Source: Octopus vulgaris
Lineage: Eukaryota
Direction: 5' to 3'
DNA length: 64,000 bases
Assembly: GCA_951406725.2 (NCBI GenBank)
Contig: OX597818.1
Coordinates: 23,436,001-23,500,000 of the forward strand
Positions 1 to 64,000 of this stretch are shown here, piece by piece. A program made the translations under genes and the position numbers. Positions within the stretch are counted from its first letter, which is position 1. Every line of letters begins with the position of its first letter. Under the pieces are notes generated by a model, which saw only the letters and a list, made by a program, of their open reading frames with translations, was not told where the DNA came from and made no database searches.

Positions 1-500
1 AGGTGTACTTGGTTATGGACAGGCCAGAAAGGAAGAGATTTACCCTGTAATGTGAAAATCAGAGGCTCAGAATTGCAAGAGAGTATGTTAGAGAGAACCA
101 AGATATCATTGATGAGAAGTCTATTCAGAACAATGAAAACAAATTCCCCATCAATATAAAAGACAAGTAGCATTGGAAGTGTTATTATTAGAGGCTATTG
201 AACAAGAAGAAAGCAAAGGATATAGAGAGGCTACCTCATGCTGACCCTACAAAATACAGAAGGTTGAAAGCAACATGTAAGATAAAACAATTAAGGACAT
301 GGAGAGAAGAAAAGCTGTGGGTCCATTCCATATCTCATGAGTGAGAAGGATAAAATAAGCACTGAAATTGATAGAAATGACCAAAATCTTTGAAAGTGGT
401 GCCCCAGTATGGCCAATGTCCAATGACTGAAACCAATAAAAGAGGAATATAAGAAATATGAAAAAAAGTGTAGATCCATTGTTAAAGAATTCAAAAGTGC
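1..500 (+). mobile_element. Degenerate RTE-clade LINE ORF fragment (window starts inside it)
   Basis: Purine-rich, frameshifted coding-like text (LRIAREYVRENQDIIDEK...) resembling the region upstream of the RT in the other RTE copies in this window. Confidence 0.55.
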
Positions 501-569
501 TCTTTTTATTTTTACACAAACCAAAGAGTTTCTAGCAATATTTTGACAACTTCAAAGGTTAATAAATTA

Positions 570-1432
570 GGCATGGCTGTGTGGTCAAGAAGCTTGCTTT
601 GCAACCAAGAGGTATTGGGTTCAGTTCCATAGTGCAGTAGCTTGGGCAAGTGTCTTTTATTATTGCCTTTTATTATTGTCTTTTATTATTGTGAGTGAAT
701 ATGGTAGACTATGTGGGAACCCATCATATATACATTAGGGTGGAGCATTTTTTCATGATTTTCAATTATGTGATAAGGGTAGTGCAGAAAAGTTGTTAAT
801 GGACATCAAAATAACTGGTGCAAAATCTTAAAACTCTGCAACAATATCTTCCATCTCCTCAAACACATCAAGAAATGGAAAAAGGGGGAAAAAATACTCT
901 TACTTACTTATTTATTAGCTATAAAATAAAGTTTTCATTGCATCTTCTTCAGGTAGATTCTAAATGATTGTGATGAAATTATTCTAAAATACAATTGAAC
1001 ATGTTTTTTTTTTCCTGTGACTTCATATTCTGCCTCCACAAGGAGGGATGGGGTGTATTGTAATTTACATCTACATGAAAAATTTTCTGCATTTTATAAA
1101 TTACAATATTTACAATATTTTTGTATATTTTGAGGTGGTTCTGGAGACAGAAGATGAAGTCACAGAAAAAAATATGTTTAAGTCATATTTTAGAGAAATT
1201 TCATCAGAGTCATTTAAAAGTTATCCGAAGAAGATGCAATGAAAACTGTATTTTAAAGCTAATAAGTAGAGGCGTTTTTTCTCCACATTTTCCATTTTTT
1301 GATGCATTTGTGGAGACAAGATATTGTTGCTGAGTTCTAAGGTTTTACGCCAGTTATTTTGATACCCATTCACAACTTTGCCACACTACCTCTATATCAA
1401 AATTGAAAATCGTGAAAAAGCCCTCCACCCTA

Positions 1433-1475
<43 letters not shown>

Positions 1476-1672
1476 TGAGTGTCTTTGAGTTTGTTTTTCC
1501 CTCACACTACTTGACAACCAGTATTGGCTTGTTTATGTCACCATAACTTAGCAGTTCAGCAAAAGAGGCTGATAGAATATACTTTCAAAAATAAGTACTG
1601 GGTTTGATTTGTTTAACTAAACCTTTTAAGGTGGTGCTCCTTAATGATTGAAACCAGTAAAAGATAAAAGAT
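570..1672 (+). mobile_element. Old tRNA-derived SINE split by a MITE
   Basis: Head GGCATGGCTGTGTGGTCAAGAAGCTTGC...GGGTTCAGTTCC at 570-730. Body and tail resume after 1433 with (GT)n and ...GAAACCAGTAAAAGATAAAAGA. Same family as 8943-9335. Confidence 0.75.
735..1433. mobile_element. Fold-back MITE (Tc1/mariner type) with about 300-bp inverted arms
   Basis: Termini TTAGGGTGG...CCACCCTAA. 735-1040 is the diverged reverse complement of 1141-1433, with a spacer of about 100 bp. Confidence 0.8.
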
Positions 1673-2511
1673 AGAATTCCGTTTTAACTGTAATCTTAAA
1701 AAAAAAACCATCGATCAACATTCTTTTCTTTCAAAATTATATGAAGACACATTTTATCTTTCTTATATTTTCCACTGATATATTTACATTTAATCTTTTT
1801 TCAATATACTCACAAAATAGATTTCCTGTTATATAACTGGTATATGTAGATTTGGAGTTTCTAGTACATGCTTTCATGAAACTAGAGATACACAATGAAA
1901 AAACTCTTGGAGAAATTTTAATTATTTAGATCTGATGCATAAAATAATTGGTCATTGATATCATTAGAATTACACACAGTGATTTGTTAAATTGGCATAA
2001 AGACATTGTTTGTAGGAGAGAGGGGTATAGTCAATGGAATTAACCTCAGTCTGGTACATATTTTATTGACTTCAGATGGAAGAAAAACAAAGTCAGTTCT
2101 GGCACTCTGAGAGAATTAGAAATATGAATGCTGATGAATAAGATTAAATACTGCAAGACATTTAGTCCTGCAATTTATCCCTTTTGCAATTCTAACACCT
2201 TATAGTATGGTGCTGCTATATTTTGAGGAATTGAAAGGACCTTTGTCATTGAATATTCAGAAATATAGTTGTCTATGATTACCATCTAATACTAAAGTGG
2301 ATTCTTTGATGTTTTTGACACGATATTTAGTTTTCTCTTTTAGCCAGCACAACTAAAATCATGCTTGAGCATTGGCTATGTGCTGATACTTTTAAAAACA
2401 TCAATTATATTATCAGAGGATCAAGAAACTTCCTCAAGCTATTTTCATTAGTGTCGTTAATGATGTAAGTGAACCATATTTAACATTGATTTATCTTTAC
2501 CGTGAATAAGA

Positions 2512-2930
2512 AAGTAGGGAGTTGGCAAATGGGCAGAGTACCTTGCAGTATTTATTTACATGTCTTTATATTTTGGATTCACACCCATAGGGGTCAACTT
2601 TGCTTTCGTCCTTCCAAGGTTGATAAAATAAAGTACCAGTGAAGTCAATTGAAGTCAGTCTAATCAACTATACCTTCATCCAAAATGTGTGGTCTTGTGC
2701 CTCTGTTAGAAATCCTTATGAATAACAACAATAAGGAGGTGGATTGGCAGAAATAGTAGAGAGGCATCACACAATGCTTTGTGGCATTTAGCTATGTCAC
2801 CTTAAGTCTTGAGATCAAATCCCTCCAGGGTTGTCTTTGCTTTCCATCCTTTCAGGGGCTGATAGGTATGAACCAATGAGACTGATTACATCAATTACAC
2901 TCCTCCTAAAAAAATGTGTGGCCTTATAAT
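2512..2930 (+). mobile_element. Two tandem copies of a second SINE family
   Basis: Repeated core (G)TTGGCAGAA...GTC(A/G)ACTTTGCTTTCATCCTT...GATAAAATAAAGTACCAG...GGCCTTGTGCC, also seen at 3365-3570 (-), 48695-48905 and 56838-57477. Confidence 0.6.
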
Positions 2931-4315
2931 AAAAAGAATATTCAAAATAAACATTCTAGACATTTCCAAAACTGCCCTTATTTATTATGGCTTCAAAATT
3001 ATAACCCATGTTAGCTTTTACTTTCAATTCAATCCCATTGTATTGAGACTAGTAACATACTAGTACCTATTTTATTAATTTTCAAATGAATGAGCAGTAA
3101 AGTTCGCTAAAATGGTAACTTAATTACAAACAGTGAGATTCTGAACTTTAAAAAAATGCATGTGAAGAAATAACATTAAAACAATAGTTGATTTATCAAT
3201 ATTGGGTTCTTGAACTCTCAAGATTTACACCAAACTCTATAACTTACAACTGCCAGGCATATGTATGACAGCTTCCAGAAATGTATGTCAGACCCTGGCA
3301 TCCTTTCCTGAGAGAGAAAAATCTATGATTTCCTTTGATGCTACAGAGTCCAAATATTGGTTTCAAAGTTTGGTACAAGGTCAACAATTTCAGGGGAGGG
3401 GTAAGTTGATTGTATCAACCCCAGTGTTCAACTGGTACTTATTTTATTGACACCAAAAGGACAAAAGGCAAAGTCGGCCTCAGTGGAATTTGAACTCAGA
3501 ATGTAAGGACAGATGAAATGCAGCAAAGCATTTTGCCTAGTGTGCCAGCAATTCTGCTAGCTTGCTGCCCACAGGGTCCAAATATTATGAACCTTCATAC
3601 CTCAAAGAATCATTGATCATATCCTTAGGTTTTAAGTCAATCAAATAGCTTGTAAAAACTACTTAAGTCAAAATTTTGAAGCCATAATTAACACCTGTTT
3701 TGAACATGTCACATATTTTCAATTTACTAATGTGAAATAAATTTATCATAGCTAAAATTATTCCAATGAAATTAAAAATAAACCTAACAGTTAACTATAA
3801 CCTTCATTTTTAAAAAATGAGTTGAGGGAAATAACTTAAACAGGTCAATGGCATGAATAAATTAAGGAGAAATATACTGATTGGCATATGCAGGCAAATT
3901 GTTAATTGGAATTTTCATTTTAGCTGGAGAATAAACATCAAAACCTGTGATTGAAAAAAGAAAAAAACTAGGCATCATCAAAAACATGCTTTAGAGAAAA
4001 TGTGATTGTTGTTGTGGGCACAGGGAAAAACTAACAATCATGCCTTAACCTTATTTGACCTCATTTGCTTAAATTTGATAAAACTTTATGGTTTGATCAA
4101 TGGGGAGATCCTTCTTAATTAAACACAAGAGTTTTCTTCCAGTGCATTTAACTTTTAATCAACTACTTTTGTTATAGTAATTATACCATATAAGCATTAC
4201 TTTATTGACCCTCCCAAAATAAAAAAAAAATCAGTAACCTCATCTGTATTTGAATACAAAAACACTAAAGCACTAAAATGTGATCCCATAATAGTAGTGC
4301 TAAATATGACATATA

Positions 4316-5156
4316 TAGGGTGTTCCAAAAGTCATTAATGGGTTTCAATTTCTAATAACTTCCTTAACTTTACAAATAAATGCATGAAATTTTGATAGAA
4401 TATAAAGGACATAATGGAAATTAATATGCACAAGTCAAATTTTGCAAAACCACTACATTACTTATGAAAAATGACATCGCTTAAATGGCAGCCATTTCTG
4501 GCTTTGCATGCCCATCCAAAACTTGCACCATAACACTCTCAAGAGTTTCAGACCCCTCTTCTCTGATTTCTCTATTGATGTTCTCCTTCAGTTACACCAG
4601 GGTCACTGGTTTGTTGACATAAACTCTCTCTTTCAGATATCCATGATTGAGACCTTTTTGTGCCCAGCCATTCAAAGTAGACCTCACACATGGTTTCAGC
4701 AAGATGGGGCAACTGCTCATACCACAAGAGAAACAATGCAGTTGCTATAGCAGTGCTTTGGAGAGAGAATAATTTTCCACAACAGCAATGTCAACTAGCT
4801 TTCACAGATTTTTTGCTGTGGGGATACCTGAAAGAGAGGGTTTATGTCAACATAGCAGAGACCCTGGTGCAACTGAAGGAGAACATCAATAGAAAAATCA
4901 GCGAAGTGGAGGTCTGAAACTCTTGAGGGTGTTATGGTGCAAGTTTTGGAATGAGCATGGGCATACGAAACCAAAAATGGCTGTCATTTAAGCGATGTCA
5001 TTTTTGATAGGTGATGTAGTGGTGTTTCAAAATTTGACTTGTGAATATTAATTTCCATCATGTCCTTTATATTGTATCAAGATTTCATGCATTTATATGT
5101 AAAGTTAAGGAAGTTATTAGAAATTGAAACCTATCAGTGACTTTTGGAACACCCTA
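4316..5156. mobile_element. Non-autonomous Tc1/mariner derivative with about 330-bp inverted arms and a transposase remnant
   Basis: TA-flanked TAGGGTGTTCCAAAAGTCA / TGACTTTTGGAACACCCTA. Internal + strand remnants TWFQQDGATAHT and DFLLWGYLKERVY are catalytic-domain motifs of Tc1/mariner transposases. Confidence 0.85.
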
Positions 5157-5174
5157 TACACATTATATATATAT

Positions 5175-5392
5175 ATGGACATCTTGTCAGACTCTAATGT
5201 CAATGGATGTATACCTCTTATGCCCATTGCCATTAGAGTCTGACAAGTCGTCCATAAAGCTAAGCGCTTGATAGATATGAAACCATTGGCCATTCTATGA
5301 CTGGACATATACTTAACTGCATATAAATACATTACTGCTCAATGCTTTAGACTGTGGGTTTTTTTTTTTTCAGATATATGATACACTGACTC
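5175..5392 (+). mobile_element. Penelope-like pLTR remnant with inverted 5' segment and degenerate hammerhead, between (TA)n tracts
   Basis: Hairpin 5175-5255. TAGAGT-CTGACAA...GAAA-CCATTGG-CC-ATTCTA gives hammerhead topology at 5234-5297. Confidence 0.5.
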
Positions 5393-5419
5393 TATATATA
5401 TATATACATACACACACAC

Positions 5420-5640
5420 ACAAGGTGGAGGCTGAAAAGTTCCTGGCTTTGGGTAAAAGAAAATACAGGAGAATCAGTTAATTATAATTTTACTCAATAT
5501 ATTCCCCTCTCAGATTCACAAACTTATTGCAGTGGTCCTTCAGTTTTTCCAAGCACTGTAAAAGAACTCAGAAGGTTGGGCCTCCAACCAGGCCTTTTGC
5601 AACACCCTTAAAGTCAAGAACTTTACAGTACCTCCTTGTA
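5420..5640. mobile_element. Small mariner-type MITE
   Basis: Diverged TIRs ACAAGGTGGAGGCTGAAAAGTTCCTGGCTTT / AAAGTCAAGAACTTTACAGTACCTCCTTGTA. Confidence 0.65.
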
Positions 5641-6129
5641 TGTATGTATATATATATATAAATATTAGAAAAGGATCTGCAAAAAGATGATATTCATTTT
5701 CCATTAACTTTTAAAAGGTTTTGTCTAGAGAAAGGGACATAGCTTTCACAGGTTCTCGAAGACCAGTGAGATTGATGCACTTGATTACTTTCTTGAACAA
5801 CTACAACAAAGAATGTAAGTTCTCCAAATTCAAGCATTTGAGTTGGTATGTAAGACTAAAAGTGAAAATTGTTGTTGTTTTTATTTAACTTCACATCAGG
5901 CATGACTGAGCAGATCTGTGATCATTCCATCTTTTGTTTTAAGGACCACAGTTATCCTTCTTACATATGTCCTCTTTTATCTTCAAGGCAGTAAGATGTG
6001 ATCTGAGGAAGATCTCACTGCAATTTCTCGCAGGTTGAGAGACTGTGCAGAGAACCATTTCATTGGCTTCAATGAACTGAAAACTGCCTTTCTTGTTTCA
6101 TTAGTTTACTCTGGAAATGGTGGGGAAGT

Positions 6130-6450
6130 ATCCATGACCTTCGCAAGCCTTCTGGGATCATTGAGACTGATGCCATTAATATTCCAACTGCGAAAGATGT
6201 ACAGGAAAAGAATTCCAGTGTATTGGCATTCTGGGAAGGAAGAGTTATGGATAGTGGCTAGTGAGGAATGGAAGTTGGACACTATAAGAGTGAAGAGAGG
6301 AGTGGAGGATGAATAGAGGATACGTGGGTGGAGGTGATACAAGATCACCTAATGCTGAGGAGCAGAAGCCATAAAAAAAATTGAGAGAGGAGACAGCACA
6401 TCCATGGTCCAAAAACTGGACTGCATCTGTGAGTGACTTTATACCATTCA
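6130..6450 (-). mobile_element. Jockey/I-group LINE 3' ORF remnant
   Basis: Minus-strand translation resembles the typical C-terminus: FYGFCSSALGDLV...HSYSVQLP...FLPR..HWNSFP. Confidence 0.5.
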
Positions 6451-6845
6451 GTTATGTGGTGTATTATTGGATGTTATCCAACATATTTGTGCTACACCAA
6501 CCCAGCTGAGACACATTACCAGTAGTTTACAACCAAGTAAATGATGATTATTTTATTTTATTTTAATTAGCTAGGCCAGGAATGATTTCATTTGGAATAA
6601 TTAAATTCCTGGAGAGATTAATGCATTAAATGAGTTGAGTTGAAGCAGGTTTATAATAATAAGCTTAGAAGAGCATTTGTATTATATGGTTTTAAGATAT
6701 ATTATCAATGGGTTAGCTCTATAACAGATGCAAGTAGAAGTCTAACCCACAATAAATTTGTATTTTATTTCGAGACAGTAGTCAGTAACTGAGATACTTT
6801 CTAGCTCTGAAGAAGAAATCCGATCTTCCTAAAGTAACTGCCATT

Positions 6846-7005
6846 TAATGAAGATTCATTATCACAGGAAATGTGTCGAAGCCGACAGGAAGCATCGATG
6901 CTTCCTAGGTCTAAACAGCGGTGGTGTAATCCCCTACTGTCACGTTAAATTGACAGTATACAACCATTCTATCGCCCCACCACCGTACATATCTCTATGA
7001 GATAT
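6846..7005 (+). ncRNA. Candidate structured RNA element (five hairpins, hammerhead-like topology with variant core)
   Basis: Perfect 20-bp palindrome 6887-6906. Stem CGGTGGTG(6919-26)/CACCACCG(6978-85). Hairpin TACTGTCA/TGACAGTA. Flanking hairpins at 6846-6861 and 6989-7005. CpG-rich within a CpG-poor intron. Confidence 0.3.
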
Positions 7006-7407
7006 TTAGAAATTTAATATTTCTGATTATCACAAAGAAAATATGAAAAACTGGAGCTGATTGAAATTAAATATTTCAACTAAATATATGAAAGCAATAA
7101 GTAGAAGAATGTTACTACCACTTAGCAGTGTGGCCAAGAGAGACTGATAGAATAATTACAGACTTATAGTAAGTACTGGAGCTAATTTGTTTAACTAAAA
7201 ACTCACATGTGGTACTCCAGTATGGCCACAATCTAATGACTGAAACAAATAAAGGAGAGAAAGCGTTTCAATTTTTAACATGCATATGTATTATTCTTCA
7301 CTCTCACTTTATGCCAAGCATATTTAGCTTCTTAAAAAAACGCACACAAGATTAAGTTAGTCTATTCCATTTCTAACACTGCACCAACATAAAATTATAT
7401 AACATAC

Positions 7408-7721
7408 CTCCATTGTAAGAATATCAGGTTTAGCAGTAACTCCATATGGTTTCAGATCCAAATCACCAATACTCCTTGTCATGGCTAAACGGCCATTGAC
7501 ATGTGATCGTCCTAAACTGTTCAAAGAAATGAAACCGCCACATTTTTTGATGCGAGAAGCTTCTTCCTCAACTTCAGGATCATGGTCTTGAGTCAGACGA
7601 ACTGCTTTTCCCTGTCGGCAAAGAATAGCACAACTGTCGCCAACATGTCCTATCACCAATCCAACACTGTTTTTCAGTAAACATACAGTAGCTGTTGTCC
7701 CACAATGGAAATTGGAAGAAC
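7408..7721 (-). CDS. PPM1K: Protein phosphatase 1K (mitochondrial PP2C), internal coding exon
   Basis: [10 protein letters not shown]...[15 protein letters not shown]...TQDHDP...[35 protein letters not shown] closely matches PPM1K. Acceptor ttcttgtag|G at 7722/7721 and donor GAG|gtatg at 7408/7407. Phase-1 join with the upstream exon gives LLFS-R-SSNFHCG. Confidence 0.92.
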
Positions 7722-8034
7722 CTACAAGAATACATAACATTAAAATAAACAATAATTATAAAAAACACCAAAGGCTGAAATTACAAATGACACCTAAGTA
7801 TTAACCTATTTTATGGTAATCATGAAAATTATACCAACCATGGCTGTGTGGTTAAGATGTTTAGTTTGCATCTACATGGCTTCAGGTTCAATCCTACTGT
7901 ACAGCACCTTGGGCAAATGTCTTCTACTAGAAGCTGGAGCTGGTCAATGCCTTATGAATGAATTTGGTAGATGGAAAGTGTGGAAACCTGTTATGTGTGT
8001 GTGTGTATATATATATACATATATATATATTTAT

Positions 8035-8315
8035 TGGCTGTTGCCAGCCTCGTCTGGCCTCCGTGCTGGTGGCACATAAAAAGCATCATCCGATCATGGC
8101 CGTTTGCCAGCCTCGTCTGGCACCTGTGCCGGTGGCACGTAAAAAGCACCCACTACACTCATGGAGTGGTTGGCGTTAAGAAGGGCATCCAGCCATAGAA
8201 ACATTGCCAGATCAGACTGGGCCTGGTGCAGCCTTCTGGTTTCCCAGACCCCAGTTGAACCATCCAACCCATGCCAGCATGGAAAGCGGACGCTAAACGA
8301 TGATAATGATGATGA
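8035..8315 (+). mobile_element. RTE-tail repeat inserted in the microsatellite of a SINE (host about 7838-8500)
   Basis: Ends CCATGCCAGCATGGAAAGCGGACGCTAAACGATGATAATG, the 3' tail shared with the RTE copies ending near 34560 and 41160. Confidence 0.7.
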
Positions 8316-8942
8316 TATATATATTTATATGTGTGTGTCTTTGTCTCTCTCCAACACTGCTTGACAACCAGTGTTGGTTTGTTTACATCCCTAAAGCTTA
8401 GCAGTTCAGCCTAAGAGACTGATAGAATAAGTATCAGACATAAAAATAACTATTGAGGCTAATTTTTTCAACTAAAACTCTTCAAGGTAATGTCCCAGAA
8501 CAAAGATAGTAGTCTTATGGTCCAAGAAAGAGGTTGTGCAATTTTTTGCTGGACACCTGCATAAATGATTTGTTTATAGTGACTAAATGCATGTGCTGCA
8601 CATTGGCGGCTCACTCTTTCCATCAAATCGGTGTTGCTTGAACAGTTGCACAGCACACAACACATCAGGTGCTGGAATGATCGCAGAGCAACACGAAATG
8701 TAGTGTTTTGCTCAAGAACACAAAGCACTACCTGGTCCAGGAATTGAAACCATGACTTTGCAATTGAGAATGCAACACTCTAACCACCAAACCATGCACC
8801 CTCGACAATGCCCCAGTATGGGCACAGTTCAATGACAGAAACAAGTAAAATATAAAAGATATACCTTCAAAAATTTGTTCATTTGTTTTGTAGATCAGAC
8901 AGATCATTTGCAAATTACAAATATCTTAATCTTATCATATAT

Positions 8943-9335
8943 GCGTAGGAGTGGCTGTGTGGTAAGTAGCTTGGTTACCAGCCACATGGTTCCAGGTTCA
9001 GTCCCACTGCGTGGCACCTTGGGCAAGTGTCTTCTACTATAGCCTCGGACTGACCAAAGCCTTGTGAGTGGATTTGGTAGACGGAAACTGAAAGAAGCCC
9101 GTCGTATATATGTATATATATATGTGTGTGTTTGTGTGTCTGTTTGTCCTCCCAACATCGCTTGACAACTGATGCTGGTGTGTCTACGTCCCCGTAACTT
9201 AGCGGTTTGGCAAAAGAGAACTGATAGAATAAGTACTAGGCTTACAAAGAATAAGTCCTGGGGTCGATTTGCTCGACTAAAGATGGTGCTCCAGCATGGC
9301 CACAGTCAAATGACTGAAACAAGTACAAAGAGAGA
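8943..9335 (+). mobile_element. Near full-length young tRNA-derived SINE
   Basis: A-box/B-box-like head TGGCTGTGTGG...GGTTCAGTCCC, central (TA)/(TG) microsatellite, tail ...CAAATGACTGAAACAAGTA. Near-identical copies at 37467-37866 and 46528-46932. Confidence 0.85.
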
Positions 9336-10810
9336 AAGAGAAAGAGATACCTTTTGTACTTTAACTATTAATTTGAACTCTTTCACATCAGCCTCAAACG
9401 TGTTAGTCCAAGTTTTCTTTGTCCATACTATTCTGATATATATATATCCATACAGGCATAGCTATGTTGTTATGAAGCTTGTTTTGCTGTCATATGGTTT
9501 TGGGTTCAGTCCCACAGCATGGCATCTTTGGCAAGTATCTTCTACTATAGCCTAGGGGCAAACAAAGCTTTGTGAGTGAATTGGTAGACAAAAACTGAAA
9601 GAATCCTCTGTGTGTGTGTGCGTGTATGTGTGTGTGTGTGTGTGTGTCTTTGTCTAGACATCACATTACTGTTGTAAGTGAGCATTATCATTGCATAGAC
9701 AAGGTTGTTCATTTCCAGTCTTCCATGAAAAATATGTCTGAGCATGGGGAAATATTATCATGCTTGGAAACAAGCAAAGGTTGGTGACAGGAAGAGTATC
9801 TGGCTGTATAAAATTTACCTCAACATATTTCATCTGACCCATGCAAGCAAGGAAAAGTGGATGTTAAATGATGATGATGTTGATGATGATTTGATAGCCT
9901 ACATCTTTTACTCATTTTTTAATAATATATCCATACCAATTACATCTCTTTGAAAAACAATATCTAAGCTTGCCTGGACAGTCTAACAATGCAGTTGTCA
10001 CTATATGTCCCAAGCTAAACTTAATTTCATGCTTTCATAGCTTTATTTAATTTGGTGTTATACTAAGCTTTGAAAGAATGAGACACCAAATATATGTTGA
10101 CCCACTAATCTGATATACAGTCTTTAACTGTTAAACTAATCATGACCACCATCATCATTTTGACATCCACTTTTCTATGTTTACATGGATCAAACAAAAA
10201 TCATTAACATAGGTTCCCTACAGCCTGATGTCCTTCCTGTTTCCAGCCTTCACCTGTTTCCAAGCAAGGTAATATTCTTTAATAGCTTCACATGTATATT
10301 TCCACAGAAGATTGGTAATGAAATATTCTCATTTACAACTACTGCATCATGTCAGGACAAGGAGATACATACACACACATATGATGGGCTTCTTTCAGTT
10401 TTGGTCAACCAAATTCGCTCACAATGCTTTGGTGAACCCATGATAAGAGTAGAAGACACTTTCTTAAGGTGTCACAAAACCAGGTTGTTAGGAAGCACAG
10501 CCCATATACCTGTACTCACCTCCAATATATACAATAGCTCATGACCCATAAAACAATATATTTTTCAGATACCATTTGATCTACTCTTCAATAAAAAAAA
10601 AAAACATTTTTGGCCAACATGAGCAAATATCTAAATATTCCTCTAATAACAATGAATAACAGCATTAAGTTATTTCATTGTAAAGACCACACAAAATGTA
10701 AAGACAGTGAAATACTGACTCTCATCACCCCACAAAAAAAAACTATAATAATTGCATTCCAAAGAAGAATTATTCCCAATTAATTAAAAAAGAAAGTGAG
10801 CAAAACATAC

Positions 10811-11342
10811 GTGAGAAAAGTAAATAACGGGCAAGTTGGTTGTTGACATCTATAAATGATTGCTTAATAACTTCTTCCAGATCATCAGTTTGGTTCAACC
10901 AAAACAAAATGCTCTTCTTCATCTTTTGATTGACAAAATCAACAGCTTCTGTACCCGCATGTCCGTCAAACATTCCAAAATAGAGAAGATTGGGAGAAAG
11001 TTCTTCAACAGCATAGCGATCTTCATTAACTTTACGCCGTCCTAACAGTGTAGCACTTCCAATTTCTGTCAATGGAATTTTGGGAATAATCTTGCCTCGT
11101 TCAATACTTTCTTCATAGTGAATTGGTAACTCAAGACGACTATTCCAACAGCCAAGGGTGTCAAAGTTAATTCCAGCTTGTCGACTACCTTTGTTCTCAG
11201 GATCAGATAGAAACCTATAGTTTTTTGAAGAAGTGTGGTAGAATTTCTGTTTTAATTGAGTTACAGTTGGCTTCTGAGAAATTAAAAGCCATTGAGCCTT
11301 GATCAAAGAGGCTAGTTGAGCAGGTTGTCTTGAGATAAGCAT
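10811..11342 (-). CDS. PPM1K: Protein phosphatase 1K, first coding exon (transit peptide plus PP2C N-terminus)
   Basis: Basic, acid-free N-terminus; FDTLGCWNSRLELPI; GRRKVNEDRY; YFGMFDGHAG metal-binding motif. Acceptor ccctctatttcag| gives exon start 11375, ATG at 11342, donor C|gtatg at 10811/10810. Confidence 0.92.
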
Positions 11343-12254
11343 CCAAGAAGTTTCAAATAGCAGTAATAATTTCTTCTGAAATAGAGGGAAAAAGAAGCAT
11401 TTTATTAATGTACAACTGAAGGCTCTCTTAATATATAAAAAGAAAACCCTTTTCCAAAGATTTTTTGAGAAAGTAACAGTCTCTTTTTGTGTTGAATCAA
11501 GCTCAAATGCGGTTAAATTGGAGTACTATTCATATATCTGAGGCAATACTACTGCACCATATACAAGTAGTTTGTACAGCACTGCCACCACTAACTCCAC
11601 CAAAACAAAAACAAAAATTATCTGACTGAATAATAGGGATTTGTTCACCAACACACTACAACCCCTAGCAGACAATTATGCAATTTTTAGTAAATGAGAG
11701 AGCTTCAATACTGTCACTCAAACTGTAAGAAATAGCAGCCAAATAGCCCTCAAATCATACCTTACCATCTTTAAAAAAAAGGACCCATTAGATAATGTAG
11801 TCTAAAATTAGATAAACTATGTTTGAAACAAAGACATAACAATTGTGACAAATATGTCTCTGATGAAAGGAACTTCTAAATCAGCTTGAGCCTGAAGTTA
11901 TACAACAATCATGTTGTTCCTTTTCCATGTTTCCTCTACTACTACAACAATTTATTTTTTACTCCTCTTGGCAAGAAAGTTACATCTCATTCCTGCCCAA
12001 CATCACCTAATTAATACAGAGTTTTCATCAAATCTCAAACCTTGAAACTAACAGTTTCCCCAATCTTTCTTCTCAAAACCAGAGCTCTTTGATATTCTTC
12101 TTCTGCCCACATATTTTCTCCATAGACATCAACTTCTTCAATCTGGGGGTGGTCTGCAGCCCTCATGTTCATGGGTAAAGCCCCTCAATATTCCTCAGGG
12201 CTAGTCTCTAATCTAGTCATTAGAAACATACCACAGTTTAAATCATCTCTAAAA

Positions 12255-13270
12255 TCTACCCTAAAGTCCAACCCCTCCTCAAAGCGTTAGGGATGGTGTA
12301 AACGGGCAGTGTCAGAGCTATGCCGTTGGGAACTTCGGTTCCTGGTAGGGCCACCCAAGGCGGATTGGTCTGGCACTGAGTGGTATTAGGGTCGCAGCCT
12401 GGCCAATGGGGCTCTGGTGAAAATTCCAAGAGGCGTCTGATCGACAGCTTCGCGGTCGTTCTGTCCCTGCATCTGTGGAGACTCCACGGCAAACAGGGCA
12501 TCCCGTCACTCGGGACGTGCATGCAGGATGTCCAGGACCGCTTGTGAATTCAATATTCCCAGGAAACCTCTTCTATGAGAGAAGAAGCCAGCTCAACCCG
12601 CCCTGGGTGAACGCCGTCACAAGTAAAAAGTAAGCCATCTCTAAAATGGGTAACCTCTCTGACCCTACCAACTATCAAATATGTCAGTCTCACTTCCAAC
12701 ATCTCAAAAGTGATAGAGACAATCACAAACACATTCAATACCATAAGTTTCATTTCTTCTTCAATGAGTACCAATATGGCTTCCATAAATCCAGATCTAC
12801 ATGGAACTCACATTTATATGTCCCTAACTCTTAACCCTTTCGTTACTGTATTTATTTTAAGATGCTCTGTGTTTCTTTCAATTATTTAAAATATAACAAA
12901 GAATTTAGTAAAATAACCTAGTTATCATTAAGCTAGTGTTAGGAATATAAATTGCGACTAAGGTTTGGTGGTATATTTTGATGCAAAACTTATGAAAACA
13001 AGACATTTGTACTACAGAGCCAGTTGGTAACGAAAGGGTTAAGAAACTTAGCAAAAGCAATACCAGCACTTGAAATCAGTAAAGCATTTGTGTTTAGCAT
13101 GAAAATCTCAGGGCTAAATTAACTGCCTATAGCTTTAACTGTTACCCATCTCCTGAGTTGAAAGCTTCCAGTTATATCAAATCCCGTTGCAGCATGCACT
13201 GATGGAGTTCTTTCAAACTAAAACTCTATAAACTTGGGCATGCTCCAAGGTTAGATTATGTTGCCTGCAC
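12255..13270 (+). mobile_element. LINE remnant: GC-rich structured 5' leader (12255-12640) and RT fragments (12650-12830, 13050-13270), interrupted by a MITE
   Basis: GAGCTATGCCG...CCTGGTAGGGCCACCCAAGGCGGATTGGTC resembles RTE/BovB 5'UTR motifs as I recall them. SDPTNYQIC...FNEYQYGFHKSRST is an RT domain-0/1 remnant. Leader and RT pieces may not come from the same element. Confidence 0.5.
12831..13042. mobile_element. piggyBac-type MITE, family A
   Basis: TTAA-CCCTTTCGTTAC...GTAACGAAAGGG-TTAA. Second copy in opposite orientation at 46173-46401. Confidence 0.85.
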
Positions 13271-14019
13271 ACCTTTTCTTGTATATTAAATCTAAAACTA
13301 TAAACTTGGGTAATTTCCACTGTGAAAGAATGTGATTCTACTTGCTGAACAATGGTTTTGCATTTTGGCACAAAGCCAGCAAATGGGTTGGTTAATTACA
13401 TTGACTCTATGTTCAACTGGAACTTATTTTATCGATCCCAAAAGGATGAAAGGTAAAGTTGATTTCAGCAGTATTTGAAGATAGAATGTAAGGAACCAGA
13501 AGAAATGCCGCTAAGTATTTTTTTCTCGTGCTCTAAAAAATATGCCAGCTTGCTGCCATCTACTAATTGAATAATAAACAATAGATAGTGTATCATCTCT
13601 TTGTCTTCATTTATTTTTATCTTAAAGATGCTGATTAGTAAAAGGAGGACATAATAGACTGAACCAACTTCAGCATATTACTGATACTCAATCCCAGAAA
13701 ATTTGAACTGAGATTCTTTTTCCTTTTTCTTTTTTTAAAAGATGAAACTGAATACTGGAATACATTTAGTCTGACACTCTAGTGTTTCTGCTGTCCATCA
13801 CTGCTGCAATAATTCTTGTTGATTTTATAGATCATATCAAAAATCAATATCTTTTGATTTGAAAGTCTAGAAATGCTTACTAAAATAAAGAATACCAACT
13901 TAATTTCAAAACAGTTATATAGTTTAATTCAAATTATTGGAACAATTGTGAATATCACTATTCTGTATGTAAAATTGTTAGTCTTTTTCTTTTTTTATTT
14001 CTTATTTTTGGAGGGAGAA

Positions 14020-15900
14020 ATCGAAAAGTCCAAGATTTTCGTAAACACGATAATTTAAACCAGTTAACAAAGATTACCAGCATTCTTCAAAAATTAGCCA
14101 CGTCTAAAACCGGACGGGGAAATCTAACAGATAAATAATTGGACTTTATAACCAAACAACTCATGCATTTAAACAGCAAAATTTGCAACAAAATTTCAGA
14201 GTAACCTGCAATTCGCATACGAACGTTTGCAATTATGTTAAAATAGTAAGAAGATATATTTTAAAATGAATTATCTCCAATTCGAAAGAATGTCAAATCT
14301 TCTGTTTCCACACATCAATCACACACAACTGTTATTTGCAAACTAAACTACATTCGAACTTACGTGAAATTGCTAAGGTACTTATCATTATGATTATTGG
14401 CTGAAAGCTCACACACCTCCTGTTTCACCTCTCTCTCTCTCCCTCTCTCAATTCAGCTTCTTTCCATCCCTTTCTAACCATTATTTTTTTCTTTCTTTCT
14501 TTGTCACTGCTCTTTTTCTCATTATTCTTCTTCGTATTCTCCATCAAACTGTCAAACTGTAAATATTCCATCTATACTTCAACACGGATATTTCTGATAA
14601 ACGTAATGCGTAGATTTGCTTCCATGTCTGTCTTCTCAAGTATCCACGTGACAAGTGTTTCACATTTTCCAGCAGAATTTATTTCTTAATACTATACGTA
14701 CATACAGTTTACCAACTTCCATACACACATACCTTCCTCTAACAGCAAACAGACTACCAACTTCCATGCACGTATACCTTTCTATTACATCATCTTGTCT
14801 ACATTCTCCTTAATATTTTTACTTCTAAGTTATAATGGGGAATACGTTGCATAATTTTTGAGTAATTTTACAGACACCTTAAGTTTTTTTAATGCTTGAA
14901 GATCATGGCCACATTTCCTGCATAGATGGATAGGTAGATAGATAGATAGATCGATAGATATATAGATGGATGGAAAGAAAGATAGATGGATAGAGGGGGT
15001 GTTATTTATAACATTAACTCCAAGCTGAATGAAGAACTTAACGCATTAAAGGCGGGGAATTTACAAATATATATATAAATTAATAAAAATCGATTGCAAC
15101 CAACGATTATTTTTTATGTGCGTGCGCGTGTGTGTATGTGTGTAATAATTATTATGAATATTTATGTTGTTTATAACGATTTTATGAACATTATCATAAC
15201 AGTAATGAATGTCCAAATAACAAATAGCATCTGTTAGTATATAAGAATTTAACAAGATTTATCTCTTCGATAACACATTAACTGCTGTTGAGAAAAATTC
15301 GACACCACTTGTACAAAATATATAATTAGAATAATTTCATACAAACACGAAAGAACTGATTGAAATGAAACGATCCACTACGATTTTAAAATCGTATCAA
15401 TTACAACGTTTGAGAATAAGCAATAAAATGTTAAATACTGATGAAAAACAATTTACAATAAATTATTACCTTGAATCAGCAGCTTAGAGGGAAATGTAGA
15501 TAGTTTACAAGTACAACCTTTTTCTCTGTCTTCAGTTTTCTTTGTGTAGTGACGGTGTAGTCAAGGAAGATCGTGACGTGGTGTACAGATTAAATTGGTT
15601 TTCTTGTTTGTAACCAACGAATTAATTTCTTAGAGCCACAAAAATACCAAACAACACTATGAGAATTCCAGTAAACGACTAATGAGATTTATGAAACGTC
15701 ACTCAGAGACCTTCTCCTGTAAGGGAGGTTACTCATTCCCTCCAACTTACACTTTACCATTGACGTCGTGTCAAGGACACAATAGACTAGTTCTTCTGGA
15801 AGAGATAAATACCCGCCTGTCGTCAACAAATCTTTTATTATTGCCTCCTCTGTGTTCGGCCCTGCGTGGCTTAATAAAGAAATCTATCTTTTATCTTTTA
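14020..15900 (-). promoter_or_regulatory. Probable PPM1K promoter and 5'UTR exon region
   Basis: Visible rise in CpG and few repeats. Candidate minus-strand donors CAC|GTAAGT (exon end 14364) and AAG|GTAATA (exon end 15470). CACGTGAC at 14645, TGACGTGG at 15574, TGACGTC at 15761. The coding exon has an acceptor before its ATG, so an upstream exon is expected. Confidence 0.5.
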
Positions 15901-15912
15901 CTTGTTTCGTCA

Positions 15913-16379
15913 TAATAATAATAATAATAATTCGTTCGTTTATTGGCCACAAGGGCTAACAAAAATCGATTAAAACATAAAGGGACAAAACGCAGGACGA
16001 AAGTTATAAAGGGTTTTGTCCGTTTGAAAAAGTCCGTGTACAAAAGCAGGATAACAACGAAATGTAAGTAACAATTAAAACTCCCAATAGGGGGAGGCGC
16101 TTCGAAAGGTTACTCGTGGAAAAAACCCATAAAAGATAATGAAATTATTGTATACAGTGCTCAGGTGCACCACAACTTGTCAAAAGTGCGTATAAAGCAT
16201 ATGCAGTAATGTTCAAATGTCTGTGTATGAGTCAGATATATGCTTGCGTGTGTATGGAGGGGAGAAAATCAGGTGTAGTGTTGGCGAATCTCAGGAAGCA
16301 TAGAAGTTTTGAAAGATGCAGTGCTCCGACAACTAACAACTGATGTCGGCAGTTTGTTCCATACTTCAGCAACTCTTAG
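15913..16379 (-). mobile_element. Two LINE 3' ends with (TTA)n-type tails; the second (16135-16379) is CR1-like
   Basis: Minus translation LRVAEVWNKLPTSVVSCRSTASFKT is a CR1/L2-type C-terminus. The same 3' end recurs at 25612-25677. Confidence 0.6.
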
Positions 16380-16591
16380 CGGACTGCAGCCATGCTGTAG
16401 CACCACTTTGAAGAATTTTTGGTCGAACGAACTGAGCCCAGAACTTTTCTGTTTAAGCTTGGTGCTTATTCTGTCGAATCCTTTTTACCGAACCGCAAAC
16501 TTACGGGGACGTAAACGACGGTTGTGAAACGATGGCGAGGGACCCAAACACACACACACACGACGGGTTTCTTTCAGTTTCTACCAAATCA

Positions 16592-17003
16592 GGATTTTAT
16601 CGGTTTGGACGGCAGTTTTTTCTAGCGGTGTCTTATGTAATTGTCACCCATAATTATGACCCTAGTATCGATCTATTGCATTTCAATCTGTTTTAGGGTT
16701 AGGGGTGGGGGGAAGGGTATCTTTTTTTTCTTCAGAAATCTAAATAAACCCAATCTGTTTCTTAAACGAGGGACATATTCATACGGCACAGAATGTTTTC
16801 ACCTCATTAGACGTCATTGATTGGTTGAAATTGCAGAAATTGAAGAAAAACAACAACAAATATCTTACAAACTATAGAATTTTCTCAAAAAAGCCAAGAG
16901 AAAAAGATGTTTTATAAACACATTCTACCAGTATACGAAGTTTAAAAGTGTTTAGTTACGTGGAAATTATTTTAATAAACTGCCGGTCAAACCGAAAAGA
17001 TCC
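16592..17003. mobile_element. MITE with 27-bp TIRs and 8-bp TSD (Merlin-like)
   Basis: GGATTTTATCGGTTTGGACGGCAGTTT / AAACTGCCGGTCAAACCGAAAAGATCC. Flanks CCAAATCA and CCAAATCC duplicate the host SINE sequence. GG termini with an 8-bp TSD fit Merlin. Confidence 0.75.
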
Positions 17004-17139
17004 CCAAATCCATTCACAAGACTTTGGTCAGCCCGAAGCTATAGTAGAAGACACTTACCTAAGGTGCCACACAGTGGGACTGAATCCGGAACTATGTGGC
17101 TGCGAAGCCAGCTTCCATACAGCCACGCTTGCACCTATT

Positions 17140-17359
17140 ATCTTTTTCTTGTTTCAGTCATTAGATTAGGGCCATGCTAAAGCACCACCTTGAACGATCT
17201 TTGTCGAACAAACCGACCCCAGTACTTACTTTTTAATAACACTGGTACATATTCTATCGGTCTCCTTTGTCGAACTGCTAGGTTACGATGACAAACATTC
17301 AAACACCAGTTGTCAAGCGAGGGGGGGGGCACAGACTCAGACACACACACACATACACA

Positions 17360-17390
<31 letters not shown>

Positions 17391-17668
17391 GGATGGATGG
17401 ATGGATGGATGGATGGATGGATGGACGGACGGGCGGACGGACGGACGGACGGACGGACGGACGGACGGACGGACGGACGGACAGACGGATGGACGGGCGG
17501 GCGGGCAGGCTTCTTTCAGTTTCTGTCAACCAAATCTGCTCACAAGGCTTTGGTCAGACCAAAGCTATATTCGAAAACACTTTGCCCAAGGTGTCATACA
17601 GTGGGACTGACTCTGGAACCATGTGGTTTGGAAGCAAGCTTCACACTACACAGCCACACCTGCACCTA
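17140..17668 (-). mobile_element. SINE with an expanded compound microsatellite (CA)n(GGAT)n(GGAC)n
   Basis: Same family as 8943-9335 in reverse; microsatellite at 17341-17505. Confidence 0.75.
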
Positions 17669-19239
17669 TTAAGGATTTTTTTTTTTTTTTGGCACCTTCT
17701 TTATTCATGAGAAGGCAAAACAGAATTTTCATCCATATAATTTTTTCTTCTCCTTGGTTTTGGACAATTTTGAAAAAGCTGAAACATTACAGTTCACTCT
17801 CTTTCCAATCCTCATAAGCACTGTATCAGAAAGTATAGATCCAGGTATTTTTTAAATTCTGAATGGTCACAGCTGGATTATCTCGGGATTAAGAACAATA
17901 CATTAAGACAACCAACAAATATAATCATCTTGAAAAATATCTAGGACTTAAGTTCATTTTTGCTTTATCTTTTTGGCAAGATGACAAAAGACCAAGATAT
18001 CCGGTGCCTTACAATACTCAAGAAAACCCATCCTCTACAACAGAAGAACTAAGGCTACATCCCCTAGTGAAGAAGATTGGCTTGTGAGAGTCCTATGTCT
18101 GTGCCATGTAAAAGCACTCATGCTGGTGCCACGTTAAAAGCATCCAGCCCACACTGTAAAGTGGTTGGTGCCAGGAAGGGCATCCAGTTGTAGAAACCAA
18201 GCCAAATCAGACTGGAACCTGGTGCAGTTCTCCAGCTTTCAAGCTCAAGTCAAATCGTCCAACCCATGCCAGCATGGAAAGCAGACATTAAAGGATGATT
18301 ATATTATATTATAAATCAGCAATTATGTATATAACTTGGCAATTTCTAACTCACCTCAAAAACTCACAGTACATTTACAGAGCATACATAACATGGTGAC
18401 AGAAAACATCAGCTTTAGCTGTTTTAGCTATATTCTTAAATTTACAGTGAAAACGAGACAAGATTTTGTAATTGTTATATATTTTCTCAAGGGTGTGTTA
18501 TCAAAAATACTTTCAGTCTTTAATTAAAATCAATCCAATGGATTGGGAACTTATCTTTTATTCTAATTATGTGTTTTATTTTTTAGGGAAGAGGTCAGTT
18601 TGGGAAAATCTATTGGAATGCATATTTAATGGCCCCAAAACTCCAGTTAATAAAATAAACTTTGACAAGTATAATAAAAGGCTGAGTTGACAAAATAAAA
18701 TAGAATGTACACTATTTAATGTTATGTCACATCAAGGTAAATTGTTTTACTTAACCCTGAGTTGATTCTTGCTTCAAATCTACAAGAAATAAACATAATC
18801 ATAATTAGATAATTAGAAAGTCATCAATAGATTCAACAGCCTGTCTCTTCTGCTGACTTTTAAACCATGGTTGTAATCACACACCTGTCCACTTAAGAAG
18901 ATTACATTTATCAGAAAATGATGTTTGAAAATTCATTTCTAATCTTGTTCAGCTTTGTTGCATTTCCACAGTTATCATAGGCAATGCTAAGGTCTCTCTC
19001 TGTTACAAGAAAACCTAGTCTTTTACTATTGATTTCATTTGACTGACATCAAAGCCTAAAGTTTTTCAGGAAGTGAATGCAACTAAACTGGTTCCAGTAT
19101 ATTTTACTTAATCATTCTTCAAGTAGTGAAAGATAGAATCATAGTAGACAGGAATTAGACACAAAACCAGGAAGTAGTAAACTAAAGATATTAAAGAAAT
19201 ATTAAATATTGATTCCGTAATTTTACAAACATTGTCATC

Positions 19240-19527
19240 AGTGGTTAGAGCAGCAGACTCGCGGTTGAGGGATTGCAGGTTCAAATCTCAGACTGGGCGA
19301 TGCGTGTGTTTATGAGCGAAATACCTAAGCTCCACACGGCTCCGGCAGAAGGTAATGGCAAACTTCTACTGACTCTTTTGCCACAACTTTCTCTCACTCT
19401 TTCCTCTTGCATCTTGCAGCTCACCTGCGACGGACCAGTGTCCCATCCAGGTGGGGAACCTATATACGCCAAGGAAACCGGGAAACCGGCCCTTATGAGC
19501 CAGGCATGGCTCGAGAAGGAACAAACA
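19240..19527 (+). mobile_element. tRNA-derived SINE of a distinct, CpG-retaining family
   Basis: AGTGGTTAGAGC...GGTTCAAATC head. 3' part CCTGCGACGGACCAGTGTCCCATCCAGG...GGAAACCGGG resembles widespread invertebrate SINE domains. Confidence 0.65.
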
Positions 19528-20953
19528 TATGATGATGCAGTAGTAGAATCAGTGGAGCACTGGAATACCTTGTGGTATTCGATTACATCCTTTACATATT
19601 GAGTTCAAATCTTACCAAGCTTAACTTTGCTTTTCAGTCTTATGAAGTACCTTGACACTCTCCCCAGTTCAATATGTGCATGTGTGTTTGTGAGTACCCA
19701 TGTCTTGATATTCTCTGACAGTTGTAAGTGAGCATGTAAGTTGTTGTTCATTGAAATTCTCCCACGGAAAACATGTTTGGTCATGAAAAAAATACTATGT
19801 CGCTTAGAAACAAGTAAAGATTGTTGACATAGACCACATTTTCTCCATTGATTCTTTCATCATCGTCGTCGTTGTTGTTGTCATCATTGTCATCATCACC
19901 ACCGTCATCATCATCATTATTGTTGTCGTCATCATCATCATCTTCATCATCTTTTAATGTTCATGTTCCCTGCTGGTATGTGTTGGATGATTCAACAAGA
20001 TCCAACTAGCCCAAGGGCTGTGTTGCTCTCTATGATCTACTTGGCAAGGTTTCTGTGACTTGATACCCTCCCTAAAACTACTTGGGCTATAAAAAGTGAC
20101 AAAAGTAGTTCTCAAAAATTTCTTGAAGTCATTACAAATTCTAAGTAACTTGCTTTCTATTGATTTTATTTATTTTATCAAGACTGATTAGACTCCCACC
20201 TGTATCGCATCACATGAAGTGACTGAATTTTATCTGACCAACTACTTTCAAGCAAATATATTCATGGTCACTGGCAGAGAAACACTACCTTTGTGTATTG
20301 TGGATACAGTAGTTAACTGTTGTCCTTTTAATTCTTACTAGCTAGACCAGTGAAACCTTCACAGAAAATATAAAAAATGTAATCATCTGTAAATTATGTG
20401 CTGGTGCCATTAGAAATGTTTCTATATTGTGACTGTTACAGAATATAGAAAGAAGTGTAAAACCAATAACTATATAATCCAACCAAAATATCTCAGTTAC
20501 ACAAATGTAAACAGAATTACTATGTAGCCTTAAAATGCATCATATATATTCAAAGAACCTTCTTAGTTCAATGGTGCAGAACGTCCCTCTGGTATTCTTT
20601 TATTTTGACTGTGGCCATGCTGGAGCACTACCCTTTAGCCAAAGAAATTGAAAGTGCTAGGGTTAAATATGCACATGATCAATCCACACTTGCATGACAA
20701 TGACATTCATTTACAATCATTACATGTTATCTAGACAAGGGTACACACACGCACACATATATATACATATACAAATGCATACATACAATGTATGTGTGTA
20801 TGTGTGTGTGTGCGCGCGCACGCACATGTATGTATGTGTGTTGAATAAGTGCTTTTGAACAGGAAAAATATTTCCACAAAATTCAGGAGGTTAATTCTTT
20901 ATCATCATGAGAAGATAGTATCTTGGGGAGATTTTTAGACAGCTGTGTATGTA

Positions 20954-22247
20954 CGAGGGGCGTTCAATAAGTAATGCCCCTGACCCACTTCGCATAGCAG
21001 TAGAGCAACGAAACTTGGCACAGTTATTAGTCTTTTTATACATAGGAACCACCCAGAGTTACGCATTTCTCCCATCGTTTGATGCAGCCCTGGAGACTGT
21101 TTTTCTAGAAGACCCCAGCTTGGTCCTCCAGCCACGACGTGACTTCAGAAATCAAGGCTGCATCATCTGGGAAACGCCTTCCTTTCAAAAACAACTTCAT
21201 GGCTGGGAAGAGGTGAAAATCAGAGGGTGCAAGGTCAGGAGTGTAGGGGGGATGGGGGAGGAGTTCATAGCAGCACGCCTGCGCTTCTGATCTGGCGACA
21301 CGCGAGTTGTGGATCGGAGCGTTGTCCTGCAGGAGGAGGATGCCTTTGCTGATCTTGCCCCGCCTCTTGATTTTGATAGCTTCTCTTAATTTCATCAAAA
21401 GTGAAGCATAATAGGCTCCTGTAATTGTGGTAACATTTGCCAGAAAATCTGTCATCACTATTCCGTCCTGGTCCCAGAAGACTGTGAGCATGACCTTACC
21501 AGCGGAGGGCTGCACCCTTGCCTTCTTTGGAGGAGGTGAGTCACGGTGCTTCCACTGCATTGACTGGGCTTTGGTCTCTAGATCATAGTGATGGACCCAG
21601 GTTTCATCCTGTGTAATCATTCTTTTGAAAAATTTTGACTCATGTTCTTGGCACATCTCCAAATTCATCCTCGAGCACTCGACGCATTCTTGCTTCTGGA
21701 AAGGTGTGAGCAACCTGGGAATCCATCTGGCAGACACCTTTTTGCATATGCAAATGGTCATGAATGATAGTTTCCACAGACCCGGTACTAATCTTGACCT
21801 CATGGGCTATTTGGCGAATAGTTATGCGTCGATCTTCCAAAATAGCAGCCTCAACTTGATGGACAGATGCCTCATCAATGGCAGAAGGGGGGCGACCAGA
21901 TCTGGGGGCTGTTTCCACAAAGTTCCGACCATGTTTGAATTCACGATGCCAGCGTTTTACAAGGTCATATGATGGGGCATTATCACCATAAGTTACTTTC
22001 ATTTCATCAAAAGTCTCCCGTGGTGTGCGTCCTTTCAAATACAAAAACCGGATCACTGCTCGACACTCAACAGGCTCCATTTCACACTTGACTCAGTTCA
22101 AACACCTGTAAATCAAAAACCACAATTAGTTCAGAGCTGTGATTCGCCACGTAATCTATAGAGATATAAATAATTGCACATGCAGAATTTCAGCTAGATC
22201 AAACTACTGCAAGTGGGTCAGAGGCATTACTTATTGAATGTCCCTCG
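20954..22247 (-). mobile_element. Full-length mariner transposon (about 1.29 kb, DD34D)
   Basis: TA-flanked TIRs CGAGGGGCGTTCAATAAGTAATGCCCCTGACCC / GGGTCAGAGGCATTACTTATTGAATGTCCCTCG. Confidence 0.95.
21027..22080 (-). pseudogene. Mariner transposase pseudogene
   Basis: HTH region, W(I)PRLLT, QDETWVHHY, LLQDNAPIH and HPPYTPDLAPSDFHLF are all present. One extra base in the T-run 21739-21743 and premature stops at 21105-07 and near 21036. Confidence 0.92.
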
Positions 22248-22509
22248 TATGTATGCATGTATGTATATAAACATACATTGCTTTATAGTTAAACAGTTCA
22301 TTTAGCAACTATCTGATATGAGGTTCAATTCCAGTGCACTGAACATTGGTAAAATTTTTTCTGTCCTAAACTTGATCAAAGTGAAATTTTCTAGATGAAA
22401 GCCATCAGTTGGGTGAGGGCTTTTCCTGTTATGACCACTAGATCTTGAAAACATCCTTCTTCAAGAATATGAGAATGCTGAATCTTTCAACAACATATAG
22501 TCATACAGT

Positions 22510-22680
22510 TCTATATTTAAGAGATGAGGAACTATGTACATTATTTACAATTGACGGATATTTGTCCTCATCTTGTTTGTTGTTAACACAATGTTTCGGC
22601 TGATATACCCTCCAGTCTTCTTCAGGTGTCTTGGGGATATTTCGAACCTGGGTTCTCGTTCCTAAGGTATTTTTCGATGT
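22510..22680 (-). mobile_element. Penelope-like pLTR with degenerate minimal hammerhead
   Basis: Minus strand GACAC-CTGAAGA-AGACTG...CAGCC-GAAA-CA-TT-GTGTT. Second copy at 35450-35610 (+). Confidence 0.6.
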
Positions 22681-22694
22681 TGTTGTTGTTGTTG

Positions 22695-22793
<99 letters not shown>
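22678..22793. repeat. Compound trinucleotide microsatellite (GTT)n(ATT)n(AGT)n
   Basis: Seen directly. Confidence 0.95.
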
Positions 22794-24861
22794 TTCAGGT
22801 CACTAAAAGAAGCAGCACATATGTTAGGACACAACAACCTCCTACGCAGACCAAATGCAGATATGAATAGCATATGGGAACTGGTATTAAGGAAGGATAG
22901 GAAAATATTAAATCTATAAGCCCTAAAATTCACTCTATAATTGCCCACAGGCATATGGCATTACAACACACAAATGCACCATACTTTGGAGTACTGCACA
23001 TAGTATCTAGAATAATACAGCTGCTACTGGAACCTCTCAACCTATTAGAGAGATAGCAGCCAAATCTCTCTTGAATCATACTCCACCATCTTAGAAAATG
23101 ACATATTGAGTAATGCCATCTTGGACCACCTGCACATAGGAAAAAGATAGGATAGTTGTGGTCAGATGAAATACCTATCAGTTTGCACAATCAGAACACT
23201 CCTGGAGTTATACAGTAACAATTACAGCAACAACAAACATTTCAGACAGAATATTTTAAAAACCCACTCAACTGAAAGGCAAACCCTCATTTGTGAACAC
23301 ACAACCAAGTTCTTATCCACTATTATTACTATGACAGTTCCTGCTTCACTGAACTTGTCGACTATGTACTCCAGCATCTATGATCCTTCAGCATCATCAT
23401 TTAATGAATATCTTCTATGTAGGCATGGGTTGGATGGATTGATAGGATTTGGGGAGCTGCAGGACTGCATCAAGCTATAATGTCCGCTTTGGCATGGTTT
23501 CTGTGGCTGGATGCTCTTCCAAACCCTATTTCATTAATGCGCTTCTCATCTTTATTCTTACAATCTCCCACTTATCCCAACAACTATATTAAATATTTCA
23601 CTCCATCTTTTCTTCTCAGAGTACAACACTCTGAAACATCCTCCCTACTAAAACGTTTTATCCCCAAAAACCTGTACAATAGTGCAAGCATAATGTTAGC
23701 TGTATCAATGCCACTGAAATTAACTTTGTCTCTCATCCTTTCAGCGTGGATAAAATAAAATATCACTTATGTATTGAGGTCGGTGTAATTGACAAGCGCT
23801 CTCTTCTTGAAATTCCTGGCCCTATGGTAAAATTAGAATAAGTAATATTAGTTATATCAATCACACTGGTCTACAGAAGGAGCCTTCATGTGGTTGCTTG
23901 CCCTTCTGGAAGAAGTGGCCAAACTTACCTTAAATTACACTCTACCATCTTAAGTAAGAAAAGAGCCCACCACATCCACAAAATACAGGATAGTTATGAT
24001 TGGAATGCCTTTGATCACAGGTCTACTTCAACAGGAGGGAAAAGGATAAGGATCCTTCCTGGGACATATAAACTCATAGGGCCAGTTTCCTAGCCTTTGT
24101 GGTGTATATATTCCCCCCTGGATGGGATGCTGACCAATTGTAGGATTACTCATTTTTGCCAGCTGAGTGGACTGGATAAATGTGAAATGAAGTGTTTTGC
24201 TCAAGAATAGAATGCATCACCTGGTCCAAGAATCAGTTTCACAATCTTAGGATCATAAGTCCAACACCCTAACCACTAAGCCATGTGCCTGCACAACAGG
24301 GGTAATCTGGAGTTAAACAACAAGAACAACATCAGAGACCTAAAAAGAGCAGTGAAAGCTTCTTCTCTTTATCAAAACCAAAAAATAAAAAAATAAAAAT
24401 GCAAAGCTGCATTACTTTGCAATCTACAGTCCAGAATTTAAACATAGTTTGACCGCTATGGGCATCTGTGTTTGACAAGTTTACTTTTAGCTACAAATTG
24501 ACAGGGTTAATTTTCAAAGCCCAAGTTTGTTATCAAGTAAACATTAGCATTGCACATTCTAGGTCAAAGCAGTGAAGTCTGAGCACCGTTTTTTCTAACA
24601 GTGTTTCTTAACACTTCTCTGTCCTCTCTTCCTACCACCACTGCCACCTTATTACCACTTCGCCATCCTGCTTTCCTTATCGCAGACGATAAGGAAATTA
24701 GTCATGAATACAACACAATTTATAGACGAGCATGAACAGCTTTATATCTATTCAACATTAAAATTCCTTAAAGGCAATATCTAGGGAAATAAACAAAGCA
24801 GGAATAGTAAACACCAGCATCGGTTGTCAAGCGATGGTGGGGGGAAGGAGCACAAACATAT

Positions 24862-24917
<56 letters not shown>

Positions 24918-25533
24918 CGGGCCTCTTTCACTTTCCAAATCCACTCACAAGGATTTGGTCAGCCCAAGGTTTTGATAGAAGGCACTTGACCTAGGAGCCA
25001 CGCAGTGGGACTGAACCCAGAACCATATGGTTGGGAACCAAGTTACTCCTGCACCTAATTTACAAACAATTAAAAACATTTTATATATTAATTTTTTTAT
25101 CATTTCCCGCTACCTATATTTTATATTTAAAATACCTGTTTTTCCTTTGTAGAATCAATTTTTTAATTTACTAATTCATTTATTTTCTATTCATCTCAGC
25201 TTCCATATCCATGCTCTTGTTATACATTTAAAAATAGTATATTTTATCAAGATCTAATTTAATTTAGATTTAGATATTTTCCCGTCAACATAGTCAACAT
25301 AATAACTGTCAAGCGTATAACATAGTTACTCCCCTTCAATTAAATTTCCTCCCTTCACCAAGCTTGATTAATATTGATTAGTCAATCAGGGATGCTTTTT
25401 ATGATTTTTTTCCGAATTTGTTGTTGTTAGAAGAAGAAGAAGAAGAAGAAGAAGAAGAAGGAGAAGGAGGAGGAGGGGAGGAGGATATTAATATTGATCT
25501 AAATTTGATTTTACTTTTAAAACTATTATGCCC

Positions 25534-25567
<34 letters not shown>

Positions 25568-25571
<4 letters not shown>

Positions 25572-26194
25572 GCCCTGATTTAGTACACTACCCTGATGTA
25601 GTGCCCTGATGTAATAATAATAATGAAATTATTGTATACAGTCCTCAGGTGCACCACAACTTGTCAGAAAGTGTGTATTCTGATCTTAACTGATTGGAAG
25701 TGTTACCATGTACATTGTTTTGCCTTGGTATAAAAGATGGGCTACTGCAAATATTCTGCTCTATACCACAGATTTGCTTGTCAATTGTTTGACCTTAACC
25801 AGCTGAGCATGTCCCTTAGTGGCTGACGATATGTGCATCTCTGATCATGAGCAGAAGTAGTGGGGGAGCATCATAGCCATGTGTTAAGAGGGATTCTTTG
25901 GGGTTTGAATAATTCACCTCTGGAAACATGGGTGTTTCGTTCAACATTCTTAAACAACCCTAATTCAGGGAGCTTTTGAGCAGGATGGGTTACTCGACCA
26001 GAAGAAAATTCTAACTGGGCCCCACCTGCAAGGTCATGTGCTATTTATCTTGATATGAGATCACCATGTCGCGCACATATAGTTGTGATGCATGTGCCTG
26101 GTGTACCCTTATCAGACGGGTAGTCATGATGGATATACTGGGCTTCGTATATTTTACCCGTGTCACTTTGATGGCATGCACTGCTCTCTCACTC

Positions 26195-26232
<38 letters not shown>
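25568..26232 (+). mobile_element. Non-coding retroposon flanked by (AAT)n on both sides
   Basis: About 450 bp shared with 34965-35445; both end CTCTCACTC(AAT)n and are preceded by (AAT)n. Confidence 0.7.
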
Positions 26233-26234
<2 letters not shown>

Positions 26235-26580
26235 GGGGGGAAAGGCATCAGAGAAGCGATGCATACCCTGCATACACACAAGGATAAAATAGAATTTAAT
26301 TTAGTAAATATATTCTCAAACAAAATTCATATTTCAACAAAATGACATCAAGAGTTATTTCCCCTGCTTATCGTTCACGCATATATTTATGTGTAAGAAA
26401 AGACAGACATTTTGATTCATCCATCTGCCAAAATTGAATGAGTTCAAACCAATTACCCATGAGTATTTCTGCCAAATTTGGTGAAAATCCATTCAGCTGT
26501 TTTCCAGTAATTTTGCAAACACACGGGCAAACAGACTAAGATGACCAACTACAATACCCTGCTTTTGCTTATGCATGCAG

Positions 26581-26623
<43 letters not shown>

Positions 26624-26639
26624 TTCGGCCACTGTATTT

Positions 26640-28223
26640 AAATGTATTTAATGTATTTAAATCAGTGGTTACCAGCAAGCGGAGGACGTGAACCAAAGGG
26701 GGCACAAAGATGCTGATAAGATGCTGTTTGGGAATTCTGGATGAGCTAGCGGCCAAGTTTGACCTGAGGCTGAGTGTGGTTTTTGTGCCCTCTGAGAGGA
26801 ATACAGTGGACGTCCTGACTAGAGTAAAGAAAGCCTGGCTGCAGGTGTCGGAGGATCTGGAGCAAGGAGTGGCTGCAGTGTATCAACTGAGTGACACAGA
26901 GCTGAGAAGACTGCATTCCATGCATCACATGGGGGTGGACGGGATCCTGTTCCTAGTCAGGAAAGTTGACTCTGATGTGACCAGGCAGAGTGTGCAGAGA
27001 GTAGTTGGGAGCTGTGACAGGTGCCAGTCCATTGACACTGCTCCAGGAATGAGGCAGGAAGCATTCCAGTAGAACACAACTGGAAACGTCTGGCAGTGGA
27101 CATGATGCACTACCGGCATACCTCTCGATGGTCGACTGTCAACTGGAGCAGTTGGCCATATGAAGGTGGGGACCATGTAAGAAATCACAAGAATACTAAA
27201 TGAGATATTCCTAGAATGAGGCCCTGTGGATGAGCTGCTTGTGGATAATGGCCCTGCATTTCGCTCGGAGGTGCTGAGGGAAACGTGTTAGCCGTTTCCT
27301 CAGGGCAGCGTACCAGCCAAGTGGCAATAGGGTTGTAGAGAAGCATCATTGCACCATCAAGACCATAGCAGAGAGGGGCCACATCTCACCAATCGAGGCC
27401 ATTTTTTGGTATAATATGTTGCCCTGGTTGGGATAGAGCAAGGACTCAGTTCCATACAAGGAAATATTCAAGTATGAGTTGAGAAATACATGTACTGCAT
27501 TGCCACAATCCACAGAAGAGAAAGAGCATGCCTTTGTGCAAGTCGGGGAAGAAGTCTGGATTAAAACCCCAAATTTTCAGTGCACATCACAATGGGGAAA
27601 GGGGACAATAAATTTGAATAACAATGTGTCCATAGATGACATGCCACATCATGGTTTGAATGTGCGCAGGATCATCAATGCGATGGAGGATAGAAACAAC
27701 AGTAATGGACAAGAGGACGAAGCTGGCAGCAACATGCCAGGGACTGAGGCCAGTCCTGAAGTCCCACGGCGGTCACAGAGGGAGTTGTGCCCTCCTCACT
27801 GGTTGACTGATTATGAGACAAGTTAAGGCGTGTGGTCAGGGTTGAGGAGAAGGAATGGGCAAGTTGGTTGAATGATCATCAGATCGGTTGGGTTGGGGCA
27901 TGTGGTGTTATGAGCCAGGCTGTGTTGTAAGGAAGGACTGGAAGTGAAGGAGTATGCATGTCCTGTTGGAAGTGTGGCCAGTGAGTCCCACCGGAAGGGC
28001 CACAGTGGGCATGCAGGGTTGGCAAGGCCTGAGAGGGCAGTTGGCAGTGTTATATGGTACAGTAGCAGACAGAGCACGTTGATTTTGTGAGCAGCCCCTT
28101 CCACATAGATAGATAGTACAGTGGCAGACAGAGCATGTGAACCCTGTGAGTGACCCTTCCAGATACTCAGGTAAGACAACCATAATTCTCTTTCTGGTTC
28201 CATCTTTTCCTCCTTCACATCAC
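26640..28223 (+). mobile_element. Gypsy LTR retrotransposon 3' remnant (RNase H end, integrase, 3' LTR about 27830-28223)
   Basis: VVFVPSERNTVDVLTR; HHCC zinc finger (HSMHH...CDRCQ); WKRLAVD; LLVDNGPAFRS; EKHHCTIK. After the stop comes a short purine-rich run, then a TG...CA segment. Confidence 0.85.
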
Positions 28224-28519
28224 AATTTTCTTTACCTCTTTGTAAATTTTCTTTTTTAACCCTTCCATCCCTTGATCACAACTACTGCACTCTCTTTCCA
28301 GTGTGACACACAAACTGGAAACAAACCCATTAATAATTTGATATCCATTGATAGTTTTTAAACATCTCAATCACAAAAGAACAATGTTTCATGCACCACT
28401 GCATCAGACCTGCAAAGTGGCTTCATGCATTCTACTTGACACCACTAAACACATGACCCACTTTTCATTCCTGTCAACAGCAATATTAGCTATGAAATGT
28501 TTACATTCTCTTAGTTCCT

Positions 28520-28855
28520 TGTAATTCAAACTGCTTAATGGTCCCAACAGACAAAATGGGAAAAGTGTTGCCCCAGAAGGATGGTGAGGGAGATGCGCTG
28601 AAACAGACAATCTGACTTACAGGGCTTGTACTTGCAGATAGCCATCTCGGCTATAGTGATAAGCAGGGATATGGTCCAAAGGTCAAGAGTGCTGGAGGTC
28701 TCCACTACCACAGGCTCAACAGTAAACTTGTCAGAGAGCAATTGATATTTTGACCATGTGCTCTTCTCAGCCAAATGAGTAGCCGAGCTTGGATTGGTAG
28801 CTGAACACATCAAGTTGGCACTGGAGAAGACATCACAGTATGTGACATTCTAGAG
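28520..28855 (-). mobile_element. CRE-type (restriction-like endonuclease) non-LTR remnant
   Basis: AEKSTWSKYQLLSDKFTVEPVVVET...LFQRISLTI matches the AE..K..KY...F.P..VET.G...FQR.S pattern of RLE-domain C-termini. Confidence 0.6.
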
Positions 28856-29276
28856 TGACTTTGCATTTTATATATTAAGATTCCAATATATGTATTACAA
28901 CCAAGTAATAACAATAAAACTCTGTAACTGAGAGATTTTGTTGCATAAAATCAGATATGCCTATTACTAACTGGAAAGAGATACTATTCATATTACTAAC
29001 TAAAATGCAATTGCTATTAACTATGTCATCTTTTGTTCAATAACAATAGAAAAAGGTGACAGTGAAGTTTTTAGTGTTACTGCCACACTCAAAGTCTGTT
29101 ACTGTAATAAAAGTAATAATATATATAAAACAGCATAACGTAGTTATTTACAGAACATATTATCAATGTCTGAGAATTTGAAGGCCACTTCAGAAAGATA
29201 AGCATAATAATTAGAATAACTTATAAACATGCTCCTTTTCAATCTTCTTAATGTTCAAATGGACAAAGAATTACAT

Positions 29277-30160
29277 TCATCATCATCATCGTTTAATGTC
29301 CGCTTTCCATGCTAGCATGGGTTGGACGGTTTGACTGAAGTCTGGAAAACCAGATGGCTGCACCAGACTCCAATCTGATCTGGCTGCGTTTCCACAGCTG
29401 GATGCCCTTCCTAATGCCAACCACTCCGAGAGTGTAGTGGGTGCTTTTACGTGCCAGTCAGGCAGTACTGGCAACATCCACGCTCAAATGGTGCTTTTTA
29501 TGTGCCACCTGCACGGGAGCCAGTCCAGCAGCACTGGCAATGACCTTGCTCGAATGTTTTTTCACGTGCCACCAGCACAAGTGCTAGTAAGGCGACGCAG
29601 GTAGTGATCACGCTCAAATGGTGTTTTTAATGTGCCATCAGCACAGAGGCCAGCTTGTTGCTCTGGCAACGATCTCACTCGTATGGTACTCATAGCACTC
29701 CACTAGCACGGATGCCAGTCATCAAATTTGATTTCGATTTCACTTGCCTCAACAAGTCTTCCCAAGCAGAGTTTAGTGTCCAATGAAGGAAAGGCATGCA
29801 TAAGTGGACTGGTTACACCCCTAGCATAGGCCACAAGGTAATGGTCTCACTTGCGCTTACCAAGTCTTCTCAAGCACAGAATATTTCCAGAGGTCCCGAT
29901 CACTAGTCATTGCCTCGGTGAGGCCCAATGTTTGAAGGTCATGCCACCTCATCCCAGGTCTTCCTGTGTCTATCTCTTCCATAGGTTCCCTCAACTGCTA
30001 GGGTGTGGCACTTTTTCACACAGCTATCGACATCCATTCTTACCACATGACCGTACCAGCATGGTCGTCTCTCTTGCACACCACATCTGATGTTTCTTAG
30101 GTCCAACCTTTCTCTCGAGGCACTAACACTCTGTCAAGTATGCACACTGACATTACACAT
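29277..30160 (-). mobile_element. RTE LINE 3' end and 3'UTR
   Basis: (CAT)n tail plus GTTTAATGTCCGCTTTCCATGCTAGCATGG. Minus-strand coding remnants (CNVSVHT...LRWYGHV) at 29900-30160. Confidence 0.75.
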
Positions 30161-30241
30161 GGTGAATATCAGATTATGACTACAGGCAAACAGAACCTCT
30201 CTTTCATTTCAGCAACATGCTTCTTGTCAAATAAATAGTCC

Positions 30242-31241
30242 TGTTACATACGACTTGAGGGAAATTCCTCTCTGTTATATGTACATAAATATGGACGTTG
30301 TAGATAACAGCTAGCCTTCGGCCGCCCTTTTGGACCCTGTTATGTCCACTACTCTGATTGGTTGGTATTGGTGCAATTTGTCTCTTGCTCTATTGCGCGC
30401 CAATATGCAACCCAACCAAGCCTTCTGATAAGGTCACATGAGACAGTCTCTTACAAACTTCCAGTGAGCCAATAGCATGCTATAAAACTGTAGTTTCACT
30501 CTGTCTCGATGTCTTTCGGTTCCAGACCTTTTAAGGTCTAGCCACTGACCACACAGGACACAGCCAGTTACAGTGACAACACAACAGCAGCCACATGGAG
30601 ACACAACTTCGTCCAGCAGCATTCAGGACCTCCATCTCTGTCGCCTCCATCTTCTTAACATCATCAACAACATCTCTCTACATACACAGCAACCCTTGCA
30701 CAGGTTCTATCTCAACACTGTTTGTAAATTACTTCACCATGGTTTAGCAGCAAATACAACCTGCGAGAACTTCCTGTATCGAGTAACTGGCAGCAGCATA
30801 GTAGCCACAGCTTCTTATATGGCATGTGTCTCAACCAGCTCTGCATTACTGCCACAACTTCTTATTACAGCACTTCACCTATTGTGTACGTTGACTACGA
30901 ACTGGTATTTATCATCCTTGTGTCTGAACATTCTTCTAACATTCTATTATAGACTCTCTCAATGCTCTGTACTTATCGCACACACATACATCCATGTTTG
31001 TACACACATGACGGCCTGTCTATTATTATGTATATATGACACATGCACTCACATGTTAATATATAAATAAAATATTCTCTTAAATATTCTGCCCGGTTGT
31101 GTCTCTCTTTTCCTTCTGGCACTTATACTCATTTATTCTTTTCGCATTTATTGTATCGACCGTGTGGTGTACTAAAGGAGCCATTCTCATCACCTCTCCT
31201 AGTACAGTCGTTTACAGTCCTCTACCTAACAAAACGTAACA
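30242..31241 (+). mobile_element. Probable solo LTR (about 1 kb)
   Basis: TGTTAC...GTAACA termini, CCAAT boxes, TATAAAA at 30481, AATAAA at about 31066. No matching TSD found. Confidence 0.55.
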
Positions 31242-32089
31242 ATATAATGGTACATCAACATTCAGGACACTGATGGTCTAGAATTTCTTGTTATCCACAC
31301 TAATTTATGAGCAGGAACTTCAAAGTCCTGTGACTCCCAGACTGGTTTACTGGTACCTTACACAATACAGTATTACTAAACTTGTATTATTTACACTAAT
31401 GTTAAGTCAACAAGCTGTCAGAGTCATTAGTACACTGGGCAAAATTCTTAGACCCTTTCATCTATCTTTATGTTTTGAGAGTTCAAATTCCACTGAGGTT
31501 GACTTTGTTTTGCATCCTTTCAGAGTTGGTAAACTTAAATAAGTACCTGTAGAGTACTAGAGTCAATGTAATCAACTAACCAACTTCCACAAAATTGCTA
31601 GCCTTGTGCCAAAATTTGAAATCATTATTTTTACTAATTACCTGTATTTCACTTAATTTTCTCAAACTTTTTTCAACCATTATACTGTGGCCATGCTGAG
31701 GCACCCACATGAAGAATTCCAAATTGACCTAGTACTTGATTTTTTTTAAAGCTTGCTACTTATTCTATCAGGGGATGTAAACACACCAAAACTGGTTGTC
31801 AAGTGGTGAGTGGGGTAGAAACACATACACAAAGACATACACACCATGCATGCACACACATATCTGAGAGGGTTCTTTTAGTTTCCATCTACAAAAACCT
31901 CTCGCAAAGTTTTGGTTTTAGTATCCACATGGTACTAAAGAAAGACCTTGATATCATATACATGAGGGTAATGAATACAACAACTAATTCAATGAAGAAC
32001 GTTTTAAATATATCACTATGCTTCTCCCAACTCATTAGAATCTCAAGTAAAAGATCTGCTTCTATGAAACTGTCTAATGTATCATCTTG

Positions 32090-34562
32090 ACAACCAATGA
32101 CAGTATCATTATTATCATGGTTGTAAGATCAATGGACATGTTGGATAGTACTATGGTGGCTACTATGAAGCACATGGTAGTTATGGCTTTGGTTCTAGAA
32201 AAGAGGAGGAATCATTGCTTCTGGAATCCTATGGTGCAAATTAACTAATCCTCTTAAACATAAACTTCAGAAAACCATCTGCCATTTGATCATCCTCCAA
32301 TCAGGAAAACATACAAGCCAAATAGATTTTGTTCTCTCCAAGAAAAGAGATAGATGAATGGTTATAAATACTAAGTTTTTTACCTCATGAAAAATGTGCC
32401 AACTAATAATAATCTACTGATTAATGACTTCAAAATAAGAGCTAGACAGATTGAGAGACAAACAGTTTGGAGAAAGAAGAGATGGGAACTAAAACATCCT
32501 TCTGCTAGATATATGTTCAGTGTGATTATAGATGACACATATTATGAAAAGAAAGAGAAAACAGAAACCTGAGCCTGAAGGATAAGAAATCAGAGAAAGT
32601 AGCTAGTCCATCAATTAAAGTTGCTGAGATACTGAAATTATCCTGTGAAATAGAATTCAATCTATTTGCCCACTCAGTGAAATATGTAATACAGAGAGAT
32701 GTCATAACTAATGACTGGTGTAGCAGCATAATCATTGACTGCAGCAAGGGCTAAAAAATTACTCTAGAAAGAAGCAACCACAGAGACATCAAACTGACAG
32801 ACCAAGTTATGAAATTAACAAAGCTTAATTGATTAGAAAGAGACTCCACTTTGATGATATGCAAGTTGGATGGGTCCCAGGCCAATGTACTACTGATAAT
32901 TTCTTCATAGTTAGATAACTTCAAAAGAAGAGAGTAAGACTCTTCACTTAGCATTTATAGATCTAGAGGTGACCTTTGATAGAGTATCAAGACAGTAGCT
33001 AAGAAAACTAGGATTTTATAGGGGATCTAGTGAGGGCAATGCAATCCATGTATCAAGATGCATTCATCAAAGTGAGGCAATGAGTTCAGTAAGGAATTTA
33101 GAGTTCCTAAGGCTTGGTTTTCAATCAACCTCTTGTTTAGAGAATCCTTCAGGAGTTTAAGGTTGGTTACCTATGGGAACTCTTTTATGCTGATGACCAG
33201 ATTTGTAGGCACATTACCCCGCTTGACAGCAGGTAAACAAGCTGGCTATACAGATATAGAGGGTGTTATACAACATTAAGCTTCAGACGCATGACCTCAT
33301 CTCTTCCTCTTTTCTACATTGACATGCAAGCTATGAAGACGCAACTTGACTGGCTCTATCCTATGTCACAGGCCAGTTTGTACATAGGAGCACAGCACAG
33401 AAGACCATGGCCCTTACACACCAACCATTTTGTTTATCATTCCATTGTGTATATATGTGCAGCCACAATAAACGTGTTTAAAGTTACAACCTTGCTTGTA
33501 TATGTTTTTCATCTGGGTTTACTACCAGCGAGATTACAGCCTTCTGAGAGTCATATTAGGTGGCTCAATAACGACCTGTACCATCTAAAAATTCTTATTG
33601 TAGAGAGTGAGAAAGATTTTGAAAAGAAAATCCAAATGTAAAAACAAAATTAGAATCAAAAGACTTCAGAGCAAATTCGTGAAGACTAAAGTTTTGTAAG
33701 TAGGAAAGAAAACAGGATACTAATGCCAATGGCTATACTATATTTGTAGAAAAAGAGCAGGTAGAAATTCTATACAATGTACAAAATGTGGACTATAGGT
33801 GCACTAGAGATGTAAAGGAATCAAAAGCAGGATGATTGTGAATAAAGACTTTAACTGTGGTATATATTCATGAGTGGTTATCCTTCAGAACAGCAGTAAA
33901 ATTAATTCCTTACTATGCTCAGAAGGTTCTATAGAAGTTGTTGATAGCTTCTGTTACCTGGATGACCTAATCAGCAGTGGAAGAGAGCGTTCTGAAAGCA
34001 TAGTAGCAAGAATTAGGATGAAAATATTCAAGGAACTATTACTTCATCTGACAACAAGAGGATTTTCACTCCAATTGAATTGTACATTGTTAGATGCTAG
34101 TGAAAAATTGTGATGTTGCATGATAATGAGAGATGGACACTGAATACAGATGACATGCACAGGCTAGAAAAAAATAAAGCCAGCATGATCTGTTGGATGT
34201 GTAATGTCGTTGTGTATGAACAAAAAGGCATAGATGAGCTAAGAGAAAAACTGGATATTTGAAGAATCATAAGTGTGCAAGAGAGACACAGTTAAGCTGG
34301 TATAGACAAGCAATGCATATGGATGATGAGAGAGGGTTGAAGAAGTAGCAGGAGATTCATGCGAAAAGAATAAGTGGAGGAGGTAGACTAAAGAAGACAT
34401 GGGCAGAAGAGGCAAAAGTTTATCTCAGGAAGCTGAATGTCATAAAGGAAATAACAAAAATGCAACAAGAGGCAGGATGCTGTGCTTGAAAAGTCCCTTC
34501 CTATCTATGTAACAATAGGAAAATGGATGTAAAAATGATGATGATGAATGATGATGATGATG
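32090..34562 (+). mobile_element. Degenerate RTE LINE (endonuclease remnant, RT, Cys/His finger, 3' tail)
   Basis: SQIDFVL, AFIDLEVTFDRV, WELFYADD, IEVVDSFCYLDDLIS; (GAT)n tail. Confidence 0.85.
33204..33583 (+). mobile_element. About 380-bp insertion (probable solo LTR) just after the YADD motif of the RTE
   Basis: TGTAGG...GTACCA termini, internal AATAAA near 33467. RTE reading resumes after it (ILIVESEKDFEKK). Confidence 0.5.
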
Positions 34563-34844
34563 TAGGTGATGATATGTATGCACGCATACATATATGGTGA
34601 CTGCCAACTGTCAATGGACGAGTAAAACCATCACTGACAAAAACTATCTTACTCTAGCTGTTAAAGTTAATGGCTATCGGCAATGACCATTCTGAAATTT
34701 AAAGTCAATAACAGCTTGCACAGCTTAGACCCTCCCTTATCAAGTCCAGAAACAAGCAAAAACAAGATCTCTAGCTTTATAGTGGGTGGGTGTTGTTTCA
34801 AGATTTTCTTCTCCTTGAGGGATGTCTATACAATGACGCCAATG

Positions 34845-34915
34845 GGCATATGGCATAGTGATTAAGGGCATGGGCAACTAACACCCAAGATTCTGAGTTC
34901 GATTCCAGGCAGTGA

Positions 34916-34969
<54 letters not shown>

Positions 34970-35390
34970 CACAGATTTGCTTGTACTCAATACCACAGAT
35001 TTGCTTATCAGTTTTTTGACCTTAACCAGTTGACCATGTCCCTTAGTGGCTGACGATATGTGCATCTTTGATCACAAGCAAAAGTAGTGGGGGAGCATCA
35101 TAGGGATTCTTTGGGGTTTGAACAATTCACCTCTGGAAACATGGGTGTTTCGTTCAACATCCTTAAACAATCCTTATTCAGGGACCTTTTGTGTGGGATG
35201 GACTGCTCAACCAGAAGAAAATTCTAACTGGGCCCCACCTGCAAGGTCATGCACTGTCTATGTTGCACACATATGGTTGTGATGCATGTGTCTGGTGTAC
35301 CCTTATCAGATGGGTAGTCATGATGGGTATACTGAGATTCATATATTTTACCCCATTGTCACTTTGATAGCATGCACTGCTTTCTCACTC

Positions 35391-35449
<59 letters not shown>

Positions 35450-35610
35450 CAACATTGAAAAGTACCTTAGGAAATAGAACCCAGGTTCAAAATTTCCCCA
35501 AGACATCTGATGAAGGCTGAAACGTGTTAACAACAAACAAGATGAGGACAAATATCTGTCAATGTAAATAATGTTAACAATTTACATAATTCCTCATCTC
35601 TTAAATATAA
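34845..35610 (+). mobile_element. Cluster: tRNA-like head, (AAT)n, retroposon, (AAT)n, Penelope-like pLTR
   Basis: GAGTTCGATTCC B-box-like head; segment shared with 25750-26232; pLTR shared with 22510-22680, including CTGATGA-AGGCT-GAAAC (stem II deleted). Confidence 0.65.
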
Positions 35611-35862
35611 TGACTAGAGGGTCTCTCACTTCCAGCTTTAGGTTGGCCATTTACTCTACTAAGTTCATTTGTCTTTTGACAGGCATTGTTTTCCCTCCTG
35701 CAGTGTCTAACAGAAACAACCCTCCATACCAAGCAAGCTTGGTTGGGCTGGCATGTGACAGATTGTACTGGTTAACAGTAACTCTAAGAGTTATCTATAT
35801 ATATATATGTACACACACACACACACAAATAAATAACTATGTCTATATTTCTGTCCATACTC

Positions 35863-35908
<46 letters not shown>

Positions 35909-35963
35909 TGTGTATAAAAATCATAAATCTGAAAGAAGAAGCACACTCTAAGATGTAGAATAG

Positions 35964-36228
35964 TATATATTAAAAATGGGGAAGTACAGTTTATGGAATT
36001 ACCTTAGCTTTCCCATCCATAAAGGGTTTAGCTTTGTGGTGTATTGTCAGATCCCAAAAACCTGTTGGCCTACGAACTTTTAAAAATATGGCATTTCCCC
36101 ATCCATGTTTTTAAGAGTCATGGGCCAACAGGTTTTTGGGATCTGATGATACGCCATAAAACTAAACCCTTTATGGATGGGAAACCTAAGGTAATCCCAT
36201 AAACCAGCCTTTCCCATTTAAATATATA
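35964..36228. mobile_element. Palindromic (inverted pLTR) Penelope-like insertion in (TA)n
   Basis: About 125-bp arms (35964-36091 vs 36103-36228), about 11-nt loop; each arm carries a hammerhead motif. Confidence 0.75.
36131..36205 (+). ncRNA. Type I hammerhead ribozyme motif
   Basis: Stem I GGTTTTTGGGAT/ATCCCATAAACC (11 of 12 pairs); CTGATGA 36143-49; stem II CCATAAA/TTTATGG with imperfect base; GAAA 36181-84; short stem III ACC-TAA-GGT; GUA cleavage triplet ending at 36193. Confidence 0.65.
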
Positions 36229-36784
36229 TATATATATTACTTCCAGCTGTGGGCTGACCATTGACTCTACTAAGTTCATTTGTCTTTTGACATGCTTTGT
36301 TTTCCCCCCTTCAGTATCTAACAGAAACGACCCTCCATACCAAGCAGGAGTGGCTGTGTGGTAAGTAGCTTGCTTACCAACTACATGGTCTGGGTTCAGT
36401 CACACTGTGTGACACCTTGGGCAAGTGTCTTCAACTATAGCCTCCAGCTATATATATATATATATTTATGATATATGATAAATAAAGAATTGGACTTAAA
36501 CACAGTTGTTATTCAAATCTTTATACTTCCAACATATGTTTCGAAGAAAACATTAGTATTATTCCAGAGGGAATAAAATGATGTAAAACAATGCAATCTT
36601 CTCACCAGGGAAAAAAAGAAACAAAACATATCAATAAGCCATTTTAACAGAATGTGATGACTGGAATTTCTACCTTTATATGTAGACCATAGCATCTTGG
36701 GTACTTATGTGGATTTTTTGCATTCATTTATTTTTTCTGTGTTATTTGTACACATTGAAAAAATACACAATCATTTATATGTGC

Positions 36785-37866
<1,082 letters not shown>

Positions 37867-37885
37867 TATATATATAAACACACAC

Positions 37886-37926
<41 letters not shown>

Positions 37927-37949
37927 GATATATATATATATACATATAT

Positions 37950-38160
37950 AGATAGTTGAAATTTACAGAAAAACAAAAGATGAAGACAGGTGTATAAACG
38001 ACAAAGAGGAGTATTAGTTTAACGCTCATGAAATTGAGAAAGTCTTTTATGTTTCGAGCCTACACTCTTCAATAGGAAGGAACACAAGGAAATAAACAGA
38101 GAGAGAGAATAAAAAAACTTTTAGAGCTAGTGGTCAATCATGGCAGCTGGCTGGACAGAG
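37950..38160 (-). mobile_element. Penelope-like pLTR remnant next to (TA)n
   Basis: Minus strand TTGAAGAGTGTAGGCTCGAAACAT, a hammerhead-core-like signature. Followed by a GT/GGT-rich low-complexity tract at 38280-38740. Confidence 0.4.
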
Positions 38161-39104
38161 GTAGTTTGACAGGAGAGTTAGGAGGAAAGGAAGATAAATA
38201 AAGTATTGGTGGTCCCAAAACGAAGGTGCTCATGCATGTGTATGTGAGGGTATGTGGATAGGGGCTGGTGACTTTGACGTGTGGATGTGCGCGTGTGCAT
38301 GTGTGTGTGTCTGTAATGTGTGTGTGTGTGTGTGGATGATGGTGTGGGTGCTGGGAAGTGGTCAGTGTGTGGTGTGGTGTGATGTGGTGGTGTGTGGTAT
38401 GGTGTGGCATGATGTGGCATGATGTGGTGTGGTGTGGCAGTGTTGGGGTATGGAGATGTGAGGGTTGGGTGTGGGGATGTGAGGGTAGAGTGTGGGTTTG
38501 GGATGAGGGTGTGGGCGTAGGGGTGGGGTATGTTGGAGTGGGGTGTGTGGGGGTGGAGTGGGATGGTGCATTTGGGATGTGTAGGGGTGGGGTCTGGACG
38601 GAGGGATAACAATGAAAGGAGAAGATGGGTAGGAGAGATGAAAGGAAGTAGGTGTCAGGGCAAGAGAGGAGAGGAGAGGTGGGTAGGAGTGAAAAGAGGA
38701 AGTAGGTGTGAGATGAAGAGAGGAGAGAAGGGGTGCACTTATGATTGTTACAGAATTTACTGATGCTAGTGATAAAGATGTAGATGTAATTATGCATGCT
38801 AGGAAAACAGCTGTTCAATAGAACTTTGGCCTAGGTCAAACAAAATGATCCAGTAGGGCTCCTTTGACATGGTGTAGGGAGCATTCAACAGTGCAGATAT
38901 CTGCGACCTTATAGGATTATATATACTGGACACTTTAATGAAGAGGTTCCTGTCAGTCCTTTTTGTTATGTAGTGAACTGCAACCAAATTTCTAAACCGG
39001 GATTCAAAACCAAATCCATAATTTCCTACAAATTCTCCATCTATTGTTCTCACTTGTTGCACTAGTAAATTTATGAAAGTAAACTGATCTATTAACCATT
39101 TCAA

Positions 39105-41160
39105 GTTATTCAGGAAGAAGCACTATTGATGCTATCTTCCTAATAATGCAACTTCAGGAAAAGTATTTAACCTAAAATACAGCTGTACTTGGCATTTAGT
39201 GATATGGAGAAAGCCTTTCACAGAGTTCCTCGCTCCCTCATCTGGCAGTTGTTACAAGAGCTTGGAGTAGATGGCTGGCTGGTGAGAGCCATCCAGGCCA
39301 TGTTTGAGGATGTTGTTAGTAAGGTAAAAGTCAGCAATGAATTTAGTGTGCACGCAGGAGTTCATAAAGGCTCAGTTCTCAGCTCTTCTTCTTCATCATG
39401 GCCCTCAAGGCTATAATAAAGAAATTTAAAACTGGTTGCTCATTAGAGTTTCTCTTTGCTAATGACCTTGTTCTTATAATTAAATCTATAATAGAATTAG
39501 GAAAGAAATTTCAAGTGTGGAAACAATACCTGGAATCAAAGGCCTTAGAGTTACTTTAGTAAAGTACTAGTAAGCAGGAAAGCAGACAAACTACTAATCC
39601 CTTAGTGAAATGTCCCTGCTTGATATATAGAAAATGTAAGTGAAAATTTCATATGATGTACCCAGTGCAAGCTATTGACACAGAAGAGGTGCAGAGGAAT
39701 CATAGGAATGTTGCGTGTGGCAGATGTGCAGGAACAATAAACATTAAGAAATACACAAGAAATAAATTTCCTCCAATGCTCAAGAGGTAGAGTGTTCTTA
39801 GAGGTAGTTCATACTTTCTGTTAACTAGACAACCAAATTAGCAGTGGTGGAGGATGCTCTGAAAGTCTAGTTGCTAGAATTAGAACCAGCTGAGCAAAGT
39901 TCAGAGAGCTATTGCCATTGTAGGTTACAAAAAAGTCTCTCCCTCATAGTGAAAGACAGATTGCATGATGCTTGGGAAGAAACAGCTCTGCTACATGATA
40001 GTGAAATGTGGACTAAGAAATGAAGCTAGCATTCTGTGCTGGATGTGCAATGTCAGTGTGCATGTATGCGAAAGGGTAAATGTGTTGAGAGAAAAATGGG
40101 GTATAAGAGGCATTAGATGTAGTGTTCAAGGGAGAAGACTGTGCTGGTATGGTCATGTGAAGTGTATGGATGAAGATAGCTGCATAAAGTATTCCCGATT
40201 TCTAAATGTGAAGGAAGAATAGGACAACCTAAGAAGATATGGGGCAAAGTGGTGACAAATAATCTTCAGATGTTAACACAGAGGAGATGACAAAGGACTG
40301 AGATGATTAGCATTTTCTGTGCTTGAGAAGACCCATTCAGCTAGTAAAATTGAGGCCATAAAGGGGCATGGCACTTATGTCCATGCCTCTGTACATAGTC
40401 TGTCTCTGACAAACCTCCCCACATGCCACTGCATACAAATCTGTCCCTGACAATCTTCTCCTTGACAACCCGTCTTCCCATCCACCATACCACCTGAGTT
40501 CACCACTTGCTGTCTTCCCCTCCCTTCTATCTCCTATTCTCTCTTCACACCCTTGCAAACCTACTTGCATACAATGTATCCCTGTTGAATCTTTTCCCCA
40601 CAACATTTCCCTCTGTTCATATCTTCTCACAACATTCCCTTCCCTCCACCTTCCACTCTCTTTTTGCAGTCTCCTGAACTTACTCACCCAATCCACTCTA
40701 TTCAATCCTTGGTTCCTCTTCACTTACATACACTTCCCTGTAACTTGAGTGCACCCATCCTGTCATATCTTCACCATCTGCTCTTCCTACTCCCCTCTTT
40801 CTCTCTCCTACTGAAGTAGCCATGGTCCCTTTTACTGTAAGACACACCTTTTCTGTCCCTGTATTTATACTCTAACCTTTCATCACCTGGTACAAAGCCA
40901 CCCCACTCAATACTTCTCCTCCACCGCATTTGAGGGGGGGGTCTTGTCTTGTAAATTACTTGGTGACCTCACTGCTGCTGGTGTCACATAAAAAGGCACC
41001 AAGTACACCCTGTAAAGTGATTAGTGTTAAGAAGGGCATCCGGCCGTAGAAACCATGCCAAAGCAGAGAGTAGTGCTTGGAACAGTGTCCTGACTTGCCA
41101 GAGTCTGTCAAACCGTTCAACCCATGCCAGCATGGAAAACGGACGTTAAATGATGATGAT
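39105..41160 (+). mobile_element. Degenerate RTE LINE (RT to 3' tail)
   Basis: STIDAIFLIMQLQEKY, AFSDMEKAFHRVPR, GVHKGSVLS, ILCWMCNVSVH, RRLCWYGHVK; tail GGAAAACGGACGTTAAATGATGATG. Confidence 0.85.
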
Positions 41161-41214
41161 ATGTGTGTATGTATTATATATATATATATATATATATGTA
41201 AATGTATATTTATG

Positions 41215-41438
41215 TAATACATACATACATACATGCACACACACACACACATACACACATGCATCCATCCATCCATACATACATACATGCACACACACAC
41301 ACACACACACACACACCATCCATACATACATACATACATACATACATACATACATACATACATACATACATACATACATACATACATACATACATACATA
41401 CATACATACATACATACATACATACATACATACATACA

Positions 41439-41467
<29 letters not shown>
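41215..41467. repeat. (CATA)n/(CA)n microsatellite
   Basis: Seen directly; more than 30 perfect CATA units ending about 280 bp before the ATG at 41748. Confidence 0.95.
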
Positions 41468-41469
<2 letters not shown>

Positions 41470-41599
41470 TAATGTTGTTAATGCAGTTATTGCGCTAAAG
41501 TAAATACTCATAACTCATTTAATATTGTTAACACAGAAATATTACATTTCTACATCTCATCCCTATTAAAAACATGTTTTTCCTTTTCCATTCCAGTCA

Positions 41600-43900
41600 A
41601 ACAATTATTCCTGGAGATTAAGACATGTAATAAATTACTGTAAACACTACTGGAAAATTTGTCGAAATCGCTTCACAGCGGACTATTTTTTTGTCATCTC
41701 CAAACTGCTTGGCGTAAGAACACTTGAGTAGTGATTCGCCTATCAACATGGCGAACATGTTTGCGTACAGGTGGTCTTGGCTACCTCTTAGCCTGTTATT
41801 TTATTTGGATTTATCCCTTTTTCTTACTGTCCAGGCGAAACGATTCGGTTCAGATTCTAAGACCATTCATCTGCCAGAAACAGGGTCAGATTTATACAAT
41901 GTTGATGATAGAACTCGTATATTGAAAGTGGACCCGAATTTCGACAAGAATCGAGCGATGTCGATGCTCTCACCAGACGAGACATTATTTAATAACGATA
42001 ATGTTGGTGATAATAAAATACGAAAGAAGCGTGAAGCATCGTCGCCTTTTCTTACTAACATGACTACAGAGGTAAGAATTTTTCACAGTTTCTCTTTATT
42101 GCTTCCTGTCGTTTGGCCGGTTAAAGCAACCAATTCCTTACCTCATGTTTGTATTCTTCAGCACCCTGACGTCAGGCTCATTATCTATGTCTTGTGTATC
42201 TATGTTTACTATAACTTGATACTGTCGATTTTTAGTCTTACTATTTTGCCTAGTTTCATAGTCTCTTTGTTGCCTTTTTATTTACTCTACCAGTGAGAAA
42301 TTATTGTCATAAATCTTATTCCTGCTGCCACTTCTTTTTGTTTGTTATCTTTGTGATTATTATTGCTGTAGTCAAGGCGTTCACCCAGATATTATCGAAG
42401 GCGACTGCCCAACAATGTAAATATTGTTTTTCCTTCCCACTATTATTGCTCAACACACGCAGAACGGTTTTAATCCATATGTAAATAATCCATCCTTAGT
42501 TCCTCCTTGCTCAACTAAAATCATTTTTTTTTTTATCAATTAATTAAATGACTAAGAAAAAAAATTGCTATATATGGTAAAATTATATTTATCTGGAAAA
42601 CCAACTCGCTACATTGTGTATCACTAAATATTTTCTTTCGATTTCTGGTGTGTACATGGACACACGCACACACATATCGAGAATAATGTATTCATTTATG
42701 CTGTCTTGATTACGATTGTCTAATATCTGATATTTTTGTGTGTTCTCTGTCTTACGTTGATAATAATATTACTTACATACGAGTGATTACTTTATGTTCT
42801 AAATTTTTTGAGTAATTTTATTCATTATATTAAGGTGGTCCGCACGGTGTGCACCACTTTCTTGTTTTATATATTTCTGACTGGTTATGTAAGTAAATGC
42901 ATCTTTGGTCGAGTGAGGTGGACCCTGAAATTCCGAGGAAGGGCATAGCAAAAATTTAGTAGAATCATATGTTATACCAATTTAAACTTTAATTGTACTG
43001 TTTAATTATAATTAAAAATTGTTTCATCCCAGTTCGACTGGTTTGATGGAACATGGCAAAAGTGTTAGAAGAACCTAAATTATTTACCTATAGAACTTCT
43101 CTGTTGTCAAGACAAAAGCATGTCAGACAACTACGACGGTTCCGCTGAAAGATGCTGATATACATAAAAGGCAAGGATGAAGACATTTCTTATAACAGGA
43201 GAAGTATACGTATTGATATATTCTTGTCGCAAAATGAAATTTGCGACTGGAGTAAAAACCATAGAACTCGACAGTAAACTACCAAAGATCCAGAAATTAG
43301 GCATGAAAGCCTCTGTACAGTTACATAAAGAAAGGAAAATAAAATTCATATTTAAATGCGTATTTCATTCAGACAAATAAAAACATCCCCCTCCTTCTGT
43401 CTCGTTGAGAAGGTTTATTGTGTATATCGTAAACAATCTAAAAATAACTACAATTCAGTGGACTTCCCAAGTCTTTTCACACTTTCTTTACCCGCTGTTT
43501 ATGACGCCGATTCAAAATTGTTTCGTTCACCAAACCTCCTCTCCGAATACGTCAAAAATAAGAAAATGAATGATGTCAAGTGGTAAGTCGAGCAGGACAA
43601 GTGGTCAGTTTAAATTCGTGACAGTTCGTGGTGAGAGCATCACATCATTGCTATCTATAGCAATTTGAATGAATTCCATTGACAGGAAAGAAGAAAAAAA
43701 ACCACCAAAAAGAGAGAGATTGTACGTTTGTACGAATTGTAGTTGGCTCCTCTACGCGACCAAATATCCTTCAGATCATATCCTATTGTTTTCAGGGAAG
43801 AAAAGAAGGGGGAAAAAAGCCCATCAGATAATGTAGTCTTAGATATACCAGGTCTCATAATAAAAAAGGGATGATATTGCTCGGACGACTTTGACCACAG
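41600..43900 (+). promoter_or_regulatory. CpG-retaining 5' region of the SORL1-like gene
   Basis: More CpGs than the flanks; YY1-like CAACATGGCG over the start codon; full CRE inside the 12-bp palindrome CCTGACGTCAGG at 42165-42176. Confidence 0.45.
41748..42071 (+). CDS. SORL1: First coding exon of a Vps10p-family receptor, probably sortilin-related receptor (108 codons)
   Basis: Strong Kozak CAACATGG; hydrophobic signal peptide ending VQA; furin site RKKR 13 aa before a phase-0 donor GAG|gtaaga. This matches the exon-1 architecture of SORL1 as I recall it. The exon is well supported; the gene name is an inference because no Vps10 domain exon is in the window. Confidence 0.6.
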
Positions 43901-44789
43901 TTCAGATGGTTCAAGGCTGACCTATGATTAAAAAAAAAAAGAACATCAAGTCTCTTATAGCAGTCTTTGAATGTAGTTCTTTCACTTTAATCTATCAAGA
44001 ACGAGTATCCAGGAGATAACGATCCTAATGAGCATCGATATGATTCAAAGCTAGATATATTCTGTCCGTCTGTCTATCTTGGGCAAGTGTCTTGCGCAAC
44101 AATCCCCAGGCCAACTAAGTGGATTTGGTTGGCAGAAACTGTGCAGAAGCCCAGTGTATGTATATCTTTGTATTTGTCCCTCACTGCTTGAAAACTGGCA
44201 GTGATTTTTGTATGTCTGTAATCTAGTGGTTCAACAAAAAGAGAGGTATGGAAATAAGCATCAAATTTCAAAATAAGCACTAGAATCGATTTGATTGACA
44301 AAACCTTTCAAGGCAGTGCCTCAGCATGACTACAGTTCAATGACTGAAGCTGGTATCATTTCAGCTCTAAGTAAACCCATGATCAGACACATTCCAACTA
44401 TGACCACCTCATCTTTGTGTATATCAGAGACTACATTGTCCAATGTTTCCTCCCTTTTTTTAAAATTTTATCTAAGATGGTTAAGTATGATTCGACTGCT
44501 CTGTCTATTAAGTTAAGCAACTGAATCTCTTCTCTCTCATTGGTTCAAATTTTTAATTTTGATATTCTACTTCAGCCATGCTAGGTCTTTGTCTTGAAGA
44601 GTTTAGTCAATCAAATCGTCCCCAGTATTTATTTTTGTTTTGCTGTCAAACTTTGATGTTAGGACCAAAAACAACTTGAATATACCTGGACATAATTGTT
44701 TACTGTTGTTGTTACAAATATCTTTATCATTGCAATTGTCTTCTCTCCTACTTTATTACCCCACTTCACTCCTTCAGCTTGCCTCTTGA

Positions 44790-45125
44790 TGTAGCTACGT
44801 GCTGTTTGAAGCCATCCTGCAACAGGATTGTGTCCCACCAGCTTCCCACTAGTCAAGAACAGCTCTTTCCTATTCATATCCTTGTGCAGGTCTGAGATAT
44901 CATTTCCTCTCCAAAACAATCCTATCCGCTTTATCTCTTTCGAACCTGACCCCCAGTACCATGCTTCCTTCTATAGCCTCCAGTGTTTTTGTTATCACTC
45001 TGAAATGTCTCAGATGACTCACACTTTTCTCTGCCAATTCCACACTTTCATCTACCAGGATGTCGTCAATATACAAACTAGTTGCCTGCTCCACCCTGGC
45101 CTCTTTTCCTCAAATTGTCCTTAGT
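44790..45125 (-). mobile_element. Gypsy RT fragment
   Basis: ATSLYIDDILVDE...GKLVGHNPVAGWL. Confidence 0.7.
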
Positions 45126-45965
45126 AATTTAAGTACACACAAGAATTACATCAGCTTTTCATTTCTTAATGTGACAAATTTCTTTGGCTTTCTGTGACTT
45201 GATCATTTAACACAGTTTCACTGCATCTGCTGAAAATCACTCACTGACAATATTTTATGAATCTCAGTCAGATGGGAAATTTCTTTCTCTGTGTGTTTTT
45301 TTTTTTATAAAAAACTTTGGACCTGTACTGCCGTTTGAGCTTTTGACACAAGGACCCAAAGCAGTCATTTCTGAATGTTTTTGACTTTGTAGTGCACTGA
45401 AGATTAAAAAAAAAATTGGCATACTTTGTATGTAAAGTTTAAAAAAGAAGCTAAGGTATAGAAAACTGTTGCTTACTTTATTTTATTAATCATATTTACG
45501 TATAAATAGAATTATAGATAACATTTTCAAAACACTCAAGCATTAGTATGGATTTTCTAAAGCTTTAAATTACATTTTTTTTAAATCCACAACATACCTG
45601 AATATCCTTTGTGGTGGATTGAGAACCACTGATCAATAATAGTCCTGTTTAGTTTGAATTTTGTTTCCTCTCTGTCTCTATCATATATTTATTTATTCAA
45701 TTCAATATCATTATTACTTCTGTTCTGGAAATACTTATTAATATTTTTTTTACCTTCTAAGGGTTATTTTTAAACATTTGGAAGTGTCTTTTGTTCATTA
45801 TTCATATATATATAAAAATTGTCTCACAAACTAAGTTTGAAATATCAAGGCAATCTAATGTTTGCCAGGCAGGTCATAGTGTTGTTCAAATCAAACCAGT
45901 ATTGAAACAGATACAAAATAGAATTGAGATTTTGTGATTGTACAAAGCATGTTTCTTTTGATATT

Positions 45966-46168
45966 TTAACCCTTTAGCATTCAGATTATTCTGTCAAATG
46001 TAATGCTTTTTCATTCACATTATCTCATAGCTTTGAAATTTTGATGATATGATTGTATATTTTTACAATAGCATTGAAAGGTAGGTATGATAAGCTGCAT
46101 CTGGATGGCTAGAACACAAAACAGCATATTTAAGCCGGATATGTCTGGTTTAAATGCTAACAGGTTAA
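45966..46168. mobile_element. piggyBac-type MITE, family B
   Basis: TTAA-CCCTTTAGCATT...AATGCTAACAGG-TTAA. Reverse-oriented relative at 57611-57827. Confidence 0.75.
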
Positions 46169-46172
46169 ACCA

Positions 46173-46401
46173 TTAACCCTTTCATTACCAACCCGGCCAA
46201 AACTGGCTCTGGCTCTGTAGTACAAATGTCTTGTTTTCATAAGTTTTGCATTAAAATATACCACCAAACCTTAGTCACAATTTATGTTCCTAACACTAGC
46301 TTAATGATAACTAAGTTATTTTACTAAACTCTTTGTTATATTTAAAATAATTGAAAGAGACACAGAGAATCTCAAAATAAATACAGTAACGAAAGGGTTA
46401 A
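46173..46401. mobile_element. piggyBac-type MITE, family A
   Basis: TTAA-CCCTTTCATTAC...GTAACGAAAGGG-TTAA; reverse complement of 12831-13042. Confidence 0.85.
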
Positions 46402-46527
46402 AATTACTACTGTGTTATAAGCTAACCTTACTCTCCACACAGTAGGGGTAAGGATAGCTCCTTAGAAGTTCCATTGTTGGCTCATAAACACTGAGACAGA
46501 GTTTTTTTGTAAGTCCATTGCAGAAAT

Positions 46528-46932
46528 GTGTGGTAAGTAGCTTGTTTACCAACCACATGGTTCCGGGTTCAGTCCCACTGCGTGGCACCTTGGGCAAGTG
46601 TTTTCTACTATAGCCTCGGCCCGACCAAAGTCTTGTGAGTGGATTTGGTAGATGGAAACTGAAAAGAAGCCCGTCATATATATGTATATATTTATATATA
46701 TATATATATATATATATGCGTGTGTGTGTCTGTGTTTGTCCTCCTAGCATTGCTTGAGAACCGATGCTGGTGTGTTTATGTCCCCGTTACTTAGCGGTTC
46801 GGCAAAAGAGACCGATAGAATAAGTACTGGGCTTACAAAAAGAATAAGTCCCGGGGTCGAGTTGCTCTATTAAAGGCGGTGCTCCAGCATGGCCGCAGTC
46901 AAATGACTGAAACAAGTAAAAGAGTAAAAGAG
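46528..46932 (+). mobile_element. Young tRNA-derived SINE (slightly 5'-truncated)
   Basis: Near-identical to 37467-37866. Confidence 0.85.
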
Positions 46933-48141
46933 ATACTTTTGTAAATAAATGAGTGTAGCTTAATCAGGAACTAAATAGATTAGTCACTAGAATTTATAAT
47001 GGTAGTTAATAATGGTTTGATCAGTATAAATTAGATTTGAAATAAATGTATTAGATATTTATGGTTGCTGTGCCATGAGAGGAAGTAGAGATAATGGTTT
47101 GATTGGCCATGTCTACTTTATCTCACAGGATACAAACTTGCACTCGTTTTATTTCTAACCAAGAGTTTAACTAAGGTAAATAGATGAGTAGTATGTCTTA
47201 CAGTCTTGTAACATTGCATTTTAACCCGTTACCTAAACAACATAGCTATCAAGTCCCTTGCCAGTTTAACACATTTGATATTAATATTACATAAGAATAG
47301 GTTACATTGTTTTCTTCAAGAAAATTTGACTTATATTACATCCTGTCAGACTCTCAAAAATATACTTTGGGGCTTTATAATTCTGAATTCAAATTCTGCT
47401 GGTTTAAGCTTTTGCTTTTCCTCTCTCCAGGGTTGATGAAATAGCTACTAGGAGTTTATAGTTAGGACAATTGATTATATTTCTCATCTCCCTGTAAAAA
47501 TGGCGTTTGTGTGTAGTCAAAAGAAACCGAGAGCAAAAATGGCCTAATCAATAGGATATAAGGCAACCAGCCAAGAGATTGGTAAATTGTTGTTGTATTA
47601 TAAAATTGTTTGGTTTTATATCTTTGCTTGAAAAATTTCAATACTAAATATTTCTTGGATGGGACTGAAATCCTTCAAGTTTCTAACTCCTCTGACTTGG
47701 GAATTCTTGTAAGTGACATTTGTGTTAAAGTTGCTTCTGAAGATTTTCATGCAATGTACTTGATTCTTAAAACTTTTCAGTCATGAGACTTTTTGAAAAT
47801 GTTTAAAACTTATACCTGTTCTCAAGTCGAGTATGTCTCAAAAGTCTGATGTTGGGTGAGTGTAAGAGCAATCTTCGGAGTGTAGTGTTTGCTGGTATGC
47901 AAGGTAGATTTTGAAGAGGAGAAAAGGATACATTTTGGAGAAGATATGTCAATTGCATACCATGTGGAGTTTGCTGCAAAGGCTTTCTCCATGGATTTAC
48001 TTTTCACAGAATCATCATTCATGTGAGGTGGAGAGAAAGTGAGTTCTGTAAAATTTAACTGTCCCCTTTCCAAAATGTTAAAAACAAATTGTTTCTATAT
48101 CTATGCATAAGAAATTGTATCAGGCTTTACAAGTTATAACA

Positions 48142-48303
48142 CCAAGGCCGGCTTAAGATATGGGCACACTGGGCAGTTACCCAGAGGCTCCTTGGGTGTA
48201 GGGGCCCAGTTCAAGCCTATGTATATTGTGGCTTGCTGTCTATAAATAAATACTACAGAACCCACTGCACTGATTTGCCCAGTGTAGCTATGGTGACTGG
48301 CTA
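48142..48303. mobile_element. Possible short hAT-type MITE
   Basis: Starts CAAGGCCGGCTTAAG; a diverged relative appears at about 58958-59124. Confidence 0.35.
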
Positions 48304-50653
48304 ACACCATACATTTCTAATGTTATATCTAATTCCTCTGTTATGGTTACTAGCTCTCATCTTGAAGAAATTTCTTCTTCTTCTTCTTCTCATCGTCATC
48401 ATCATGAGATGAGTCAAGCTAAGTAAAATCACTGTCTTCCACACATACAGGCTTGTTCTTTCGGGTTGCGGGTCCCACATAAAAAGTACTCATGCCGGTG
48501 CTGCATAAACACACCCATGCCAGTGGCAATGAAAAGCACCCAGCGCACTCTGTTAACTAGTTGGCATCAGGAAGGGCATCCATCTGTACAAGCTATGCCA
48601 CAACAGACAATTGGGGTCTGGACAGCTCCATGTCAGTGTTCAACCCATGCCAGCATAGAAAGTGGATGTTAAACGATGATGATGATTATTAATGCGACCT
48701 AGCAGAATCATTATTATGCCTGACAAAATAATTAATGGCATTTTTTTCTAGCTTTACATTCTAAGTCCAAATTCCACTGAGGTTGACTTTGCCTTTCATC
48801 CTTTCAGGGTCGATAAAATATGTACCTGTTGAACAAAAAGAAGCGGGGATCCAATGTAATCAGTTAGGCCTTTTCTCCAAAGTTTCAGGCTTTGTACCTA
48901 TAGTAGAAAAAAAAAAGAAAATATTAATGTTTTTTTACATTCTGAATTCTGCCAAGTTCAACTTTATGGGTTTGATGAAATCAAAATACTAGTTACATTA
49001 ATATAATTTTCTTCTCTCTCAAAAGTTGTGACCTTGTGCCATGTTAGAAATTGTTATTAATATTAGTATTAATGGCATTTCTCCAACTTAGATCTGGGTG
49101 ACTTTACCTGTCTGTCATTTCTTAAAGATTCTTTGTAAGCCAATTTTATCTTCTAGCAGCCTAATTATTTATGTCACTTAATCAACGCAACATTTAGCTT
49201 TTAATCTAAAGCAAGCAAACTTATCTTGATCAGACCTATTGTCAAAGTAGTACACACGTTATGTATTAAATGCTACCATTTTATATATGCTTAATTATGC
49301 ACATGCTTTTTTGGATTGCTGCGGACTTCTAAAACTATTAATAACTCTTGTATATGTGTTAATATCTCTTCTAATGGGATTAATTAGTCTTAATCACTAT
49401 TTGTATTTGTTTATTTGTACTTATAGCTGTATTTGTTTTGATTTTTTTCTTTAAAAGAAAATAGTATGTGGAAGTAACTATGGATTTTGTATTTCTGTTT
49501 TGTTATATATCGTACTTATTGTGGTTAATTGTTATGTCAGCTTGAAACTGATACAGGAATGTCTTTCTCTCTGTATGTAGGGAGTGAATTCCTTTCATGT
49601 ACAGAAGGAAAATTGAAATATATTTATATCATCAAACAACATATTATGCATATTATGTGTGTGATTGACAAAAGTAAAAATTTTATTAACATAAGCCATT
49701 CTTGGTGGTCAGTAGCCTCCTCATAGTAAAGATTCTTACACTGCTTAGGAAAGAAAAATATAATGTAGGAAAGTCTGGAACTTTAGAATGATTGTATGAC
49801 AGGCCCACCATTATTCTTTGACATATATTCATACAGTTTTCAACTGTAAAAGAATGGTATTTGCAAGAAAAGTCATATTGTTCATTAGTCAGATCTTTTC
49901 AATGACTGGGGTTGTATTCTAGCAAATTGGGATATCGGATATGTTGATCTGATTTCTAGATATTCCTGCTACACGAGTATCACCAATTCTCAGATGTTAG
50001 AGTTCTGCATTCTTTCCTGCTGTTGTAAACTTGCTTTGTTACAAGAATTGTGTTGCACAAACATTAGTAGATTGAACTTAGCTTTTATGTTACGATTACT
50101 ACTCCTGGAATAGAGTTAGATCACATGCAGGCTTGAAAATATATAATATGCAATTACATACACAGTCATACAGAGCTGGTGCACCAGCTTGCTGTTTGCT
50201 TGTAGTTGTGTTTAAATTCAAGTTGACAGTTATCAATCTTGTGTTTATTCAAAAACAAAAAAAACCCAGCCACTAAATAATATTAACAGCTGAAGTACTA
50301 TTTTTTTTTATTTGTTTGTTTTTATCAGGAATATAGGAATGCAAAACTATTTTTGCTGCTGATATTAACTACTGCTGTTGATAATTCTTGAATATGTCAA
50401 ATATTCACCAGCTTTTTTTCTTATTAGTTTTAGTAAACCAAATTTTTCATTTTTAGATGAAGCCATTTTACTTCTCATGACACACTTTGCCCCCCCCCCC
50501 CCCTGAATCTCAGGTGTCTCTCAATGTAGAAACTTAACTTTGTTTCTTACATATTGAGCAATGTTATTTGCTAATGTGTGTGTATGTGTGGTACAGAAGT
50601 CAAAGAGTCAATCAAATTTCTTATATGCTCTACTGACCACTAATAATATACAT

Positions 50654-51720
50654 ATAGGATGTTCAGGCTAAATTTGACAGTTTACATAAAAGGAAAAGAA
50701 AACACACTATCCCATCCAAAACGTCCTTTAAAATAATCAGAAAATATCAACTTGATTATGACTGAGAGATAACAAAGTAGCTGCTCTCAGTTTGCACCAT
50801 GGTCTTGAGATGGCTCCAGAATTTGGTGCATTCATTCCTCAGTGTCCTTGGGAAGATCTTCAAACACTTCTTTGGTTTTATCTTTGGTGTTGCTGAGAGA
50901 GCAGTTGGTGTCTTTCTCAACTGTATCTGATATGTCATTGAGTGAATCAGGAGGCCAGAAATTGGGGTTGGTTAAGTTTTGGAAATTCTCTGACAACCAC
51001 TTCTGACTCTTTCTGGAGATATGGCAAGAAGCTGAATCTTGAAGGTAGAACATATATGGCCTTCCAGCAGCAACCCTCTCCATCCAGAGTTTGACCACAG
51101 TCTCCATCAGCTTCACATAGCCATCTGAATTGAGCCTAAGGCCCTGTTCAAAGATGTGGGGCAACATGATGTCACCTTCTCTGGAGACACATCCAAAGAC
51201 CATCACAGTTTGGGGGACCTTGGTTTTCATGATACATGGGACATCACATGGATTGTAAGCAAACCACCTGTTGTTCAGGGTATTGTGCAACTGCTCCTGG
51301 CAGAAGTTCTTTTCACCTTTGTTCAAAGCCTCCCTGGACCTCAAGTGGCCTGAACTCTTTACATGAACACCACCCTGTACTTAACTCCATGTCCCCCTAC
51401 ATGGCTTTGCTATTTGCTTTTGAGCCAAATTAACTAACTAACTAACTAACCTAAGAACCAAATCATCCTCAGCTCAAGAGGATGCCTCAACTTGTTCAGG
51501 ATCTTCTTTGCTTTTGTCACATGGTTGTCCTTGGCCTTGCTTATCAGAATTTATCCTTTTCACCTCTTGTATGAGTTGTTGTTAAGATCCTCATTCATAG
51601 TCTCTGTTGTAGCTGTTGTCCATCAAAGAGCATTGAGCAGTAGTCATCATGTTGGCATTTTGATACCTGGCATGAATCATCATATTCAATATTCAATATT
51701 CTCCAATATTCAGATGGCTT
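50654..51720 (-). mobile_element. Tc1/mariner-superfamily (maT/DD37D-like) transposase remnant
   Basis: TVMVFGCVSREGDIMLPHIF...LQDSASCH...QKWLSEN...FWPPDS. One TIR-like end, TATAGGATGTTCAGGCTAAATTTGAC. Confidence 0.8.
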
Positions 51721-53199
51721 CCAGTCCTCCATGTCAACTAACTTTTTCTTAACTACAACTTTGAATTTAATGCTCTCCAACATTGTTGACTTTTCACCAG
51801 TTCATTAAGTTGTTCCTTAATGGAGACTTTAAAAAATCTTCAAAGTTAGCTCAAACACCCTGCACATAGAGTATGAGATCCAATTGAGCAAGGTAGTTCC
51901 ATAATACAATAAAGCAGGAATAGATCTGAATAAACTTGATATAAATTATATTCTCTAATTGACATAAGAGCCAACTCTGAAATTATTGAAAAACCTGGAT
52001 TATAAATCTCTAGAGGTCTGATAAGCTGCAAATGTTCTACACTCTAGATTAGGGTTAGGTGTCTTCATACTCTGCATGTATATGCCTAGATATATACACC
52101 TATCAGAAAGCAATGTCTAAATATCTAGAGATGTTGATCTGGGTTTATGAATTTCATCTGAAACTCCAAAAGTTATTGCAACAACTGCAAAGCCTCAGAA
52201 TTTCTGATGGCCTTTCTCAGCAACCCCCTTATACATAACATTGTTAAAACTGCATCCCAAAGACACTCTGTTCATGGTTAGTTGGTGATTCCATTTAAAG
52301 ATTAAGTCATACCTTCAATGGAATACTGCTGTCATATCTAGAACAGTATTAATGCTGAATTATTAAACATCTTTGGCTGCATTCAGTTAAGGGACATCTG
52401 AGTAATTGGTTAAAACTCACTCACCATTACGCTACAACTGCTGGCATGCAATGTACTGTCTCAACAACAACAGCCTCTGCTTCTCTAGCAAGGCTAGTTG
52501 TATACCACCTCCACACAACACATCTGCCTCTCCACCACAGTGGCTCACCCATTTTGTCCTTCATTCATTCATTTTCTTTCCTTCCTTCACAGAGCATCAT
52601 TTATCTGGAATTTCCTTCCCACCTACTATTTCCTTATAGACATCTAGTTATAGGCATTTAAGTTGAATATCAACTGTATCAGTCTCTCTAATCCCAGATG
52701 GTCTGTGAAGGTGATGGGCAATACTCCTCCTGAAGCTGTAAAAAAAAACATTAAAAGATATTTAAAGTGCTACAAAATTTTCTTTTCTTTAACAGCCACT
52801 GCTTTCTGGAAGTCTCTTACCATTAATGTAAATGAACATTACATAGAAAACTTTTTGAAAGAAAATAGCTTCAACTAAATGGGCTTTTATAGTATCATCC
52901 TATGTCTCTCAGTGTTTCATCACTATCTTTGAAGCACAAAATTCTGAAATTTTACCAATCTATTTCATCTCATATTTCCCTTAGTCTGTATTTAATGTAT
53001 GTATATATTTCTGCTCAGTGAAATAGGGAATGCTTTAAAGATAATGAAGATAGATAATACCTCAGGAAAAGATGATGTGACAATCAAACTGTTATGGAGT
53101 GGAGGGTAGCAGTTGTGACAAATCCTCATTCTATGTCACAATTGATAGTTGAATGAAGGAAAATATCTTTGTTGTGGAAGGAGTTGAATACTATTTTGC

Positions 53200-53570
53200 T
53201 TTATAAGAAGAATGATAGGGAATATCTGAGAAACTATTGCTTCATAGGCCTCTTGCCTCACTTCCACAAACTGTTTACAAAGTCATAGTTACCAAACTAT
53301 CAAAACATCTGTGATCAACAGTCAAACAAGCATGCAGAGTTTTAGATGAACTACAGCACAATAGACCACATATTCATTCTAACAGAGCTTTTAGAACGAG
53401 TGAAAGTTGCCTCCATATGTGAACTTTATTGATTATGTAAATGCTTTTGAAAGTATCAAGGTGAATACAGTACTGAAATCTCTGGAGATTCCAGGAGTTG
53501 AGGCACAATACATCAAACGTCTGAGTGAGGCAAACTTTGGATGTACCACTAACATAGTTCTGCTGGCATG
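53200..53570 (+). mobile_element. RTE-type RT fragment
   Basis: YSTIDHIFILTELLE...NFIDYVNAFES. Confidence 0.6.
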
Positions 53571-53754
53571 ACTTTAAGAAACAGGTACAGGCATGACTGT
53601 GTGGTTAAGAAACTTGCTTTGCAACCACAGGCTGTTGGGTTGACTCTCACTGCATGGCACCTTGAGCAAGTGGCTTCTGTTATAGCTGTGGCCCAACTAA
53701 TGCTTTATGAATGAATTTGGTAGATGGCAACTGTCTGGAAGTCTGTTTTTGTTT

Positions 53755-53797
<43 letters not shown>

Positions 53798-54617
53798 ATG
53801 TACATACATGTATATATGTATGTATGTATATATAATAATGATAGGGAATATTATTCCAAACTTACAGGGAAAAATTCAATTTAGTAATACTAAATCAAAT
53901 TTCACAATATATAATATATGTATATAAATTAGAGAAGAACCACCTTTATCAATTCAACAATGAAATAACAGTGATATAATTAAATTATACCATATGGAAA
54001 AAAAAATTAAATACACGATAAAACATATACCAATAATTGAGTAAAGTACAAGATAATAATAAATAAAAAGTATATAATTGGTAAATTATACCAATTATTC
54101 ATTCTAACAGAGCTTTAAGAACGAGTGAAAGCTGCCTCCATATGTAAAGTTTATTGATTATGTAAATGCTTTTGAAAGTATCAAGGTGAATGCAGTACTG
54201 AAATCTCTGGAGATTCCAGGAGTTGAAGCACAATAAATCAAACTTCTGTGTGAGGCAAACTTTGGATGTACCACTAACATAGTTCTGCTGGCATGACTTT
54301 AAGAAACAGGTACAGGCATGGCTATGTGGTTAAGAAACTTGCTTTGCAACCACAGGCTGTTGGGTTGACTCTCACTGCATGGCACCTTGAGCAAGTGTCT
54401 TCTGTTATAGCTGTGGCCCAACTAATGCTTTATGAATGAATATTGGTAAATTATACTAATTATTAACTTTTTATTTATTATTATTTTGTACTTTACTTAA
54501 TTATTGGTATATGTTTTATCGTATATTTAATTTTTTTTCTATATGGTATAATTTAATTATATCATTGTTATTTCAGTGTTTAATTGATAAAAGGTGGCTC
54601 TTCTCGAATTTATATAC
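53371..54617. repeat. 346-bp direct duplication (53371-53716 and 54096-54441); the second copy lies in the apex of an inverted repeat (53920-54076 / 54462-54617)
   Basis: Direct comparison of the sequences. Confidence 0.9.
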
Positions 54618-54679
<62 letters not shown>

Positions 54680-54684
54680 TATTA

Positions 54685-54996
54685 TTCTTTAACTTGTTTC
54701 AGTCATTTGACTGTGGCCATACTGGAGCACCACCTTTAGTCGAACAAATCGACCCCAGAACTTATTCTTTGTAAGCCTAGTACTTATTCTATCGGTCTCT
54801 TTTGGGATGTAAATACACCAACATTGGTTGTCAAGCAATGGTGGGGGACAAACGCACACACACATACACAATGGGCTTCTTTCAGTTTCCATCTACCAAA
54901 TCCACTCACAAGGCTTTGGTTAACCTGAGGCTATAGTAGAAGACACTTGCCCAAGATGTCATGTGATGGGACTGAACCTGGAACCATGTGGTTGGG
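54685..54996 (-). mobile_element. tRNA-derived SINE
   Basis: Reverse complement of the 8943-9335 family. Confidence 0.8.
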
Positions 54997-56837
54997 ATGT
55001 GTGTATATATTCCACCCCATGCTGCCTGACAACTGGTGTTGGTTTGGTTATGTCCCCATGACTTAGGGCTTTGACAAAAGAGACTGATAGAAATAGAATA
55101 AGTACCAAACTTAGAAAAATTAGCTCTGATGTCAATTTGTTTGACTGATTCTTTCTAGACATTGTCCTGGCTAGGTTTCAATCCAATGACTTGAAGCAAA
55201 TAAGAGATAAAAGAAGCTTCTAAACGGTCACACTGCCTACTAGACATAGTCAAATTACACTCTACTATCTTGAAAAGTAATACTGTTCCAGATACACTAT
55301 GTCAGAACAAAAAAGGTGAAACTCTCTCTGCTGGAATGCTTCTTATCATAAATTTAAAAACGAGGACAAACATGAATACTGGTGGGACTAAAACAGCAGC
55401 AGCAACATTGATCAGTGAACTTAAATGAATGAATATTCAAGAATATCTTAAGAAATTTGAATACGAAACCATTTTTTTAATAGAAAAAATTAAATACAAA
55501 AGCCACATTGCAAAATTACCCATAAAGATATTTACTTCTAATAGTCTCTGATTGGAAGGTGACAACTCTGGAGTTATTGAGAAGGTTAATTAGGTTGCAG
55601 ACAAAAGATACATGATGACAGTTTAATTACAACTCAAGTGAGATATTTGGGGTCTGATTTCCTCTTGGCTCTTCTTAAATCATCTGTATGTTTTCATTTT
55701 AATGTATCTGTCTGTATATATGTGTGTTATCATCATCATTTTTTATGTCTACTTTTCCGTGCTCGCATGGACTAGAAGAATTTGTTGAGGCATATTTTCT
55801 TGCAAGTTGATGCCCTTCCTACTGCCAACTCTCACCTGTTTCCAAGTCAGGTAATATTCCCCTTAACCAAATATGTTTTCGTGGAAGATTGGACAGTTAC
55901 ATTCATTTACAGTTATTACATGAAGTCAAGACAAGGAGATAGTAACACACACACACATGCACACACACAGTTTTTGTCTACCAAATATACTCACAAAGCT
56001 TTGATTGACCCAGGGCTATAGTAGAAGACACTTGCCCAAGGTGATATGCAGCAGGACTGAACCAGAGCCCATGTGGTTATATGCATATATAAATAACTGA
56101 CTAAAGTCTTGAAAAGCAGTGCCTCAGCAAGGCTGCTGTCCAGTGATTGATTTCAAAGAGAGAATAAGGAAACTACATTTGAACGTGTGTGTATGTTTGC
56201 CCATAAATGCATAACAGATTACTAATGACTGTGTATTTTAATATAATTTCCTTGTGGTATATATCAATGTCAACTGAACATGACACACAGATATTTCTCT
56301 TATCTCTCTCTTTAGTTATGCTTTACTTGACACTAACCCTCATAAAACCAACTGATCAATCTACTGAGGGAGAAGTCACATATTTTCAAATTGCTGTTGC
56401 TATTTACAGAAAACTTAGAAGTTTCCAGCAGGTGATTATATGATAATCACTTTAGAATATACCAACACGATTGTTGTAGCTTCAGTCTTGCATAACCAAT
56501 AAATGATTATGTAGTTACAATCATAGACATGGTTATAGCTGTAACCATGCAATGACATAGAAGGTTATTAAATAAAAGATACACTTAACTGCGTCTACTA
56601 ACTGATTGGTTGACAGTTATCTCAATATTGACAGGTTATTTGTTTGGGAAGATGACATTTATTTTAATCTTACTACCATGGAGCTTGAGTTTGATCAGAA
56701 AACTGCTGCTATTGCTATCGTTATTTCAAATGTAAAGATTGGTACTAAATTATTGCAATTGCTGTTAGGATGTTAATCCCCCAGATATATCAAACATTCA
56801 CTAGTATTTATTATTAATATTAAGGTTATGGCAAAGA

Positions 56838-57477
56838 CAGCAAGCTGGTAGAATTGTTTTCACACAGGGCAAAATGCTGAGCAGTATTTTATCTGTTTTT
56901 ATGTTCTGAGTTCAAATTCTGCTGAGGTTGACATTACTTATCCTTTCAAGGTCAATAAAATAAGTACCAGTTGAGCACTGGGGTCATTGTAATTGTTTTA
57001 TGCCCTTCCCCAAAGTTGCTTGCCTTGTGCCAAAATTTGAAGTCTAGTGAGCTGGCAGAATTGTTAAATATGTTGGACAAAACACTTAGCAGTATTTTTT
57101 AGGCTTTATGTTCCAAGTTCAAATACCACTGAGGTCGACTTTGCCTTTCATCCTTTCGGGATCGATAAAATAAGTAATGGGGTTGTTGTAATCAACTGGC
57201 CCTCTTCCCAGAAGACTTCAGGCCTTGTGCCTATAGTAGAGAAGAATTATTAATACTAAGGTGATGAGCTAGCAGATTCATTAGCGCATCAGACAAAATG
57301 CTTAGCAGCAGTTCTTTCCACTCTTTACTCTCTGAGTTCAATTCCCACCAATGTCTACTTCACCTTCCATCCTTTCAAGGTCGATGAAATAAAGTACCAG
57401 TCAAGTACTAGGGCTGATGTAATTGACTTCCCTCTCCCCTCAAAAGTTGCTGGCCTTGTGTCAAAACTAGAAAGAAT
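56838..57477 (+). mobile_element. Three head-to-tail copies of the second SINE family
   Basis: Units start near 56838, 57047 and 57259, each with (G)AGCTGGCAGAA...GAGTTCAAAT...CCTTTCATCCTTTC...CCTTGTG. Confidence 0.8.
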
Positions 57478-57610
57478 TATTTTTATGAAGAGTTCATAGC
57501 CTGGTTTAAATTATCAGTTGAAACTCTCTGGGAAAGACAAAAACTTTACTATTTCCTTTTCTGCTCATCTAAAAAGTGCAATTTTTAAAAAAATAAACTT
57601 TGCTTTATGA

Positions 57611-57827
57611 TTAACCCATTTAGCATCTAAACTGACCATATCAGGCCAAAATGTTAAAACTGACAAGATTCAGTGTCTCACACTTACCCTATAGTGTCAT
57701 TCTGAAAGTAAACAATCCCATCATTAAGATCTCAAAGCCATGAGATAGATAATGCATGATTAATTCAAAACAATGCAAATAAATATGCATTACGTTCAGC
57801 AAAGTAATCTGAATGCTAAAGGGTTAA
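57611..57827. mobile_element. piggyBac-type MITE, family B
   Basis: TTAA-CCCATTTAGCAT...ATGCTAAAGGG-TTAA. Confidence 0.7.
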
Positions 57828-58598
57828 AATTACCATTTGAATTGCTCCAAATTAATATATTCATAAGCTTAAGTCAGTATGCCCTCCCAAGCTGCAGATA
57901 TAGATCCTTCAACCAACTAGGAATAGCAGTCAAATCTTCCTCAAATCAGACCTTCTTACCATCTTAAAATTGGGAAATAACATATTGGATAGTGTTGTCC
58001 TAAATATATATCTAAAATAAAAAGTGGAATAGTCATGACTGGAATGCCTATGATCATGAGTCTCCATGATCAGTGCTGATTAAAGATTAAGCGATCTCTC
58101 ACTCTTTAAACTGTTATCTAGTAGTTTTTAAATAAACAAATAAAATAGATATATTTTAGTTGTTGAATAAGTTATAAAGAATTCAGTGTTGAAAACTGTT
58201 TATTTTATAGTGGGATGTTTGTCTTTTCTGACTATTTGTGATAACCATATGAGTAAGAGGTTAGTTATGAAGGGTTCAAGGAAGGTGAAAGTAGGTATTG
58301 TAATGTTGTTCATACTTTTCTCAAGGATATTGGTTGCTGTTATCTAATCCTAGATCTGTCCTAATTGAGTAGATCAATAATCAAAACCATGATCATCCCA
58401 TCTTATATTTGGAATATTATTTATGTAGGACTGCATCAACCAATGTGTCTCTCATTTTTATGATGGGAAGGGATTTTTGACTGCTGTTTCTAGCAGGTTT
58501 TCCTTGTTGGCTTACAAGAACATTAACACTGATGAAAAACACTCTAACTAGAAATCAAAACTAATTCAGAATTGGCTTGCTTCCCTTACTCCCCCCCC

Positions 58599-58636
<38 letters not shown>

Positions 58637-59595
58637 CTATCTATCAATATATATATATATATATATATATATTTGCAAACAATTAGCTTCAATCTTTTGT
58701 GTACTTTCCTAATAGTTATTTCTCTTTTATTAATCTGCATTCAACCACAAAGTTTCAACCTCACATCATATGCATATTTTCTTTCTATTAAGTGATAAAC
58801 AGTTGTATCTGGCTTCTGCATTCTAGCAATCATAGAATAATTTGAACTCAACGCAGACATCATATTCCAGTACCTGAATTATCTCTCTACAATAGTACTG
58901 GAATTAAGTTGCTAAATAGATGATTGTCTTTATTGGAACTTGGTATGGAGGTAACAGCAGTGCTGTCTTAAGGCATGGGTACACTAGGTAGTTAGCCAAT
59001 CACCCTATGGAACTAGGGACCCAATACTAATCTATGTATATTATGGCATACTTGTAGGTTGTGTATGTAGTGGCCCTAGTACTAGCTTTGTGCAGAGGCC
59101 TATAATTTTGCTAAAACAGTTCTGAGTGAGATCAGTATGGTGCCTCACAATTTCCTGTTCTAATTCCACAGGGCTCAATTTCATCTATCATCTTTCTGTC
59201 TATAACATGAGTGCCAATTTTAGCAATGGGATACAGTGTCTCTCTCTCACACACATACACTCTATTTAGTTAGTGGTTAACTACTAAAAATGGCCACCTA
59301 GTTAATTTCTAGTTATTTACCAATTATTCTATTTATTTTAACTCATAAACCATTCCTTGAACAACAGAGAGGACTCTGTTAGGTTTTGTTACAGCTAGTA
59401 TTTCTGCATATATAGTAAATAAGTGCTTTGTTATTAACCACAGACAATGGTTGTCAGTGCAGCAGTAGTTATAGAAAACAAGCAGTTTAGTATTTATTAA
59501 AAATCTTATCTAGTTTTTTAACCATTCATTTGGAGATTCTGTTATTAATATTAATTTAAATGTCTCGAATTTTAACACACATCTACTCAACTTCC

Positions 59596-59914
<319 letters not shown>

Positions 59915-60624
59915 ATATATATGTACATACACATACTCACGAACACACACTTATCACACTTCATGTCAACTCCACACTGCTTACAAACCTTACACTTATA
60001 AACACTTATCTGTGCACCCTTGTCACACATGCACAACACACACACACACACACACACACATTTCCTTACAAACCCTGTATCCATATTTATGCACATTTGC
60101 ACATGCGTAGTTGTTGTTAAGTAGCCTTGCTCATGTAAACTTGAAAATAGCTTGTTGAACATGTGAATGAGCAACATCGTCATAAAGTAGAAAGAGATAT
60201 TCAGCTGTTATCAGATAAGGCCAAAGTAAATCTAATGGGTAGACAGGAGAGAGTCAGCAGACTTCAGTAATAAGTACTTATTTAATGGTAGATGCCATGA
60301 TAATTTCTCACATTGGCACAAGGCCACAAATTTGTAGCAAGGGTTTAAGTTTACTTAAGTAATTAACTAGTACATTATTTTACTGACCTTCTGCCTCCAA
60401 AAGGATGAAAAACAAAGTTGACCATGGTAAAATTCAAACTTGGGATGTAAAGAGCATTTTGTGTGTTGCTCCACCAATTCTGCTAATCTGCTCTTCTGGC
60501 AATTTCTTACATGGCCAACAATTTGTAGAGAAATTTGTATTGTTGATTTAAAATGGGGTTGGGGTAGGAAAGGGGATGAGGTAGGGTGGTGTGTGCATGT
60601 AAAGGAAGATATTTGGGTAAAGTG

Positions 60625-61174
60625 ATAGGCATAGATGGATCAGCCTGGTGTGGTTTTGATCAGGTGTCAGACGTGGCACCCACTGAATATGCAGCATATT
60701 TTCAAGTTTCTCATGGGATATGCTAATAGCGTTGGCTATATTATCTATAGTCAATCGCCTGTCATCCATTACCATCTGGTGATAATGATCAATGTTTTCC
60801 TTGGTGGTGGCAGTTGCAAGACATCAAAACCTTGGGTCATCTTCAAGACTCTCCCTTCCCCTACTAAATTAAGTAGCCCACTTTTGCACTGTTGATAAAG
60901 CTGGAGCATCATTTCCTTACATAGCAACTATGTCAGCATGAATGTCCTTGGAGGAGCTAAAATCTTCTTCCATGGTGCCAAATTTTCCATTTTTAAAAGA
61001 AGTCACTTCTAGTTACTTTTGAAGTGTTTTTTTGAACAGTCAGATGCCGGTTTACCTGGAAAGAAACAATACAGTTATTAAATAAGAATAGTTGAAATTA
61101 ATGCATGCAAGATTCCACAGCTCTAGCATCACTCTTTCATTGTCAGCCTATGAACTTTCCAGCCTACTCTCATA
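60625..61174 (-). mobile_element. Mariner 5' remnant
   Basis: MVMDDRRLTIDNIANAISIS...QWVPRLTPDQ; TIR-like end at about 61145-61174. Confidence 0.75.
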
Positions 61175-63299
61175 ATCAAGCTAGTGAATGAAAGACAAAA
61201 TCAACCCCTGAAAAAGTTGAACTCAGAACATACAGGTATTAAATACTATATTTCATCACAGATGATCATTTCTGCCACCTCATGATAATGAGTATAGTCA
61301 TGGGTATTTGGTTAAGAGGTTCACTAGCATCTACATGCTTTTTGGGTTCAGTCTCACTGTACACCGGCTTTGGACAAGTGTCTTCTACTATAGCCCTTGG
61401 CTGACCAATCCTTTTTTGTGAGTAGATTTGATAGACAGATACTATGTGGACGCCATTTTGTGTGTGTGTTTACCCATCACCGCCACCATAACCACAACCA
61501 GTTGACAACTTGACAGCTGGTTTACACACCCATAAGGTAGTGGTTCTGCAAAACAGACTGGTAGAATAGGTACCAAGTTTAAAAATTAAGTACTGGGATC
61601 ATTTTGTTCAATTAAACACTTTAAGACAGTGTCCTAGCTTGGCCACAGTCTAATGACTGAAACAAGGAAAAGATAAAAGATGATATATAAGACGTCAGTG
61701 AGTAAAACATTTATGGTGATTGCGGAACAAGATCACTGCCTCCAGTACCTCCTCCCCTCTCAAAGGATCTTTGCCTTGCAGGTTACTTGGTGACAATGTC
61801 AGTACTTATGCTATGTAAAAAGCATCCAGTAAAGTGGTTGGCATTTGAAAGAGCATCCAGCTGTAAATACCATGCCCAAACTGACCTCACCTGTGCTGGT
61901 GGCACATAAAAAGCATTCTGTCTACTCTGCAGAGTGGTTGGTGTTAGGAAGGGTATCTAACCATAAAAATCATGCCAAAACAGACACAGAAGTCTGGTAC
62001 AGTCTTCTGACGATGATGTGGGGAGAAGAGATTATTTTTCAACTACAACTAAATATTTTTTCATGGCTCAGCATGCAAGATACATTTGATCTTGTGGATG
62101 TTGAGGTGCAGGGGTGGAGTGGAGGATAAAATAAATCTCTCATGTACTGCCAGATATGATGTAACCCAAATTAAAATAAGATCATTGGAGTAAAAGTAGA
62201 TCATCGAATTAATAATATAGGCAAAATAGGTCACAGATGTTATAAGGTAAATGAAGTAGGTTGGTAATGCTGTGAAATCTGTTAACAAATGCCTTCACGT
62301 TTTAAAATTCTCATGACAAAGGTAAAATTTCACCCACATTCATATTTGAAACTGTTCACAAAGTGTTGAAAAACCCATACAGAGGGCTGTGGTGGAAAAT
62401 ATAGTTTAAACCTTAAAATGAACCGACACACTCATACATACACATATTTATATAAGTTGCATAGCTATGAATTTGTTAAATTAAAGAGTCATATTTCTTC
62501 TCAGCACAGATGCTTCTCCATAGATTCTTATGCACCTTCAAATAGATTCTCTGGTATTGCTTTATAAGGAGAAGCTAACATGTAATATTCTAAGACTTGA
62601 AATTTTGCAAGTTGTTCTACATTCATATATATACTGTTACTATGAAGTAAAAAAAAAAAAAAAGATTTAATAAAAAAATATTTGGTTCTGAGATGACTTA
62701 CCACTGGAAACACTCAGCCTTCTAGAAATAGCAGCCATCAGATATATGTGTGTGTATGTGTGTGTGTGATGGACTCTCCTGTCAAAGACGACGTATGAAC
62801 ATTACACACACACACACACACAAAGATTGCTTGGTCACTGGTAGAATGCCTTTGATTATAGGGGTCTATTTAATTAGGGCTGACCTGGGCTTAATGAAAA
62901 TAGAACCTTGAATTGACTTTTTAGCTTTTACTTGAATGCTTGAAATTGGTTTACTATTAACATTTTTGATGGCATCAATAAATTTTGTGTCTTTTTTCAA
63001 GCTATTTTCATCTTATGGATTGATTCCTTTGAGATATAAATAAGATGTTAAACTGTTGTAACACCCAAATGAATATACACTCTAGTTCAGCTAGCTTTTT
63101 ATACTTATTATATGACTCATTACACTTTGCTCGTTATCTTCATAAGGAGAAAACCTAATGACATCAATGATATGCTCATATAGAAACTTGTTTTTTAAAG
63201 TTTGTTCTTTTTTTTATAGATCTGACTAAATTTGGTCAGATAGTCTGGCATTCCCGAATCATACAAGTAACAAGACACATCCCAGTTTCTGATTAGTGT

Positions 63300-63745
63300 T
63301 GTTGGTTGTATACTAAATCCAACCAATGGTAACTCATAATACTGCTAGGTGTCCTGGTACCAATGGAGTTCAGATGGCTCCTAGTGGCTCTGGGCAGTGT
63401 CCAAGCCTCATAACTACGGAGTAGGGCAGGGAGAACCAGAGACCTTAAGGCCCAAACCATTGTAATTCTGCAGAAATATTGGCAGTGCCAAATACCCTTT
63501 GTCGAATGTGTCTACAACTGCACTAGCTCACCAGCTTGTCCAAATCTTTTTAGGACTTCAGACTCACAGATAATACCACTATGGATCTCACTGCCAAGAT
63601 AAGTGAGGCTGTCAACAACTTTGGCATTCTCATACACAATGGAGACAAACAAGGTAGAGTCCTTCAAGAAGCCAACAAAGGACTGGATCTTTGTCTTGAC
63701 CCAAGAGACTCTAAAACCAAGGGATTCCACTTCCTCACTCAGTGA
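63300..63745 (-). mobile_element. RTE LINE fragment (C-terminal to RT)
   Basis: SEEVESLGFRVSWVKTKIQ...VVDSLTYLGSEIH. Confidence 0.75.
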
Positions 63746-64000
63746 AAAGAGAACTCAGACTGTTAGGCCATGTTGCTGAATTTCATGAGTTAGACCCTGC
63801 TTACCATGTTCTCTTCACTAAGGATCCGGCTGGGTTGATGGCTCATGTTAGTTGACCACATGCCATATGGTCTTGGCAGATGAGGACATGGGGACTGACT
63901 GAGATTCTACTCAACAGGTCACCCAGGAGAACCCAGGAATATACTGAGATGATGAATGCAGCAATGTACTGCAACAGTACATGCCTCCCCCCCCTCACCT

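What the first reader, a model, noticed from the sequence alone, without database searches (positions are those of the whole stretch)
35964..36228. Palindromic insert holding two outward-facing hammerhead ribozymes, one with a canonical core
Seen: a 265-bp palindrome in (TA)n. The right arm (+) has stem I of 11/12 bp, CTGATGA, stem II, GAAA, ACC-TAA-GGT and a GUA site. The left arm (-) reads CTGACAA and GAAAG. Both cores derive from CTGACGA by opposite CpG deaminations, one harmless and one inactivating. Most arm mismatches are G-U compatible on +. Established: Penelope-like elements carry type I hammerheads with very short stem III and often insert as inverted pLTRs. Inference: a read-through transcript would sequester the ribozyme in the long hairpin, while one starting in the loop could cleave, so the two folds are mutually exclusive. 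The base of stem II is imperfect, so activity is uncertain.
Basis: partly seen in the sequence, partly recalled or inferred. Interest (0 to 1): 0.75.

Follow-up and report, generated by a model that had tools for sequence, protein, structure and literature searches.

The report
Decayed mirror-image stub of Penelope retrotransposon
The palindrome is two head-to-head, mutated copies of the tail end of a Penelope-like jumping gene that is common in this genome, each carrying that element's hammerhead RNA motif, so it is likely ordinary insertion debris and not a regulatory switch.

Summary
The palindrome and both hammerhead (HHR) motifs are real. The insert is 321 bp (35908-36228), not 265: a 56-nt tail lies on the left arm only. 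It is one copy of a dispersed family. Longer copies run on into a single RT plus C-terminal endonuclease frame with the Hydra-clade motifs of Penelope-like elements. The closest named relative is Hydra-1_Obim (Craig 2021), which has a different HHR.

Head-to-head arms, a one-sided tail and TA targets are the described anatomy of these insertions. The switch reading is not supported:
- G-U mismatches show no strand bias (170 vs 154).
- Cores decay independently on the two arms.
- The right arm is predicted to misfold when RNA starts in the loop.
- No transcript of this copy was shown.

Worth noting: 34 of 37 two-armed copies have exactly one tail and none has two; a UAA/CAG change in loop III keeps pairing only in a dimer; the endonuclease carries a long N/S/T-rich insert. 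The scan has noted such palindromes and the one-tail rule elsewhere in this genome.

The parts
35908..36228 (.). Whole insertion: two head-to-head, 5'-truncated 3' ends of a Hydra-clade Penelope-like element
   Evidence: Alignment of 21 copies shows shared ends and variable centres; full-length copy L067 carries the same 3' end after the ORF
35908..35963 (-).
   Evidence: exactly one tail in 34 of 37 two-armed copies
35908..36091 (-). Left arm: 3' UTR of the element, long end
   Evidence: 20 differences from the family majority
35988..36062 (-). Left hammerhead, predicted dead: G8A at 36045, stem III broken at 36008, stem II weakened at 36036 and 36040
   Evidence: stem II probability 0.02, stem III 0.0; HHR fold -7.7 against minimum -14.6 kcal/mol
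36090..36097 (.). Junction and loop; the arms overlap by a 2-nt GG microhomology; position differs between copies
   Evidence: 28 simple junctions listed, with different 5' starts
36090..36228 (+). Right arm: 3' UTR of the element, short end stopping in an internal TATATA
   Evidence: 10 differences from the family majority
36131..36205 (+). Right type I hammerhead: core 36143-36149 and 36181-36184, stem II 36152-36160/36170-36179 with one bulged A, stem III 36184-36192, predicted cut after 36193
   Evidence: all 11 core nucleotides match the family majority
36223..36237 (.). (TA)n target run on the right flank
   Evidence: TA runs flank most copies

Best explanation
This is a decayed, doubly 5'-truncated copy of the 3' end of a Hydra-clade Penelope-like retrotransposon, likely made when the element's protein nicked both strands at a TA site and reverse-transcribed uncleaved element RNA from each nick, and likely without function at this site. 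Shown here: family membership, the physical link to an RT plus endonuclease frame, the Hydra motifs, head-to-head arms, the one-sided tail and CpG-driven decay. Inferred from Poseidon biochemistry (Frangieh 2024): nicking and extension of both strands, two RT start sites giving the short and long ends, and joining of the two truncated cDNAs in the middle. In the active element the hammerhead was probably functional and probably needed a partner copy for stem III, or the protein. In this copy the left one is predicted dead and the right one predicted weak.
For: Family: 81 matches from 40 scored of 2073 first-look candidates (not a copy number). 15 of 29 loci found with the right arm share long upstream sequence, which in the 8 loci translated encodes the endonuclease end. 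25 of 30 loci found with an RT probe carry the HHR arm within 1.5 kb, 13 of them in sense just downstream of the frame (one is the probe's own locus and two loci overlap). L067 has the full order: (TA)n, inverted tail-less arm, ORF with RWK, DKT, YRDD, CxCX5C, CxxC..E..N..CxH, then HHR, tail, TA. tblastn of two 703-704-aa database RT proteins covers it collinearly, E 2e-73 and 9e-79. Craig 2021 describes inverted 5'-truncated copies, one-sided tails and (TA)n targets. Neutral decay: CpG positions differ in 254 of 846 cells against 988 of 11283 for other non-core positions. Intact cores per pair are 0/1/2 in 13/17/7 of 37 pairs, close to independence (12.5/18/6.5 by arithmetic). G-U 170 vs 154, p=0.40. 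The family majority folds as a hammerhead at minimum energy from any 5' start (stem I 0.93, stem II 0.96).
Against: No cleavage assay was run. No intact ORF was found: all 30 RT loci examined are broken, so the family may be extinct. Pfam names none of six translated fragments; clade assignment rests on motifs and a by-eye comparison with the published Hydra-1_Obim, not on a tree. Non-CpG core positions are somewhat better kept than base-matched neighbours (52 mismatches against 86.5 expected, position-level p=0.036). I read this as selection on the source elements, but weak selection after insertion is not excluded. Arms of one insertion share more variants than arms of different insertions (2.05 vs 0.56); a common template and later gene conversion were not told apart.
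Confidence: 0.9

Rival explanations
1. The copy is a working RNA switch: read-through RNA hides the ribozyme in the hairpin, while RNA starting in the loop cleaves at 36193.
For: Right core intact; the isolated 75-nt motif folds largely as a hammerhead (0.74/0.63/0.35); starts at 36104-36120 give stem I 0.39-0.49. Penelope promoters are reported to lie in the pLTR, so outward transcription from an arm is conceivable.
Against: Loop starts misfold (0.02-0.05). No G-U bias and independent core decay across the family. The site seems intergenic, about 5.5 kb before a probable first coding exon at 41748 (+) and far from PP2C exons on -. Short-stem-III PLE hammerheads showed no cleavage as monomers, and an inverted pair supplies no same-strand partner.
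Confidence: 0.04
2. The 321-bp palindrome is a non-autonomous element (MITE-like or retrozyme-like) that moves as a unit.
For: Many copies have similar total length and fixed outer ends.
Against: The centre differs from copy to copy, and arm spacing runs from about 0 to 2.7 kb. The ends are asymmetric (tail), and the arms continue into the RT-endonuclease frame. The similar lengths reflect my query.
Confidence: 0.04
3. The hammerhead shape is a fossil that was already inactive in the source element, because stem II opens with U-G and two bulged A's.
For: No canonical G10.1-C11.1 pair (canonical pair recalled): U opposite G in 77 of 103 arms, U in 9, A in 9. No Rfam hit. Clear two-sided compensatory changes in stems I and II are few (0-2 arms per pair outside the two CpG pairs at the base of stem II).
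Against: The majority sequence folds as a hammerhead; the core is better kept than its neighbours; the loop III double change preserves dimer pairing; 14 of 25 Hydra families in Craig's motif table have U opposite U at this position (my count; these are predictions, not assays).
Confidence: 0.2

Closest known systems
Hydra-1_Obim and the Hydra clade of C-terminal EN+ Penelope-like elements (Craig et al. 2021, PMC8557442; passages, section 11, supplement parts 2 and 52 and searches seen)
   Same: RWK, DKT, CxCX5C linker, CxxC and CxH around E and N, (TA)n target, 3' type I HHR whose stem III is a palindrome around one unpaired base. The RT is very close by eye: 23 of 25 residues match from just before YRDD onward. 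Penelope-13_HM is annotated there with a 5'-truncated inverted copy.
   Different: Different HHR sequence, with a longer stem I (11 of 12 pairs) and a 10-bp stem II with a bulge. The spacer between the two halves of the GIY-YIG motif is 207-1021 nt in the 6 of 30 loci where both motifs could be read (some may hold later insertions), against 15-17 aa in 7 database relatives and about 28 aa in Hydra-1_Obim (read). The L067 copy spans about 2.9 kb from junction to tail; the published consensus is 2507 bp.
PLE hammerheads of metazoans (Cervera and De la Pena 2014, PMC4209133; abstract and Results read)
   Same: Type I, long helix II with an unpaired base at its 5' end, short palindromic helix III, opposite-strand pairs 100-700 bp apart, a bulge in helix II in the D. 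virilis variant.
   Different: Helix I here is much longer (12 against 2-5 bp) and helix III is present, not minimal.
Poseidon element PAc of Anolis (Frangieh et al. 2024, PMC11167929; passages and second half of main text read)
   Same: Tail defined by two RT start sites, AT-rich target, both strands nicked and extended, uncleaved RNA as template; both arms here retain the uncut site.
   Different: Different clade; tail 30-40 nt there, 56 nt here; in the parts read, that paper does not report a one-tail-per-inverted-pair rule.
Animal non-LTR retrozymes (Li et al. 2026, 10.64898/2026.07.22.740005; part 1 of 5 read)
   Same: Type I HHR derived from PLE ends, non-coding.
   Different: Retrozymes are head-to-tail tandem arrays with at least two same-strand HHRs; this is a single inverted pair.

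Membership tests
Hydra-clade PLE | Single ORF, RT followed by a C-terminal GIY-YIG-type endonuclease | tested here: met
   L067 collinear with two full-length database proteins, with frameshifts; the window copy itself holds only the 3' UTR
Hydra-clade PLE | RWK motif and DKT in place of DKG | tested here: met
   Both at the expected places in L067, L075, L078, L079, L085, L087
Hydra-clade PLE | CxCX5C linker | tested here: met
   At the expected place in L067 and many others; the regex matched 22 of 30 loci, a few of them off-site chance matches
Hydra-clade PLE | CxxC and CxH flanking conserved E and N in the endonuclease | tested here: met
   Translations; absence of CCHH judged by eye only
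Hydra-clade PLE | (TA)n insertion preference | tested here: met
   TA-rich consensus on both flanks of 21 aligned copies; in the window a TA run on the right, a single TA on the left
Hydra-clade PLE | Short length (<3 kb) | tested here: inconclusive
   L067 is about 2.9 kb with internal deletions; copies with longer endonuclease inserts exceed 3 kb
Hydra-clade PLE | Placement in the Hydra clade on an RT tree | not tested
   Published reference proteins were seen only in the supplement; no tree was built
EN+ PLE insertion anatomy | Inverted 5'-truncated copy joined at the 5' end; tail at one end only | tested here: met
   37 two-armed loci: one tail 34, none 3, both 0
Type I hammerhead | CUGANGA, GAAA and NUH in register with stems I-III | tested here: met
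   Right arm and family majority; the left arm fails at G8 and stem III
Type I hammerhead | Watson-Crick 10.1-11.1 pair (recalled as canonical) | tested here: not met
   U opposite G, then a bulged A; common deviation in Hydra HHRs
Type I hammerhead | Match to an Rfam hammerhead model | tested here: not met
   No hit at E<=1
Type I hammerhead | Self-cleavage | not testable with these tools
   Needs an in vitro assay
Non-LTR retrozyme | Head-to-tail tandem units, each with an HHR | tested here: not met
   One HHR per strand, inverted
MITE / fold-back DNA element | Fixed internal sequence moved as a unit between symmetric terminal repeats | tested here: not met
   Variable junctions and asymmetric ends
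Naiad PLE | N-terminal endonuclease, no canonical HHR | tested here: not met
   Endonuclease is C-terminal and an HHR is present

The most novel reading that the evidence does not exclude
The hammerhead's palindromic stem III is a clasp that pairs two element RNAs in one particle. A dimeric Hydra protein copies one RNA from each nicked strand, always one from the near start site and one from the far. That would give the ribozyme a structural job in retrotransposition and explain together the head-to-head arms, the strict one-tail rule (34 of 37, never two; chi-square p=2e-7 against independent choice) and the UAA/CAG change that keeps only intermolecular pairing (11 of 106 arms, probably one inherited event).
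Probability: 0.12. Interest if true: 0.65.

Novelty: new member of a known kind. Interest (0 to 1): 0.2.

Why it matters
As a locus it matters little: it is one of many decayed stubs. As a family it adds a second octopus-type Hydra element with an unusual long-stem hammerhead and an endonuclease split by a long N/S/T-rich insert. Its copies record a strict short-end/long-end rule that any model of Penelope-type integration must explain. What PLE hammerheads are for is still open, and this family offers a natural pair of stem III variants to test dimer dependence.

Tried and rejected
Rfam scan: no hammerhead hit.

Pfam on six RT or endonuclease fragments: nothing significant. One of two database relatives gave a sub-threshold RVT_1 hit.

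Expression: no RNA holder listed. Contigs of two guessed-RNA runs and two runs of unknown kind cover the element only as a mixture of family copies, with no start, end or strand information; this is no evidence either way. Whether a spliced transcript spans the site remains open.

G-U strand bias: rejected. MITE or unit-transposing palindrome: rejected. Naiad: considered because of the TA target, rejected on domain order.

Two-sided changes at the two base pairs of stem II (13 and 10 arms) are double CpG decay and were not counted as covariation.

A paper on PLE hammerheads cleaving as dimers (recalled) could not be retrieved: one search returned an unrelated paper, one search found nothing, one search showed only citing papers. 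Nothing is taken from it.

Sequence look-up in earlier findings returned nothing. Print searches found no description of this family beyond Hydra-1_Obim. Repbase and Dfam were not searchable, so it may be catalogued there. The bioRxiv supplement of Li 2026 was not seen.

Full report
Observation. The inverted repeat is present: the arms differ at 17 substitutions and 3 single-base gaps. On +, 36131-36205 has every element of a type I hammerhead in register, with the predicted cut after A36193. A descriptor written after seeing the motif finds only this site in the window and none in 100 shuffled windows. Rfam does not detect it.

Family. A search of the own genome gave 81 matches from 40 scored of 2073 candidates, at about 74-91% identity apart from the window itself. 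In 21 aligned copies the outer ends are shared and the centre differs. Searching with the inner part of the right arm returned copies that run further 5': 15 of 29 share upstream sequence, which translates to an endonuclease end and, in L044/L062, an RT with YRDD. Of 30 loci found with that RT, 25 carry the hammerhead arm and 13 carry it in sense directly after the frame. L067 shows the whole design: TA run, inverted tail-less arm, ORF, hammerhead, tail, TA. All 30 loci have broken frames.

Clade. Craig et al. 2021 define Hydra by RWK, DKT, CxCX5C, CxxC and CxH around E and N, canonical HHRs and (TA)n targets. The protein motifs and the TA target are all found here. Their Hydra-1_Obim is very close in RT by eye but has another HHR and a short spacer in the GIY-YIG motif, so this is a sister family. 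A UniRef hit from Octopus bimaculoides at 66% identity fits an octopus host (inference). Pfam does not name the fragments, and no tree was built.

The ribozyme in the family. The majority sequence folds as a hammerhead at minimum energy whatever the 5' start. 40 of 98 arms spanning the motif keep all 11 core nucleotides. Of 43 arms without gaps in the motif that were folded, 4 keep both the core and stems I and II above 0.5. Non-CpG core positions are modestly better kept than base-matched neighbours (p=0.036). Stem II opens with U-G and a bulged A in the majority; 14 of 25 Hydra families in Craig's table have U opposite U there (my count), so this is a clade trait of untested effect. Loop III is UAA in 80 and CAG in 11 of 106 arms, with 2 and 7 single changes. 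Both forms pair as 8-bp intermolecular duplexes (-8.2 and -11.6 kcal/mol), while the isolated 9-mer does not fold. This favours dimer use, as proposed for PLE hammerheads, but is probably one inherited event.

The ribozyme in this copy. The left motif has G8A and a broken stem III and is predicted not to fold; loss of G8 abolishes activity in the Anolis element (G8C). The right motif keeps its core, but changes at 36101 and 36178 create a rival helix, 36098-36107 with 36172-36181. With RNA starting at 36092 or 36096 stem I probability is 0.02-0.05; with starts at 36104-36120 it is 0.39-0.49; for the bare motif it is 0.74. In the whole palindrome it is 0.0. The 'loop start cleaves' half of the switch is therefore not supported by the folding model.

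No sign of selection on the pair. Over 34 one-tailed pairs, mismatches are G-U on one strand 170 times, on the other 154, neither 186 (p=0.40). Intact cores per pair are 13/17/7 for 0/1/2, as independent decay predicts. Arms of one insertion are closer than arms of different insertions (0.127 vs 0.163; shared non-CpG variants 2.05 vs 0.56), as expected if both were copied from one source element; gene conversion is not excluded. The site appears intergenic, between PP2C exons on - (7357-11525; Pfam hit for 7360-7755) and a probable first exon at 41748 on +, which may belong to the Vps10-domain gene about 45 kb past the window end (link inferred). Expression data were uninformative.

Mechanism. 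In the Anolis Poseidon system the protein nicks and extends both strands, prefers AT-rich DNA, starts at two internal sites that bound the tail, and uses uncleaved RNA. Applied here by inference: two cDNAs were primed at a TA site, one from the far start (left arm, tail) and one from the near start (right arm); both stopped after 140-185 nt and joined through a GG microhomology. Of 37 two-armed loci, 34 have one tail, 3 none and 0 two (p=2e-7 against independent choice). 5 of 42 inverted arm pairings listed were dropped as fragments or second pairings at a locus. [quoted passage not shown] Earlier notes of this scan report the same rule in other families of this genome; I count them as leads, not support.

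Verdict. A real but ordinary retrotransposon stub: new member of a known kind, interest 0.2. The dimer-clasp reading is the boldest one not excluded (probability 0.12).

Noticed in passing
L067:2316-2908; also L079, L085, L088, L092, L093: The family's endonuclease has a long, variable N/S/T-rich insert (207-1021 nt) between the two halves of the GIY-YIG motif, against 15-17 aa in database relatives; Hydra-1_Obim has a short N/S/T-rich stretch at the same place.
   Followed up: partly
window 35460-35600 (+) and around 22625 (-): Two ends of another repeat family with a hammerhead core; the one at 35507 has lost the middle of stem II, the one at 22625 has core and stem II but degenerate surroundings. 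Penelope identity is recalled, not tested.
   Followed up: no
window 35628-35745 and 36239-36356: A 118-nt direct repeat (87%) brackets the microsatellites and the insertion; low depth in laid contigs suggests a local duplication, not part of the element.
   Followed up: no
window 36344-36445 and 37221-37675: A very high-copy SINE-like repeat begins at 36344; two more copies form an inverted pair around the (TA)n run at 37310-37467.
   Followed up: no
window 41748-42073 (+): Probable first coding exon with a hydrophobic N-terminus, a KKR site and a GT donor; may start the Vps10/sortilin-family gene found at C5:23544449-23551528. No Pfam hit for the exon itself.
   Followed up: partly
window 21105-22092 (-): Mariner-type transposase remnant in two frames (PF01359).
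   Followed up: no
L053 and L054 (C8, about 96 kb apart): Two insertions with near-identical flanks (94% over 1.1 kb), so a segmental duplication; both were counted as separate arms.
   Followed up: no

What the first reader, a model, noticed from the sequence alone, without database searches (positions are those of the whole stretch)
53371..54617. Palindrome apex captured 346 bp of neighbouring DNA, with apex duplication and microhomology
Seen: 155-bp inverted arms in (TA)n. At their centre sits a near-identical direct copy (54096-54441) of 53371-53716, spanning an RT fragment and a SINE head, so the copy is not one element. The apex ATTGGTAAATTATAC(C/T)AATTA is present on both sides of the insert (54077-97 and 54442-62). 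The donor continues TTGGTA, matching the apex at the right junction, and TA/TATT overlaps at the left. Inference: a hairpin-tip break repaired by microhomology-primed copying from a local template, which stabilised the palindrome with a spacer; or template switching during retroelement insertion. Either route lets such elements capture host sequence.
Basis: partly seen in the sequence, partly recalled or inferred. Interest (0 to 1): 0.7.

Follow-up and report, generated by a model that had tools for sequence, protein, structure and literature searches.

The report
Repair scar inside Penelope retrotransposon palindrome
Two mirror-image ends of a common Penelope-type jumping gene meet here, and between them sits a 346-base copy of the DNA next door with the palindrome's tip present on both sides, which is likely the scar of an ordinary repair event rather than a way for the element to carry host DNA around.

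Summary
The structure is real. 54096-54441 copies 53371-53716 (12 of 346 differ), and a 21-23-nt apex stands on both sides in direct orientation. Contigs of two other runs each span one junction without a difference. The arms (about 170-185 bp, plus an 80-bp tail on the left) are 5'-truncated terminal repeats of a Hydra-clade Penelope-like retrotransposon, inserted head to head in (TA)n: longer copies carry a hammerhead motif and an RT + GIY-YIG frame. The spacer junction is unique among the matches scored. Two of 100 other family loci also hold locally copied DNA at the junction, not significantly above background (p=0.28). Best reading (0.6): the joined apex broke or stalled a fork and was mended by microhomology-primed copying from 725 bp upstream; capture during insertion is the main rival (0.25). 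Dating is only suggestive (p=0.08). Stabilisation by the spacer and mobilisation of host DNA are not supported. The scan noted the same architecture in this genome and a similar flank copy in another genome. Known kinds; modest interest.

The parts
53178..53568 (+). Decayed LINE reverse-transcriptase stretch (broken by stops and frameshifts); left part of the donor
   Evidence: translations; tblastx to older relatives; relatives 69-79% identical; RTE-type label is recalled, Pfam gave no RT hit
53588..53733 (+). SINE head; the copy stops inside it at 53716
   Evidence: 12 other copies in the window, 68-76% identical
53371..53716 (+). Donor of the 346-bp copy
   Evidence: 334 of 346 identical to 54096-54441
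53755..53833 (.). (TA)n/(TG)n/(TATG)n microsatellite, left target side
53834..54085 (-). Arm A: 3'-terminal 248 positions of the Penelope-like terminal repeat, including the 80-bp tail (53834-53913) that arm B lacks; stops about 5 nt short of the predicted hammerhead cut site
   Evidence: family positions 1-248, 95% to the family majority; cut site after position 253
54077..54099 (+). Apex copy 1: 10-bp stem, 5-nt loop; ends in the left microhomology TATT
54096..54441 (+). 346-bp locally copied insert (direct copy of 53371-53716)
   Evidence: junction unique among scored matches; junction contigs
54442..54464 (+). Apex copy 2 (direct repeat of copy 1, one C/T difference); begins at the right microhomology TTGGTA
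54451..54623 (+). Arm B: inverted copy of family positions 81-249, starting at the internal TA-rich site
   Evidence: 92.5% to the family majority; 171 of 184 columns match arm A
54611..54678 (.). (TACA)n/(TA)n microsatellite, right target side

Best explanation
The palindrome is a head-to-head pair of truncated end repeats of a Penelope-like retrotransposon in a TA microsatellite, and the 346-base copy with the doubled tip was likely added afterwards, when the joined tip likely broke or stalled a replication fork and was mended by copying from the DNA 725 bases upstream. Step 1 (architecture shown, chemistry inferred): both target strands primed reverse transcription on the element RNA, one at the 3' end (position 1), one at an internal TA-rich site (74-86); both products stopped at 246-249, just short of the hammerhead cut site, and were joined into an apex with a 5-nt loop. 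Step 2 (inferred): the apex was cut with a 21-23-nt stagger, each end keeping the loop (hairpin or cruciform tips opened on their 3' side), or a fork passed the loop and stalled. Step 3 (junctions shown, enzyme inferred): one end primed on the donor through 3-4 matching bases, copied 346 nt towards the element, and rejoined the other end through TTGGTA. The polymerase is unknown; the insert is long for polymerase theta, so a synthesis-dependent annealing or replication template switch is as likely.
For: The apex stands twice with the same loop in direct orientation, which needs a finished double-stranded apex as template; two independent fold-backs would have to invent exactly complementary loops. 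Microhomology at both junctions. Copy and donor differ at 12 of 346 sites, the arms at 13 of 184 (p=0.084), and 12 of 346 is low against the pooled arm-pair divergence of 177 of 3081 (p=0.037); changes fall on both lineages, 7 in the copy and 5 in the donor. Arm pairs start out alike: 46 shared derived variants in 34 pairs against 8.5 expected, so arm divergence is a fair clock. Both junctions occur in other runs. Element identity.
Against: The locus-level age gap is not significant (p=0.084), the arms are 19% GC against 40% for the insert, and palindromic arms may mutate faster. No empty-apex allele was found. Two other members have locally copied DNA at the junction with divergences (3-10%) that fit the time of insertion, one of them (L222) also behind a short fold-back, which shows that the insertion-time route is open. 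The window's arms share no derived substitution in the 126 core columns compared, only a 3-nt insertion that other copies also seem to carry (table 4). Templated insertions by polymerase theta are generally under 25 bp (PMC12426944, passage).
Confidence: 0.6

Rival explanations
1. Capture during insertion: the two cDNA 3' ends, still unjoined, folded back on themselves and one of them hopped onto the neighbouring chromosome (element RT or a host repair polymerase) before the junction was sealed.
For: L199 has a 305-nt spacer built from four patches 1.6-3.7 kb upstream, 87-95% identical, with arms 93.5% identical to each other; L222 has a fold-back followed by 243 nt copied from 900 bp away, 97% identical against 86% for the best distant copy; L205 has a 17-nt exact local match, controls 9-11. 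Short fillers are common at arm junctions. The donor lies 120 bp from the primer site.
Against: It must explain an identical loop on both sides; copy and donor are closer than the arms (p=0.084; 0.037 against the family pool). Junction-adjacent local copies are not significantly enriched: 2 of 28 testable junctions against 30 of 839 control windows, p=0.28.
Confidence: 0.25
2. Two steps: a 725-bp tandem duplication (donor, microsatellite, arm A, apex) followed by deletion of about 360 bp of the second copy between the two TTGGTA words, which removed the arm that paired with arm B.
For: It gives exactly the same product; both junctions have microhomology. Deletion between short repeats at palindromes is recalled knowledge, not tested here.
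Against: Needs two events and an unseen intermediate; both junctions fall within 23 nt of the apex, which one event explains at once; no joint pointing to a full duplication was listed (tables cut).
Confidence: 0.11
3. RNA-templated or endonuclease-driven insertion: a staggered cut at the apex gave a 21-23-bp target duplication and an RT copied a read-through transcript of the neighbouring DNA, primed at TTGGTA.
For: The doubled apex has the form of a target-site duplication; the anole Penelope protein cuts both strands at AT-rich sites, also in its own repeat (PMC11167929, parts 1-2 of 4 read).
Against: No poly(A) or element tail on the insert; a donor 725 bp away is more simply a DNA template; no transcript data were obtained.
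Confidence: 0.03
4. Assembly artefact at a hairpin between two microsatellites.
For: No long reads or raw reads were laid; no listed piece spans the whole structure; junction contigs are not listed for X1, X2, X4.
Against: X18 spans the left junction and X19 the right one with 0 differences; the X18 donor contig stops at 53454 and its junction contig at 54179, where the two copies first share a 31-mer, and its contig over the shared part has 1.3-1.5 times single depth against 1.40 expected; 12 differences split over both lineages.
Confidence: 0.01

Closest known systems
Hydra-clade Penelope-like elements (Craig et al. 2021, PMC8557442; passages and section 11 read)
   Same: C-terminal GIY-YIG endonuclease without the CCHH motif, CxCX5C linker, DKT motif, CxxC and CxH near the end, hammerhead, (TA)n targets, inverted 5'-truncated copy with a tail on one side only.
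   Different: Tail here 73-85 bp against the 30-40 bp given for PLEs in general; RWK reads KWK in the intact sister frame; long copies exceed 4 kb where Hydra elements are given as mostly under 3 kb; junction inserts are not described in the parts read.
Adineta vaga Penelope elements (Arkhipova et al. 2013, PMC3846280; passages)
   Same: Inverted pLTRs with palindromes at the inverted junction, optional tail, Asn-rich insert between RT and EN, unique host-derived spacers and sequences captured between pLTRs.
   Different: There the captured DNA lies between direct pLTRs and can be moved to new places; here it lies at the inverted junction, is a copy of the adjacent flank and shows no sign of having moved.
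Poseidon element of the green anole (Frangieh et al. 2024, PMC11167929; parts 1-2 of 4 read)
   Same: Both target strands are cut and extended; two RT start sites separated by the tail, as with positions 1 and 74-86 here.
   Different: In vitro the ribozyme cut was not needed and uncut RNA was the main template; here genomic ends pile up around the predicted cut site.
Templated insertions of microhomology-mediated end joining (review PMC12426944, passages; SD-MMEJ PMC2943611, search listing only)
   Same: Insert copied from DNA near the break, primed and resolved by a few matching bases; patchworks of several segments as in L199.
   Different: Generally under 25 bp there, 346 bp here; apex duplicated; enzyme untested.

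Membership tests
Penelope-like elements (EN+) | Single ORF with RT and GIY-YIG endonuclease linked to this terminal repeat | tested here: met
   L120/L189: arm A runs on into EN, linker and RT pieces (broken), then inverted arm B. Sister copy L307 has an open 841-aa frame, 79%, 54% and 61% identical to the three pieces, with a 72%-alike repeat directly upstream. Motifs read by eye; Pfam gave no RT or GIY-YIG hit; 18 full-length unnamed homologues, 9 with PF26215.
Penelope-like elements (EN+) | Hammerhead ribozyme motif in the pLTR | tested here: met
   Core CUGAAGA, stem II, GAAAC, palindromic loop 3, GUA triplet and 3-bp stem I in 4 of 9 read-through copies tested with a strict pattern and in the sister repeat. 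Rfam did not call it in 10 loci. The window's arms stop before the motif.
Penelope-like elements (EN+) | Ribozyme self-cleavage | not testable with these tools
   needs an in vitro assay
Penelope-like elements (EN+) | Inverted 5'-truncated copy with a tail at one end only | tested here: met
   60 of 147 distinct loci were classed automatically as inverted A+B pairs (a few are doubtful); starts cluster at position 1-2 (61 of 170 arms) and 73-88.
Hydra clade | CxCX5C linker before the endonuclease | tested here: met
   CTCRDKSNC in L307; in L189 the motif is cut by a frame break after CTCRDKTT
Hydra clade | No CCHH motif between GIY and YIG; CxxC and CxH around the conserved E and N | tested here: met
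   one Cys between VVY and YIG/YMG; CYLC/CSLC and CRH/CKH
Hydra clade | DKT and RWK motifs in the RT region | tested here: inconclusive
   DKT present, KWK for RWK, in the sister frame only; the family's own copy L189 is truncated before them
Hydra clade | Insertion into (TA)n | tested here: met
   window and most of the loci printed, (TA)n or (AAT)n; not counted
Hydra clade | Placement in an RT phylogeny | not tested
   no named reference sequences were on hand
Neptune clade | CCHH motif inside the GIY-YIG core and CX2-5CxxC linker | tested here: not met
   against the definition; my first label was withdrawn
MITE / DNA transposon with terminal inverted repeats | Symmetric fixed-length arms around a shared interior | tested here: not met
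   arm ends vary from 30 to beyond 397 and independently of each other, some pairs do not overlap at all
Templated insertion by microhomology-mediated repair | Insert copied from DNA near the junction with microhomology at both ends | tested here: met
Templated insertion by microhomology-mediated repair | Dependence on polymerase theta | not testable with these tools
   length of 346 bp is atypical

The most novel reading that the evidence does not exclude
Hydra-clade Penelope elements integrate by reverse-transcribing one ribozyme-cut RNA twice, from both target strands, which leaves two free cDNA ends at the cut site; these are sealed by fold-back and by hopping onto chromosomal DNA within about 4 kb, so the family routinely writes local duplications and patchworks into its apices. 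The pile-up of ends at positions 238-262 (34 of 52 arms that reach it, against 10-22% in other 25-nt bins with any ends) would be genomic evidence that the hammerhead cut defines the template in vivo.
Probability: 0.25. Interest if true: 0.55.

Novelty: new member of a known kind. Interest (0 to 1): 0.3.

Why it matters
It is a clean, datable scar showing that the palindromes made by Penelope-like insertions in this animal genome can be sites of local copying, and it gives a test case for how the inverted junction of these elements is sealed, a step the papers read here call undefined. It does not show a new element or a route for moving host genes. The side result, cDNA ends clustered at the predicted ribozyme cut, bears on the open question of what the Penelope hammerhead does in vivo.

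Tried and rejected
Rfam scan of 10 loci found no hammerhead. Pfam found no RT or GIY-YIG in the L189 pieces or the L307 frame; two homologue searches with fragments were empty; no profile search of the representative-protein library and no Atlas look-up could be obtained, so clade placement rests on motifs. Neptune label: rejected. L232 as a third local capture: rejected, its 74 nt are an internal direct repeat of another high-copy element with the same 430-bp spacing elsewhere. L281 and L280: SINE sequence, local origin not distinguishable. Dating from other samples' donor contigs (5 differences in 225-250 nt, p=0.013 against the arms): withdrawn, because those contigs carry copy-derived alleles and may be donor and copy collapsed; X19 has an unbroken donor contig although it holds the right junction. 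For the same reason the missing junction contigs in X1, X2 and X4 do not show that they lack the duplication. A single-depth contig starting at 54443 in four runs is no evidence of an empty apex: an unrelated locus matches exactly those 20 bases. Spacer as stabiliser: no enrichment. Pure fold-back origin of arm B for the whole family: rejected, since some pairs do not overlap. Runs with small word shares were not used for any claim on habitat or strain. Paper searches showed no paper describing an apex duplication with a local insert in a PLE palindrome; the library is partial, most hits were seen as listings only, and no supplements were read (those of PMC8557442 hold the Hydra alignments and may bear on the clade call).

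Full report
Observation. The copy 54096-54441 matches 53371-53716 at 334 of 346 bases without gaps, 725 bp apart. The apex stands at 54077-54099 and 54442-54464, 22 of 23 identical and in direct orientation; its 21-nt pattern has exact matches only at these two places in the assembly. The left junction overlaps the donor by TATT; at the right the donor goes on TTGGTA, the start of the apex, with one extra A in the junction. The donor begins inside a decayed LINE RT stretch and ends inside a SINE head, so the copy is not one element. The arms align over 184 columns with 13 mismatches and 5 gap columns; the left arm has about 80 further bases (53834-53913). The genome is a 2.8-Gb animal assembly, octopus-like by one named protein hit and recalled SINE motifs.

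Is it real? A contig of run X18 spans the left junction (54059-54179, 0 differences) and one of X19 the right junction (54399-54506, 0 differences). X18's donor contig differs from the window at 9 of 455 bases, so it is not simply the assembled haplotype; both runs are of one study. X18's contig ends and depth fit a graph holding both copies. Seven of the 24 listed runs were laid, all as contigs; no raw or long reads. Whether X1, X2 and X4 carry the duplication cannot be told: no junction piece is listed for them, but X19 shows that the donor contig can be unbroken although the duplication is there, and their donor contigs carry alleles that are derived in the copy.

What the arms are. The left arm has 2131 first-look candidates in the genome. 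In 147 distinct loci, arms start either at family position 1 or at 74-86, an internal TA-rich stretch, and 60 loci were classed as head-to-head pairs; ends vary independently and some pairs do not overlap, which excludes a MITE and a pure fold-back origin. Copies that read on carry a minimal type I hammerhead motif on the sense strand (Rfam silent). One long copy (L120/L189) runs from this repeat through about 2.3 kb into broken endonuclease, linker and RT frames and ends in an inverted arm. A sister family has open frames of about 840 aa; in L307 a related repeat with a hammerhead lies directly before the frame. Its motifs (CxCX5C linker, no CCHH, DKT, CxxC, CxH) match the definition of the Hydra clade in Craig et al. 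2021 (PMC8557442, section 11); Pfam does not recognise the proteins and no tree was built. Inverted truncated copies with a one-sided tail are the known PLE layout, and two RT start sites with extension of both target strands were shown in vitro for an anole element (PMC11167929, parts 1-2 of 4). Within 34 pairs the two arms share 46 derived variants against 8.5 expected, and differ by 5.8% against 8.3% between loci: both arms come from one template, or were converted. Of 86 arms picked by an exact internal pattern, 34 of the 52 that reach position 238 end by 262, around the predicted cut after 253, against 10-22% in the other bins that have ends; a stall at stem II or the palindromic loop could give the same picture. 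The window's arms end at 246-249.

The spacer in the family. No other locus among 43 matches (40 scored of 210 candidates) joins the arm to this spacer. I fetched 10 kb around 100 family loci. Of 170 arms, 30 junction windows were testable; 5 had a locus-specific local match, 2 of them the window's own. L199 holds a 305-nt spacer made of four patches from 1.6-3.7 kb upstream, with only 3 matches genome-wide, all local. L222 has a short fold-back and then 243 nt copied from 900 bp away (97% local, 86% best elsewhere). L232 was dropped. L205 has a 17-nt exact local match. So local copying recurs (2 of 100 clear) but 2 of 28 junctions against 30 of 839 controls is not significant (p=0.28). Neither case doubles its apex by more than 2 nt. 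Spacers are not enriched in symmetric palindromes (6 of 18 against 9 of 33, p=0.75), so stabilisation is not supported.

Timing and mechanism. Copy and donor differ at 3.5%, the arms at 7.1% (p=0.084); against the family pool p=0.037. Seven changes are derived in the copy, five in the donor. This suggests, without proving, a copy about half as old as the insertion. The stronger argument is structural: the same loop on both sides in direct orientation is what a staggered break at a finished apex, or a fork that leaves after the loop and returns before it, would leave; this step is inference. I give 0.6 to repair or template switching after insertion, 0.25 to capture while the two cDNA ends were being sealed (as may hold for L199 and L222), 0.11 to tandem duplication plus deletion, 0.03 to RNA-templated insertion and 0.01 to artefact. 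The enzyme is untested; polymerase-theta inserts are generally under 25 bp (PMC12426944, passages).

Comparison and verdict. Host DNA captured in PLE spacers and palindromes at inverted junctions are described for Adineta (PMC3846280, passages), there between direct repeats and with movement to new sites; here nothing shows that the captured DNA moved. My paper searches showed no description of a doubled apex around a local insert, within a partial library. Also opened: bioRxiv 10.64898/2026.07.22.740005 (part 1 of 5) and PMC2718515 (passages); neither changes the reading. Earlier notes of this scan describe head-to-head Penelope insertions in this genome and a 101-nt inverted flank copy in another genome; they are unchecked AI notes, and I took from them only the lead to the Hydra clade, which I then tested. 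The finding is a real, well-preserved repair scar in a known kind of element: new member of a known kind, interest 0.3.

Noticed in passing
family-wide, positions 238-262 of the terminal repeat: 65% of arms that reach position 238 end within 25 nt around the predicted hammerhead cut site; possible in vivo footprint of ribozyme cleavage or of an RT stall at stem II.
   Followed up: partly
L199:4904-5208 (G000:C9:20319201-20319516): 305-nt apex spacer built from four patches of DNA 1.6-3.7 kb upstream, in both orientations.
   Followed up: yes
L222, G000:C5:6199536-6199778: Single arm ending in a 29-nt fold-back, then 243 nt copied from 900 bp away through a few matching bases.
   Followed up: yes
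L307:733-3258 and about ten further loci with open frames of 820-860 aa: A young sister Hydra-like family with intact frames, an Asn-rich stretch (32% N over residues 481-680) between RT and endonuclease, and its own hammerhead upstream.
   Followed up: partly
window 41718-42296 (+): 192-aa open frame with a Met, a hydrophobic stretch and an RKKR motif, perhaps the first coding exon of a secreted or membrane protein; no Pfam match. If so, the locus may lie in its intron.
   Followed up: partly
window 21108-22092 (-) and 50835-51380 (-): Tc1/mariner-type transposase remnants (PF01359 E=2e-23 for the first; weak DDE_3 for the second).
   Followed up: partly
window 4301-4642 / 4822-5171 and 12831-13023 / 46209-46401: Another inverted pair (88% over 350 bp) and a distant inverted match (95% over 193 bp).
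   Followed up: no
L132 and L133 (G000:C10:96.418 Mb and 96.478 Mb); L163 and L084 (C31 and C4): Near-identical family insertions with shared flanks at two places each: segmental duplications or duplicated haplotypes.
   Followed up: no
run X8 against X4, window 53871-54138: The family is laid at far lower summed depth in organism C than in organism B while SINE depth is similar, hinting that it spread after their split; summed contig depth is a weak measure.
   Followed up: no
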